Shown: positions 1-64,000, counted from the stretch's first letter. The stretch: 64,000 nucleotides of DNA from Rebecca billardiae RCC1528 (GCA_965240325.2 OZ251245.1:1178001-1242000), one strand, 5' to 3'. Translations and numbers: made by a program. The notes: generated by a model from the sequence alone, not told the origin.

Positions 1-1469
1 GGCATGTGCCATTCGTCGCGACTCTTTTGGCGCAAGGCGCGGCGGCACTCGTTCGCGGCACCCGCCGGCGCCACACGCGGCGGCGCGCTCTCCACCGTGC
101 GCACCGCCGTGGCGTGCGCCATCGGCTCGCGGCGCGCCTCTGCACCGGCGGCGCTGCGTTGTGCGCCGCAGCTGCTGCACCCAAGCAGGGCTGCGGTGCA
201 GCCGGCGCACGCGTACCACCCGCGCCAAACCGGGCCGTGCACACGCTGCCCGCACACCGGCTTGAGCCGCGGCGCAGCTCGGACGTGGGCGTGGGCGTGA
301 AGACGCCCGAGCCAGTGCGCCCGCCTGGCCGTCAACGCTCAGCCGCGCGCGCCGTCGCCACCGTGAGCGTCGGCGTCGGCGACTCGCCACCGACGCTGAG
401 CGCCGCGGGCGTGGGCGCGGGCTCAGGCGCGCTGCCGCCCGCCGCTGTTGGCACGGCGCTCGACGTGTCGAGCGGGCGCAGGCACACCCCCTAGACGCGC
501 GCCAACTTGCTCGAATGCATCACGACGTCCCCAATGATGCCCGCCGCGCCGCCCGCGCGCGGCTCAATCCTCTTCTGTCTGGGCGGCCTCGCGCCCACGC
601 CACCGCGCAAGCGCGCGGTCGCGGCGTCAGCGCGGTACGCGGGCGCGCTCGTGCGCGCGAGCGGAGGCGAGCGGCGCAGGCCGGGCAGCGTGAGTGCCGC
701 ACGCCTGTGCGTCGACAGCGCCGCGGTCGTCCTCGGGCGCGGCATCGCCTCCAGCCTCAGCCTTGGCGGGGCTGCGCGCGCCTGCTCCTCCTCTGTCAAT
801 GCCAAGTATGGCACACGCCTTTGCCATCGTGCGCACGCGTGACGGCAGCAGCGCCCTGGCGCCATTCGCCCCCACTGGCTGCCCGCGCAAACACGGACGA
901 CCGCAGGCCGCTTCTCTGCCCACGCCCCACACGCGGCCTCCTCGTCGGGCGCATGAGACTGCCCGTGCAACAATGCGAATATTTGTCACCAAAGGCGCGG
1001 CAGCACGGCCCCACCCATCGGCTTTCTCCTCTTCGACCTTGTCGTCCGCCGTCTGTGTTTGATGTCGGCGAGACCCGGTCCGCTCATCATCAACACGCCC
1101 GGCCACGTATCAGTGCGGCGCTGGCCGCCGGCAGAGCCTACGACGCGCAGGCGCTGGCCGCCGGCAGAGCCTACGACGCGCACAGACTCGCGCTCTTGGA
1201 ACTCGACCATGTGAGCATGGCTCCGCCCATCAAGCCTTCGACTGGCCGTTCGAGCCGTGATGGCATGGTCGCGCTTGCCCGTTGCCGCCATCGGTGCGCG
1301 GCCGCCGGTGCAGCGGCAAAGTCGGGAGTAGATAACGCGTCTACTATTATTATGATTCATGGGCGGCTCAGCTTTTATTACAGATCGGGCTCGGTTTTGA
1401 TTACGAAAGATGGTTCTTTTGATCTTTTCCATATGTGGATGCACACATCAGCTACTGGCCGATATGCAA

Positions 1470-1715
1470 TTTTGGTGTTGCGACCCTACGCCAGCAAGTA
1501 CTTTAGTTATGCTTTTGGCGTTGCGACCCTGCGTCAGCGGGTATTTTGAATACGCTTTTGGCGTTGCGACCCTGCGTCAGCGGGTATTTTGAATACGTTT
1601 TGGCGTTGCGACCCTGCGTCACTTCTTGTAGCACCCAATATGCTGACCTTGCGTCAGGGGGTGTCGCCATAGGAGCCTTTTTCATAGTTTTTGATTAGAC
1701 GGGACCTTGCGTCAC
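1470..1715. repeat. ~43-bp tandem repeat (about 4 units) plus two dispersed copies of the core GACC(C/T)TGCGTCA
   Basis: TTTTGGCGTTGCGACCCTGCGTCAGCGGGTATTTTGAATACG repeats at ~1470-1622; the core recurs at ~1646 and ~1703; AT-richer than the genes. Confidence 0.85.
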
Positions 1716-1805
1716 TCGCCCCCGGTACTTAAGGGTCTGCCTTTCGGGAGGATCGGCCCCGACTCCCGAGAACGCGAACCCGACGAAGACGTCAAAAGAC
1801 GATCG

Positions 1806-2942
1806 ATGGCGGACAGCCACCCGGCCGAGCTCTTCGTGCGATACGTGCAGCCGTGGCTCCCCGACCTGCTGCTCCGGCTGCTGGTGCGCGCGGCGTGCTA
1901 CTTCGCCTCGGCGCTCACCTTCTTCGAGCGCTGGCCGCAGCAGGAGTTCGAGCTCGTCGAGCGGCTGAAGGCGCAGAGCGCGGAGCACGCGGCCGCGCAA
2001 GAGGGCGGCGGCGGCGGCGGCGGCGCGGCCGCGGAGCTGATCGCGGTGGAGACGGCGGCGGCGAACGCGCAGCACTACGAGGTTCCAACCGCCTTCTTCG
2101 AGGCGTGCCTCGGCCCGCGCCTCAAGTACTCCGCGTGCGAGTGGCCCGCGGGCGTGTCCACCCTGCGCGGCGCGGAGGAGCACACCCTCGACAAGTACGT
2201 GCGCATGCTCGGCGTGGCGGACGGCGAGCGCGTGCTCGACATCGGCTGCGGCTGGGGCAGCTTCACGCTGTACGCCGCCGCGCGCTTCCCCCGCGCCGAG
2301 TTCGTCTGCTTCTCCAACTCCGCCACGCAGCGCGCGCACATCGCGGCGCGCGCGGCCGCGCTCGGCCTGGGCAACGTGCGCGCCCTCCGCCTCGACCTGA
2401 ACGAGCTGAGCGCGGAGGCGCTGGCGGCGCGCGGCGTCGCGGGCCGGCCGTTCGACCGCGCGATCGCGTGCGAGTCCCTCGAGCACGCGCGCAACTACGC
2501 CTCGCTCTTCCGCGCGCTCGCGCCGCTGCTCGCGCCGCGCGGCGCGCTGCTGGTGCAGATCCTGGGGCACAGGGAGGCGAGCTGGCTCATGTCCGGCTCG
2601 TCTTGGATGGGGCGCAACTTCTTCTCGGGCGGGACGGTGCCGAGCATGCGGCTCTTCGCGCTGTTCAGCGAGCACCTCCGCGTCACGCGCGCGTGGGCGG
2701 TGGACGGGCGCGAGTACGCGCGCACGCTCGACGCGTGGCTCGGCCGGCTGTACGCGGAGCGCGGCCGCTGCCTGCGCGCGCTCGGCGCCGAGCGCGAGCC
2801 GTCGGAGGCGCGCCACCGGTATGAGAAGTGGCGCACGTTCTTCGTGGTGTGCTCCGAGTGCTTCGGCATGCTCGGCGGGCGCGAGTACATGGTGGGCTAC
2901 CTGCTCATGCAGCGCGCGGACGCGCCCGTCACCGCGGCCTGA
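1806..2942 (+). CDS. SAM-dependent methyltransferase, cyclopropane-fatty-acyl synthase / coclaurine N-methyltransferase-like
   Basis: Motifs ANAQHYEVPTAFFEACLGPRLKYSAC, VLDIGCGWGS (motif I), WMGRNFFSGGTVPS, YARTLDAW; ATG at 1806; no intron needed. Confidence 0.92.
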   Translation: MADSHPAELFVRYVQPWLPDLLLRLLVRAACYFASALTFFERWPQQEFELVERLKAQSAEHAAAQEGGGGGGGAAAELIAVETAAANAQHYEVPTAFFEACLGPRLKYSACEWPAGVSTLRGAEEHTLDKYVRMLGVADGERVLDIGCGWGSFTLYAAARFPRAEFVCFSNSATQRAHIAARAAALGLGNVRALRLDLNELSAEALAARGVAGRPFDRAIACESLEHARNYASLFRALAPLLAPRGALLVQILGHREASWLMSGSSWMGRNFFSGGTVPSMRLFALFSEHLRVTRAWAVDGREYARTLDAWLGRLYAERGRCLRALGAEREPSEARHRYEKWRTFFVVCSECFGMLGGREYMVGYLLMQRADAPVTAA

Positions 2943-3365
2943 GTTGCGGCGGGGCGCGCGCGGCGAGCACGGTCCGCCACGCGAGACGCTCAGACGGTGA
3001 GTGGCACGTTTCTCGGACGTTTGGCGTTCCGATCAACACTGGCAGTCACCAGTCCCGCCGCAGGTGACGGCCTTCGACTTCCTCAGCAAGTGCAATGGCC
3101 AGCCCACGGGTCGCGGCGCGGCCCGCGGCCGCCGCCCTGCCGCCGTCGCCGGCGCAAACAACTGTTAGTCTTAGCGGGTGGTGGGGCACACGCGACAAGC
3201 GGGGGCCGCCATGCTGAATGCGCGCCGCTCCACCCGCCAGAGCTCTCCGGAGCATCGGCTCTCCTCTGCTCGCTTCTCGCACGTCGGCCACTCGGCACTC
3301 GCTCAACGCCTCGTCGGGCGGCGCCCGGCGCGCACCGCCTCCTTCTCGCGCGGCGCGCGGGCGCG

Positions 3366-6322
3366 ATGGACCTGTTCGGCTCGGTGAGCGACACGGCGTC
3401 GGGGCTGCTCAGCACGGTGCAGAGCACGCTCACCGACCAGCTCCAGGAGATCGAGCGCGAGAAGGAGGCCATCCGCCAGCGCAACGTGGCGCGCGAGCAG
3501 CGGCTTGCGGCCGCGAGCCCGCCGGATGCGTCGGCCGGCGGCGACGGCGGCGGCGGGAGCGGCGCGAGCGGCGGCGGGAGTGGTGGGAAGAAGGCGGCGC
3601 AGCAGGCGAGCTGGGACGACGACGACGTGTGGGCGCCGCAGCCCACGCCGCCCTTCACGCCCAAGGCCGGTCCGACGCCCACGGCAGCGCTGGGCGCACC
3701 AGAGGTGTCTCGGGCGCGCGCGCCCCCGCCCGCCGCGCCGCCCGGCACGGGCGGCGCGCCGTCGGCGACGGCGTGCCCGCCGTGGTCCTCCCCGCCGTCC
3801 CGCGCGTCCGCCTCGGCCAAGCCCGCCAAAGCCGGCGCGGACGGCGCGCGCGGCGGCGGCGCGTCGTGCGCGCCGCCCGGCGGCGCGGGCTGCGTGCCCG
3901 ACGGCGGCGGCAGCGGCGGTCTGCACTCGATGTGCAGCAGCGTGCTCGAGCGCGCGGCGGCGGCGGCAGGCGCGGCGGCGGACGCGGCGGAGGCGGCGGG
4001 CTCCGTGCCCTCCGAGCTCCTCAGCCTGCTCGCCGACGACGGCAGCGCGCCGCCGCCGAGCTCGCAGCGCGCCGGCCGCGGCCGCGGCGGCGGCGGCGGC
4101 GGCTCGGCCGCGGGCCGCGGTGTCGGTGGAAGCGGCGCGGCGCGGGCGAAGAAGGAGGCGGCCGCGGCGGCGGAGCTCAAGCGGCTCAGCGCCGCCGCCG
4201 ACTTTGAGAAGGCCCGCGCCGACTCGGAGTCCGCGCGCGCCGACGCCCTCGTTCTCGAGCTGCGGGCGGCGCGCGCCGCCCTGGAGGACGCCAGCGCACT
4301 GCATGGCGACGAGCTGGCCACCGTGCGCGGCGCGGCGGCGGCGCGGGCGAAGGCGCTCGCGGCGGAGGCGGCGGCGGCGGCGGAGGCGCGGCGCCAGGCG
4401 GAGGCGCGCGCGGACGCCGCGGAGGCCGCGCTCGCCGCGGCGCGCGCCGGCGCGCCCGGCGCCGAGCCCGCCGCGGCCGCGGCGGGGCCGGGCGGCGCGG
4501 ACGCCGGCGCGGCGGTGGCGGCGGCGACGGCGGAGCTCGAGGGGGCGCTGGCGGAGCAGCGGCGGCGCGTCGAGGTGCTGGAGGCGGAGCTCGGCCAGGC
4601 GCGCGCGCGCGCGGCCGAGGCTGACGCGCGCGCGGCCGACGCCGCCGCGCTCGCCCCGCAGCGCGACGAGGCGCGCGCGGAGGCGGCGGCCGCGGCCGAG
4701 CGCGCGGCGGCCGCGGAGCGGCGCGCGGCCGCGGCCGAGGCGGCGGCGAAGGCGGCGAAGGTGGAGGCGCAGCGCGCGAAGGAGCGGCGCGCGGCGGAGG
4801 GTGCGGCGCGCGCGAGCGCCCCGCGCGCCGACGGCGCCGAGCCCGACGCCGCCGCCGCCGCCGCCGCGGACGCGGCCGCGCGCGCGGACGCGGCCGAGGC
4901 GGAGTCGGAGGACTTGCGAGCGCGCCTCGCGTCTGCGGAGGTGGCGGCGCGCGCGGCCGCGGGCGAGGTCGGGCTGGCGGCGGCGGCGCGCGACGCGGCG
5001 GTCGCGGAGGCGTCGGCGCTGCGCGAGACGGTGCGCGCGCTCGAGGACGCCGCGCGGCACGCCGCCGCGGAGACCGCCGAGGCGCGCGACGCCGCCGCCG
5101 CGGCCGCGGCCGAGGCGGCGGAGGCCCGTCAGTGTGACGGTCACGCCGAGGCGGACGCGCGGCGCGCGCTCGAGGCGGTGCACGAGGAGAGCGTGGGCGC
5201 GCTGCGCGCCGAGCTGACGGACGCGCGGTCGGAGGTGAAGGCGGCGCTCGCGGAGAAGAAGCGCGCGATGGCGCTGCTCCGAGCCGAGATCGCCTCCGCC
5301 GAGGCCGACGCCGCCGCCGCGGCCGACGCGGCCGCGCACGCCGCCGCCGCGCTCGCCGCGCCCGCCGCCGCGCCGCCTCTGCTGTCCGCGTACGCGCGCG
5401 CGCTCGTCGTCAAGTACGTGAGCATGGGGGACGAGCACCACGAGCAGCTGTTCCCCGCGCTGGCGACGGTGCTCGAGCTCACCCCCGACGAGCGCGCGCA
5501 GGTCTCCCGCGCGCGCACCGAGCGCTCCGCCGCCGAGCAGGTGCGCGAGCTCTCCCGAGGGGCCCTCTCAGGCTTCCTCGCGCTGGCCGCAGAGGCGCCC
5601 GCTGAGGAGAACCTGAGGCACGCGCTGCGCCGGCTGCAGACGGACGTGGCGGTGACGCAGCGCAGGCTGGACGAGGCGCTCGGCGCGAAGGCCGAGGCGG
5701 AGGCCGACGCGCGCCGCTGGCGCGACCGCTGCGACGCCGCGCTCGCCGCCGCGCGCGAGGGCGGTGGCGCGTCTGCCGCCGCCGCCTCCGCCTCGGCCTA
5801 CGGCAGCGGGCTGCTGGGTGTGCTCACCGGCGGCGGTGGCGACGCGCCGCGCGGCCGCGTGCAGGACCTGGAGGGGCGGCTGCACAAGGTGCGGCGCGCG
5901 CGGCGCCCCCGCCGGCGGGGCGCGCGCCACGCCGCCGCGCGCTCACGCCACGCCCGCCCCACGCCCGTGCGCGCTGCGTGCGCGCGCTGCGTGCGCGCGC
6001 TGCGTGCGCGCCGTGCGCGTGCGTGCACGCGGCTGCGCGCGGCTGCGCGGCTGCGTGTCTGCCTGCCGTGCGCCGTGTGCGCGCGCAGCTCACGCAGGAG
6101 CGGCGCGAGGAGCGGGAGGCGTGGGAGTACATGCGCTCGCTCATCGTGCAGTACGTCGAGCTGGGCAGCGGGCACGACGGCGCCGCCGCGCGCAGGCAGC
6201 TCATCCCCGCGCTCGGCATGTGTCTCCGGCTGGACGACGCGGAGAGACAGAGGCTCGAGGCGGCGAGCGCGGCCGCGGACGCGAGCGGCGTCGCGGGCGC
6301 GCTGCTCCGCCGCTTCTTCTGA
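3366..6322 (+). CDS. GRIP-domain golgin-like coiled-coil protein (intron 5889-6088)
   Basis: Long A/E/R coiled coil; two GRIP-like segments AYARALVVKYV..EQLFPALATVLELTPDE and EYMRSLIVQYV..RQLIPALGMCLRLDDAE; a GT-AG intron joins HK to LTQE in frame. Confidence 0.8.
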
Positions 6323-7005
6323 GCTCGGGCGCGTGCGTCCCTGTCGCGGGGGCTCGGGTGGGGCGGCGCGGCGCGGTGCGCGGGCGAGGCACGCGTCGGG
6401 GCGCCGATCTGCTGCGCGCGACGCCGGCCGTCAGTTGTCCCCGGGGCCGGGCGGGGCGCGGCGGGAACTCGGCGCGAACGGCGCCAAGCAGGCAAGCAGC
6501 AAAGCAGGCGGGCGGCTGTCGAATCGACCGGCGCCCGCCGCGGCGCTGCCAGCAGGAGTTGCCGCGCTGCGCTGATGATCGATCCGTACTACGTACGTAT
6601 CGCGTCGTATAGCGCAGCAGTATATATAATATATATGATGATGACGACGACGACAGCAGTCGTATAGCAGTAGTCGTACTATATACTGCTCGCGCGCGTA
6701 ATAATAATAATAATACCGCCAAGTACTCATCACTCTCGGTACTGATCATGATGCCAGTGATGCCATGATTCATGAACGGGCCAAGGCGGCGCGCCTGGCG
6801 CCGACCGCTGCGCGCGCCCACGCCAGTCCCTGCTGCCCCCCTCCACGAGGACCGAGACTCGCCCCCGGGCGACGCCTTGGACGACGAGGAGGCACCGCAG
6901 CAGCGGACGAAGCGCATTCTGGACGACGCCGCCGCGCCAGCCGCCGCCAGCCAGCCAGCTGGATCGCGCGGCAAGCGCAGCGTCCGCGACCGCCCGGGGA
7001 GCACG

Positions 7006-7153
7006 GGGCAGGCTCGACCAGCTGCTACCACTTACCAGCGGCTGAGACTGCCAGCAGACATCCGGACCTGCGCCCTCGCCCTCGCTCGGAGCACAGCAGG
7101 ACCTGCTGCAGCTGGCAGTCTCAGCCGCTGGTAGCAGCTGGTCGAGCCTGCCC
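7006..7153. repeat. Hairpin-forming inverted repeat, 43-bp arms, ~55-nt loop
   Basis: 7006-7055 is the reverse complement of 7111-7153 apart from a 7-nt insertion in the left arm. Confidence 0.9.
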
Positions 7154-7271
7154 TGAGAGTGCGCAGTCGATCGCTCCCGTCAGCTCGGCAGCACCGCGCC
7201 GCGCCTGCCGCGCCGCGGGCTCGCCCAGCTGCGCGCGCGTCGAGCATCAGGCCGAGTGCACCCCGGCCTCG

Positions 7272-8132
7272 CTATGCGGACATGGCCGGCGCGCCGCGGC
7301 CAGGCGCCGCGCCCGTTTCACCGCCGTCGCGCCCGGGCGGCGGCGGCGGCGGCTCGGCGCTGCCAGCGTCGGCAGCAGAGCTCAACGGAGCGGCCGCGCC
7401 GCCCGGCAGCCCCAGGGAGAGCTGGCGGCCCGCGACGATGGGCGCGGCGTAGAGCCAGCCCTCGACCGCGTTGACGCACGCGGACGGCAGCGTGAACGCG
7501 CCGATCAGCCCAAGCGCCGCCGACGAGAGCGCGAGCGACCAGAGCGACAGCATCACGTCCAACACCTGCCCGGGCACGCTGGACGGTGTCACGGCCGTGA
7601 GCGGGTTGCCCAGCCCCAGCAGGTTGCTCAGCACGTAGAGGACGCCGTCGCGGGCGCCCCAGCCCTCGCCCGCGGCCATGAGCACGCCGAAGAGCGCGCC
7701 CACGCCGACCAGCACGGCGGGCACCACCGCGAACGTGAAGCCGAGGAACGCGCGCACGAGCTGCAGCGGCGTGGGCGGCGGTCGGTCGGGTGCGCGCCCC
7801 TCGAGCGCGCTCACCACCACCTGCGTGTACGAGACGGTGGCGACGCAGCCGATGATGGTGCCCATCACGCCGATGGCCCAGGCGGAGAGCAGCACGATGA
7901 TGCACGCGCCGACGATCGACTCGGGCGCGACGTTCGTCAGCGGCGTCGCGAGGCCCGCGACCGTGCCGAGCGTGAACAGGATCCCATCCCACGGCGCCCA
8001 CTCCTCCGCGAGCGCGAGCAGGCAGCCGAAGACGACGCCGAAGAAGAGGGTGAAGAGCGGCACGACCACGATGGCGAACACGAGCAGCAGGGCGAGCTTC
8101 GCCCACGGGCTCGCCGTGGCCAGCTCCGCCAT
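7272..8132 (-). CDS. Two-pore-domain (4TM/2P) K+-channel-like protein with atypical filter
   Basis: Duplicated TM-pore helix-TM unit: WDGILFTLGTVAGLATPLTNVAPESIVG and RDGVLYVLSNLLGLGNPLTAVTPSSVPG. Confidence 0.75.
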   Translation of the reverse strand: MAELATASPWAKLALLLVFAIVVVPLFTLFFGVVFGCLLALAEEWAPWDGILFTLGTVAGLATPLTNVAPESIVGACIIVLLSAWAIGVMGTIIGCVATVSYTQVVVSALEGRAPDRPPPTPLQLVRAFLGFTFAVVPAVLVGVGALFGVLMAAGEGWGARDGVLYVLSNLLGLGNPLTAVTPSSVPGQVLDVMLSLWSLALSSAALGLIGAFTLPSACVNAVEGWLYAAPIVAGRQLSLGLPGGAAAPLSSAADAGSAEPPPPPPGRDGGETGAAPGRGAPAMSA

Positions 8133-8969
8133 GTCGGGCCGTTGGCCGCCTCCTCACTGCGCAACCCCCGCCGGCGCCATCGTTTCCCTGGACCGGGACG
8201 GTGCGTTTGCCTGCTGGGGGCCTCATCAGTCGGTTTCCCCCCCGCTTGGCGCTTGGCGCTCGTCAGCCTCGTCTTACTGGGCGGTGACAGTTGGCGGCCG
8301 TCAATCTCGCCTGCCTGAGCTGTGTGCGTCTCTTACTCTTAGTAACTGTACAACCTGTGCACGCTGTGGAGCAGCGGGTACCGGGGCGACGCGCGCGTGC
8401 GCACGATCGGAAGCGCCGCAAACGCGTGCGCCGTCTCCGACGTGTTGCAGAAGCTGAAGCACGCGCACGCCGCCGGCGCGAGCGCCACGCCCGTCGCCGT
8501 GGCGCTCAGCCAGGCGTATGCGCACGCGAGCACGCGCCCGCTCGTCCTCGCATCCATCGGCAGCGGGAGACGACGACGACGAGCGGCTCGCGCGAGAGTC
8601 TTGCATCATGCATGCGCGCAGCCGCGCACGCGCATCTATTGCGAGGACGGGAGCGGGAGGAAAGCGGGGCGCAGCTTGCGCGGGCTGTGCATGTCGGGGA
8701 GCTCGTCGGACCCGCGCCGTCGTCGCCCGTACTAATATTCAGCTAGTAGCAGTATACTCACGTCGACGACTGCTACTGATGTACACAGGCGGCGGCAGGC
8801 TGCATTATCGCGATCATCAGTACATGCACTGTACAGTCGCCGAGGCTGGCGCCAGATCATATGCTCTCAATCAATGCTACTGCTCTGCTAGCAGCAGTAG
8901 TGGTGCTTGGACATGGGCGGAGGTCCAGGCTGGCGCGCCGCGTTTCTGAAAGGCTTGGCTTGCGAGCCG

Positions 8970-9940
8970 GCGAGATCGACACGCGGAGGACAAAAGAAAA
9001 TCATATTCCTGCTTCGTCGCACCAATAGACTAAACGAAGATCGGACGGAGATCGTGGTCTTCAGATGCAAGACCTGGAAGCCCCCCTTGGGAGTTTTCAG
9101 TTGGGGCTCTCAACGCGGCCCGGCGAGGCGGACTTCTTAGGATTCTGAGGATCCTAGAGCACGGGCGGCCGGCGGGCGAGCACACGACGCCGCCCTGCGG
9201 CGGGGAGCCGTCCGCGCCGTGCACGCTCACTGGCACCCACGTCTCCTCCGCCGCGCTGCTCGCCTCCCGTCCACGTCGTCTGACCGACGCCCGTCGGCAC
9301 GTGACGTTCACGTTGCCCACGTCGCGCTCTCAGTGGGAGCGCGACGAGCACGCCGCTGCCCGCACCCTTCGATGCTTTCCTCTTCGCATCGGGCGCGCTC
9401 GTGCTGTGGAGCCTGCGCGTGCAGGAGGAGGAGCTCTTTCTCAATCAACGTCGTGCGCGCCCGCCTTCATTCACGCTGCGCCGCGCGGAGGGGGAGAGCG
9501 CGCGCGGCTGGGCGCCCGCTCGGCCGGCTGCTGGGCTCGCGCAAGTCGGAAGTTCCGGCGCTCGACCTGACGCTCCCCAGCGAGGAGGCCGAACAGATGG
9601 ATGTCCCAGCTGCGGCTCACTGTGAGAGCAGCTTGTGGGAGCGGGCTCCTGCACGGCACGGTTTGTAAACAAGGTTGTCGACGCCCAGGGTGGGCTGGCT
9701 GCGGTGAAGCTCAGGGCGTCCACCGACACCAGCGCAGCCAGGCGTGAGGCCCGCCTTCTCAGGAAGCACAGGTACGCGTCCAAGGCGTTGCCTGGATGCA
9801 GCATGCAGCTCACGAGTGCGGCCTCGTCGCCCGCCGCACGGTGCGCCGTTCTACGCGGCCATGAACTCGTACGGAGGCACTCGCGGCGTACGCGGGTACG
9901 GTGGGGAGGGCAAGCACAGACTATGGAATTGTCATGTCTT
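8970..9940 (+). pseudogene. Degraded repeat carrying a protein-kinase N-lobe-like fragment (copy A)
   Basis: Homologous to 21410-22290 (inverted), e.g. CTTCGTCGCACCAATAGACTAAACGAAGATCGG; translates to NKVVDAQGGLAAVKL..ARREARLLRK; frameshifted. Confidence 0.6.
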
Positions 9941-11273
9941 ATCACTCTGGCATCGAATCCAAGGTCAGCCCGGGCAGCACGCTCGCGGCAGTGCACGCCG
10001 CTGGGTTCACCAAATCGGCCGAGGCCCGTGCAGACTCGTGACGATGCCGAGTTGGCGAGTTATTGCAGCGCCGGTGCGCACGGCGCCCCGCGTCAAAGGG
10101 AATTGAGTCAAAGGCCCGACGACTCTTGGGAGCTTGGCACTAGACGGACGACAGCGCGGTGGGCGTCGTCGTCACTCTGCTGCCCGCCAGTCACTCAATA
10201 TACAGATGACGATCATCATCAGAGCATGCAGTCACCGCGTGTCGAACTATCGCGATTGGCGAGTGCCGCCGCCGGACCAGACTCATGTCCCATCACGGGA
10301 TTACGGTGCCGCATCACGTCTCGGACGGATACTCGGATCTAGCAGTAGCAATAGCGCCAGCAATTCATCTACGACTTCTAGCGCCGGTCCGACCGGCGGC
10401 GGAGACGTTCCGCCGGCGGCGACAGAAGTGGTGACGCCGCCCGCACTGATGGCGCAGCGCCCGGATCTGACACTGACTTCTGAGTCGGACTCGGATCGGG
10501 ATGAGGAATTCAGGAAGTAGGTGAACAACGACGAGTAATAATAACGGGCTAACAAGTGCGCGCGCGGGCCCGACGTCGGATGAGTCGTCGGAACGAATAG
10601 GCGGAATAACGTCCTGGAATCGGCACGACTCGGCGGCGCGCCACGGCCCGCCGGTACTACTACACGGTCCGATAGTTATACCGCCGTTATTATAGCAGTA
10701 CGTACGCGGCCGTATAGTCGACGACCGGTAGTCGTCGTCGCCGAGCGATCATTCGCGGCGAATCAACACGCGCGGCTCACCGCCCGGCAAAACAAGCGTT
10801 GCACTCCACGCTGTGATCCTCTGGCCCGGTCTTGAGGACGTCGCCGCATAACTCCATCAGCTCAAATGCGACCTGCGGGAGGTGAAAACGGCACATGCCG
10901 CGGACGCCAGGCCCGAACGACATGATGAGCTTGCCCGCCGCGGACCGGCCCGCCACCACCCTTTTGATGTGCATCCGGCCGATCGACTGCGCAGCGAGTC
11001 TGGCCACGCAGAGGCAGCGTCGTGAAAGGCGTCGCCATCGTCTTCATCCATGTCACCGTCACCGTCGCAAGAGCCGTGGTGAGCGCCTATAGGAAGGCCG
11101 GCGACCCCAACCTGCGGCGCGACGCAAGCCCGGCGGGCCTGCCGTGTACAGTACAGTGGCCGGGCCCGCATCACAGAGCTGCAGTGTTGGTCGGCTGGAG
11201 TTGAATACGATGCCTGGTCTTTCAGCCCATCTCCCAATCCCCAATCCCACTTGAGTTGCGACCATCGCCAGCC

Positions 11274-11990
11274 CAAGGGCCGTAAGGGCACCCAACTCCC
11301 AGTGCGGAGGTTGGGGCGCCTCTGTTGTGCTCGCCTCCGTGAGTGCCCGCGGTGAGTGGCCCGTCGCCGAAGACGCGGGAGGCGAGGGTGCGGGCATGAC
11401 GGGGCGCCGCGGCGGGCGGCGCGCGGCGGGCGGCGCGCGGCGGGCGAGGCGGACAGTGCTGATGGCGAGGCGGAGGTGGAGGCGGAGGTGGGGGCGAGCC
11501 GAGCGCAGCTCGGCTGAGGCCACCGGACGCGCGACGAGTCGAGCAGCCGACCGCCGGGAACGGAAGTGAGTCAGGCGGACATGGAGGCTGCCCGTAGGGG
11601 CCTACAAGCCAAAGTGCGGGCGGGCGCCCACGCTTGCCCCTGCGTGCCCGGTGCAAGCAGCCCGAGCGCTCCGTTTGCTGCTGGCGCGCACGGCACGAGT
11701 GAGCTCGCGCGCCGCGTTGGCAACTGCCGATTGCACGGGCCGAGAGGCGAAAGAGGCGAGCCTGGCGGACTCACGCGCGTGTCAGGAGAGCCTTGACCCG
11801 CGCCGCTCAGCGGCGAGCCGTCCGGGTTCGGCATCGCCGCCAGTCATCCAGGCAGAGCGCTCGACGTCGCGCCCTCGCGCAGCGTTTGAAGCACGCCGGC
11901 CGGACGCGAGTCGCGAGGCCACGAGACAGACAGAGGCACCTCAACCTCCGAGCTGGCCGCACTGGGAGTTGGGTGCCCTTACGGCCCTTG
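11274..11990. mobile_element. Non-autonomous DNA transposon (MITE), P-element-like
   Basis: Perfect 34-bp TIR CAAGGGCCGTAAGGGCACCCAACTCCCAGTGCGG; 7-bp direct repeat GCCAGCC on both flanks (11267-11273, 11991-11997). Confidence 0.88.
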
Positions 11991-12104
11991 GCCAGCCGCC
12001 GTCTTCGCCATCAGCGTCGGCGGCTAGCTGCCTTGAACCTCACGGAGCCAGCGAGCCAGCGGCTCCCCTTCGCTTTGACGCGCTCTACTCGAGTCTCGAC
12101 CCGA

Positions 12105-12677
12105 AGCCCTTCCGCTCGCAAGCGATCTCGTCCAGGCCTCGTGGAGGTGGAGAAGGACACAAAAAAGGAGCGAAGATTGCTGAGATGCTAAGGAGATTGC
12201 GGCCAAGCCATCATGCCTTCCGGGATGACCATTGGCTCGTTTTCTTCCTGATTCCAGTCTTTCGCCTGATGGTATTGAGATAATATGTCTCACTTTGGCG
12301 ACCGCTCATTTTTCGATCCCCCCCCAACCGACCAATGGGAAGGCGGAGCCGCGACTCGCTCTGAAAATGCGTGAATTGTTTCGCGGTCTGGCGGACCGGC
12401 CCGTGGAAAAACGCAGCGGCTTGGAGTTATATTGAATAATTGGAGCGTTATTACGACGACAATTTATTCTCTAACAGTTATTATTTGCTGTTTGGCGTGA
12501 TATGATAATAATGTTACAGATATGTCAGTCAGCACTAGTCACGACATGCATAGGCCCTTGGCTACATAGGCCGCCTGCTATGAAGCTACAGTTAACAGCG
12601 ACGATATATATATATATATATATATATGCGTATATATCTCTCTCTACTCTCTCTCTCTCTCTCTCTAGAGAGAGACT

Positions 12678-12711
<34 letters not shown>

Positions 12712-12759
12712 GAGCAGAGATCATCCTGGGACGCGGCGCGGCGGCGCGGCCGCGCATAC

Positions 12760-12847
<88 letters not shown>

Positions 12848-13129
12848 CATACATACATACATACATACATACATACATACATACATACATACATACATAC
12901 ATACATACATACATACATACATACATACATACATACATACATACATACATACATACATACATACATACATACATACATACATACATACATACATACATAC
13001 ATACATACATACATACATACATACATACATACATACATACATACATACATACATACATACATACATACATACATACATACATACATACATACATACATAC
13101 ATACATACATACATACATACATACATACA

Positions 13130-13162
<33 letters not shown>

Positions 13163-13163
13163 T

Positions 13164-13259
<96 letters not shown>

Positions 13260-13602
13260 TAGCCGTCCTCGTGACGCTGCGTTTTTTGTCGGGCCTGGGC
13301 CGCAACCCGCGAACAATTCACGCTTTTTTTCGCGATGCCCGCGGTTCTGCCTTCCCATTGGTCGGTCGATGGATCATCTCAACTTCTCCCGGGACAAAGT
13401 GAGACATATTATCTCAATAGCATCTTTATGAATCTTTGGAATCAAAGTTGAAAGAGCCAATCGTCATCCCGAAAGGCACGATGATGCCGATTCGGCCTAG
13501 CTGCAATCTTGTTAGCATCTCGGCCACTGTTCGCTGGATTTGTGCGGGTTTCTCAGCGGTCGAAGGGGTCTCAAGCAAAGTTGAAGGCTTGCGGGAGCGG
13601 AA
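12105..13602. repeat. Diverged ~320-bp inverted repeat (12105-12420 vs 13275-13602), probably transposon ends, flanking microsatellites
   Basis: Shared blocks such as TATTGAGATAATATGTCTCACTTTG / CAAAGTGAGACATATTATCTCAATA and CCGACCAATGGGAAGGC / GCCTTCCCATTGGTCGG. Confidence 0.8.
12604..13256. repeat. Compound microsatellites (TA)n(CT)n(GA)n and (TA)n(TACA)n(TA)n
   Basis: Directly visible; the TACA tract spans ~12842-13157. Confidence 0.98.
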
Positions 13603-14049
13603 AACTACAGGGTCTCCAACATTAAACTGGACACTTTGGGCAGCAGCTCAGCGTACGGCCTGTGGCTGCCTCGCGCGGGGTCAGGAGCGGCCAGCTCGGC
13701 TCGTGTGCACCCCACTAGGTCTGTCTGCGACCGCGCATAGCCGGGCAGCCCGCGTGGAGCACCCCTGTCTGGGTCATGCGGACAGTCGGCACAAGGCTGG
13801 TCGTGAGGGCCGTGAAGCAGCCGTGTGGCTTCTGCGCATGTCTGTAGCCAGCAAGCCCGCTCAAGGCCGCGCAGATATTATTACGTGGCATGGTCGATGA
13901 CTATGCGGCATGCGCTCGACAGCCCTGGGCAAGCCCGGACGTAGCGCTACACCAGGAGTATATACGGCTCGATCGGACCAGCCTACCAGTTGCGCACCTC
14001 GCTTGCACAGCTGCTGCACAGCCCATCGATCGGCTCTGGCCGTGCAGGC

Positions 14050-16626
14050 CCGGCTCTTGGAAAAGGCGTAACGTCCGTATTTCATACGCAGGCCCCTGAG
14101 GGAGGGACCTGCGCAGGTTCCTGATACGGAAGGTCCCTAGTGTGACAGATTGTCGTCTGTCAGTGTCTGAGTGCACGACGCGGTCTGAGCGCGCGCGCGC
14201 GCGGCGCGCCGCGCGCGCAGCGCGCGCCGACGCAGTGTCTGGTGAGCTGAGTTGCGTTGCTGACAGTGGAGCGGCGCGCCGCGCGCGCCGCAGGCGCGCG
14301 CGGCGCGCAGAGCCGCGCGCTACACGCCAAAAAGACGCGCGAGGCCCTTACGATGCAAATGCTTCAATCCGCACCTCGATCGACGAGTTGATGGTGAAGA
14401 GTTATGGCTGTTTTCGTGCGCGCTGGCCCGCAGGGGCGGCGGGCGCGGGGCTGCGTGATGTAGACCTCGATGCCGACATTGGCGCAAGCGACAAGCGCAG
14501 GGCGCTCACTGCGCAGGCGTGAGCACGGGGCAGGGGGATGTCAGCACACGCGCGCCGGCGCCGTGTTGGGCGGCGGGCGCGCCGCGCGCGTGCCACCGTG
14601 CACCTTCGAGATGTCAGCGGGCAGCTTGGACCCTCCGCGCCCGTGCTTCTGCACGACCTTGCTCTGCTCGGCGCGGTTCCGCGTGGCCGCGGAGGTGTGC
14701 GTGAAGTGCCACGCCCTGCCCTTGAAGTGGATCGACAGCGCGCGATCGAGGAAGGGGATGCACTCGGCGAGGTGCGGCTTGGGCGCGCGTTCCAGCAGAC
14801 CACTGCTTCCTCGACGCCCGCCTTGAACGAGAGGTGGCGCCCCGGCGTCGCGCAGCGGTCCCACACGCCTCCCATGCCCTCGACGACCGCCTCAGACGCG
14901 CCCTTGAGCGCGCAGTGCTGGAAGAGGTAGAGGTAGCTGAGGCAGCACTCGTAGAACTTGGGAAGAGAGAAGACGTCCTGCGCGAGCACGGCCGAGCTGG
15001 TCGCCCCGAGCCACCGCGCGCGGTGCAGCTCACTCGCGTCGATCAGCAAGCGGCAGAGCGCGTTGAACTCGCCGACGACCACCTCGTCTCGCGGCAGCGT
15101 GATGCCGTGCCACCGGGAAGCAGAGTCGGGCGCGCCGACAAAGTCGGCGACGGTGCGCGCGCCGCGCGCGGAGCCGGAGGGCGTTCCGGCAGACGGGCGC
15201 GCCCAGCCGGCGAGGGTGCGCAGATGTCCAGCAGCATGAGCGCGGTACTGCTCGCCCTCGACGCTCAAGCTGGCCATCTTGCGCAGGTCGAGGCAGCCCG
15301 CCATCGCAGCGAGCAGATGCTCGGCGCTGCCCTGCTGCCGAAACCTGCGCAGCTCGTAGTTGTCAGCGATGCGCTTCGCCATCTCGGCGACGCCGTTCAG
15401 CGCGAACTTGATCGCGCGCCGCGCCTCCTCCGCTTTGGGCTTCGACTCGATCATCGGGAACTCGCGGCGGAAAGCTGCGCCGAGCCGCAGCTCCGAGGGC
15501 AGCGTCAGCGAGATCGCCTTGTGCTCGCGAATCAGCTGCGGCGTGCAGTTCTCGAGGTCGGCCATGTTGGCGCGCAGGAACTCGAGAGCGGGCACGCCAA
15601 GCTGCTGCGAGCCGGCCGGCGCGGGCATCACGCGCGACACGGCGCCTCGGCGCAGGTCGCCAGCGAGTTGACGCCTTGACGGAGGAGCTCGATAAAGGCG
15701 CGAGGGGCAGCATCGCACTCCCGCAGCAGTGAGTTCACCTCTTGCTCAGGGAGGGACGCGTCGACGGCTCATCTGCTCGCTGGTGCGCGCCATCTGCATG
15801 AGCAGCGACCCGTGGCTCGAGGGCGGCAGCAGTGCGTGTGACGCGTCATCACCGTTGCCGTCGCTGTCTGCTTGAGTCAAATCTAGTGCGTCGGCAGCAG
15901 CGCAGTCGTCGGCCGCGCTCGCCCGCGGCCCTGGCGGCGTCCAGCTGGGCTGTCTCGCCCGCGGCTCTGGCGGCGTCCAGCTGGCGGACTGGACGTCGCC
16001 GGATTCGTCGATGCGCCGGCGCCTCGGGTCCGCGCGCGCTGCGTCCGCAGCACCTGCATCGTCATCGTCAGAGTCCGCGTCCTCGATGGGGTCGGACGCG
16101 AGCTCAACCGCGCCGCGCTTGAAGCCGTGAAACGCAGCGAAAGCTTGCTGCTGCCTCGAGAGTAGCGCCTCGTAGGCTGCGCACAACCGCCTGTGCTTCG
16201 CCAGGTTCTTCGCGCAGAACTCGTATTGGCAGCCCTCGCACGTCGCCTTCTCGCTCGCGTCTCGTCGGGGCATCGTGGGTGCGCCCGCCCGGGCCCGGGC
16301 GCGGCCGGCCGCGGAAGTTCTGAAGTACCGTGTACGGTCCGTTGGTTCAGTAAGTAGTGTCTGACGACGTACGACTAGTACTGTCTGTCAATCTGTTATC
16401 TATCATATTATCGATTGTCAATGTAGATCTCAATTAAGGCACAACCGCACAAGAGTTGATCAAGAGTGTGTGACTTGTACGCTGCGAGTCTGCGACCGTG
16501 CGACACAGTTACGGCGTTACGCGTAACCCGTTGGCCGTTACGCCCGTTAGGCCGTTACGCTGGCAGGTCCCCTGAGGCTGAGCGCCCACAGTGTACGCAG
16601 GTCCCTCAGCAGATTCCAAGAGCCGG
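14050..16626 (-). mobile_element. hAT-type DNA transposon, internally deleted
   Basis: Perfect 13-bp TIR CCGGCTCTTGGAA; 8-bp TSD GTGCAGGC (14042-14049, 16627-16634); the empty site is visible in the second MITE copy at ~19036. Confidence 0.92.
14541..16273 (-). pseudogene. Transposase remnant: N-terminal Zn finger and hAT-like C-terminal dimerisation region
   Basis: CEGCQYEFCAKNLAKHRRLC; SEAVVEGMGGVWDRCATPGRHLSF..EEAVVCWN resembles the hATC motif; frame breaks near 15740 and 14790; no catalytic core recognisable. Confidence 0.65.
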
Positions 16627-17079
16627 GTGCAGGCAAGGGCTACAGTCGGCGCCACTACCCGCAGCGAACGCTGGAGACCCACCAGTGCGCGCACCAACCC
16701 GCCCGCCGCCAAATGCAACCGTGCGCCAGACGATACGAATTTTAGCAGGCATGCCACCCGCGGGGGCTCCGTGGACCTGTTCAGAGCCAACCGCTAGTCG
16801 GTTGAGCTGTACATCCAAGCCAGCCCTGGCCACACGCTGAGCGCGCCGCTCGCTGCACCCACACCCTGTCGTCATCCGAGGAGTAAGGTCCATGGCGCTC
16901 ATGCGAGCCTCTGGCCCATCTCATCGTTAGCAGCCGTAGTCAGCAAAAATCAGTGTCCGAACAATTGTTGGGGACCCTGTGTGCACACTCGCCTGCCGCA
17001 TGTTGAGTGACTGTCAGCCAGGGAGCTGAAGACGACGGCTTCTCAGAGGCCGCGCGAGCTCGACGGCGGCGCGCGCGGG

Positions 17080-18167
17080 CACGGTGGGCTGGCGCGGCCC
17101 CGGCGCGCGCCCATCCGGCCGCACGCCGCCGCGCCAGCCGCTCCTGCACGCGGGCTGACCGAGGCGCCAGCCTCACCCAACCGCCGCTGCTTGCCGTGGA
17201 GCTGGTCGGGAGATGATGGGGTGGGTCGGCTGCTCCCAGAAGCTCTCCACGCGCGCCGCGCGCGCTGCATACGGGTGCGGCGGGTCGGCGCGGCCCCGCC
17301 GCGCGCCCATCCGGCCGCGCGCCGCCGCGCCAGCCGCTCCTGCACGCGGGCTGACTCCGGCGTCAGCCTCACCCAACCGTGAGCCGCCAGCTGCTTGCCG
17401 TGGAGCTGGTCGGGAGATGATGGGGTGGGTCGGCTGCTCCCAGAAGCTCTCCACGCGCGCCGCGCGCGCTGCATACGGGTGCGGCGGGTCGGCGCGGCCC
17501 CGCCGCGCGCCCATCCGGCCGCGCGCCGCCGCGCCAGCCGCTCCTGCACGCGGGCTGACTCAGGCGTCAGCCTCACCCAACCGTGAGCCGCCAGCTGCTT
17601 GCCGTGGAGCTGGTCGGGAGAGGATGGGGTGGGTCGGCTGCTCCCAGAAGCTCCCCACGCGCGCCGCGCGCGCTGCATGCGGGTGCGGCGGGTCGGCGCG
17701 GCCCCGCCGCGCGCCCATCCGGCCGCGCGCCGCCGCGCCAGCCGCTCCTGCACGCGGGCTGACTCAGGCGTCAGCCTCACCCAACCGTGAGCCGCCAGCT
17801 GCTTGCCGTGGAGCTGGTCGGGAGATGATGGGGTGGGTCGGCTGCTCCCAGAAGCTCCCCACGCGCGCCGCGCGCGCTGCATGCGGGTGCGGCGGGTCGG
17901 CGCGGCCCCGCCGCGCGCTCATCCGGCCGCGCGCCGCCGCGCCAGCCGCTCCTGCACGCGGGCTGACTCAGGCGTCAGCCTCACCCAACCGTGAGCCGCC
18001 AGCTGCTTGCCGTGGAGCTGGTCGGGAGATGATGGGGTGGGTCGGCTGCTCCCAGAAGCTCTCCACGCGCGCCGCGCGCGCTGCATACGGGTGCGGCGGG
18101 TCGGCGCGGCCCCGCCGCGCGCCCATCCGGCCGCGCGCCGCCGCGCCAGCCGCTCCTGCACGCGGGC
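17080..18167. repeat. 204-bp tandem repeat, ~5.3 near-identical units
   Basis: Equivalent ORFs start at 17191, 17395, 17599, 17803 and 18007 (204-bp period). Confidence 0.97.
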
Positions 18168-18603
18168 ATGGCTGCCGAAGATCCGCACGGAATCGGCCGG
18201 GCATCAGACAGCAGTACCCGAATAACGGTTCGAATCGCTCAGTAACGTCGAAAGCAATGCCTGCCGGCCGCGGCGCGCCGGCGCGCAGGTCAGCACGGCG
18301 GGCACGCGCTGGTACGGACCACTGTGGTGCTCCTGCGAGCAGCTGCTGACGCGATGGCGCGATGAGACCAGCGTCCTCGCAAACACGTGACCAGGTGGCC
18401 CAGTGCCACTGCCCTGCCTCCACACGCTAGTCGAGGGAGTGACGCGTGCCGAATGTGTCTCGCCGGATGACCACCAAGGCTGCTGTCAATAAATATGAGG
18501 TGGGTCTCGTCGACAACCCGAACTGCTGGGTGTCTATTTGAAATATACTCCGCAGATTCTGCCAGTGGCAGCTACGGAGCTACGCTCGTCGCCGAGATAC
18601 CTT

Positions 18604-19385
18604 CAGGGTCTCCAACATTAAACTGGACACTTTGGGCAGCAGCTCAGCGTACGGCCTGTGGCTGCCTCGCGCGGGGTCAGGAGCGGCCAGCTCGGCTCGT
18701 GTGCACCCCACTAGGTCTGTCTGCGACCGCGCATAGCCGGGCAGCCCGCGTGGAGCACCCCTCTGGGTCATGCGGACAGTCGGCACAAGGCTGGTCGTGA
18801 GGGCCGTGAAGCAGCCGTGTGGCTTCTGCGCATGTCTGTAGCCAGCAAGCCCGCTCAAGGCCGCGCAGATATTATTACGTGGCATGGTCGATGACTATGC
18901 GGCATGCGCTCGACAGCCCTGGGCAAGCCCGGACGTAGCGCTACACCAGGAGTATATACGGCTCGATCGGACCAGCCTACCAGTTGCGCACCTCGCTTGC
19001 ACAGCTGCTGCACAGCCCATCGATCGGCTCTGGCCGTGCAGGCAAGGGCTACAGTCGGCGCCACTACCCGCAGCGAACGCTGGAGACCCACCAGTGCGCG
19101 CACCAACCCGCCCGCCGCCAAATGCAACCGTGCGCCAGATACGAATTTTAGCAGGCATGCCACCCGCGGGGGCTCCGTGGACCTGTTCAGAGCCAACCGC
19201 TAGTCGGTTGAGCTGTACATCCAAGCCAGCCCTGGCCACACGCTGAGCGCGCCGCTCGCTGCACCCACACCCTGTCGTCATCCGAGGAGTAAGGTCCATG
19301 GCGCTCATGCGAGCCTCTGGCCCATCTCATCGTTAGCAGCCGTAGTCAGCAAAAATCAGTGTCCGAACAATTGTTGGGGACCCTG
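18604..19385. mobile_element. 782-bp MITE (copy 2, uninterrupted)
   Basis: Same TIRs and body as 13608-16979 without the hAT insert; no TSD visible. Confidence 0.92.
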
Positions 19386-19469
19386 TAGGAGACCGCGGCG
19401 AAGTGGCGACAGCTTGCGAAGGGCGTCCACGATGGGCCATACGGCTTACTGTGCAAGGCAACTCGTGCG

Positions 19470-19890
19470 GGATCGGGCGCGTACGGCGACGTTTGCATGG
19501 TCGTCAATGCGCAGGGTGGGCGGCCTGCGGTGAAACTCACACGACGCCCGACCGCTGGCAACCACACCGCCGTCAGGCCGAGCTTGGCCGCACCCCGCGT
19601 GCGGCGTGGACCGGCCGCCGAGTGGCTTGCGGCCCGCTCAGCACGTACGTCGTCTCACGCATCGGGCCGAAGCAGAAGCGGCGGTACATGAAGCTGGCAG
19701 ACTCGGTCATGGAGTGCTTGTCGGTGCCGTCGAACGTCCACCCACCGACGTCCGTGCCGATGCCAAACTCCTTCTGCTGGCATCCGAGGCACTCGATGAT
19801 CACGCCCTTCGCCTTCGGCTTGTGGAGGCGTCCACGGCGTACCCGTATTGATTGGGACAGGCGATGCGCGAGGACAGCTGAGGGCAAGCC
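19470..19890 (+). pseudogene. Kinase-fragment relic (copy C) with an antisense inserted gene fragment
   Basis: YGDVCMVVNAQGGRPAVKLTRR; the block GGAGGCGTCCACGGCGTACCCGTATTGATTGGGACAGGCGA matches copy B. Confidence 0.55.
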
Positions 19891-21409
19891 AGCCCGCGCG
19901 GTCCGAGCGTGCGCAGCGCGCGCCGCTGGGCTTGCGTGGCGGCAACAGGCTCCGTTGTGCGGCAGACGGTCGAGTCCGGGGCACACACGTGCTGACGCAG
20001 TCGCCTACGCAACTGGCTTCGGCTGCCGTGCCTTCGCGGTCGTGCACCAAGCCTGCGTCGCCGCGCGCCGACGCGCCGCCGGCGCGGCGGAGTGCGGGAC
20101 GCGGTGCCGCCGCCAGTCAGTCGTCCGGCTGACGAGTCCGCGTCGTTCAGTCACACACGGACGACGGCTGCCGCGTAATGACCGGGCTGGCCCGCGGCCG
20201 CCCACCCAGCCAGTCCCAGGGTGTCCGGAGTCGTGACCGTTGGCAACGGTCACGACAGTGCTCAGGCCTCCTCCGAGAAGTTCGGCGCGTCGGGCTCGAT
20301 CGTCATGCCGGCTGTCATGCCGCGCGCGCTAAATATTATCGTCGTCGATCGATTTAATAATCTAAACGGGCGCCGTCGCCATTGCAAACTTATTCAAAAC
20401 TTAAACTACGTCCGTACCGTCGGCTAGTACCGCTCAGATACTGCTCCAGCAGTCAGACTGTCAGTCCGACGGTCACTCCGGGACCGCCGGACTCAGACTC
20501 AGTGCGTGACTTGTACTCTCCGGACCGGCACGGATGACCGCACGGTCCGACAGACGAGTCGGATCGACGGCCGACAGGAGAGCCAGACTGAGACACGCGT
20601 CAGTTCGATAACGTGAGACAGTCATAGCACCGTACTCCGTAGTAGCCGACGAGGGCTCGGACAGTCGGACTCGACGTGTCAGTCCGTCAGACCGTCCGCC
20701 GTACGCGTCAGTGACGAGACAGCGGCGCCAGTCGGTCGCCAGTCGACTGTCGAGTGCGGCACCGGGGCGGGAGCCGGAGCCGCTGTCCGAGTGGCACGCG
20801 GGTCCGAGCAGTTACACCGTGACGCCCGGCCTAAGTCGGTCCGCGCAAGACAGAAGTCGTGAGAAGACGCCGGCGGATCTGATCTGACTTACTGAGACTG
20901 AGCAGATGGCATCATATTCATATATAGCAGCATGCTGATCATATAAGTATATAGATGATAGCATCAGCCGTACCGCAGCAGTAAGGCTGATGTAGGCCGC
21001 CTGCGCGGCCCTGAGCGGGAGCCTGATGCCAGCTGACTCCTGTCTGAGGCGCGCCCGGCGCTGCCGCGCCCGGCACCCGGCTCCGGCGCGGCCGGTGCAG
21101 GTCAGCCGTCACTCGTCAGGGTGTCAGCGGTCAGGACCGCGTCCGGCGTCCAAAATCTACGAGTCTGTCCGCGGTCTCGGCGCCCGGGTCCGGACCTTGA
21201 AGTCGCTCAGCTGCGTCCGATGCCGCCATCCACAGAGGTATACAAAGTCCGTCTCCACGATCGTCAGAGTCACGCCGCCTCCTGACTAAGGCCGCCGGGC
21301 GCGCGCGCGTCGCGCCCCGGCCGTGAGGTGATCGTGAAGAACTGCGCGCGCGTACGGCGCGCGCGCGTGCCGCGAGGGCTGAATTGGAATGGAACCCTGC
21401 CGTGCCAGG

Positions 21410-22290
21410 ATATGCCCATCGCCCTCTGTCCTCGGGCGTCGCCCGTCCCAATGAATACTGGTACGCAGTGGACACCTCCACCTGCAGGCGTACAAGCGAA
21501 CGGCGGCGGGCGACGAGGGGCACTGTGATGTGCGTGCTGCATCCAGGCAGCGCGCCGGACGCGTACCTGAGCTTCCTGAGAAGCTGGGCCTTGCATCGGG
21601 CTGTGCTGTTCTCGGCGGACGCGCGTCGTGTGAGCTTCACCATAGCCAGCCCACCCTGGGTGTCGACGACCTTGTAAACATCGCCATGCGTGCTCGTCAT
21701 CGTACCGCATAACGGTTCAGCCTCTCCGTAAGCCGCAGATGGGACATCCATCTGCTCGACTCCTCGCTGGGGAGCCTCGGGTCGCGCGCCGAATTCACCG
21801 ACTTGCGCGACCTCAGCAGCCGGCCGAGCGGCGCCCAGCCGCGCATGCTTGCCCCCTCAGCACGGCGCGGCGCGGCGTGCACTCGGGCCAACGGGTGCCG
21901 CACGACATTTAGATAAAGAGCTTCTGCTCCTGCACTCGCAGGTTCCATAGCACGAGCGCGCCCAAGGCGAAGAGGAAGGCGTCGACGGGTGCGGGCAGCG
22001 CGTGTTCGTCGTGCTCCCCCGAGGAGCGCGCCGAGGGCAACGCCACGTGCGCGGCGCCGGCGACGCCGGGCAGCGTGCTCATGGTGTCGTTGAGGAATTC
22101 CGAGATTCCTCTCCCAGACGCGGCGGCGGCGGTGAGGCCGCGCCGCCCTGCTTGGAAGGAGCTCCGACTCCCAAGAGGGCCTTCGGCTGCAAAGCTGATT
22201 CTCTTCCGATCTCCTAGCCGATCTTCGTTTAGTCTATTGGTCCGACGAAGCACAGAAAATGTTTTTTTGGGGGCCTCGGCGTGCCGATCT
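21410..22290 (-). pseudogene. Kinase-fragment relic (copy B)
   Basis: THGDVYKVVDTQGGLAMVKL..KAQLLRKLRY resembles kinase subdomains I-III; homologous to copies A and C; frameshifted. Confidence 0.6.
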
Positions 22291-24597
22291 CGCACGTTAG
22301 TTTGGCAAGCGGTACAGAAACGCTGCGACGCCGACGCCAACTGCTGGCCGAAGGTGGGCACGCCGCCTGGCATGTCGATGCCGAGGCGGCTGCGTGTGTT
22401 CCTACTCAGTGGGATTTACGTGTCCTCATGCCTTGGCGAGCGGCAGCAGATGCGGTGGGCATGCCGCTCGCCGTCGACGAGACGCGGTGCGTGAGTCAAT
22501 CAGAAAGAACAACCCGGACAGACTGTTTGTCCGGGAGCAGCGCCCTTTGAGGCGATGGTCCGATGGTAGATAGAGGGCGATGTGGCTGATGAGCGGCGCT
22601 GGCGCCCGGCGTTCTTGTCGTCCTCTTAGACAATCAGTTATTATTGTACCAATAACCCCACATATATTAACGACGTGGTATGCAACGCAGGCAGGCGTCA
22701 GAGTCATATATATGACCGCGTTCCGCGGTCCTTCCGTAGAACCAACGTAGTTAGGGGCCCGCTACCAGGTCGTTCCCCCTGCACTGGGAATCCGCGGTTT
22801 CGCACTATTCAGAGCGCGAGGCCGCGGCATAGCAACGCAGATTTTCAGGTGCACCCTCCGTCGGCATATTATGCTGTCCGTCCAACGCGCGGCCGTAGCG
22901 GCAGCAGCAGCGCGGAGCGCCGTCGAGCACGCGCGGCAAACGAATAATGGAATATTATGCAGCGCGGGCGAGTCGACGGTCTGGAAAATGCGCGATCACG
23001 CCACAGCAGGCTGGCAGAGCCCGCCCCGAGCTGCAGCATGCGCCGTAGGTGCTGCCCCAAGCTCTCGACTGCCCGTAAGCGGCGGCATGTGCGGCGGCGC
23101 CGGCGGCGGCCATGCTGCCCCGCCGTTGCGCGCCGCGGGGCGCTGCCAGCACCTCCGTGGTGAAGCGCACAGCGCTCGAGCCCACAGGGGCTGGCGACCG
23201 TCAAACCGACACCCCATGAATGACACGGGCCGGGGCTGCGTGTGCCAGCTGCACGCACCCCCTGGGCCCACCTGGCCCGCTCGAGCAGCTCGCGCCTTGG
23301 GTGCGCACAGCGGCTCGAGTATACTGGTATGGGACGCCTGCTGCGGTGCCGCCTCGGAGCGAGCACGTGCGGCCGAGGGTCACGCAGCACGGGCGACTCG
23401 ACGGCGGCGAGCAGGCGCGACGGCCTCGCCGCGCCGCGGTAGAGCCTGCCCGGGCTGCAGCACGCCGTAGGAGCAGCCCAGCGCCCTCCTCCGCCCTCCA
23501 GCTTCGGCGCGCGCAGCAGGCCCGGCGGCGGACATGCTGGCGTGCCCAAGCAAGCAGGCAGATGGGCGCTGCCGGCCGCGCCGTCGGTCGCAAAGCGCGC
23601 AGAACTCGAGCTCGGGGGGGCGGACGGCCGCCAAACTGGCGCCGCAGGACGTGGCACTGCGTGCGCCAGCTGCGCGCACCCGCTGCGCCCGCGTAGCCCG
23701 TGCGAGCGCCGCGCCTCGAGCACACGCCGCAGCAGCTCGACACAGCCACTGCAGCGCGCACGCACGGCCTGCACGGAGTGCACGCCGTGGCCCGTCGGCA
23801 TCTTGGAAGCCGCCGAGAGAGAGCGTGTGCTTTCCCCGCACGACGGCGGTTGAGCTGCCGCGATGTATACGAGCGTGCTGCCGCGCCGGCCGCCGCTGCC
23901 CGGCCGCTGCGCCGGCTTCCACTCCGCGCCCGCTGCGCGTCCGCAGCTGGCAGCTGCGCCCGCCGTCAGCCGGCCCGGTGGCCAGCTGCCGCGCTCGCTG
24001 GGCGACCACTCGATGATGCGCGCAGCGTAAAGTGCGCGCTGGGGCACCTCCTCGTCGCGTGCAATTTCGAGGTAGTCCTGCATCTGCTCCTGCATCAGCC
24101 CCCGTCCCACCCTGCGCGCGGGCGCGGACGGCCGGAGTCGCACGCACGCGGTCCGATCGACGATCGATCGAGGCGCGGGCCGCGGCGGGACGGGCGTCGA
24201 CGCGCAGGTAGTAGGTAGGTATGGTGCCGGCGCTTCCCGCAGGCGTTGCGCGCTTGGGGCGAGTGGGGCGCGTGGGCGAGACCAGCGGCCAGCCAGCCCA
24301 CGCCACCGGCGCGAGGGCACCGGCGCGGCGCGCACACACACTTATTTGGGCCGCGGACCTGGTCGCGGGGCCGCCGCGCGGCTGCGTGACCGGCAGCTGT
24401 GAGTGAGCTGATCGAGTGAGCAAGCCGAATGCGCGTCCGGAGGTACCTGCAGGCGCGCTCGGGGAGGGCCGAGGGCGATAGGTCGAGACCAGCGGCCGGC
24501 CGGCACCCGTCGCGCACGCACTCGGTGCGCGCCTTTGAAGGCGGCATCCTCGCTCGGGCCGATGAGTCGTCGCGCCGCTCGCGAGCACGAGACAGCT

Positions 24598-24860
24598 GAC
24601 AGGCGGGTAACTTGGTTGTGACAAGCGCTATTCAATTATCAAGGCGGTTCATCCATCGAGGCAAGCGGGTAACTGGCTTTAAATAGCGCTATTCAAAAGA
24701 ATCTCTTCAATATGATGAGGAGGTTCATCCAACGAGACAGGTGGGTTTCAACTTGGTTTAAAAGCGCTATTCAAAAGAATCTCTTTCAATACCATGAGGC
24801 GGTTCATCCATCGAGACAGGCGGGTAACTTCTTTTCGCAAGCGCTATTCAAAAGAATCTG
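24598..24860. repeat. Degenerate AT-rich tandem repeat, 4 units of ~62-79 bp
   Basis: Recurrent GACAGGCGGGTAACT..AGCGCTATTCAAAAGAATCT..GGCGGTTCATCCA. Confidence 0.85.
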
Positions 24861-25556
24861 GCCTCATAGCTGTTTTCGACCCAAAACAATCAAACGTCGC
24901 TCGGCAAACTCGTACTCCAGCATACAAGAAGGACAAAAATACTCACTTGTTTCACCCCCGGGGTATCTGATCCCACGTCCGTCCATCGACTTATGCGGAA
25001 TGGCGTGGGCGCGCTTATTTCGTCAAGCGCGTAGTTGCTAATGCAGAGCCCTATGGGCCAACGTACCCCTCGAAAAATCGAAAACTCACCCTCCAACAGC
25101 CGCCCTCAAAATCGTCCCCCATCCCCTTTTCTTTGATCAAAAGATCTTTTTGACAACGTAGTGAGGGCCCCCGGCGGGGCTCCACGCTACGCGCTCCGCC
25201 CTGCACCGCGGGCCATGATAATGATTAACATTATACATCAGTCATCACCGAGTCGGATCACGGCGCTGGACAGTCCTGTCTGTGACTCAGTGGACAGTTA
25301 GGCGATCCTGTGGTCCGCGCGGGCTGGATATCCGGATGACGATGATGACAGCAGCATGCGCGAGTAGCCAGTAGGATTGCCCGCTTGGCAGTAGTGCGAC
25401 ACGAGTCACGACCGCGCTGCGTCCGCACTGCTCTGCCGCGCCGCTGGCAGCGTGCGCGGCTGCCGCCAATACTGGTGAGACGACGGTGTGCTGACAATGG
25501 CGGGAGTGCGCGCGTCACTCGCGGCTCTAGCCGCGCGCGAGAGTCGACTCAGCCGC

Positions 25557-28500
25557 TCAGCGCGCGCTGGCGCCCAGCTCGGTCTCCACCTCGTGCAGGA
25601 TGTGCTCCACAAACTGCGAGTACCCGGACGCGCCCTCGGCCCCGCCCCCGCCGGGCGTGCTGTACCCGGGCAGCTCGTCCTCGAGCAGCTGCGCGAAAAA
25701 GTGCTTGCTCGCCTCGGCGGAGTCGCCCTCGCAGTACACCTCCCGCGGGCTGAGCAGCCGCTCCGCCTTGCGCCGCTCCACCTCCTGCCGCACGGCTGAG
25801 TCGAGGGGCGGCGGCCAGCGCAGCGGGGCGCCGTCCGGCCCGCGCTCGGCGGCGGCGCCGCCCTCCGCGCCCGGCGGCTGCTGCGCCGGCTGCGCCGTCG
25901 GCGGCTGCGCCGGCGGCGGCTGCGGCTGCTGCGGCGGCGGTGCGGCCGCCATCGTCGCCGGCCGCAGCGGCGTGCCGCCTGCCGTGTGCTGCTGCTGCGC
26001 CGCGCCGACGCGGGCGCCCTCGGTCGGCGGCTGCGGCTGCGGCGGCTGCGGCTGCGGCGGCGCGGGCGGCGGGCCGGGCGGCGGCGGGCCGGCCGGGCCG
26101 CGCGCCTCGCCGCCGCCGTACGCCGCCCCCGCCCCCGCGCCCTCGGGCGGGGCCAACCGCCTGTAGACCACAATGGCCGTGTAACAGTCGAGAAGAAACA
26201 CCGGCGCGGCGCAGCGCGCGACCACGCGCGTGCTCAGCCGCAGGTCGTGCGCGTGCTCGCGCTCGCAGTCCGCCTCGTACGCGAGGAGCGACGGGTACGC
26301 CACGAGCTCGAGCGCGTACGGCGGCAGCGTGCGCACCAGCGCGCGCAACGCGACGCGCGCGTCCGCGCCGGCGCCGGCGCCGCGCGCGCCGCCCTGCCGC
26401 TGCAGCGGCGTGCCTGCGGCCAGCAGGTGTGTTCGCAGCAGCCCGTAGCACAGCCGCAGCATCGGCTTGAGCGCGGGGGTGAGCGTCTCCACGTCCGGCG
26501 CCCGCTGGAGGCGCGCGTGCCGCGTGCGCGCGCGGGGGGGGCGGCAGGCGCGGGGCAGGCGCAAGCGACGGGGGCGGGGCGGCGCGCGGCGGTGCGCGGG
26601 CGGTGCGCGCGAGGGCACGGCGGCGGGGCGTGAGCGGCGTGCGTGCTGAGGCGTGCGCGCGCACGGCCGCGCCACGCCACGCCGCGCCACGGCGACGCAC
26701 GCCCACGGCAGAGCGGCACGCGCACGCAGCGCGGCGCGCGCGCGCGGGTGTGCGCCTCGCCGCGCCGCTCGCCGCGCGCCACCGCCGCGCCGCGCGCCAC
26801 GCCGCGCCGCGCCATCGCGCGCGCTCAGCGCACCGCGTCCCGCAGGCGCCCGCGCACGGCGGGGTAGGCGCGCGCGTAGCAGCAGAGCGCGTGGATCAGC
26901 CAGTCCTGCAGCAGCAGCCGCGCCTCGGCCCAGCCCTCGGTCGAGGCGACGTCGAGCAGCTGCGCCGCGCACACCGCGCACACCGCGCGCCGCGTCAGCC
27001 GCACGCGCGCGCGCGGCGCGGCGCGCGCGCGGCGCGCCCACCACCGCTCAAAGGTGCGGCGCGGCATCGGCGCGGCGCGTGTGTGTGTGCCCCACCTGGT
27101 GCGTGAGCATCGTGAGCACGGTGGGCGCCTGCACCGCGTCGAAGACGCCCTTCGCCACGCGCGCCACGTGCCACCGCGTCGTGAGCACCTGCACGCGCCG
27201 CACCACGCGCCGGCCGCGCCGCTCGGCGCCGTGGCGCGCGCGCGCCGCGCCGCTCGCGCCGCGCGCCGCGCGCCGCGCCGCGCGCGCGGCCGCGCGATCG
27301 TCCTCGTCCTCGGCGCCGTCGTCCTCGGCGCCGTCGTCGGCCCAGCCGAGCGCGCGCGCGGCGCGTCCGCGCGGGCGCAGCGAGCCGTCCTCCTCCTCCT
27401 CCTCCTCGCCCTCCTCCTCCTCGCCCTCCTCCTCCTCCTCCTCCTCCGCGCCCGTGCGCAGAGTCGTGTAGGCAAACGCCAGCTGCACGGTCGGCAGAAC
27501 GTCCGTGTCAGCAAACCCGGCGGGGGAGGCGAAGGCGAACTCGAAGGCGACGGAGGTGAGCGGCGTGCACCCGCCCATGTGGTACAGCCCCTCGTACGTC
27601 GGGTCCGCCGAGAGCGCGCCGTGCACCTTCGACACGCGGAACTCGGGCGAGGTGCGCACGCGCACGGAGCACGAGGCGGCGCGCGGCGCGGCGCACTGCC
27701 GATAGACGTCGGAGGGCAGCGAACAGCCGTCCACCCAGCGCGCGGGCTCGTCGGCGTCGGCGTGGGGCTGGGGGTGCGCGGAGGCGGCGGGCGGCGCGTC
27801 GGCGGCGTAGCAGTACAGCGCGCCGCCCGTCGCGCCCGCCAGCGGCTCGAGCGCGCGCAGGCACACGGGCGCGTCGGAGGCGGCGAAGACATCAATCCCG
27901 ATGCCGAGGGTGGCCGCGTCTGCGCCCAGCGCGCTGTAGAAGCCGCGCGCGCCGCCGCCGCCCTCCGCGCCGCCGGCGGCGGCATCGTCGTCGTCGGCGT
28001 CGGCGTCGTCGGCGTCGAGGTCGCCCCCGTTCGCCAACCTCCCCGCGCCCTGCGCCGCCGCCGTCGGCGGGCTGCACGCGCCCGCGCCGTACGCCGGCCT
28101 TGAGCCGACAAAGACGAGCACGCGCGCGCTGCCGAGCGGGGCGGAGTCGGCAAGCCACTCGACGATGGCGGCGAGGCCGCCGCCGATGCCGTTCTGCGCG
28201 GGGGAGGCGCGGCCGGTGGGGTCGAGCGGCGCGAGCGCGTCGATCGCCGCGCCCACCAGCTCGAGGCAGCCGCCGCCGCCGCCGCCGCCGCCGTCAAGCG
28301 GCGCGAGCGCGGACGGCAGCGGCACCGCCTCTGCCAGGCGGACGGCGGTGGCGCCGCCGTCGCGCCGCAGCGGCAGCCGCTTCACGTGCGGCCGCGGCGC
28401 GCGGAGGAGGCAGACGCCGAGCGAGGTGGCGCACGAGACGAGGCCGAAGAGCGCGCACTCGGGCAGCCCCTTCAGCGCCGCGTGCAGCGCCATCCGCGCC

Positions 28501-29063
28501 ATCTCGACGAAGTCGGAGCCTGCGCTCACGTCCACGAGGGCGACGCAGACCGGCCGCGCGGCCAGCGAGGCGGCGCCGGCCGGCTCGTCGGCGTGGGCGT
28601 GGGCGTGGGCGTCCGCGCCCGCCCACGCGCCCGCCGCCCCCCGCCCCGCGTGCCCGCCGCCATGCTCACCGCCGCCATGCTCACCGCCGCCATGCTGAGC
28701 GCCGCCATGCTGAGCGCCGCCAAACTCGTCGCTCTCGACGTCCACGTCGATCTGGTACGCGGCTGCGGCGAGCTCGGGCATGCCGCGGCGGGCGGCGGGG
28801 AGGACGTACCGCGGGGGGAGGTCGTTCGTCCCGCCGCACAGCGCGCAGATCCACGAGCGCCGGAGGAAGTGGCAGTACGCGTTGATGTACGCGTAGCACG
28901 ACGCGCAGCGCGCGAGGCTCGAGGCGGGCGCGAGCCGCGCGCGATCGAACGCGCCGGCCTCGCCGTGGGCGAAGGGCGCGACGACGCAGCCCCACGGCAC
29001 GCCGCACTCGTTCTTCAGCGCCGCGGTCTGCGGGAACGCCACCACCGTCGGCTTCAGCGCCAT
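25557..29063 (-). CDS. Sec23/Sec24-family COPII coat protein, Sec24-like (introns 26960-27095, 26505-26833)
   Basis: FPQT..GVPWGCVVAPF, Zn finger RCASCYAYINAYC..WICALCG, vWA trunk VALVDVS, beta-barrel VRVRTS, YPSL, VFLLDCYTAIVVY, FFAQLLED. Confidence 0.9.
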
Positions 29064-29669
29064 CGCCGCCCCGCGAGGGCGCCGCGCCGAAGTGAGCGAA
29101 AGCGCCGCTGTGCTCAGGCAGCGCAGAGGTCCAGCGCACAGTGCGCACTGCGCCACGCGCTGGCTTCGATCAGTGCGGCGCGCGCGAAGCGCGCTGAACA
29201 AATGCTGACGCCGCCATCGTCACCAGTAGTTTACTAGTTTCCGGGGCCCATGGCGGCCGGCGCGCCGTCGGCATGCCTGCGTGCACACAGCCCCGACGCA
29301 CGTGTAAGCTGCTGACTGCATGATCAGCACGCGGATGACTATGACCATACGTTGCCTCTCAGCGCTGCACTGAGCCGCGTTGCATCCGCTGCGACGCTCG
29401 TGCTCTCGACGTGGCCCTGGCGAGGGCCGGCGCCGCTACCACCACGAGTGCGCGCGATGGTGCGGCGCCGATCACCCGATGAGCCGCAGTCGGACAGCGT
29501 CAAGCAAACGCGCAGGCGGGCAGCGGGCAGCTAGGCGAGTGCACACGGCGGACGGCTCCCCGGACGAGGGCGCCACGCGCGGAGCACGCACACCCGCCGC
29601 GCACAGACGCACGAGGCCGCGCGCGGGCGGCACGCGCTCGGCGGGAGCGCTGCGCGCCGCCGCCGGCCG

Positions 29670-31142
29670 TCAGCGCCTCGAGCGCGCGCGCGCGCCGCCC
29701 TCGCCGCCCTGCGCCGGCGTCGACGCGCCGCGCTTGCGCGAGCCGGCCGCCGACTGCGCGCCGCCGCCCTCCTGCTTCACGACAGCGCCGCCGCCGCCCT
29801 CGTCACCGCCGGCCGCGCCCTCGTCGCCGCCGCGCTCGTCGTCAGCGCCGCCGCCCGCGTCCGAGCCCGCGGGCTGCGAGGAGCGCAGCCTTGAGGCGGT
29901 GAGGTTGCCCGCGGCCACGCCGGAGCCGCGCAGCAGCTCCGAGGCCTCTGGGGAGAGGTGGCCTGCGGGCGCGCCGAGCGGGGTGGGCGGCGCGGCGCGC
30001 GGCGCGCGGGCGGGCTCAGCGGGCGCGCGGGCTGTGTGCGCGCCCCGCGCCCCACGCCCCACGTGTTCGTCTTCCCGCCCTCTCGCTCGCCCCGATCGCC
30101 CTCCCCGCCTCTCTGCCGCGCGCGCAGACGGCAGCCCACGCGCACGCACCCGAGTTGGCGCTGTCCGTGCGCATCTTTGCAAACTCGGCGCGCGCGTGCT
30201 CCTGCAGCGACTGCGCCATCTTGTAGTAGTCGGAGCCGACCCCGTTGTACAGCATCGCGTTGGAGAAGACGAGGTCGAGGTCCACCTGCAGCGCGTCGGC
30301 GGTGACGACGATACCCGCGTCGATCCGCTTCCGGATGGTCGAGAAGTCCTGCGGTGCGATGGCATCGGTGCGATGGCGGCAAAGGCGGGGCGGGCGGCCG
30401 GGATGGGCGGGGCGGGCCGGAGTGCAGCGTGCGCGCCATTCGGTGCACAGGCGCGGACGCGCACACAGGCACACAGGCGTGCGCATACCGCCGGTTCCGC
30501 AGGGGCACACACCACACAGGCGCGCACAGGCGCACACACTCACAGCGCGCACGCGCGCGCACGCGCGCGGCGCACCATCGGCTGCTTCACAATCTGCCGG
30601 TAGTCCGGCGCCTCCTTGTCGGTGACGGGGCGCTTGAACGGGTAGGCCCACTTGTGCTTAGAGATCACGTTGAGCGTCTTCACCAGCTGCGCCATCGTCG
30701 CCTTGCTCGGCGGCGCGCCCGCCGCGGCGCGCGCGCTCGCATCGGCCGCCCAGCGCGCGTGGATTGGGTGCGCGGGCGGCAGCAGCGCGAGCAGCGCCTG
30801 CGCGTCGAGCTTGCCCGAGTCGATGGCCTCGATGTCGCGCTCGAGTCGTTCCGCGTGCTTCTCCAGCTTCGACGCCTCCGCCTTGAGCTCGGCCGCGCGC
30901 TCGGCGCGCAGCCGCTCGACGTGGGCCGCGAGGTCGCCGCCGCCGAGCGCCGCAAACGCCGAGCGGCACGCGTCGGCGGGGCGGGGCGTGGTGCCGCCGA
31001 GCTGCGCGGCGGCCTTCTCGACGGCGGCGGAGACAGCCTCCCAGTCCGACTCGCCGTGCCGCTGCACCGCGAGCGCGACCAGCAGGCTGTCCAGCGCCGC
31101 CGAGGGCGGCGTCGGCTCCTCCTTGGCGTCGGTCGCCACCAT
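29670..31142 (-). CDS. Bromodomain protein with SANT-like N-terminus, BRD8-like (introns 30349-30575, 29963-30149)
   Basis: KHKWAYPFKRPVTDKEAPDYRQIVKQPM|DFSTIRKRI..DLDLVFSNAMLYN; N-terminal LALAVQRHGESDWEAVS. Confidence 0.9.
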
Positions 31143-31301
31143 CGTGGGGAGCCGACCGGTGCGAACACAAAGAACTACCGGAAACTCTCGTAGTCCGCCG
31201 CGGAAATGGCAGCCGGAGGAGATCCAGCCCGACGACTCTTTTTTCAGGCCCCGAATTGTGCGGCCGAGTTATTTGAACCGGCGTCCGTTAGAGAAAAAGC
31301 C

Positions 31302-34300
31302 ATGCCGCCGCCCAGGCCTCATGCGCGCGCGGCGTCCGCGGACGCGGGCGAGCGCGGCTGGGACAATGGCTTCCACCTGGCGTGCTCGCTCGGCACGCGC
31401 TCGGTGTATAAGCGCGACACTACGCCATCCAAGGTGCGCGCGCCGACGCCTCGCGCGACGCCGGCCAGGGCGCGCGCCCACTGAGCGCGCGCCGCTCACG
31501 CCGCCGCGCCCGCCGCGCCCGCCGCCGCGCAGGACGTGTCCTCGGCGCACCAGACCTCGTCCGCGCGCCGCGCGTCGAGCGCGGGCTCGGTCTCACCCGC
31601 CGCCGCGCACCCGCCGCCGCCGCCGCCGCAGCGCCGCGCGTCCACGCCCAACCCGTCGGCCGCGGGCGGCGCGTTGGGCGGCGGCGGCGGCGGCGGCGGG
31701 TTTGCCGAGCTGGCGCGCGCCGGCGCGCGCGCGGGCGGCGCGCCGGCGTCGTGCCGCGCGGTGCTCTCGCCGCTGAACGGCGCGCCGCCACCCAAGCCGC
31801 CGGCTGGCCCCGGCGCGCCGCGCGCACGCCCCGCCGGCCTCCCCCCGTCGGCGCGCATCGTCGCAGCCGCGAACGCCGCCGCCGTCGGCGGCGGCGTCGT
31901 CGGCATCGGCGGCGTCGGCGGTGGCGTCGGCGGTGGCGGCGTGCCGAGCGGCGGTGGCGGGCGCGACGCCCTGCTCGCGCGCGACGCCTCGCTGCTGCAG
32001 TCGCGCATCGCCGAGCTCGAGGCCGAGCTCGGCGCCGCGCTCGACCGGCGCGAGGCTCTGGCCCAGCGCGTGCGCATGCAGGCGGTGGCGCGCGGCGCCG
32101 TCGACGAGCAGAACGGGATGCTCGGGGCGGCGCTGCGCGCGCTGCGCGCGGAGGTGAGCGCGCTGGGCGGCGGGGGCGGGCGCGACGCGCGCGCCGCCGC
32201 CAAGCGCGCCGACCCCGCCGCCGCGCCCGCCGCGGACAGCTCGGTGGGAGTGGAATCTGTGCGCGCGCGCTCGCACGCGGCCGTGCGCGCGCTCGCCCCG
32301 GCTGTCTCGCAGTTCGTGGCGGCGGCGGAGGCGGCGGCGGCGGAGGTGGGCGTGAATACGGCGGCGGAGGCGGAGGCGGCGGCTGGGAGCGTGGAGGAGG
32401 CGGCGGAGGCGCAGGCGGAGGGGGCTGGCCACGCGCCTCCGCGGCAGACGGCGGCGGACGGCGCGGGCGGCGCGGACGCTGGCGCACAGCCAAGGCCGCC
32501 GTCGTCTGCGCCCGATGCTGCTGCGCGGCGGCAGCTGGCGGCGGCGCGCGGCGCGGCCGCCCTCGCCGAGGTGCAGTCCGCGCTGCGCCGCGTGAGCGTC
32601 AGCCCCGCCGCGGCGGCCGCCGCCGCGCTCGAGGCCGACGCGCTCAGCCGCGCGGCCGCGGGCGGCGGCCCGGCCGCAGAGTGGGCGGGCGGCGGCGCAG
32701 AGCTGCCTGTGCTGGCTCCGGACGGGCGCACGCTGCACGGCTCGACGGTGGCGCTGGTGGTGCCGCCGCCGCCGCCGCAGCAGCCGAGGCCCGCGCCGGC
32801 GGAGCGGGCGGCGGGCGGCGGCGCCGGCGGCGCGGGCGCGGGCGCGGGGGAGGCGGCCGCGCGCCCCGCCGGCCGCGTCTGGCCCGCGACGGCCGCGCCG
32901 CCCGGCGCGCGGCCGCCGCCGCCGCCGCCCGCCGCCGCTCCCGCCGCCGCGGCCGCCGCCGCGCCAGGCGCCGCGCCGGCCGCTGCCACGCTGCGGCTGC
33001 CCTCGCCTCGGCGCGCCCGCGCCGCGCCGCCGCCGCGCGCGCCTCCGCCGCAGCGGCAGTCAGTCAGCTCCCTGCTGGCGTCCCTGCGCGAGGCGGGCTC
33101 GGAGGCGGCGTCGCTGCAGGAGGCGGGGGCGCTGCTGGCGGCGCGCAGGGCGACGCTGTCCGCGTCTGTGGCCTTCCACAGGCTGCCGCTGGACGGGGAC
33201 GGCGTGCTCAGGGGGCACGGTGCGCGCGGAGGGGCGGCCCCGAACCCGAACCCACCCTGAACCTACCCTAACCCCGCAGCCCTGCGCCAAGCGCCTCCAG
33301 CATGCCGCGCTGCGCCAGGCGCGCCGAGTGTGTCGGGGGCGCGCGGGCCACGCGCGCAGCGCTCACTCGCCCCACTCCGCGCGCGCGCGCCCCGCCGCGC
33401 GCCCGCCGGCGCGCCGCCGCCGCCCCCGCGCCCACAGCGCTGCGCGCGGCCGCCACCGAGCACGGGCTGAGCGCGTTTGCCCTGCGCCGCTTCTGCGCGC
33501 GCGGCTCGACCCTGGCGGCCGCGCTGCTCGGGGCAGGCGCGGAGGGCGCGCCCGCGGCGGACGCGGCGGACGCGGAGCGTGACGGGCGAGCGCGCGAGCG
33601 CGCGCGGCTCATGGGCCAGCTGGGCCTTGCCTCGGCGGCCGAGGGCGGCGCGGCGGCCGACGCGGCGGCGGCGGCGGCCGCGGGCGGCGGCCGCGCGGCC
33701 GCTGCCGGTGGTGGCGCTTCCGCGTGCGCCGCCCCGAGCCCCAGCCTGTCTGAAGGCGGGTTCACTGCGCTGATGCGCTGGCTGCAAGGGCCGCTGCCGC
33801 CCGCGGGGCCGCCGCTGCCGACGCAGCTGCTGCGCGCTTGGTTCGCTCTGCTCGACTCGGTGCGCGCACGCGCGCCGCACCGCCGCCGAACGCCGCGCCG
33901 CGCGGTGCTGCGCGTGCCGAGGGCGCGCGTGTGGCCGCGCCCCGCGCACTCACCGCGCCGACGAGCACGGCCGCCGCGCGCCCGCCCCGCCGCCGCGCGC
34001 GCCGCGGCGCCGCAGGACGGCGATGGCGTCATGAGCGCGGCCGATGTGCGCGGCGCGTGCGCAGAGTGCGCGCGCTGCGCGGCGGACGAGGCGGCGGGCG
34101 AGGCGGAGCAGGCGGAGGCGAAGGCGGCGGAGGCGGAGGCGGTGGCGTCGGGCATCATCGAGCAGCTCGCGCGCGCGCACGCCGCGCTGCGCGCCGAGGG
34201 AGCCGAGGAGGCGGCGGCCGCGCCCCCGCCTCCCCTCGCCCTCCCGTTTGCACACGTGGCGCGCAGCTCCGCCCTCGCGCGCATCCTCGTGGTCGAGTGT

Positions 34301-34414
34301 GCGGCCGCCCTGCTCGGGCTGGAGGCGCACTGGGCGGGGCAGGCGGGGCAGGCGGGGCAGGGCGGGCGGCGCGCGGAGCAGCAGGCGGCAGCCGGGTCGG
34401 AGGCGGTCGAGTGA
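31302..34414 (+). CDS. Hypothetical coiled-coil and EF-hand protein (introns 31434-31532, 33220-33437, 33860-34015)
   Basis: Phase-compatible GT-AG splicing rebuilds the EF-hand WFALLDS|DGDGVMSAADV; degenerate loop LPLDGDGVL; coiled coil LQSRIAELEAEL. Confidence 0.6.
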
Positions 34415-35060
34415 GGGGCTGCGGCGCACCGACGGGCGGCGGCCGCTCAGTGCCGCGGCGCCCTCTGGCAGCCAGGGCGGCCCCAGCTGCCCCCGGCCCC
34501 GGGCCCGGCCCCGCTCATTGTCTCGCACCGACGGAGTCCACGGACCTGCCCGCCGCGTGCGGCCCAGCTGGCGCCAGCTGCGCGGCCGCGGCGGCGACCG
34601 TCAGACTCAGAAGCGGGCGAGCGGCGACTAGCACGGCCGGCGGATCAGAGTCGAGGCAGAGGCGGGGGCCGACTGATGATGGCAGGGGCGCGGTCAGCGG
34701 TGGTGGCGAGGAGGAGGCGTACAATCAGAGTCGCGCGTTGCGTGCATTGCTGAGACTGATGCGCTGGCCATCGCGCCGCAGGAGCGCGGGCCAGCGGCAC
34801 CCGGTGATGCTGCTGAAAGGCCTGCCGCGGCTTACAACACTGTACATTGCTGTACAGTATGTATGCTGGAAAACGACAATCGATCCTCACGCGGAAATCA
34901 TCGGCAGCCGCCTGCTTGCTCGACACAAGCGGCTTGCTCGACAGCGCGCCGCGCCGCCCGCGGAAGCTGTGCGGCGGCGCCATTTCTGCGCCGCCACATT
35001 TTTGGACGCCGCCGCCGCCGGACGCCGGGGCGAGCGCGCGCGTGAAGGGCGCTCGGCGCG

Positions 35061-35471
35061 ATGGGTGATTCCGAGGAGCCCTCGCAGCTCATCGACCTGG
35101 GCGGCGACGAGCAGCCGCCGCCCACGCCGCAGCCGGCGGGCGCGGCGGACGTGGCCGGCGGATCGGCCGCCACCGCCGCCAAGCCGGGCGGCAGCGGGCG
35201 CTTCGGTGGCTTCGGCCAGTTCGCGTCGGGGCTCGGCAAGCTCGCGGACAAGATGGCGGAGAGCGTCGTCGAGGGCTCGAGCCGCTCGATCGGCGGCGAC
35301 GGCGCGCACGCCGCCACGCCGCAGCCGCAGCTGGCGCCGCCGCCGAGCACGCCGCAGCCGCCGAGCGGCGGCGGCGGCGCGGCCGAGCTCGGCGCGCCGG
35401 GCTCAGGCCTCTCCGCGCTCTCCGCCGAGAAGCTCTTCGGCGCCGCGGTCGCGCTCACCTCGCCCGCGCCC

Positions 35472-35513
<42 letters not shown>

Positions 35514-38500
35514 GAGGAGGGAGCCTTGAGCGCGGAGGAAGCGACGGAGCTGAAGCGCTCGCTGCGCGCGTTCTACGAGGGGCAGGTGCTCGAGGCGAGG
35601 CGCGCGCACGCCGCCGAGCAGGCGAAGGCGGCCAAGTGGGAGGCCGTCTCGAGCAAGGTGCGCGCGCGCGCGACGCGTCGCAATCTCGCGCGTATCTCGC
35701 GTGCAGCGTTGCGATCTCGCGCGCATCTCGCGTGTGTCGCGTGTGCGTACTGCCTGGCGCGCGGCGGCGGCGCGCCGTGCGCGCCCGGTGCGCGTGCCGC
35801 TCCCCCGCCGCGCTCATCCGCGCGCTGTGGCCGTCACCCCGCCCGCCGCCCGCCGCACGCCGCACGCCGCGCGCCGCGCGCCGCGCGCCGCACGCCGCGC
35901 CGCGCGCTGCCAGGCGGTGGCGACGCTGCAGGCGCTCCAGCGCAGGTCGGAGGAGGAGGCGGCGCGGCTGGCGGGCGCGCAGGCGGAGGCGGCGCGGCTG
36001 AGGGAGCAGCTTGCGGCTGCCGAAGGCGGTGGCGGCGGTGGCGATGGTGGCGCGGCCGCGGCGGAGGCGCGCGCGGCCGCGGCGGAGGCGCGCGCGGCCG
36101 CGGCCGAGGCGGCGGTGGCCGACGCGACGCGTCGCGCAGACGCGGCGGAGGCGCAGGCGGCGCAGGCGGCGGGCGCGGCGCAGCAGCAGGCGCAGCAGCA
36201 GCAGGCGCAGGCGCAGCAGCAGCAGGCGCAGCAGCAGCAGGCGCAGGCGCTGCAGGGCGCGCGGCGCGACGCGGCGGCCGCGGCCGAGCGCGCGGCGGCC
36301 GCGGAGACGCGCGCGGCCGCGGCCGAGGCGGCGGCGAAGGCGGCGGAGGCGGCGCGCGCCGAGGCGGCGCGCGCCGCCTCCGAGGGCACGGCGCGCGCGC
36401 GCGAGGCGGCGCACGCCGCCGAGGCGCGCGCCTCGCAGCTCGAGGCCGACGCCGCCGCCGCCGCCGCGCGCGCCGAGTCGACCGCCGATCAGTTGAGCGG
36501 CGCGGTGCGCGCGGCGGAGGCGCGCGCGGCCGCGGCCGAGGCGGCGGCGGCGTCGGCGGCGGCGGCGGCGTCAGACGCGGGCGAGCGGTCGGTGGCGCGC
36601 GCGGAGGCGGCGGACGCGCTCGCCGCCGCCGACGCCGCGCGCGCGCGCGCCGAGGCCGACGCCGCGGCCGCGCGCGCCGACGCGGCCGCCTCGGCTGATC
36701 AGCTGACGCGCGCGCGCGCCGACGCGGACGGCGCGCGCGCGCAGGCGGCGGAGGCGGCGGCGCGCGTGCGCGCGGCGGAGGCGGCGGCGGAGGCGGCGGA
36801 GGCGGCGGCGCGCGAGGCGGCCGCCGCGCGGGACCGCGCGCGCGCCGAGCGCGACGCGCAGCGCGACGCGGCCGACGAGCGCGCACGCGAGGCCGCCGCC
36901 GCCGCCGCCGCCGACGGCGCGGCCGCGCTCCGCCGTTACCAGGAAACTGCCAAGAAGCTTCTGGGAACCCTCCAGGCGCAGAAGGCGGAGCTGGAGGGGC
37001 GGCTGGCGGCGCAGGGGGCGGGGCAGCAGGCGCAGCAGGAGGGCGGGGGCGCCGGCCGCGTCGCCTCGCTCGAGGCGGAGCTCAGCGCGGCGCGCGCGGA
37101 GGCGGCGGCGGCGGCGGAGGCGGCGGCGGCGGCCGAGGCGGCGGCGGCCGAGGCGGCGGCGGCGCGCGCGCGCGACGCGGCCGCGGCCGAGGCGAGGCGC
37201 GTGGCGGAGGCGCACGCCGAGGCGCTCGAGTCGGCGACGGGCGCGGCGCGCGGCGCGGAGGCCGCGCGCGCCGAGGCGGACGCGCGCCGCGCGCGCGCCG
37301 ACGCCGCCGCCGCCGCCGTCGAGCAGGAGCTGCAGGCGGCGCGCGCGGACGCGGACGCGGCGCGCGCCGCGCGCGCCGACGCAGAGGCGCGCGCCGAGGC
37401 GGCGGAGGCGGCGGGCGCGGAGGCGAGCGCGCGCGCCGCGGCGGCGGCGAAGCGCGCGGACGACGCCGAGGCGCGCCGCGCCGCCGCCGACGAGCGCGCC
37501 GCCGCGGGCGCGGACGCGCTCGCGGCCGCGCGCGCGGCCGCGGCCGAGGCGGCGGCGACGGCGGCGGCGGCGGACGAGGCGGCGGCCGCGGCGGCGGCGC
37601 GCGCGCGCGACGCCGAGTCGCGGTGCGCGGGCGCGGCGTCGCAGCTCGAGGCGGCGCGCGCCGAGGCCGCCGCCGCCGCGTCCGAGCTCAGCGCCGCGCG
37701 CTCCTCCGCCGCCTCGCTGCGAGAGGCGCTGGAGGGCGAGCGCCGCCGTGCGGACGCGGCCGAGCACGCGGCCGCAGCGCTGCGCGAGAAGGTGCGCGCT
37801 GCTGCCCGCGCGGTCCACACAGTCCACACACGCACGCACCTTCACTGCGTGTGTGTGTGGACGGGGTGTGGACTGAGTGGGCTGTGTGTGTACGCTGTGT
37901 GCGCGCTGTGTGCTGTGTGCTGTGCGTGTGCGCGCGCCCGCGCGCGCGCCGCGCCACGCCGTGCGCACAGCCGCGCCGCCGCGCCGCCGCGCCGCCGCCG
38001 CACCGCCGCACGCGCCACCCGACCGCTGCCGCCCCCCGCCCCGCAGGCGAAGGCGAAGATGGCCGAGCTGCTCGCCGACGCGAACGGCAAGCTGGGCGAG
38101 GCGCGCGCCGCGGCGGACGCCGCCGAGGCCGCGCGCGCCGCCGCCGAGCAGGAGGGCGCGGCGGCGCGGCGGCGCGCGGCCGAGGCGGAGGCGGCGGCCG
38201 CCGCGGCCGCCGACGCAGCGGCGGCCGCCGCGGCCGAGTCGGCGGCGCGCGAGGCGGAGGCGGTGCGCGCCGCGCGCGCGGAGCTCGAGGGTGCGCACGC
38301 GTCTGCGCTCGAGGCCGCGCGCGCCGAGCACGCCGCCGCGCTCGCCGCCGCCGAGGCGCAGAGCGCGCAGTCCGACGAGGTCGTGTCGCATCTGGCGGCC
38401 AAGGCGGAGGGCGCGGCGGCGCGCGCCGCCGAGGCGGAGGCGGCGGCGGAGGGCGCGGCGGAGGGCCGGCGCGCGGCGGAGGGCGCGGCGGAGGCGGCGC

Positions 38501-39530
38501 GCGCGGAGGCGCGCGCGGCGGAGGCGCGCGCGGCGCACGCGGAGGAGGCGGCTGCCGCGGCCGAGGCGCGCGCCGCCGCGAGCGCGGGCGAGGCCGAGGC
38601 GGCCGCGCGCGCGGACGCGGCCGCGGCCGCCGAGCGCGCGGCCGCGGCCGAGGCGGCGGCGGACGCGGCGCGCGCCGACGCGGCCGCGGCCGAGGCGCGC
38701 GCGGCGGAGGCGGCGGAGGCGGCGGCGGAGGCGGCGGAGGCGACGGCGGCGCGGCTGGTGGCGGCGGAGGAGCGCGCGGCCGCCGCCGAGGCGAAGGCCG
38801 CCGCCGAGGCCGAGCGCGCGGCCGCGGCGGCCGCGGCCGCGGACGCCGCGGCCGCGGACGCGGCCGCCGCGCGCGACGCGGCGGCGGAGGGCGCGGCCGC
38901 GGCCGAGGCGGCGGCGGCGGCGCGGGTGGAGGCGGCGCAGCGCGCGGCGGACGCGGCGTCCGCGCGCGCAGACGAGGCCGACGCCGCGCTCGCCGCCGAG
39001 CGCGAGTCGAGCGCCGCGCGCGCCGCTGAGCTCGAAGGGGCGCTGGCAGCGGCCAGGGCGGCGCAGGCAGCGGCCAAGCGCGCGGCGGTGGACGCGGCGG
39101 AGGGCGCGGACGCCGCGCGCGCCGAGGCGAAGGCGCTGCGCGCGGCCGCGGCGGCGCCCGCCGCCGCGCCGCCGCCGCCGTCCGATGAGGTCGCCACCGC
39201 CTCCATCGCCGCGGCGGGCGCCGCGGCGAGCGCGGCGCGCGTCGAGGTGGAGAGTGCGCGCGCGGACGCGGCCGAGGCGGCGGAGCGCGCCGCGTCCGCC
39301 GAGATGGCGGCGCGCGAGGCGGCGGCGGAGGCGGCGCGTCTGCGCGCGCAGCTGGAGGGTGCGACGGCGGAGGCGGAGGCGGCGCGCGCGCAGCTCGCGC
39401 AGCTCGGGGCCGCCGACGCCGACGCGGGCGGCGGCGCGGCGGAGGAGGCGGCGGCGGCGACGCCGCGGCCGGGAGGCGGCGGCGGCGCGGTCCGGACGCC
39501 GCCCACGGCCGGGCCGGCGGCGGCCGCGCT

Positions 39531-39575
<45 letters not shown>

Positions 39576-40488
39576 GGCGGGCGCAGAGACGCTCAGCCTG
39601 GGGGCGCAGCTGCGCGTGGGGCGCACGCTGCAGCAGGCGGTCGGCGCCTCGCACCGCCTCCTCCTCGCCGCGCGCGAGCGCGAGCGGCGGCGGCTGCGCG
39701 GCGCAGCGCTCGGCTCGGCGCTCGCGAGCACGCTCGGCGGCGCGCGCGCCAAGGGCCGGCGCGCGGGCGGGGCGGCGCGCGTCGAGCGCGACTGGGAGGC
39801 GGACAGGCTGACCAAGGTGCGCGCCGCGCGTGCGCCGCGGCGTTGGGGCGCGCGCGTGCCGCCCGCCGCCGTGCGCGCCGCCGCCCTCACCGCGCCCTCC
39901 GCGCCGCCGCGCATGCTGCCGCCTGCTGCCGCCGCCGCCGTGCCGCAGTCCTCCGGTGCGGTCTCCGCCGAGCTGCTCGTGCTGTGCGCGGACAAGCTCG
40001 CGCAGCAGCTGGCGGCGCTCGAGGCGCACGCGAGCGCCGCGGGGCAGCAGCGCGGGAGGGCGGCGGCCGGCGAGGAGGAGGAGGAGGAGGCGGCGGCGGC
40101 GGCGGCGGGCGCGGGCACGGGTGCGGGCTGCGCCGACCTGCTGCCGCCCGCCGCGCGCCGGCTCGGCCACGCTCTTTGCTTTTACTGGGCGGCGGTCGCG
40201 TCGACGGGCGGCGAGCGCGCGCCGAGCGGCGGCGCAGGCGGCGGCGCGGCCGAGCACGACGACGGCGCTTCTGACGCCGGCGGCGGGCCGCTGAGCGCCG
40301 CGGGTGGTAGCGCTGGGATGGGTGGCGGCGCGGCGGACGACGGCGTAAGCGGCGGCGCGCCGAGCGGCGGCGCGGACAGTCCCGCCGGCCCGGCGTCGTC
40401 GAGCTTCTCGATCGCCGTGGGCGCGGGCGGCAGCGTCGCCTCGTCGAAGAAGCCGCTGCTGCGCAGGGACTCGTCGGACCCGGCGTGA
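35061..40488 (+). CDS. Very long Ala/Glu-rich coiled-coil protein (introns 35658-35913, 37792-38046, 39817-39948)
   Basis: About 1 kaa of heptad-like A/E/R sequence with coding-type codon usage; amphipathic N-terminal FGQFASGLGKLADKMAESV. Confidence 0.75.
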
Positions 40489-40808
40489 CCGCGTGCGGCC
40501 GGGGCGCTGTCCAGGGCGGGCTTACGTCCGCGGCGGACGGCTGCGGCTGCCCACGGCTCGATGGCTGCCGGTTCGGAGCACCGAGCCAGCAAAACGCGCA
40601 CGCAATGACTGGAATGGCGGGCTAATGCTCATCATTACCCCCATAGTGCAAGGAGGAGTTTTCACGGGCCACGCAGTGGCACTCGCGCTCCAAAATTGGT
40701 CGATCCGTAGTTCTTCCGCCGCGTGTGTGGCAGGAGTGCTCGCGCGCCCTCACATCGGCCGCCGATCTCGCGGTCCGCGTCCCGGCGGCGTCGCTCAACG
40801 GACGCGGC

Positions 40809-43800
40809 ATGACGAACGCGTCGGAGGAAGTCACGTCCGCGCGGCGCGACGCGATGTTCGCGGGCGCGGGCAAGAAGGCCGGCCTGCTCATCTGGCGCAT
40901 CGAGCAGTTCGACGCCAAGCCGCTTCCCAAGGATCAGTATGGCCGCTTCCACACCGGTGCGCGCGCGCGCGGCCGCGCCGCGCGGCGCGCGCGCGGTGGG
41001 GCGGGGCGGCGGAGCGCGGCATGGCGCGCGTCGGCGCGCGTCGGCGCGTCGGGGGCGAAGGGTGCATCGCCTCCGCCCGTAGCGCCCGTCGCATGCCTCT
41101 CGGGCCGACACGCCGCGCGCGCGCGCACGCGCTGCCTGCCACGCGTGCGGCGCACGCGCGCGCAGGCGACTGCTACCTCGTGCTGAGCTCGACGCCGAAG
41201 CACTCGGGCTCGTCGGGGCTGGACCACGCGCTCTTCTTCTGGCTGGGCAGCGAGGCCTCGCAGGACGAGCAGGGCGCCGCGGCGATGATGGCCGTCGAGA
41301 TGGACAACCGCGCGCTCGGCGGCGCGGCCGTGCAGTGCCGCGAGGCGCACCCGCACGAGTCGCCCGAGTTCAAGGGGCTGTTCCGCCGCGTGGAGTTCCT
41401 CAAGGGCGGCGTGGCGTCGGGCTTCACCCACGTCGACCCGAACGCGCCGCCGCCCACCCGCCTCTTCCACGTCAAGGGCGCGCGCCACCTCTCCGTGACC
41501 GAGGTGGCCGTGGGCGCAGCCTCGCTCAACTCGGGTGACGTGTTCGTGCTCTCGGCGGGCGAGCGCGTGTACCAGGTGCGCGCGCGCGAGGGCAGGCACG
41601 CAGGCAGGCGGGGCCGGGGGCGGGGCTGGGAGGCAGCCGGGCGGGCGCGCACGCGGGGCGGCATTGGGGCACGTCCCGCCGCGGATTCGACGCGCGCGCC
41701 GCGCGCCGCGGCCCGCGCGCGCGCGCTCTCACGGTGCGCGGGTGCGCCTACGCGCTGCACGGCGCCGCGCGCCGCCGCTGCGCACGCGCGCGCAGTGGAA
41801 CGGCGCGAAGAGCAACCTGAAGGAGCGCGCGCGCGCGCTGGACATCGCGGCGCAGCTGCGCGACTCGGAGCACGGCGGCAAGGCGACCATCGTGCCGATC
41901 GACGAGGGCGCGGAGGGGGGCGAGTTCTGGTCCGCCCTCGGCGGGAAGGGGAGCGTCGCGCCCGCGGTCGAGGACGACTCGGTGGCGGAGCGCTCGCGCG
42001 CGCCGCGGCTCTTCAAGTGCTCGGACTCGACGGGCGAGCTCAAGGTGCGAGCGGGGCGGGGCAGAGCAGGGCCGCGCTCAGAGCCGAGGCTCTGCCTGGC
42101 CGCCTCTGCGCGCGCGCGGCCGCGGCCTCGGCCGCGGCCTCGGCCGCAGCCCGTCCGGCCGAGCCGCTGACGCGCCTCACGCCCGCGCCCACCCGTGCGC
42201 CCGCTGCTCTCGACCGCGCGCAGACCTCCGCCGTGCCGACGAGCGGCCCGCTGCTCTCGACCGCGCTGCTCGACTCGTCCGACGTGTTCATTGTTGACTG
42301 CCGCGCCGAGCTGTTCGTGTGGGTGGGGCGCGAGACGTCGGCCGAGGAGAAGGCGGGCGGGCTCAAGACGGCGGAGGCGTTCCTCGCGCAGGGCGGCCGG
42401 CCGGCGTGGACGCGCGTGCGCCGCGTCGTCGAGGGCGCCGAGCCGCCGCTCTTCCGCGCCAAGTTTGCGGACGCGTACAACTTTGACTCGCGCGGCGCGG
42501 GCGGCGCGTCCGCGCGCGGCGGCGCCGACGGCGGCGCGGGCGGCGCGCAGCCCAAGCAGCCCGCGGCGTCGCCGCTCGACCTCGCCGCGTCGATGCTGAG
42601 CTCGGTCGGCGCGTCGCTCTCCTCGCCCTTCAAGGCCAAGCCCATCGACGACGGCTCCGGCGAGGCCACCGTGTACCGCATCAAGAACTTCGAGAAGACG
42701 GCGGTCCCGCCCGAGGAGGTGGGCGTGCTGTACGAGGGCGACAGTTACATCGTCCGTTACGTGTACAACGCCGGCGGGAAGGCGGGCGGCGAGCAGACGC
42801 TGATCTACTTCTGGCAGGGCGCGCAGTCGTCGCAGGACGAGCGCGGCGCCTCGGCCATCCTCGCGGCGGAGGAGGACGCCGCGCTCGGCGGCAAGGCCAC
42901 GCAGGTGCGGCTGGAGCAAGGCAAGGAGACCGAGCACTTTCTGCGAATCTTCCACCGCCGGCTGGTGGTCAGGAAGGGCGGGCACCGCTCGGGCTTCCGC
43001 TCGGCGGACGGCGAGGGCGGCGCCGAGTCGGCGGCAGAGCCCGCCGCGGCCGGCACCGAGCTCTTCCACGTCAAGGGCTTCTCCAAGGACTCGACTTACG
43101 CCGTGCAGGTCGCGCCGGTCGCGGCGTCGCTCAACTCGGGCGATTCGTTCGTGCTGTTGCGCGCCGACGCGGTGCTGGTGTGGCACGGCGCGGGCGCGTC
43201 CGCGGACGAGCGGGGCGTGGCGAAGGAGGTGGCGACGCACCTGGGCGCGGGGCGCGCGCCGTACATCGAGTGCACTGAGGGGCACGAGGCCGAGGGCTGG
43301 TGGGAGTTCCTGGGCGGCCAGGGCCCGTACGCCAAGCTCAAGGTGCCGATGGGTGCGTCCGCGCCGCCGCGCCTCTTCGAGGTGTCGAACCGCACGGGCA
43401 GCCTGCGCGCGGACGAGCTGTTCGGGTGGTCGCAGGCGGACCTGCTGTCGGACGAGACCTACTTGCTGGACACGCTGGGCGAGGTCTTCGTCTGGACGGG
43501 GCAGGGCGCGCGAGAGGCGGAGAGCAAGGGCGCGGCCGAGGTGGCGCAGGTGTGTGCGTGCGGCGGCGGCGGCTGTCGCGCCGCGGTTGTGCCGGCGGAC
43601 GCCGCGCGTGTGCGCGCGCGCGCGCCGCCGCCGCCCTCCCCCGCCTCGCCGCCACACACCACGCCCGCCACCACGCCCCGCCCCGCCTCCGCGCGCACCG
43701 CGCAGGCGTACCTGCACGCCGCGGGCCGCGCGGGCACGGCCATCATCACGGTGGGCGAGGGCCGGGAGCCCCCCATCTTCACCGCGCACTTCCGCGGCTG

Positions 43801-44305
43801 GGACGCGTCGAAGAAGCCCGCGTTCGAGGACCCGTACGCGGCCAAGCTCAAGGCGCTGCAGGAGGGCGGCGCGCGGCGCATGTCCGCCTCGCAGCCCGCG
43901 TGGGCGCAGAAGGCGGCGGAGAAGAGCGCGGCGGCGGCGGTACAACTGCAGGCGAGCGCGGGCGCGGAGAGCTCGCGCTCGGCGGCGGGCGGCAGCGGCG
44001 GCGGCGGCGGTCTGAGCAGCTGGCTCCCCAGCATGCGCTCGACCGGGCTCAAGCCCACCGCCGACGCGGGCGCGGAGCAGCCCGCCGCCGCCGCCGCGGG
44101 CGGGCCGTACACGCCGCACACCGAGCTCACGCTCCCGCTCGACGCGCTGAAGGGCACGCCCGACCCGCGCGTCGACCCGTCGTGCAAGGAGCTCTACCTC
44201 TCGGACGCAGACTTCAAGGCGCACCTGGGCTGCACCAAGGAGGAGTGGGCGAGCACAAAGCCGTGGAAGCAGCAGCAGAAGAAGAAGGCGCTCGGCATCT
44301 TCTGA
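40809..44305 (+). CDS. Villin (gelsolin repeats + headpiece); introns 40957-41165, 41576-41795, 42045-42223, 43550-43705
   Basis: GLLIWRIEQF, GRFHTGDCYLVL, FFWLGSEASQDEQG, SLNSGDVFVL, C-terminal KELYLSDADF..WKQQQKKKALGIF headpiece. Confidence 0.96.
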
Positions 44306-45076
44306 GAGGCGTCCGACACGTCCGGAGAGGGCCTCCGCGCCAGCCTCGCAGAGCGCGCGGGCGAGGGGCAGGGGCGGCGCCGCGCCGACCGCCCTCCGGT
44401 GTGGACGCGCGACGCTGCGCGCTCCGCCGCGCGCGCCGGCCGGAGCAGGCCGAGCAGGGCGGCGCACGCGCAGCGCCCGACACGGCCCGCGCGCCGCCGC
44501 ACGAGCTCAGATGGCTTGATCAGCATGACGACTGCTGCTGCGCAGCGGTCGTGTCTCGACACTCACGGCCAGCGCGCAACACCCGTCGGGCCTCTCCCGA
44601 GTGTCCGCCGGTCCGCCGGTCCGGGACCGCGGGCTGGCCGCGCGCCGCGCGGCGGCTCATCATCATCAGCGTGATGATGACACGCGCTGAACGTCAGCAA
44701 TAATAACGACGGCGGTCGTCGTAGTGTAGCAGACGACTACTATTATTCGACGACACTACTTATATATAGAGAGATGAGAGAGAGATCGAGAGAGAGAGAG
44801 AGTCTCATCAGAGAGCGCTGCATCGCCGCCGTCGAAGATGCCGGCTTGCCGCGCCGCATACGACGGCATAAGATTAAGAGTACTCGGGTCGTGCTGAAGT
44901 TGACGGCAGTCAGCAGCGAGGCAGTGTGCGCCTGAGCCTCTCTCGACCGGAAGATCACGACGAGGGCTCAGAGACGCCTCACGAGCCGCAGTAGTTGACA
45001 CTGGCTGCATGTGACTGCCAGTCGTCACTCGTGAGTCTCGTCCGCGCCCGCAACTCGCCGAGCCGCCCGCGAGCGC

Positions 45077-46405
45077 TCAGATGCGCTCGACGTCCGAGCA
45101 GAAGACGACGCTCTCGTCCGCGCTCTTCAGCCCGACCACGCCCGCCGAGTGCGCGCTGCTCCCGTTGTACGTGTTGCGCAGGTCCACCCAGCCCCAGCGC
45201 GCGCTCAGCGCGTTCTGCAGCCGCGCGCGAGAGCACACGCGCGCGGGCAGCCGCGCGCGCGGCACGACGAGCTCGTACTGCAGCGTGTGCGCCTGCGCCC
45301 AGGCGGGCTCGGCGGGGCGCGCCGGGTTGGGCGCGGGCACGAGCGCGCCCGTCGGCCGCAGCGCCAGCCCGCCCGCCCACGCGCCGCCGTCGAACGCGTG
45401 CTCGGACGCGCCCACGACCGGGTCGAGCGCGCCGCCGCCAGATGCAATCTCGACGGCTAGCGAGACGCTCAGCGCGCACGGCGCGTCGGCGGGCGAGCGC
45501 GGGCACGCGGCGGTGGCGGCGTAGCGCGAGATGTCGTGCCGGCTGCCCATCGGCGCGGGCGCGCGCGAGCCGCCGTCCGTCGTCAGCTCCACCGCCGCGC
45601 ACACCTCCTCGAGGGTCGAGACGCTTGCGCCCGCCACGGTCGCGAGCGCAACGGCGGAGCTGGTCGGGTGGTGCGGCTCCGGAGAGAGCGCGGCCCACGG
45701 GCGGACGCACGCGCGGCGGGGGAGCTGCCACGCGCCCGGCGCGTCGAGCACGGTCTGCAGCCGCCACTCGTACGCCGCCGCGGGCACCACGCCCCCCGCG
45801 CCCTCCGCGGAGCGCAGCGGCACGCGGCCGACGAACATGGCCGCCTCGCCCGCAGAGTAGGCGGCCACGTGCGCGGACGCGGCCGGCTCGGCGGAGGAGC
45901 CGCCGCCGCGGCCGTTGGCACGGCCGCGGCCGCGGCGGTGCGGGCGCGCGGGCTGCGAGCTCGCGAGCGCCGCCGCCGCCGCCGCCGCCGCCGCCGTCGC
46001 CGCCACCTCCGTGCCGGCGTACCCGACGCCGTTGTCTAGGAAGAACTCGGCGCCCGCGAGCGGGAGCGGCCGCGCCGCGTCCGTGCGCGTGACGGGCGGT
46101 CGGGCGAGCCAGCGCGCCTGGAGGAGGAGGGCGCACTCGTACGGGTGCGACGCGGTGCAGTGCACCTGCGCGCGCAGCGGCGCGACCGCGTCGTACTCGA
46201 GGACGAGTTCGGGGGAGCTCGAGTGGCGGTCGAGCGGCGTCGGCGGCGGCGCGGCGGCGGCCGCGCCGCGCCGCAGCGCCGACGGCGCGCCGGCACCGCC
46301 GCGCGCGTGCGCGTAGTACGCGGTGCCGAGCACAGCTGCCACGCCGAGCACGCACGCCACGGCACGCGCGCGCTGCGCGGACGGCCGGCGCGCGCCGAGC
46401 ATCAT
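45077..46405 (-). CDS. Signal-anchored protein of unknown family, paralog of 53994-55034
   Basis: N-terminal hydrophobic segment; LDPVVGASEHAFDGGAW and RLPARVCSRARL match the paralog. Confidence 0.75.
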   Translation of the reverse strand: MMLGARRPSAQRARAVACVLGVAAVLGTAYYAHARGGAGAPSALRRGAAAAAPPPTPLDRHSSSPELVLEYDAVAPLRAQVHCTASHPYECALLLQARWLARPPVTRTDAARPLPLAGAEFFLDNGVGYAGTEVAATAAAAAAAAALASSQPARPHRRGRGRANGRGGGSSAEPAASAHVAAYSAGEAAMFVGRVPLRSAEGAGGVVPAAAYEWRLQTVLDAPGAWQLPRRACVRPWAALSPEPHHPTSSAVALATVAGASVSTLEEVCAAVELTTDGGSRAPAPMGSRHDISRYAATAACPRSPADAPCALSVSLAVEIASGGGALDPVVGASEHAFDGGAWAGGLALRPTGALVPAPNPARPAEPAWAQAHTLQYELVVPRARLPARVCSRARLQNALSARWGWVDLRNTYNGSSAHSAGVVGLKSADESVVFCSDVERI

Positions 46406-46658
46406 CGTCGCCCCTCGTGGGTTTGGCCGGCGTGCTCTGGGCTCTGGCCGCCCTGGCCAGTTTTCGGCGGCAAGCGAGTTGAGAGTGCGCAGTACGATGG
46501 CGGCCGCGTCCGTCCGGATGCACAGTCCTCCTCCAGTCCGGGAGGCCTCCAGTCTCGTCATTTTCAGGGGAATGACCGAATGAGCCGCTCCCAACCTGCG
46601 CGGCCACGCTGACGGGCGTTGGGCGAAAGCCGCATCTTCCGACGCATCCGCGCGAAAC

Positions 46659-48194
46659 ATGGCGGCGCGCGCCCCGACGGCGGCCGAGCGCGCGGATCTC
46701 GAGAAGCGGCTGGAGGAGATCCTTGCCGACGGCACGAGCGTGACGCTCGCCACGCCCCAGGAGTACGGTCAGGCGGAGGAGGCGGAGGTGCGGCGCGCGC
46801 GGCGCGCGCTCGCGCCGCGGCGCAGAGCGCGGCCCGCGCACCCATCCGCCTTCGTGCACCCGCCCTCCCTCCGCGCTCGGCGCCCGCGCCCGCAGATCGC
46901 CGCGTTCCTCCGCGACGAGCCGATCTTCAAGGTGGCGGACTGCGGCGAGCGGCTGTGCCGGGCGTTTGGCCACGGCGCGCCCGACGAGGTGACGGCGATG
47001 GCGGTGCGCTCGATGCGCGCGCTGCGCGGCGACGTGCCAGCGTGCAAGCGGTACCTGCAGTACCTCGCGGCGAAGCGCGCGCTCAAGGGCTACGACCTGC
47101 TGATCACCTCGTTCGAGCGCGGCGCGTGCGCCTCGCTCTGGCTCAGCGCGGGCTTCCTCTTCCGCCCGCCGCTGCACCGGCACGTGACGGGCGGGAAGCG
47201 GCCGATGATCGTTTTTGCGCCGATCGAGCTCGAGCCCGCGCACGTGCTGCGCGTGCCCAAGCAGCAGCTGTACGCGTGCCTGCACTACCAGCTCGAGCGG
47301 TACCTCGCGGCCGAGCGCGAGGCGGGGCTCGCGGGCCACGTGCTCGTCTTCGACCTCGCCGAGTTTGGGTGGAAGCACCTGCACCGCCGCTTCCTCACGC
47401 AGGTCGTGAAGCTGATCGGCGTGCTGCTCAAGAACTACCCGGAGACCGTGCACAAGCTGTGCGTGGTGAACGCGCCGTCGCTCTTCTCCATCGCGTGGCA
47501 GGCGATCCTGCCGTGGGCGAACGAGCACGTGCAATCCAAGATTGCAATCTCGCGCGGCCCCAACGCGGACGTGCTGCGCGAGCTCGTGGGCGCGGACGTG
47601 CTGCCGGCCGACCTCGGCGGCGACGCGCCCGTGGACTCGGCGCTCGCGGCCGCGCACGAGGCCGCGGCGAAGGCGGCCGCGTCGGGGTGGACGGAGGTGA
47701 GCATCGCCGCCGGCTCCACCGCGCAGCACGTGCTCGAGGTCGGCGAGCCCGCGCCCGGCGGCGGCGCGGCCGAGGGCGGGCCTGACGGTGCGCAGTCCAT
47801 CGCCATCGAGTTCTCGATCGAATCTTCGGACGTCTCCTTCTTCGTCGTGCACGAGCCGCTGGGCGCGGCCGGGGGCAAGAAGGGCGCGGAGCAGTCGTAC
47901 GTGCTCGAGCCGCAGTCGTACCAGTCGAGCGGCGGCAGCGTGAGCCAGCTGCTCGAGGGCGCCAAGCCCGGCAAGTACACGTGCGTCTGGGACAACACGC
48001 AGGCGTGGCGCTACCCGCGCAAGGTCTCGTACCGCGTGTTCAGCGTGAAGGCGGGCGAGGGCGCGAGCGCGATGGCGAGCGGCGGCACGGAGTGGAGCGC
48101 GGAGGACGACTCGCCCTCCGGCCCGCTGCCCGAGTGGGAGGGGCTGGGCGACGCCGAGATGGACGCCATGGCCAAGCTGCTCGCGAGCAGCTGA
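46659..48194 (+). CDS. SEC14/CRAL-TRIO + GOLD domain lipid-binding protein (intron 46788-46895)
   Basis: VLVFDLAEFG, KNYPETVHKLCVVNAPSLFSIAWQAILPW, LPADLGG; GOLD motif PGKYTCVWDNT. Confidence 0.93.
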   Translation: MAARAPTAAERADLEKRLEEILADGTSVTLATPQEYGQAEEAEVRRARRALAPRRRARPAHPSAFVHPPSLRARRPRPQIAAFLRDEPIFKVADCGERLCRAFGHGAPDEVTAMAVRSMRALRGDVPACKRYLQYLAAKRALKGYDLLITSFERGACASLWLSAGFLFRPPLHRHVTGGKRPMIVFAPIELEPAHVLRVPKQQLYACLHYQLERYLAAEREAGLAGHVLVFDLAEFGWKHLHRRFLTQVVKLIGVLLKNYPETVHKLCVVNAPSLFSIAWQAILPWANEHVQSKIAISRGPNADVLRELVGADVLPADLGGDAPVDSALAAAHEAAAKAAASGWTEVSIAAGSTAQHVLEVGEPAPGGGAAEGGPDGAQSIAIEFSIESSDVSFFVVHEPLGAAGGKKGAEQSYVLEPQSYQSSGGSVSQLLEGAKPGKYTCVWDNTQAWRYPRKVSYRVFSVKAGEGASAMASGGTEWSAEDDSPSGPLPEWEGLGDAEMDAMAKLLASS

Positions 48195-49803
48195 GCGCGC
48201 GGCGCCCCGGTGCGCGCAGCCCGCGGAGCCGCGGCCGCTGGCGTGCACGGCGAGGGCCACTGGGCCAGGTGGCCAGGCACGGCGTGGCCGCGCCGAGCCA
48301 GTGTGCCCGCCGGGCCGCCGGTTTCGCCGGTCCGCGGCCGTCAGTCGGCCCGGACTCGCGCGCTCGACTGGCGCGTTACCGCATGCACACGGCACAGGCC
48401 GTCGGCGTCAGGCGGCTCGTCAGGCGGTCGTCGGGCGACGCCGTGACGCCCGTGGGGCCCCGTGGCCGTGGCCGTGGCCTTGCCCCGCGTGCGTACTGCT
48501 AGACCGTTAAGACCGTCGTAGTAGAGGCGGTAGAATCACCCCGTAGCGGGCCGTACCGGTAGGCTGGCATCGGATCCCGGATGACTGATGATTATTCACG
48601 GTCCTGATCGTATATCGGATGATGTGATGACGATGACGATGCAAAGTCGCTGCGAGGCGCCTCGGATATTGAGCCGCGCTGCGCTGAGCCTGATGAATAC
48701 AGGCTGGTCTCACCAAGAACTTCCCGAGCGCTGCCGACGACGTGTCCGCGCTCGCGGCGGGCGAGCACGGGGAATCGGCTGAGTACGATCGCTCGCATCG
48801 TGGGTCTAGTCCCCGACAAAATTGTCCGCGGAGCCGCGCGCGTCGCTCACCTCGTGCCCGGCGCTCCGCCGCGGAGGCGCCGTCACAGTGGTTTTCACAG
48901 TGGGCCGAGCAGTCTGAAGTGGCGCTGAACTGAGGTTTCGTCGGGGTTTCCGCAGTCCGGCGGGCTTCTGCCGCTTCGGACGCCCAGGCGGCATCCATCA
49001 CCACGAGGTCGGCCACGCGCGGACCTGGCCCGCGCGGAGGCGGAGCATGGCGCACTGCTTGATGACTGCGCCCGCGCGAGCCGTTCCATGATCGCTGTGG
49101 TTACAGCCAAAGCCCCTGCCTCTGTTGGTGGGACCTCGCCAGATGCACTTGTCACTTGCGCGCCGCTCGAACGGCTCCGAACGAACACGACGAGCACATT
49201 GCACTTCGTCGCAGTTGGCTCACTCGCAGCAGGTATTCGAATCTGTCGCAGTGGAAGCGGGGGGTGCGAGAGCCTACGTACGTCTGTCAAGGGCAGCCGC
49301 ACGCTTCAACATTGCGAAGGAGTTCCGCCCTGAACAGTGCGGCGGCAAGGCGGGTTGAGTGTGCTCCAAGCAACATCGTCAGGCACTGATACAGGTGGGG
49401 AGGCGCAGGAAGGACGTTGCAACGAGCGCGATGAGGCCCACATACCTCGACAGCATGGGAGAGACGCGCTGTGGGACATGAAGACACCTGTCACTCATGC
49501 CAGGTCCCACGTTGACCCGCAACGCTCGGCGGCTTCTGCGGGCGAGAACAACGACGCAATGTTTCAGTGCTACAGCGAGGGTGGGGATGAGGAGAGGGGC
49601 TTGGGGTACGGGCAACCGTGTGAACAACACCACTAGGGGTCGCACGGACCGAGATCGCGCGCCGTTCATTTTTTGCAGGGGGGTGGGGGTTTGAATCTCG
49701 ACAACGGCGAGGCGGACAGAGGCGTGCGACCCCTCGTCGGAGAGCTCTCGATGCGGCCGATTTAATGGCGCCATCGAGAATTTTCCGCAGACGCAGTGGG
49801 ACT

Positions 49804-51997
49804 AATTCTATGATTTAAAGACACAGGCACGAGGGCGCAGCTCTCCTGATTCGTCTGTCGAAGTACTGAATGGAGTTAATGGAGGATGTCGCTGGAGCGC
49901 GTTGGCCGCGGGTGAGGGAGTCGTCGTAACCGATGCTGATCACACGGTCACTGAGGTAGTAGGCGCCCGGGGATGCCGCTGTTTTGCAGTCGTCGTCGGC
50001 CTTGGTCATCATGTAGTTGCCCGCGTCGTCGTCGTCCGAGGCTGTTCAAGTTGATGCCGTAGTGCGGGTAGTGGATGTGGTCGCCCGGGCCGGTGTGCGC
50101 GGCCTAGTGGCCTTGCCGAGTTGAGGGAGTAGTCGCCCTTGCCGTTGAGGAAGTCGTCGTCCTTGCCGTTGAGGAAGTCGTCGCCCTGGCCGCAGAGGAA
50201 GTCGTCGCCCTTGCCGTTGAGGAAGTCGTCGTCCTGGCCGCTGAGGGTGCCTGCGCTGCCCAACCGGGCGCGTCTGGCGCGCCAGCGCCGCGCGCGGCTC
50301 TACGCCAGTGACGGCGGCACGGCGGCAGCCAGGTCACGGGGGGGGTCGGCGAGGGACGCGGTGCGAGCCTGCTTGGCCGGCTTGGCGTCGCTCCCGCCAG
50401 CGGAGGAGGGCCCATCCTCCTCCGCCGGCGTGGACGGCTCGGTCGCCGCGCGCTTGCCGGCTGCCGCGGCGCCGGGGGGCAGGACCAGGCGGTAGTTGGA
50501 CTCCCCGAGCGCCGGCCTGGCCTGTTGCACCTCGGGCCCGTCCGACGGCGCGGCCGCGGTTGGCGGCTGGGGTGGCGGGATGGCATCGTCGGAACCCTCC
50601 CCCTCGGGCTCCTCCGCCTCCGGGCCGGCGGGGTCCGCCGCCTGTTGGTCGGCCGGCTGAGGAGCAGGGCGGCGCGCAGCGGCGGGCGGCGCGGGCGGCA
50701 CAGGCGGCGCGGGCGGCACGCCCCACAGGTTGTGTGGGACGCGGGCGGCGCCGGCGATGCGGCGGCTCGGCTTGAGCGGCGCGAAGAAGATGGGGTGCTC
50801 GGGGTCGATGGGCATGAAACGGAGGCGGAGGAAGATCAGGTTCACACCGCCGGAGTAGATGTTGGTCTCGACGTGCTCACCGTTGGTCACGTACTTGTTG
50901 ATGTCGGGCACGATCTGCTCGTAGAGGGCCCTGTGGAACTGCACGAGCGTCATCGTGGGGCTAACCGGGAGCGTGAGGGACACGTCCTTCGCCTGGGTTG
51001 CGAGGTCGGCCGCCGACAGCGCGAGCATCTCCTGCGTGTGCTCCGTGGTGCACGCCGTGAAAATGTTCGGCATGCACAGGCTGGTGGCCAGGCGGCGGCA
51101 GATGGCCATGTTCTCGAGCACCGATCCGGTGAAGGAGAAAACGTGCTTATTGCCTTTGGGGTCCTGGGTGAGTCCTGCGAGCAGTCGCCCGCCTTGCGAG
51201 TTGGGCGCCACGTCGCTCAGGCAGCGCGCGCTCAGCTTGATCATCGTCGTGCACATCTGCAGGCCCGCATCCCGCCTGGCGGTGGGGGTGCTCGGCCGTT
51301 CCAGCTGCAGCCCGCGCTCGTAGTTGCTGGAAGAGGGGAAGAAGGTCAAGGCGCTCCTGCTGTTGAGACGGTCGCGGAACACGCCGTACTCGTAAGGGGG
51401 CATGGTAGCCGGTGTGGCGGGCGCGGGGCTGCGGAGGGGGGGGGGGGGGGGGGGGCGGGTGCGGGCACTGCGGTGCGAGCGAGGTCGGTGCTGGTGCCAA
51501 AGGCATTTCGGCGCGCGGGGTTGAAATCAAATTTCAAAACCCAGGTCCGGAGTGGCCCCGCCGGTCCCCCGGACCACGGCGGCCCGTCGTGCGTTTCGGG
51601 GGGAGAGGGGTTTGTCGCGAAACGGGCAGGATGGGGAAGGGGGGGGGGGGGGGCTCGCGGCCGCCGCGGGGAGGCCGGGACGGGCGCGGTCTCCACCTGA
51701 GGGCCGGGCGCTGCTCAGGAAGGAGGGCGGCCCACACTCCGCGTGTCGCTCCCCAGTGCCTCCGCACTTCGCCGTCGTGTCGGGATGAGCATGCGCTTGG
51801 CGTCCGCACCGGGCCAGTCCTTGCATGGTCAGCAAGCAGGCGGGGGGGGGGGCGTGCGTGTGCAAGCGCGGGTGGATATGTCGTGTCTGCGATATGCGGA
51901 GTGTTGGATGCGGGTTGCGCCGGTGCCCCAGGGCACCGGTGAGTGTGTAGCTGTTTCGGGCACGCCTCGCGAACGCGAGGCGCTGGAAGACATGGCC
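49804..51997. mobile_element. Unclassified 2.2-kb element, copy 1
   Basis: Near-identical to 59498-61711 with the same ends AATTCTATG... and ...CATGGCC; unrelated flanks. Confidence 0.85.
50300..51403 (-). CDS. Element-encoded unknown protein (367 aa; globular N-terminal region, Pro/Ala-rich tail)
   Basis: Complex, coding-like ORF kept open in both copies. Confidence 0.75.
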   Translation of the reverse strand: MPPYEYGVFRDRLNSRSALTFFPSSSNYERGLQLERPSTPTARRDAGLQMCTTMIKLSARCLSDVAPNSQGGRLLAGLTQDPKGNKHVFSFTGSVLENMAICRRLATSLCMPNIFTACTTEHTQEMLALSAADLATQAKDVSLTLPVSPTMTLVQFHRALYEQIVPDINKYVTNGEHVETNIYSGGVNLIFLRLRFMPIDPEHPIFFAPLKPSRRIAGAARVPHNLWGVPPAPPVPPAPPAAARRPAPQPADQQAADPAGPEAEEPEGEGSDDAIPPPQPPTAAAPSDGPEVQQARPALGESNYRLVLPPGAAAAGKRAATEPSTPAEEDGPSSAGGSDAKPAKQARTASLADPPRDLAAAVPPSLA

Positions 51998-52357
51998 GAG
52001 GGAGGACCGCCTGGCTGGTCCCCAGCTGGTCCCCAGCGGGACTGAAAAAAAAAATCCAAAGCCTCGGGAAGTTCTTGGTGAGACCAGCCTGTATGACACT
52101 GGCGGCCGCCGCGCGCCGCCCGGGGCCGCGGCGCAGCGCAAATAATATAGTCGGTCAGGGCGCCCGGCCACCCCTTGGCCTTGGGCCCTCGTCCGGTCTC
52201 TTGCGCGCTGACGTGTGACGAAGACCGCGTTGATACGGCCTTCCCCGACTCCACATCCACCGCATCAGCATCATCGCCGTCCTTGCCGCCACTGCCGATG
52301 CTGCGCCAGCGCGTGTGGCGGGCACGGGCGGCGGGGTTCAGACAGCTGGCAGGGTGC

Positions 52358-52864
52358 TCAGATCATCTCCCGTGGCCGAGCTGGCTGAGGCCGCGCGCCA
52401 GGCCCGTCGTCGCGCTCGTCATCCAGGTCGGCGGCCGCGTCGTTGGGCCTGCCGTGCTGCTCGGTCTGCTCGGTGCGGTCCGACCTCACCCGCATGTAGT
52501 AGAAGCCACCGATGATCGCGCAGACGAGCACGATCGGTCCGGCGTCGCGCAGCGTGCGGTCGACCGACTCGTCGGTGCCAAAGCGGTCGTGCAGGATGCA
52601 GCACGGGTAGAGGAGGTACACGCAGTACAGCAGCAGCGCGGCCACGATCATCAGCTGGATCGCGACTGAGTTCACAATGTTGTTTTGCAGCAACCGCAGG
52701 TTGCGGAAGAGCCAGTTGATCGAGTGGAAGAACTGGTTGAACACATTCACGATGCCGGTGAAGCTCTGCAGCTGGCCGAGCCCCGGGATGCCCTGCGGGG
52801 CGGCGCCGCCACCGCCGCCACCCGTCGGGAGGCGCATGCCGCCCGGCAGCCGCATGCCCTGCAT
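52358..52864 (-). CDS. Small membrane protein (168 aa, about 2 TM), unknown function
   Basis: Hydrophobic segments VAIQLMIVAALLLYCVYLLY and IVLVCAIIGGFYY; coding-type codon usage. Confidence 0.75.
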   Translation of the reverse strand: MQGMRLPGGMRLPTGGGGGGAAPQGIPGLGQLQSFTGIVNVFNQFFHSINWLFRNLRLLQNNIVNSVAIQLMIVAALLLYCVYLLYPCCILHDRFGTDESVDRTLRDAGPIVLVCAIIGGFYYMRVRSDRTEQTEQHGRPNDAAADLDDERDDGPGARPQPARPREMI

Positions 52865-52937
52865 GCTGGCACCGGCTCGGTCTTGATCAAGCCGCGCGGC
52901 TGGACAACCGGAGTGCCGGACGGCTTCGAGTGTTCAT

Positions 52938-53928
52938 GATAAGCCCATTTCACGTAACCAACCTCCAATAGCTGGCGGGAGTCTGAACTACAAACAATTC
53001 TGTCCGAGCCGAGAGGAGTTTGGGGGGAGGGCCGGGGCGGTGAGCCGCGTTGCCAGCCGCTCGGTGGCGCCGCCGCCGAGGTCGTCTCCGCGTCACACAT
53101 CGACGTGCGTCGGTGTGATGTGTCTCATCGGGCGTGTGTGAGTACTTGCAGGGGCCCTGCATTCCTTGAAGGCTCGGCATCGCACCCCTCCGAGTGTGCA
53201 CGCTCGTCAACGCCGTGCCGTGCGACTGCTGCGCGTGTGGGCTTACACGCCGGCAATGTAGGCGAGACGAGCGGGGCTGAGCGCCAAGAGATGGGCGCTT
53301 CCACGCGGGAGTAGTCTGGTGCGAGGCCCCCGATCCCTCGCGCATCGGCTCGAAGCGCGCCTGGAGCTGAAGTAGCGAGTCTGTCCGCTGCCAACGCGAT
53401 GGCCACACCATCGTCCAAATCGCAGAAACACGTCGTTCTGAGGTGTTTTAGCTCAGCTTGGGATGGGGGAGACAAGACTGTGCAGGAGAGTGCCCAGTGC
53501 TTCAGGCGCGCTTCGAGCCGATGCGCGAGGGATCGGGGGCCTCGCACCAGACTACTCCCGCGTGGAAGCGCCCATCTCTTGGCGCTCAGCCCCGCTCGTC
53601 TCGCCTACATTGCCGGCGTGTAAGCCCACACGCGCAGCAGTCGCACGGCACGGCGTTGACGAGCGTGCACACTCGGAGGGGTGCGATACCGAGCCTTCAA
53701 GGAATGCAGGGCCCCTGCAAGTACTCACACACGCTCGATGAGACACATCACACCGACGCACGTCGATGTGTGACGCGGAGACGACCTCGGCGGCGGCGCC
53801 ACCGAGCGGCTGGCAACGCGGCTCACCGCCCCGGCCCTCCCCCCAAACTCCTCTCGGCTCGGACAGAATTGTTTGTAGTTCAGACTCCCGCCAGCTATTG
53901 GAGGTTGGTTACGTGAAATGGGCTTATC
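52938..53928. repeat. ~1-kb palindrome (430-bp arms, 131-bp spacer), foldback/MITE-like
   Basis: 52938-53367 is the reverse complement of 53499-53928 with only a few mismatches. Confidence 0.97.
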
Positions 53929-53993
53929 GGGCCACGCCACGCCGCTTTTCTCCATTTCCCCCACTGCGGGAACCGGCACGTCCAAAAGCTATC

Positions 53994-55034
53994 ATGCGGC
54001 GCTCGCTGCCCCTCGCGCTGGCGCTCGCCGCGTCGGCGGCGGCGGGCGAGGACGGCGGCGGCGGCGGCGCGGCGTACCCCCTGCTCCAGTGGGCCCCTCC
54101 GGAAATCTCCTTCTTCGCCGGGCACGTGGACGACGGCGCGGGCGGCGCGACGCGGTCGTTCATGCACGCCGTCTTCAAGGTGGGCCCGCGCGACGTGCTC
54201 TCGCCCAACATCACGGGGTTCGCGCTGCTGCGGCTGGACGACGGGCCGTGGATCCCGGCGCCGCCGCTCATGTTCGAGCGCCACCTCACGCGCGACCCGG
54301 ACGGCACGGGCTACCAGATGTGGAACGCGTACTACCAGGCGCTGCGGCCGCCGACCGTGCGCGCGGGCAGCGGCGGCGCGCTCACGGTGAACCCGCTGCC
54401 GCGCGAGATCTGCGTGAAGGTGCGGATGGTGGACCTGAGCACGGGCGAGAGCAACCGCCTCGACCCCGCCTGCGCCCCCTTCGCCACGCACTCCTTGCGC
54501 GCGCGCGCCGACGCGCCGATGCGGGCCGAGATCTCAAGCCAGTACTCGGCAGCGACGGCCCTCTGCTCGAAGGAGCTGCAGCTGTGCCGCGTGAACGTGC
54601 ACCTGGTGGTGTGGTCCACGGCGAGCGCGGACCCGCTCGACCCGGTGCGCGCGGGCGCCGCCTTCAGCTTCGACGGCGGGCCCTGGCACGAGGGCGTCGC
54701 GATGTACGAGCAGCACTTTGACCCGAGGCCGGCGCCGTCGACGGCGGCCGCGCTCGGCACCGCCGACGGCGGCGGCGGCGGCGGCGGCGAGATGGGGGCG
54801 GCGGTGGCGGAGCGCGTGGGCGTGCAGCCGCTGAGCCACGCGATGCAGGCCGACTGGGACGAGGTGCTCCCGTACCGCTCCGCCGCCAACCGGCTGCCCA
54901 GCCGCGTGTGCTACCGCGTGCGCTTCGAGGACGCGCGCGACCTGAGCACCGCCTCGCTCGACGGCTGCATGGCCGTGTGCCACTCGCTGCACGAGTTTGC
55001 CACGCCGTACTGCCCCGAGCTGCACGGGGGGTGA
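53994..55034 (+). CDS. Secreted protein of unknown family with an internally duplicated beta-rich domain
   Basis: Signal peptide MRRSLPLALALAASAAA; repeats LRLDDGPW..LPREICVKVRM and FSFDGGPW..LPSRVCYRVRF. Confidence 0.8.
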   Translation: MRRSLPLALALAASAAAGEDGGGGGAAYPLLQWAPPEISFFAGHVDDGAGGATRSFMHAVFKVGPRDVLSPNITGFALLRLDDGPWIPAPPLMFERHLTRDPDGTGYQMWNAYYQALRPPTVRAGSGGALTVNPLPREICVKVRMVDLSTGESNRLDPACAPFATHSLRARADAPMRAEISSQYSAATALCSKELQLCRVNVHLVVWSTASADPLDPVRAGAAFSFDGGPWHEGVAMYEQHFDPRPAPSTAAALGTADGGGGGGGEMGAAVAERVGVQPLSHAMQADWDEVLPYRSAANRLPSRVCYRVRFEDARDLSTASLDGCMAVCHSLHEFATPYCPELHGG

Positions 55035-55524
55035 GCGGGGCCGCGGCGCGCGGGCTGGCGCGCGCCGGGAGAGGCGGCGGCGGACGGGCCGCCCAGGCCT
55101 CAGCCACTCGTCGCAGATAATCGCCGCGCCGAGTCGTACCGTAGTACGTACCGTGAATGTTACGATCGACCGACACGGAGACCGTAGTCCGTACTCGCGC
55201 GCGGTACGGTCACTACTCACTACGGACTACCGGACTTAGGACGAGTCTTCAACTAGCAGCGCCTCTGACTACAACTAGCAGCCATGCACGCCTGCTAGCT
55301 AGCGCTGGTTCCGTACTGTGTAAGTCTACTGAGCGCACGGACGGGCGGCGCCGCGCTGCGCCGGCGGAGTCCGACGCATCATCATCGATCATCGATCGTC
55401 CGCGCGTGATACGCCGTCGGTGGCGCGGGCTCCGGCCCCGGCCGACCGGGGTCCGGGCTCGTGCATGAACGTGAGCTCGTACAGTAGCTACGTCACGACT
55501 GCTAGTCACTACCGGTGACCGAGC

Positions 55525-58500
55525 TCAGCTTAGGTATGTCAGCAGCCGCCGAATCGTCTCGAAGCCCGATTGGCTCTTGTCCACACAGAAGTCCAGACCG
55601 GCCGCCTCAAACTCAGCGCGCTCGGCGGAGCCGGCGGGATCGCCTGGTGACGAAGCAGCAGCAGGGTGCGCCCGGCGGGGGAGGCGGGCGCGTAAGCGCG
55701 GGGCGGCGCGGGGTGATGAGCCGCGGCGCACAGCACTGTCGGCACGCCGGCACGCCGGCGCGGCAGCAGAACGCGCGCACGCACGCGGGCTCGGCGCGTG
55801 CCTCGGCGCCGCGCACCTGTCATCCCGACGATCCGGCCGGTGTACCCGCGGCGGCGCAGCTCGCGCGTGGCCTCCGTGCCGCCCATCACGGGCATCTGCG
55901 GCCGCGCAGTCGCAGAGGTGAGAGGGCGGGGGCGAAGGAGGAGGGGGCGGTGAGCGCGCGGCGCGGCGCGCATCGGCGGAGGGCGCGCGCTGGGGTGCGT
56001 ACGCTCGCCCTGCCGCGTGCTCACCTGGTTGTCCATCACGATCAAGCCCCAGCGCTCCGGCGCCGCCATCACGGTCGCCACCGCCTCCGCCCCGTCGGCC
56101 GCGTGCGCGTACGGCAGTGCCGCGCGCTTGAGCAGCCGCAGCTCGAGGGCGCAGCGCAGCAGGCGGTCGTCGTCGACGTGGAGCACGGCGTTGCGCGCGG
56201 TGCTGGCGGCGGCGCTGCTGCTCGGACGGGCCGGGGCGCTGCGCTGCGGCGCGCACGAGCGCACGCGCGTGAGGGCGGGCGGACGGGAGGCCTGGACAGA
56301 CGCTGCAGCTGCAGCGGGCGACTCGTCGCGCTCGTCCGAGCGACGCCGCGGCGCGAGCACGCTGCGCCGTGAGCTGCGCGCTGAGTCGCTCTCCGAGGGC
56401 GAGGGCGGCGTGTCCACGCACCGCCTCGCCGCGTCGAAGCGCGGGGGCGGGGGCGTGTCCACGGCTGCCCCGCCGCCGTGCGCTGGCTCGGGCTGGCACC
56501 GCGCGAGCGGCCGCTGCCCGGCGGCCCAGGGCCGCGGCAGCGACGCTGCCGCTGCCGCTGCTGCGTGCAGCGGCGAGGCGAGCGGCTCCGCCTCGTCGTC
56601 AGAGCAGTGGTCAGAGGCGCCAGAGCCCTCCGCCTGCGCGCCGCCACTGCCGGACGACGAGTCCATCTCGACCCACCAGCGGCTGGCCGGCGGGGAGTCG
56701 GCGCCGCCGTCGCGCAGCGCGCGCGCGCCCTCGGCGAGCCCGCCGCGGTGGCGGCCCTTGTCTGCGCGCGCCGCGCTCGCGCGCGCCTCGGCCGGCGGCG
56801 GCGGCGGCGGCGTGCCTCGGCGTGCGCTGAGCGAGCGTGCGCTGAAAAGTGGCGAGTGGTCGCTGCTGCTGCCGCTGCCGCCGCGCCCGATGGGCGGCGT
56901 GCGCGGCGCGTCCGTCCCAGCCGCGCTCGCGCTCGCGCGCCCCGCATCGCACGCGCCGCACGGCTCGCGCTCGGCCGCAGCGGTGCCGCCCACGCCCCGC
57001 CGGGCTGGCGGCGGCGTCGGCGCGGCCGCCGCCCACGCCGGCGCGCGCCGCGCGGGCGGCGACGGCGGTTTCGGCGGCGCCGCCGCCCACGCCGGCGCGC
57101 GCCGCGCGGGCGGCGTGGACGCGCACGCGCGCGCGCCGGCGGCGGCGTCGGGCGCGCCCACGCCGTGCTGGAAGCGCGCGCGCTGCCGCGGCGACACCTC
57201 TCGGCTGCCGGGGCCGCACGGCCGCGCCCTCGCGACGGCGACGACGTGAGGCGGCGGCGCGGCGCGCGCGCGCATCGGCTGCGTGCGCACCGCACCGCCG
57301 CTGCCTGCCGAGTCCGAGGCCGAGGCCTCGGCCTCGAGCTGCGGCGGGGCCGGCGCGGCGCAGCGCAGCGTGAGCTCGAACACAGCGCCCCGCCCGATCC
57401 CCTCGGAGCGCAGGCTGAAGCCCGCGCCCTCGTGCAGTGCGACGATCCTTCTGACCACGGCCAGACCGACTCCCGCGCCGCCGCGGCCGCCCATCTGCCC
57501 CGCGGCCACGCCCGCCTCGAAGGGCTCGCCCTCCGCGTGCGCGCGCAGCTGCTCGGCGCTGAGGCCTGGCCCCGCGTCGGTGACCGCGACGCGCACGCGC
57601 CACGCGCCGTCCTCCGCGCGCTCCGCCTCCGCCGCCTCCACCGTCACCGTCGCGCCCGGCTCTGAGTGCTTGAGGGCGTTGCTCACGCCGTGGCCGAGCG
57701 CCTGCTGCAGACGGCGCCGGTCGCCGTCGATCGCGGCGCCCGCGCCCGCGCAGCACGCGGGCAGCGGGCGCACGAGCAGCCCGATCCGCTTGGCCAGCGC
57801 GATGGGCGCGTGCGCCTCGACCGCGCCGTGCACGAGCTCGGCGAGGCCGAAGCGGCCGCGCGCGAGCGCAACGCCCGGGGCCTCAAGGATCTGCAGCTGC
57901 AGCACGTCACACAGCACCGCGTCCGCGAGTCTGCACGCGGAGTCGAGCGCGTCCAGCCGTGCGGAGAGCGCCTCGGCCTCGGCCTCGGCCTCGGCCTCGC
58001 GCGCGCGCTCGGGCGTGGGCGCGGCTGCGCGCTCGGAGCGCGGCGAGGCGTCGCCGGTCGAGCGCGTGGGGCGGCGCTGTGCGCATCCGGCCGCACACAG
58101 CCGGAGCCTGCCGTCGTCATGCGCGTCTTGCAGCCAGCCGACGAGCGCGCTGACGGTGAGGAGAGGGGTGCGCAGGTCGTGGCTGAGTGTGCGCACGAGC
58201 CGCGAGCGCGCGCTCACGGCCGCCTCGCGCGCGCGCGCCTCGGCCGCGCCCTCGGCCTCGGCGCGCGCGCGCTCGGCATGCTCGAGCACGCGAGCATGCG
58301 CGCGCAGCTGCGCGCGCAGCGCGCCGAGACGCGCGCGGCAGAGGAGCGCGAGGGCGCACGCCGCGCAGAGCTGGAGCGTGCTGGAGACGCGCGTCTCGAT
58401 CGGGAGCTTCGCGTCCGCGTGCCAGGCCGCGGCCAGCGTCGAGGCGAGCGCAGGCGCCAGCGGGTCGGCGCGGAGCGCGCGCGACGGGAGCAGCAGCAGC

Positions 58501-59030
58501 AGCAGAGGCATGCCCACGCGCGCGGCCGCAACGGCGACGGAGGACGTCGCCGGGTGGGTCTCGGCGCGGAGGCTGCGCGTGAGGACGCCCGAGCCGAGCC
58601 AGCGCACCGCCGCCGCGGGGAGGCACAGAGCCGCGCTGAGGAGCGTGCCGCGCGCGTGCCGCGCGCTCGGCCGCGTGCGCTGGCTGAGCAGGCCGATGCA
58701 CGCCGCACCGCCCGATGCGGCGAGCAAGGGCGCGGCCTGTGGATCGGGCGCGGACTCGTTGAGGACGAGTGTGCCCACCGCGCCAAGCGCGAACGCCAGC
58801 GCCACCAGCGGCCCTGCTTCCTCCTCCTCGTCCATGCCGCGAGCGCTGTCGCGACGAGTTGGCGCCGGCTTTGCGCCGAGCGGCGGCGCGTCGGCAGTGG
58901 ATCCGACTTCGTTGGGGTCGACGAGGGCCGCCTGCGACGCGTCGAGCTCGGCGTGCGCGCTCGGGCCGCGTGCGCCGGGGAGCGGCCGTCGCTCTCGGTG
59001 TTGCCTCCCTTTGCGTGCTGTGGAGCCCAT
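55525..59030 (-). CDS. Membrane hybrid histidine kinase (HisKA, HATPase_c, REC); introns 55896-56024, 55644-55816
   Basis: H box LSHDLRTPL, N box SNALKH, G1 VTDAGPG, G2 GAGVGLAVVRRIV, receiver VLHVDDD..VMDNQ|MPVMGG..VDK. Confidence 0.93.
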
Positions 59031-59497
59031 CGGTCGGGGTTGGGAGGGGTGTCGTTGCTGGTGGTTCGCCGTGAAGGTGTGACGCGTCGTCAAAAAATGT
59101 GGCTACGGGGGGTACGGTTAAATATTGTGGTTATCCTCTCGTCTACGCATAGGAGTAGCGCGGGTACTAAATAGCCTGAATCGTTTTGCCCGAAATTTGG
59201 CGCAATAAGTTCGTCGACTTGCCGCCGCCTTTAAGACATGTGGTGTGGAATCGTTCAGTGATTGATACAGTGGAAGCCCGAGAGTACAAATGCGCCCTCG
59301 ATGGGAGTAATTTGCTGGTTGAGATCAATATCGTATGGGCAAGAATCGGGAAGCTCATTACTATCATATACAAGTTTGGGGGCTGGTTATTAGTATCTCG
59401 GGCGGCTGAATCATCATACCCAGCTCAAAGTCATAATGATAGACCCAAGGGAGATACAGCTATCTCCAGAGCTACCTTGATAGACCTCACACAGACC

Positions 59498-61711
59498 AAT
59501 TCTATGATTTAAAGACACAGGCACGAGGGCGCAGCTCTCCTGATTCGTCTGTCGAAGTACTGAATGGAGTTAATGGAGGATGTCGGAGCGCGTTGGCCGC
59601 GGGTGAGGGAGTCGTCGTAACCGATGCTGATCACACGGTCACTGAGGTAGTAGGCGCCCGGGGATGCCGCTGTTTTGCAGTCGTCGTCGGCCTTGGTCAT
59701 CATGTAGTTGCCCGTGTCGTCGTCGTCCGAGGCTGTTCAAGTTGATGCCGTAGTGCAGGTAGTGGATGTGGTCGCCCGGGCCGGTGTGCGCGGCCTAGTG
59801 GCCTTGCCGAGTTGAGGGAGTAGTCGCCCTTGCCGTTGAGGAAGTCGTCGTCCTTGCCGTTGAGGAAGTCGTCGCCCTGGCCGCAGAGGAAGTCGTCGCC
59901 CTTGCCGTTGAGGAAGTCGTCGTCCTGGCCGCTGAGGGTGCCTGCGCTGCCCAACCGGGCGCGTCTGGCGCGCCAGCGCCGCGCGCGGCTCTACGCCAGC
60001 GACTGCGGCGCGGCGGCAGCCAGGTCACGGGGGGGTCGCCGAGGGACGCGGTGCGAGCCTGCTTGGCCGGCTTGGCGTCGCTCCCGCCAGCGGAGGAGGG
60101 CCCATCCTCCTCCGCCGGCGTGGACGGCTCGGTCGCCGCGCGCTTGCCGGCTGCCGCGGCGCCGGGGGGCAGGACCAGGCGGTAGTTGGACTCCCCGAGC
60201 GCCGGCCTGGCCTGTTGCACCTCGGGCCCGTCCGACGGCGCGGCCGCGGTTGGTGGCTGGGGTGGCGGGATGGCATCGTCCGAACCCTCCCCCTCGGGCT
60301 CCTCCGCCTCCGGGCCGGCGGGGTCCGCCGCCTGTTGGTCGGCCGGCTGAGGAGCAGGGCGGCGCGCAGCGGCGGGCGGCGCGGGCGGCACAGGCGGCGC
60401 GGGCGGCACGCCCCACAGGTTGTGTGGGACGCGGGCGGCGCCGGCGATGCGGCGGCTCGGCTTGAGCGGCGCGAAGAAGATGGGGTGCTCGGGGTCGATG
60501 GGCATGAAACGCAGGCGGAGGAAGATCAGGTTCACACCGCCGGAGTAGATGTTGGTCTCGACGTGCTCACCGTTGGTCACGTACTTGTTGATGTCGGGCA
60601 CGATCTGCTCGTAGAGGGCCCTGTGAAACTGCACGAGCGTCATCGTGGGGCTAACCGGGAGCGTGAGGGACACGTCCTTCGCCTGGGTTGCGAGGTCGGC
60701 CGCCGACAGCGCGAGCATCTCCTGCGTGAGCTCCGTGGTGCACGCCGTGAGAATGTTCGGCATGCACAGGCTGGTGGCCAGGCGGCGGCAGATGGTCATG
60801 TTCTCGAGCACCGAGCCGGTGAAGGAGAAAACGTGCTTATTGCCTTTGGGGTCCTGGGTGAGTCCTGAGAGCAGTCGCCCGCCTTGCGAGTTGGGCGCCA
60901 CGTCGCTCAGGCAGCGCGCGCTCAGCTTGATCATCGTCGTGCACATCTGCTGGCCCGCATCCCGCCTGGCGGTGGGGGTGCTCGGCCGTTCCACCTGCAG
61001 CCCGCGCTCGAAGTTGTTGGAAGAGGGGAAGAAGCTCAAGGCGCTCCTGCTGTTGAGACGGTCGCGGAAAAAGCCGTGCTGGTAAGGGGGCATGGTGGCC
61101 GGTGTGGCGGGCGCGGGGCTGCGGAGGGCCGGGGGGCGGGTGCGGAAGCACTGCGGTGCGAGCGAGGTCGGTGCTGGTGCCAAAGGCATTTCGGCGCGCG
61201 GGGTTGAAATCAAATTTCAAAACCCAGGTCCGGAGTGGCCCCGCCGGTCCCCCGGACCACGGCGGCCCGTCGTGCGTTTCGGGGGGAGAGGGGTTTGTCG
61301 CGAAACGGGCAGGATGGGGAAAAGGGGGGGGGGGGGGGGGGGGGGGGGGGCTCGCGGCCGCCGCGGGGAGGCCGGGACGGGCGCGGTCTCCACCTGAGGG
61401 CCGGGCGCTGCTCAGGAAGGAGGGCGGCCCACACTCCGCGTGTCGCTCCCCAGTGCCTCCGCACAGGCACACCGCAGGTGTTCGCCGTCGTGTCGGGATG
61501 AGCATGCGCTTGGCGTCCGCACCCGGGGCCAGTCCTTTCATGGTCAGCAAGCAGGCGGGGGGGGGGCGTGCGTGTGCAAGCGCGGGTGGATATGTCGTGT
61601 CTGCGATATGCGGAGTGTTGGATGCGGGTTGCGCCGGTGCCCCAGGGCACCGGTGAGTGTGTAGCTGTTTCGGGCACGCCTCGCGAACGCGAGGCGCTGG
61701 AAGACATGGCC
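59498..61711. mobile_element. Unclassified 2.2-kb element, copy 2
   Basis: See copy 1; inserted in an AT-richer segment. Confidence 0.85.
59795..61093 (-). CDS. Element-encoded unknown protein, copy 2 (432 aa, longer S/T-rich tail)
   Basis: ATG at 61093 (MPPYQHG); a 1-nt difference in a G tract extends the frame relative to copy 1. Confidence 0.75.
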   Translation of the reverse strand: MPPYQHGFFRDRLNSRSALSFFPSSNNFERGLQVERPSTPTARRDAGQQMCTTMIKLSARCLSDVAPNSQGGRLLSGLTQDPKGNKHVFSFTGSVLENMTICRRLATSLCMPNILTACTTELTQEMLALSAADLATQAKDVSLTLPVSPTMTLVQFHRALYEQIVPDINKYVTNGEHVETNIYSGGVNLIFLRLRFMPIDPEHPIFFAPLKPSRRIAGAARVPHNLWGVPPAPPVPPAPPAAARRPAPQPADQQAADPAGPEAEEPEGEGSDDAIPPPQPPTAAAPSDGPEVQQARPALGESNYRLVLPPGAAAAGKRAATEPSTPAEEDGPSSAGGSDAKPAKQARTASLGDPPVTWLPPRRSRWRRAARGAGAPDAPGWAAQAPSAARTTTSSTARATTSSAARATTSSTARTTTSSTARATTPSTRQGH

Positions 61712-62250
61712 ACTCGTCGTACTGACCGCGCCCTTAGGGCACGTGGCAGTTCTTCATTAAAGCACACACGCGCTAATCGGACCCTGGCAGCTAATGAGGC
61801 TAAATCGACCATAATGAGACTGACGAATCGACGATGCCAGCGAGTTCCCGCCGCGAATCGTCGAACCGTCGTGATTGCTTCTTGAAGCTTTAAGCGTGAA
61901 ACGTCAGGTTTAAACCAGACCATATTGTAGAATCTTCAGGACCTTCCATCGAGAATATCAAAGCTTGCACACCCCGCGCTGTGATCCCGATGAACGCACT
62001 CAAGCACTCCACTTCTTACAATTGCGAAACGTCAGGTTTAAAGCATGTACACGCACCCGTGTTCGCCGACGTAGATATCGATCTCGGATTCAGACACACC
62101 GAGATAGCGCCGAAAAATGTGGGTGGCGTGAATCGACGTTAAACGCCCTACTTTTACGACCCCGCGCACGACTCTCCTGCTCGGCGTGCGCGCCTCACGG
62201 GCGCACCTGCTCACCAGTAGCAGTACATCAGCCTTTTGACAGCAGGCACG

Positions 62251-64000
62251 ATGATCGGGGATCCCCGCCATCGCGACTCGACGGCGACCGCCGCCTCGTC
62301 GGCGGTGCGGGACCGGGTCAGCGTGGCCGGCGGCCCATCGCTCGCCAGCTGGCTCTCCACACTCGGCATTTCGCCGCCCATCGCGCGGCAATACGCCGAG
62401 CTCATGCACGCATGCGGTGCGCGCGCGCGCCGTGAGCGCCGCCATACGTCGGAACGGGCATCGTGCGCGCGCCGCGCCGCACGTCCTCCGCATCACACAC
62501 GCGGCGCGACGCCCGCCCGCGCCCCGCGCCCTCGTGCGCTCGCTCGGCCCTGGCAGGCCTCGACCCGTGCGCCGCCGTCACCGACGAGTCAGCGCTCGAG
62601 GCCGCGGGCGTGAGCGACCCGCTGCACCGTCGTAAGATTGAGCTCACGTCGTGCGAGCTGCAGGGGGTGGCGCCCCCGGCGCGCGCAGACGGCGCATGCC
62701 GCAGGCACTCGCGCGATGCCGCGCGTGAGCCCGCGCCACGCCGCGCCCGCGCCGTGCGCGGGCTCTCGGCTTCGCCTCGGCTGCAGCGACCGCTGTCTCT
62801 CGCGCACGCGCGCGCCGTCACGCTCGAGCCGTGGACGACCGAGCAGCGGCCGCTCTCGGTGGACGACCTGAACCAGCGGCCGGGCTTCAGCGAGTGCGCG
62901 CCCGGCGGGCCCGCGCGCCCCTCCGCCCTCCCACCGCGCCGTGCGCGCGCGCACGCGCGCGCACCCGCGGCTGCCCTGGTCTGTCTGTCGGTCCCGACAC
63001 GCCGCCGGCCGCTCACGCGCCCGCTCCCTCGCGTCTGTCTGCGCGCGCGCTCCGCGTGCCTGCCGTGTGCCGCGTGCGCGCACAGACTCGCGCTGCCCAT
63101 CCTCGCGCGCGTGCACAGACGCCGCTCGAGCGCGCCGGCGCAGAGCAGCCCCTGCGTGCGCGCGCGGTTCGGTCTGAACGACAAGCCGCGCGCGCACCAC
63201 GCCGCGCCGCCCGGCGGCGGCGGCGGCGGCGGCGAGTGCTACTACGAGCTGAGCGGCTGCCGGCTGCAGCCGGGGGGCGCGCTCCTCGCGCACGACGTGC
63301 GCGAGGGGCGGCGCCCGCCCGCCGTGCTGCTCCCCGAGGGCTCGCACGCGTTCGTCTCTGTGCCGGGCGAGCGCGGCATCCGCGTGGCCGCGCACTCGGC
63401 CCCCTTTGGCCTCGCGTCCGGCCACTCGCAGCTGAGCTCGGAGGGGCGCGTGCTCTTCGCGGGCGAGGTGCTGGTCGGCAAGGCCGGCCGGCTGCTCGCC
63501 TGGTCCAACATGAGCGGCACCTACCGCCCGTCGCGCGAGCTCGCCGCGCAGGTCCGGCTGCCCATCGAGCTGCTGTGGAGCGTGCTGGACGCGCGCCAGG
63601 CGCGCGAGCTGCTCGGCGGCCGCGAGCCCACGCCGAGCGCGCTCGACGGCCGGTTCGGCAAGGACAGCTGGGTGCGCGCACAGGGCGCGCACGGCGTGCT
63701 GCTTGTGCGCGACGAGGCGCGCGTGCTCTCCTCGCAGACGACGCCGCCGCCGCCGCCCGAGAGCGCGGTGTGCGCGCGCGCGTGTGCGGGGAGCGAGACC
63801 GAGAGCGAGCGCGCTGCCAGCAGCTCGTCCTCCTCCAGCTGCGACGGCTCAGCCGACTCTCCGACGCCGTCTCGCTCCGCTCGGCCCGTGGAGGCGGAGT
63901 TGTTCGCCGAGCCCTCGTCGGCATCACACAGTCTTCGCAATTCGCGACGATCACTACGCGACGACGACAGCGCGCGATCACGACGTGACGGCGGCCGGCG
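62251..64000 (+). CDS. SAM-domain protein fused to an Ntox47/IQM-like toxin-fold domain, 3'-partial (introns 62417-62556, 62894-63118)
   Basis: SAM-like SLASWLSTLGI..RQYAELMHAC|GLD..ALEAAGVSDPLHRRKI; then GHSQLSSEGRVLFAGEVLVGKAGRLLAWSNMSGTYRP; the frame stays open to the window end, so it is absent from the ORF track. Confidence 0.7.

Follow-up and report, generated by a model that had tools for sequence, protein, structure and literature searches.

A 2.2-kb retroposon with its own orphan gene and the 3' tail of a LINE, its probable partner, in a haptophyte-type alga

The 2.2-kb repeat that occurs twice in the window (the whole 64,000-nucleotide stretch of DNA analyzed here) is very probably a non-autonomous non-LTR retroposon, transcribed from the minus strand and copied in trans by the enzymes of a 9.24-kb LINE present in the same genome. 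The tail that it shares with the LINE, its 5' truncation, its RGTC junction and the lack of any enzyme in the element together point to a LINE-mobilized retroposon. As a genomic parasite, it is of an ordinary kind; what is unusual is its own gene, which encodes a protein without known relatives.

The first-pass annotation had described two copies at 49804-51997 and 59498-61711; both are present, lie in the same direction, are approximately 97% identical to each other and begin exactly at AATTC on the plus strand, after GACT or GACC. Their right ends, in contrast, had been misplaced. The GGCC taken for an exact common terminus is the point at which two subfamilies diverge, and the element extends 40 nt further in copy A (to 52037) and 12 nt further in copy B (to 61723); the segment 5' of GGCC in copy A is also found in five other subfamily-A copies. 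In window orientation, the element runs from AATT... on the left to ...CCCCAGC or ...CGTACT on the right. With these true ends, the supposed lack of target-site duplication gives way to GGGACT flanking copy A and GACC flanking copy B, and the right halves of the empty sites previously reconstructed (GGGACT^GAGG and CAGACC^ACTC) are therefore wrong. Copies A and B are young copies, with the following features:

49804..52037, minus strand: copy A, full-length subfamily-A element of 2,234 bp, with its 5' end at 52037 and its 3' end (sense ...CATAGAATT) at 49804
49798..49803, no strand: target-site duplication of copy A, 3' side, GGGACT on the plus strand, including the RGTC junction motif (AGTC in sense)
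52038..52043, no strand: target-site duplication of copy A, 5' side, GGGACT
49804..49868, minus strand: 65-nt tail common to the element and the 9.24-kb LINE, in copy A (94-96% identity)
50096..50294, minus strand: 24-nt tandem repeats in the 3' region of copy A, giving 8-aa GDDFLNGK-like units in translation
50300..51403, minus strand: ORF of copy A, 367 aa, with an N-terminal domain of about 220 aa and then a Pro/Ala-rich tail
51920..51939, minus strand: 5' hairpin 2 of copy A, 9-bp GC stem and 2-nt loop
51963..51982, minus strand: 5' hairpin 1 of copy A, 9-bp GC stem and 2-nt loop, 55 nt inside the true 5' end
59498..61723, minus strand: copy B, full-length subfamily-B element of 2,226 bp, with the sense 5' end AGTACGACGAGT-GGCC...
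59494..59497, no strand: target-site duplication of copy B, 3' side, GACC on the plus strand
61724..61727, no strand: target-site duplication of copy B, 5' side, GACC
59795..61093, minus strand: ORF of copy B, 432 aa, in which loss of 1 nt from a C-run near 60035 abolishes the usual stop
61634..61696, minus strand: two 5' hairpins of copy B, at 61634-61653 and 61677-61696

The element consists of a 5' UTR of approximately 640 nt with two hairpins, then the 367-aa ORF and finally approximately 500 nt of non-coding 3' sequence. As had been noticed from the sequence, it has a single long ORF without a recognizable enzyme: this ORF lies on the minus strand, no second long sense ORF accompanies it, and no reverse transcriptase (RT) or endonuclease is encoded. 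The earlier view of a non-autonomous element with its own protein holds. The C-terminal end of the ORF is damaged in copy B, where the frame reads through to 432 aa, and the 24-nt repeats of copy A are decayed coding-like sequence beyond the stop codon. The two perfect 9-bp GC hairpins are indeed present in both copies, but they belong to the 5' end and not, as first proposed, to the 3' end of the transcription unit; they are kept in a diverged sister family and would be part of a putative internal promoter. No terminal repeats were found inside the copies, and an Rfam search at E up to 1 over 49500-52400 matched neither a hammerhead ribozyme nor a Pol III head such as that of tRNA, 7SL or 5S. 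Given the intact 367-aa ORF, the element is presumably transcribed by Pol II.

The family comprises approximately 190 copies in a 72-Mb GC-rich algal genome, at least 33 of them full-length. Diagnostic 24-mers at the tail boundary, whose controls gave 0, counted approximately 189 copies of the element type and approximately 132 of the LINE type. The genome-wide search of the termini that the first-pass annotation had suggested found the exact 14-nt terminus 310 times (once for the reversed control), and a segmental duplication limited to two copies was rejected on this count. All partial copies retain the AATT end (query position 1) and lack the right side, with matches running 1-1492, 1-1287 and so on down to 1-699. 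Since the transcription unit is on the minus strand, the AATT end is the 3' end of the element, and its constancy, together with the loss of the other end, indicates 5' truncation. Genomic protein-level matches of the ORF lack the N-terminal part, and the subfamilies have separate, ragged 5' ends.

Alignment of the flanks, also proposed earlier, gave a target consensus, with AATT|RGTC at 32 of 38 junctions. At position +1, A (18) and G (19) are about equally frequent, which indicates an untemplated base contributed by the target. Target-site duplications in the family include AGTCCC, GGTCAG, GGCCCG and AGTCC; among 23 full-length copies, they reach at least 4 nt in 15 but not in the other 8, and with at least 6 nt in 3 of 23, compared with 3.6% of mismatched pairs, the statistics are modest. 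Several tandem tails occur at a single target, one of them of the LINE type. A search of public reads for transcripts and empty sites found no RNA run containing the stretch; the one sample that matched consists of short contigs and gave no empty-site joints.

The partner is a 9.24-kb LINE (L047/L048) with an ORF1 and an ORF2 of 2159 aa, the latter containing Exo_endo_phos (43-270, E = 4.4e-06) and RVT_1 (744-1011, E = 5.7e-24) domains. It is an APE-type LINE, since a single polyprotein carries an AP endonuclease at its N-terminus and a non-LTR RT after it, and since 5'-truncated copies occur; the best PDB matches of its RT are R2-type non-LTR RTs, and its best database relative is 36% identical. 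Six full-length copies, 99% identical, share a single sharp 5' end, and the many 5'-truncated copies that it also leaves end in the same tail; the LINE has the same RGTC junction as the element. Element and LINE (L047) are 94-96% identical over the last 65 nt and the RGTC junction (69 aligned nt), and comparison of the element with the whole LINE by blastn and tblastn gave a match in the tail only. This tail is the presumed recognition signal for the LINE reverse transcriptase; its RNA shows no fold beyond chance (z = 0.06). The partner was found by crossing RT coordinates with terminus coordinates for 100 of the 310 termini, and the same tail may also occur in a second LINE family. Mobilization in trans by this particular LINE is what the shared tail and junction suggest.

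In the mechanism that we propose, the element RNA would extend from 12-40 nt upstream of GGCC to ...CATAGAATT. The element, having no RT or endonuclease of its own, would be copied by target-primed reverse transcription, which the LINE would carry out in trans. The bottom strand would probably be nicked after 5'-GACY, and the cDNA would begin at the AATT end. Synthesis would frequently stop early, leaving 5'-truncated copies, and cleavage of the second strand a few bases away would yield target-site duplications of 3-6 bp starting with RGTC.

The first-pass annotation had favored an undescribed rolling-circle-like (HUH) or tyrosine-recombinase (YR) DNA element, inserting without target-site duplication and using the subterminal hairpins as termination or recognition signals. 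Helitrons have 5' TC and 3' CTRR ends and a hairpin immediately internal to the latter, and they insert between A and T without target-site duplication. The element resembles them and IS91 in its perfect GC hairpins near one end and in its insertion after a short fixed motif, GACY, and about a third of the full-length copies are without a clear target-site duplication. However, the hairpins lie at the variable, truncated 5' end and not at the constant end; that constant end is the tail of a LINE encoding endonuclease and RT; both window copies have short target-site duplications; and there are neither TC...CTRR ends nor an A|T target. The longer copies with a Rep/HUH or YR gene that had been anticipated did not appear: of 50 protein-level genome matches, none was associated with such a gene. 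Ragged ends and target-site duplications had been named in the first-pass annotation as refuting its reading, and both occur; we consider a DNA element of this kind extremely improbable. DIRS, Ngaro and Crypton elements were rejected on the lack of terminal repeats in the copies, the lack of a recombinase beside the genomic ORF matches and the presence of target-site duplications at both window copies. A Penelope-like element was also rejected: no ribozyme or GIY-YIG domain is present, and the partner carries an AP endonuclease. An identity as a SINE was dismissed in view of the absence of an Rfam match at E up to 1, the length of 2.2 kb as against approximately 80-500 nt, and the 367-aa ORF.

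The alternative named in the first-pass annotation, a defined ORF1-only retroelement, came close in that the element is an RT-less single-ORF retroelement, but its ORF is not the ORF1 of the partner LINE. In this alternative, the element would be a LINE minus ORF2, similar to HAL1 or HeT-A, and its protein a very diverged Gag/ORF1-type RNA-binding protein. The order of 5' UTR, single ORF, 3' UTR and LINE tail fits such a derivative, as does the AlphaFold single-sequence model of the ORF, which shows helices and then a beta-alpha-beta-beta unit, albeit at low confidence (mean pLDDT 41.6); the sister family, moreover, has an in-frame 128-aa version of the ORF with the same stop codon. Against this, the element has no similarity to the 9.24-kb LINE outside the tail, BLASTP of the ORF against LINE ORF1 gave E = 0.65 through low-complexity sequence only, and no LINE of the genome has a homologue of the ORF. 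The Pfam search of the ORF at E up to 1 returned no domain and no ORF1/Gag family, and the ORF, which has strong coding periodicity, has a host-gene-like GC3 of 0.91, compared with 0.70 in LINE ORF2. A half-LINE of this general sort is thus, in our judgment, distinctly unlikely, and a HAL1-type derivative in particular was rejected, as the ORF is not homologous to LINE ORF1 and the body is not collinear with the LINE. It is scarcely conceivable that the element is autonomous, the orphan protein being a new mobility enzyme and the LINE-like tail coincidental or borrowed. For a protein without relatives, homology excludes no function, but the conserved domain covers only about 220 aa without a catalytic motif, a family in which two thirds of the protein is deleted persists as several dispersed copies, and the LINE shows exactly the same truncation pattern and junction. 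Moreover, dN/dS, computed on the majority-rule ORFs of the two subfamilies, is 1.05, and between families it is 1.2-1.6; purifying selection on the ORF is not detectable by this measure, the power of which is low with GC3 near saturation.

For the orphan protein, a word search of 5.8 billion proteins found no relatives, ESM Atlas features gave no usable match, and a PDB sequence search gave no meaningful one. Exhaustive HMMER against 1.8 billion representatives returned two matches, a bacterial SpaA-domain protein and a tandem-repeat protein, both rejected as spurious, repeat-driven artefacts. The host-like codon usage of the ORF is compatible with a cellular origin. We infer that the ORF may derive from a host gene that became mobile once its 3' end had gained the tail of a 5'-truncated LINE. 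A further idea, which we regard as rather unlikely, is that the parasite makes functional use of its 367-aa protein. This would be an ORF1-like but non-homologous RNA-binding or chaperone protein of a new kind, captured from a host gene, which would package the element RNA and help to recruit the LINE ORF2 protein. If true, this would explain the excess of full-length copies, at least 33 of the element against approximately 6 of the LINE.

Among known non-LTR systems, HeT-A of Drosophila telomeres is telomere-specific and has a recognizable Gag ORF but no RT, which is supplied in trans. The element likewise has a single ORF, lacks RT and would rely on RT in trans; unlike HeT-A, it has an orphan ORF and is dispersed, with RGTC as its target. 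MIR and L2 form a LINE/SINE partnership of the "shared 3' tail" type (PMC5753468). Like MIR, the element ends in the terminal tens of nt of its LINE without poly-A, is more numerous than its LINE and has 5'-truncated copies; short target-site duplications may be a further common trait. SINEs of this type, in contrast, measure 80-500 nt and have a tRNA, 7SL or 5S head, in place of which the 2.2-kb element has an intact 367-aa ORF. HAL1 ("half-L1") elements are mammalian ORF1-only non-autonomous L1 derivatives (PMC5753468); they too are protein-coding, RT-less non-LTR elements dependent on a LINE in trans, but they encode the ORF1p of their partner and arise by internal L1 deletion, whereas the element shares only the last 65 nt with its LINE. 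L1 also mobilizes in trans, giving retrogenes or processed pseudogenes and composites such as SVA (PMC5753468). The resemblance here lies in a cellular or composite Pol II transcript copied by LINE machinery; these products, however, have a poly-A tail and a relaxed LINE, whereas the element has a specific 65-nt LINE tail, forms a self-propagating family and has its own defined 5' end.

What appeared to be a new mobile-element class is resolved into a pair of a LINE and its parasite in a haptophyte-type alga. To our knowledge, the transposons of haptophyte-type algae have been little described. For annotation purposes, the approximately 190 copies, intact ORFs included, belong in the repeat mask rather than in a gene family. 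Its partner is defined, the tail common to both is delimited to 65 nt and the RGTC junction is sharp, so that the pair offers a usable natural system for analyzing template recognition by a tail-specific LINE; it also raises the question of whether a non-autonomous retroposon derives any benefit from a protein of its own.

A 2.2-kb sequence occurs twice in direct orientation (49804-51997 and 59498-61711, about 97% identical, with differences mainly in G-runs plus a few indels), and on the plus strand both copies start exactly at AATTC, preceded by GACT or GACC, as the first-pass annotation had described. Its placement of the right terminus at GGCC requires revision. Upstream of this point in the sense direction of the element, which is the window minus strand, six copies 99-100% identical to the subfamily-A copy of the window (copy A) have a common extra segment of about 30 nt, which reaches 40 nt in copy A through doubling of an 11-nt unit; approximately 24 copies resembling the subfamily-B copy (copy B) have a common extra 10-12 nt ending in ACGACGAGT. 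These extensions, with ragged starts in either subfamily, carry copy A to 52037 and copy B to 61723, and with the true 5' ends applied, short direct duplications starting with the RGTC motif become visible.

Features of the two element copies and of the partner LINE (window coordinates unless stated)
49804-52037, minus: copy A, full span
59498-61723, minus: copy B, full span
49798-49803 and 52038-52043: target-site duplication of copy A, GGGACT
59494-59497 and 61724-61727: target-site duplication of copy B, GACC
51403 to 50300, minus: copy A ORF, 367 aa; no other ORF combines an ATG with a coding signature
50096-50294 and 59787-59985: 24-nt tandem repeats past the stop codon, in-frame GDDFLNGK-like octapeptides with high GC3
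51920-51939 and 51963-51982: perfect 9-bp GC hairpins of copy A
61634-61653 and 61677-61696: perfect 9-bp GC hairpins of copy B
G000:C5:280479-289722 (genome coordinates; L048:3680 to L047:8922): partner LINE copy, 9.24 kb

The subfamily-A extension opens with 14 nt, GCTGGGGACCAGCC, that also lie inside a different dispersed repeat, seen in two stretches of the same genome (L005 and L015) in the 5' flanks of element copies; L015 resembles the unoccupied form of the L005 insertion site. Subfamily A may have been founded by a 5' transduction from this repeat. An A10 run at 52044-52053 adjoins the 5'-side duplication of copy A and may derive from the tail of an earlier insertion or belong to the target context. 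Between the two copies lies a near-perfect inverted repeat (52938-53928), whose 430-nt arms are 99% complementary and flank a 131-nt spacer. Elsewhere, 12001-14000 is a low-G+C island (0.45), the rest of the window lying between 0.65 and 0.87.

In the genome (72 Mb, 41 contigs, GC near 70%), the exact 14-nt terminus occurs 310 times, compared with once for the reversed control; the pair is thus not a local duplication, the outcome that the annotation had set against its own reading. When copy A was used as a genome-wide query, about 30 full-length copies were recovered together with a series of partial copies, all of which run from the AATT end (query spans 1-1492, 1-1287, 1-1217, 1-1179, 1-1116, 1-1083, 1-1045 and 1-699), and which at the protein level lack N-terminal residues. 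Since the partial copies keep the AATT end and lose the other side, the family has, in the sense of the ORF, a constant 3' end and variable 5' truncation.

The 3' junction reads CATAGAATT followed directly by RGTC in 32 of 38 independent junctions (A in 18 and G in 19 at +1, G in 35 at +2, T in 34 at +3 and C in 36 at +4). The even split between A and G at +1 is also present within one subfamily and shows that the target, not the template, supplies the junction bases. The insertions had been described as lacking target-site duplications; GGGACT nevertheless flanks copy A and GACC flanks copy B, and other copies carry AGTCCC, AGTCC, GGTCAG or GGCCCG. The statistics are modest: duplications of at least 4 nt are found in 15 of 23 full-length copies and are missing from the other eight, and those of at least 6 nt in three of the 23, as against 3.6% of mismatched flank pairs. 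Judged by eye, several of the eight have a 3-4 nt repeat starting inside RGTC or extra bases at the 5' junction. At several loci, one target carries tails in tandem; the stretch L014 reads full copy, GGTCC, 160-nt tail, GGTCCA, 65-nt tail and GGTCCAGACC, the last tail being of the LINE type.

Crossing the coordinates of genomic RT matches with those of 100 of the 310 copies of the 14-nt terminus identified three RT genes, all of one family, each followed on its own strand by a terminus at a distance of 4.4-4.7 kb. The copy examined (L048 plus L047, G000:C5:276800-289800) has a sharp 5' end at C5:280479, common to five other copies with 99-100% identity, and practically no 5' UTR, the ATG of ORF1 lying 4 nt from this end. 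ORF1 (about 523 codons) has no Pfam match over its whole length; ORF2 (2159 aa), which overlaps it by ATGA, contains Exo_endo_phos (43-270) and RVT_1 (744-1011) domains and a C-terminal 1142 aa without a Pfam match, and its best PDB matches are R2-type non-LTR RTs. A G-run and a 25-nt minisatellite lie in the 3' UTR (1.2 kb), whose tail, followed by GGTC, matches the final 65 nt of the element at 94-96% identity; comparison of the LINE 5' end, ORF1 and ORF2 found no further likeness to the element. Many 5'-truncated LINE copies all end at the same base. Counted with diagnostic 24-mers straddling the point where element/LINE homology begins, copies of the element type number about 189 versus about 132 of the LINE type, and full-length copies at least 33 versus about six.

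Judged from sequence, this is the anatomy of a LINE with its non-autonomous parasite. An RT-less RNA bearing the LINE 3' tail would serve as template for target-primed reverse transcription at a nick in the target. The junctions suggest a primed (bottom) strand with 5'-GACY at its end and cDNA synthesis starting from the AATT end; where synthesis stopped early, 5'-truncated copies would result, and staggered cleavage of the second strand would give the short duplications. The RGTC specificity may reside in the endonuclease or in annealing of a short RNA read-through; no significant predicted fold was found in the 65-nt tail (z = 0.06). The rolling-circle-like or tyrosine-recombinase family preferred in the first-pass annotation fails on all defining features open to testing. 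The relationship is the shared-tail mechanism known from LINE/SINE pairs such as MIR with L2 (PMC5753468), and the element is a variant of it. With a length of 2.2 kb, a protein-coding ORF and no Pol III head, the element itself does not qualify as a SINE; nor is it a HAL1-type half-LINE, because its ORF is unrelated to ORF1 of the partner.

The two perfect GC hairpins that had been noted are present in both copies and lie 27-55 nt inside the true 5' end, within the 5' UTR. A diverged sister family of 4-5 copies (L043-L046), 66-70% identical to the element over the 5' kb and 83% over the 3' 550 nt, preserves the stem of hairpin 1 in full and that of hairpin 2 except for one or two outermost pairs, but differs in the spacer and in both loops. 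This conservation suggests function, the most probable role of the hairpins being in an internal promoter or in a structure of the 5' UTR; no covariation able to prove RNA structure is present. Two sister copies (L043 and L045) have a tandem duplicate of the whole 5' unit (about 400 nt, including both hairpins), an arrangement reminiscent of the promoter monomer arrays of mouse L1.

The N-terminal 220 codons of the ORF have GC1/GC2/GC3 of 0.57/0.47/0.91, a periodicity absent from the flanking UTRs; GC3 is 0.90 in a host ORF of the window and 0.70 in LINE ORF2. The periodicity and high GC3 indicate a genuine coding sequence with host-like codon usage. The 367-aa frame is intact in 25 of 30 copies; copy B has lost the stop by a 1-nt deletion near 60035, and an in-frame deletion reduces the sister ORF to 128 aa with the same C-terminus and stop codon. 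Purifying selection was not detected in comparisons of low power (dN/dS 1.05 between subfamilies and 1.2-1.6 between families). No relatives were found in Pfam, two very large sequence searches, ESM features or a PDB search, and a single-sequence structure model was unreliable. The 3' 500 nt of the element resemble decayed coding sequence: past the 24-nt repeats, coding-like sequence continues to a TAA 14 nt from the end, and frame-breaking indels here distinguish the element and sister families. The repeats and this stretch look like remnants of an ancestral gene that was longer. We consider it about an even chance, on this sequence evidence, that a host-gene transcript gained a 5'-truncated LINE tail and thereby became a self-propagating family.
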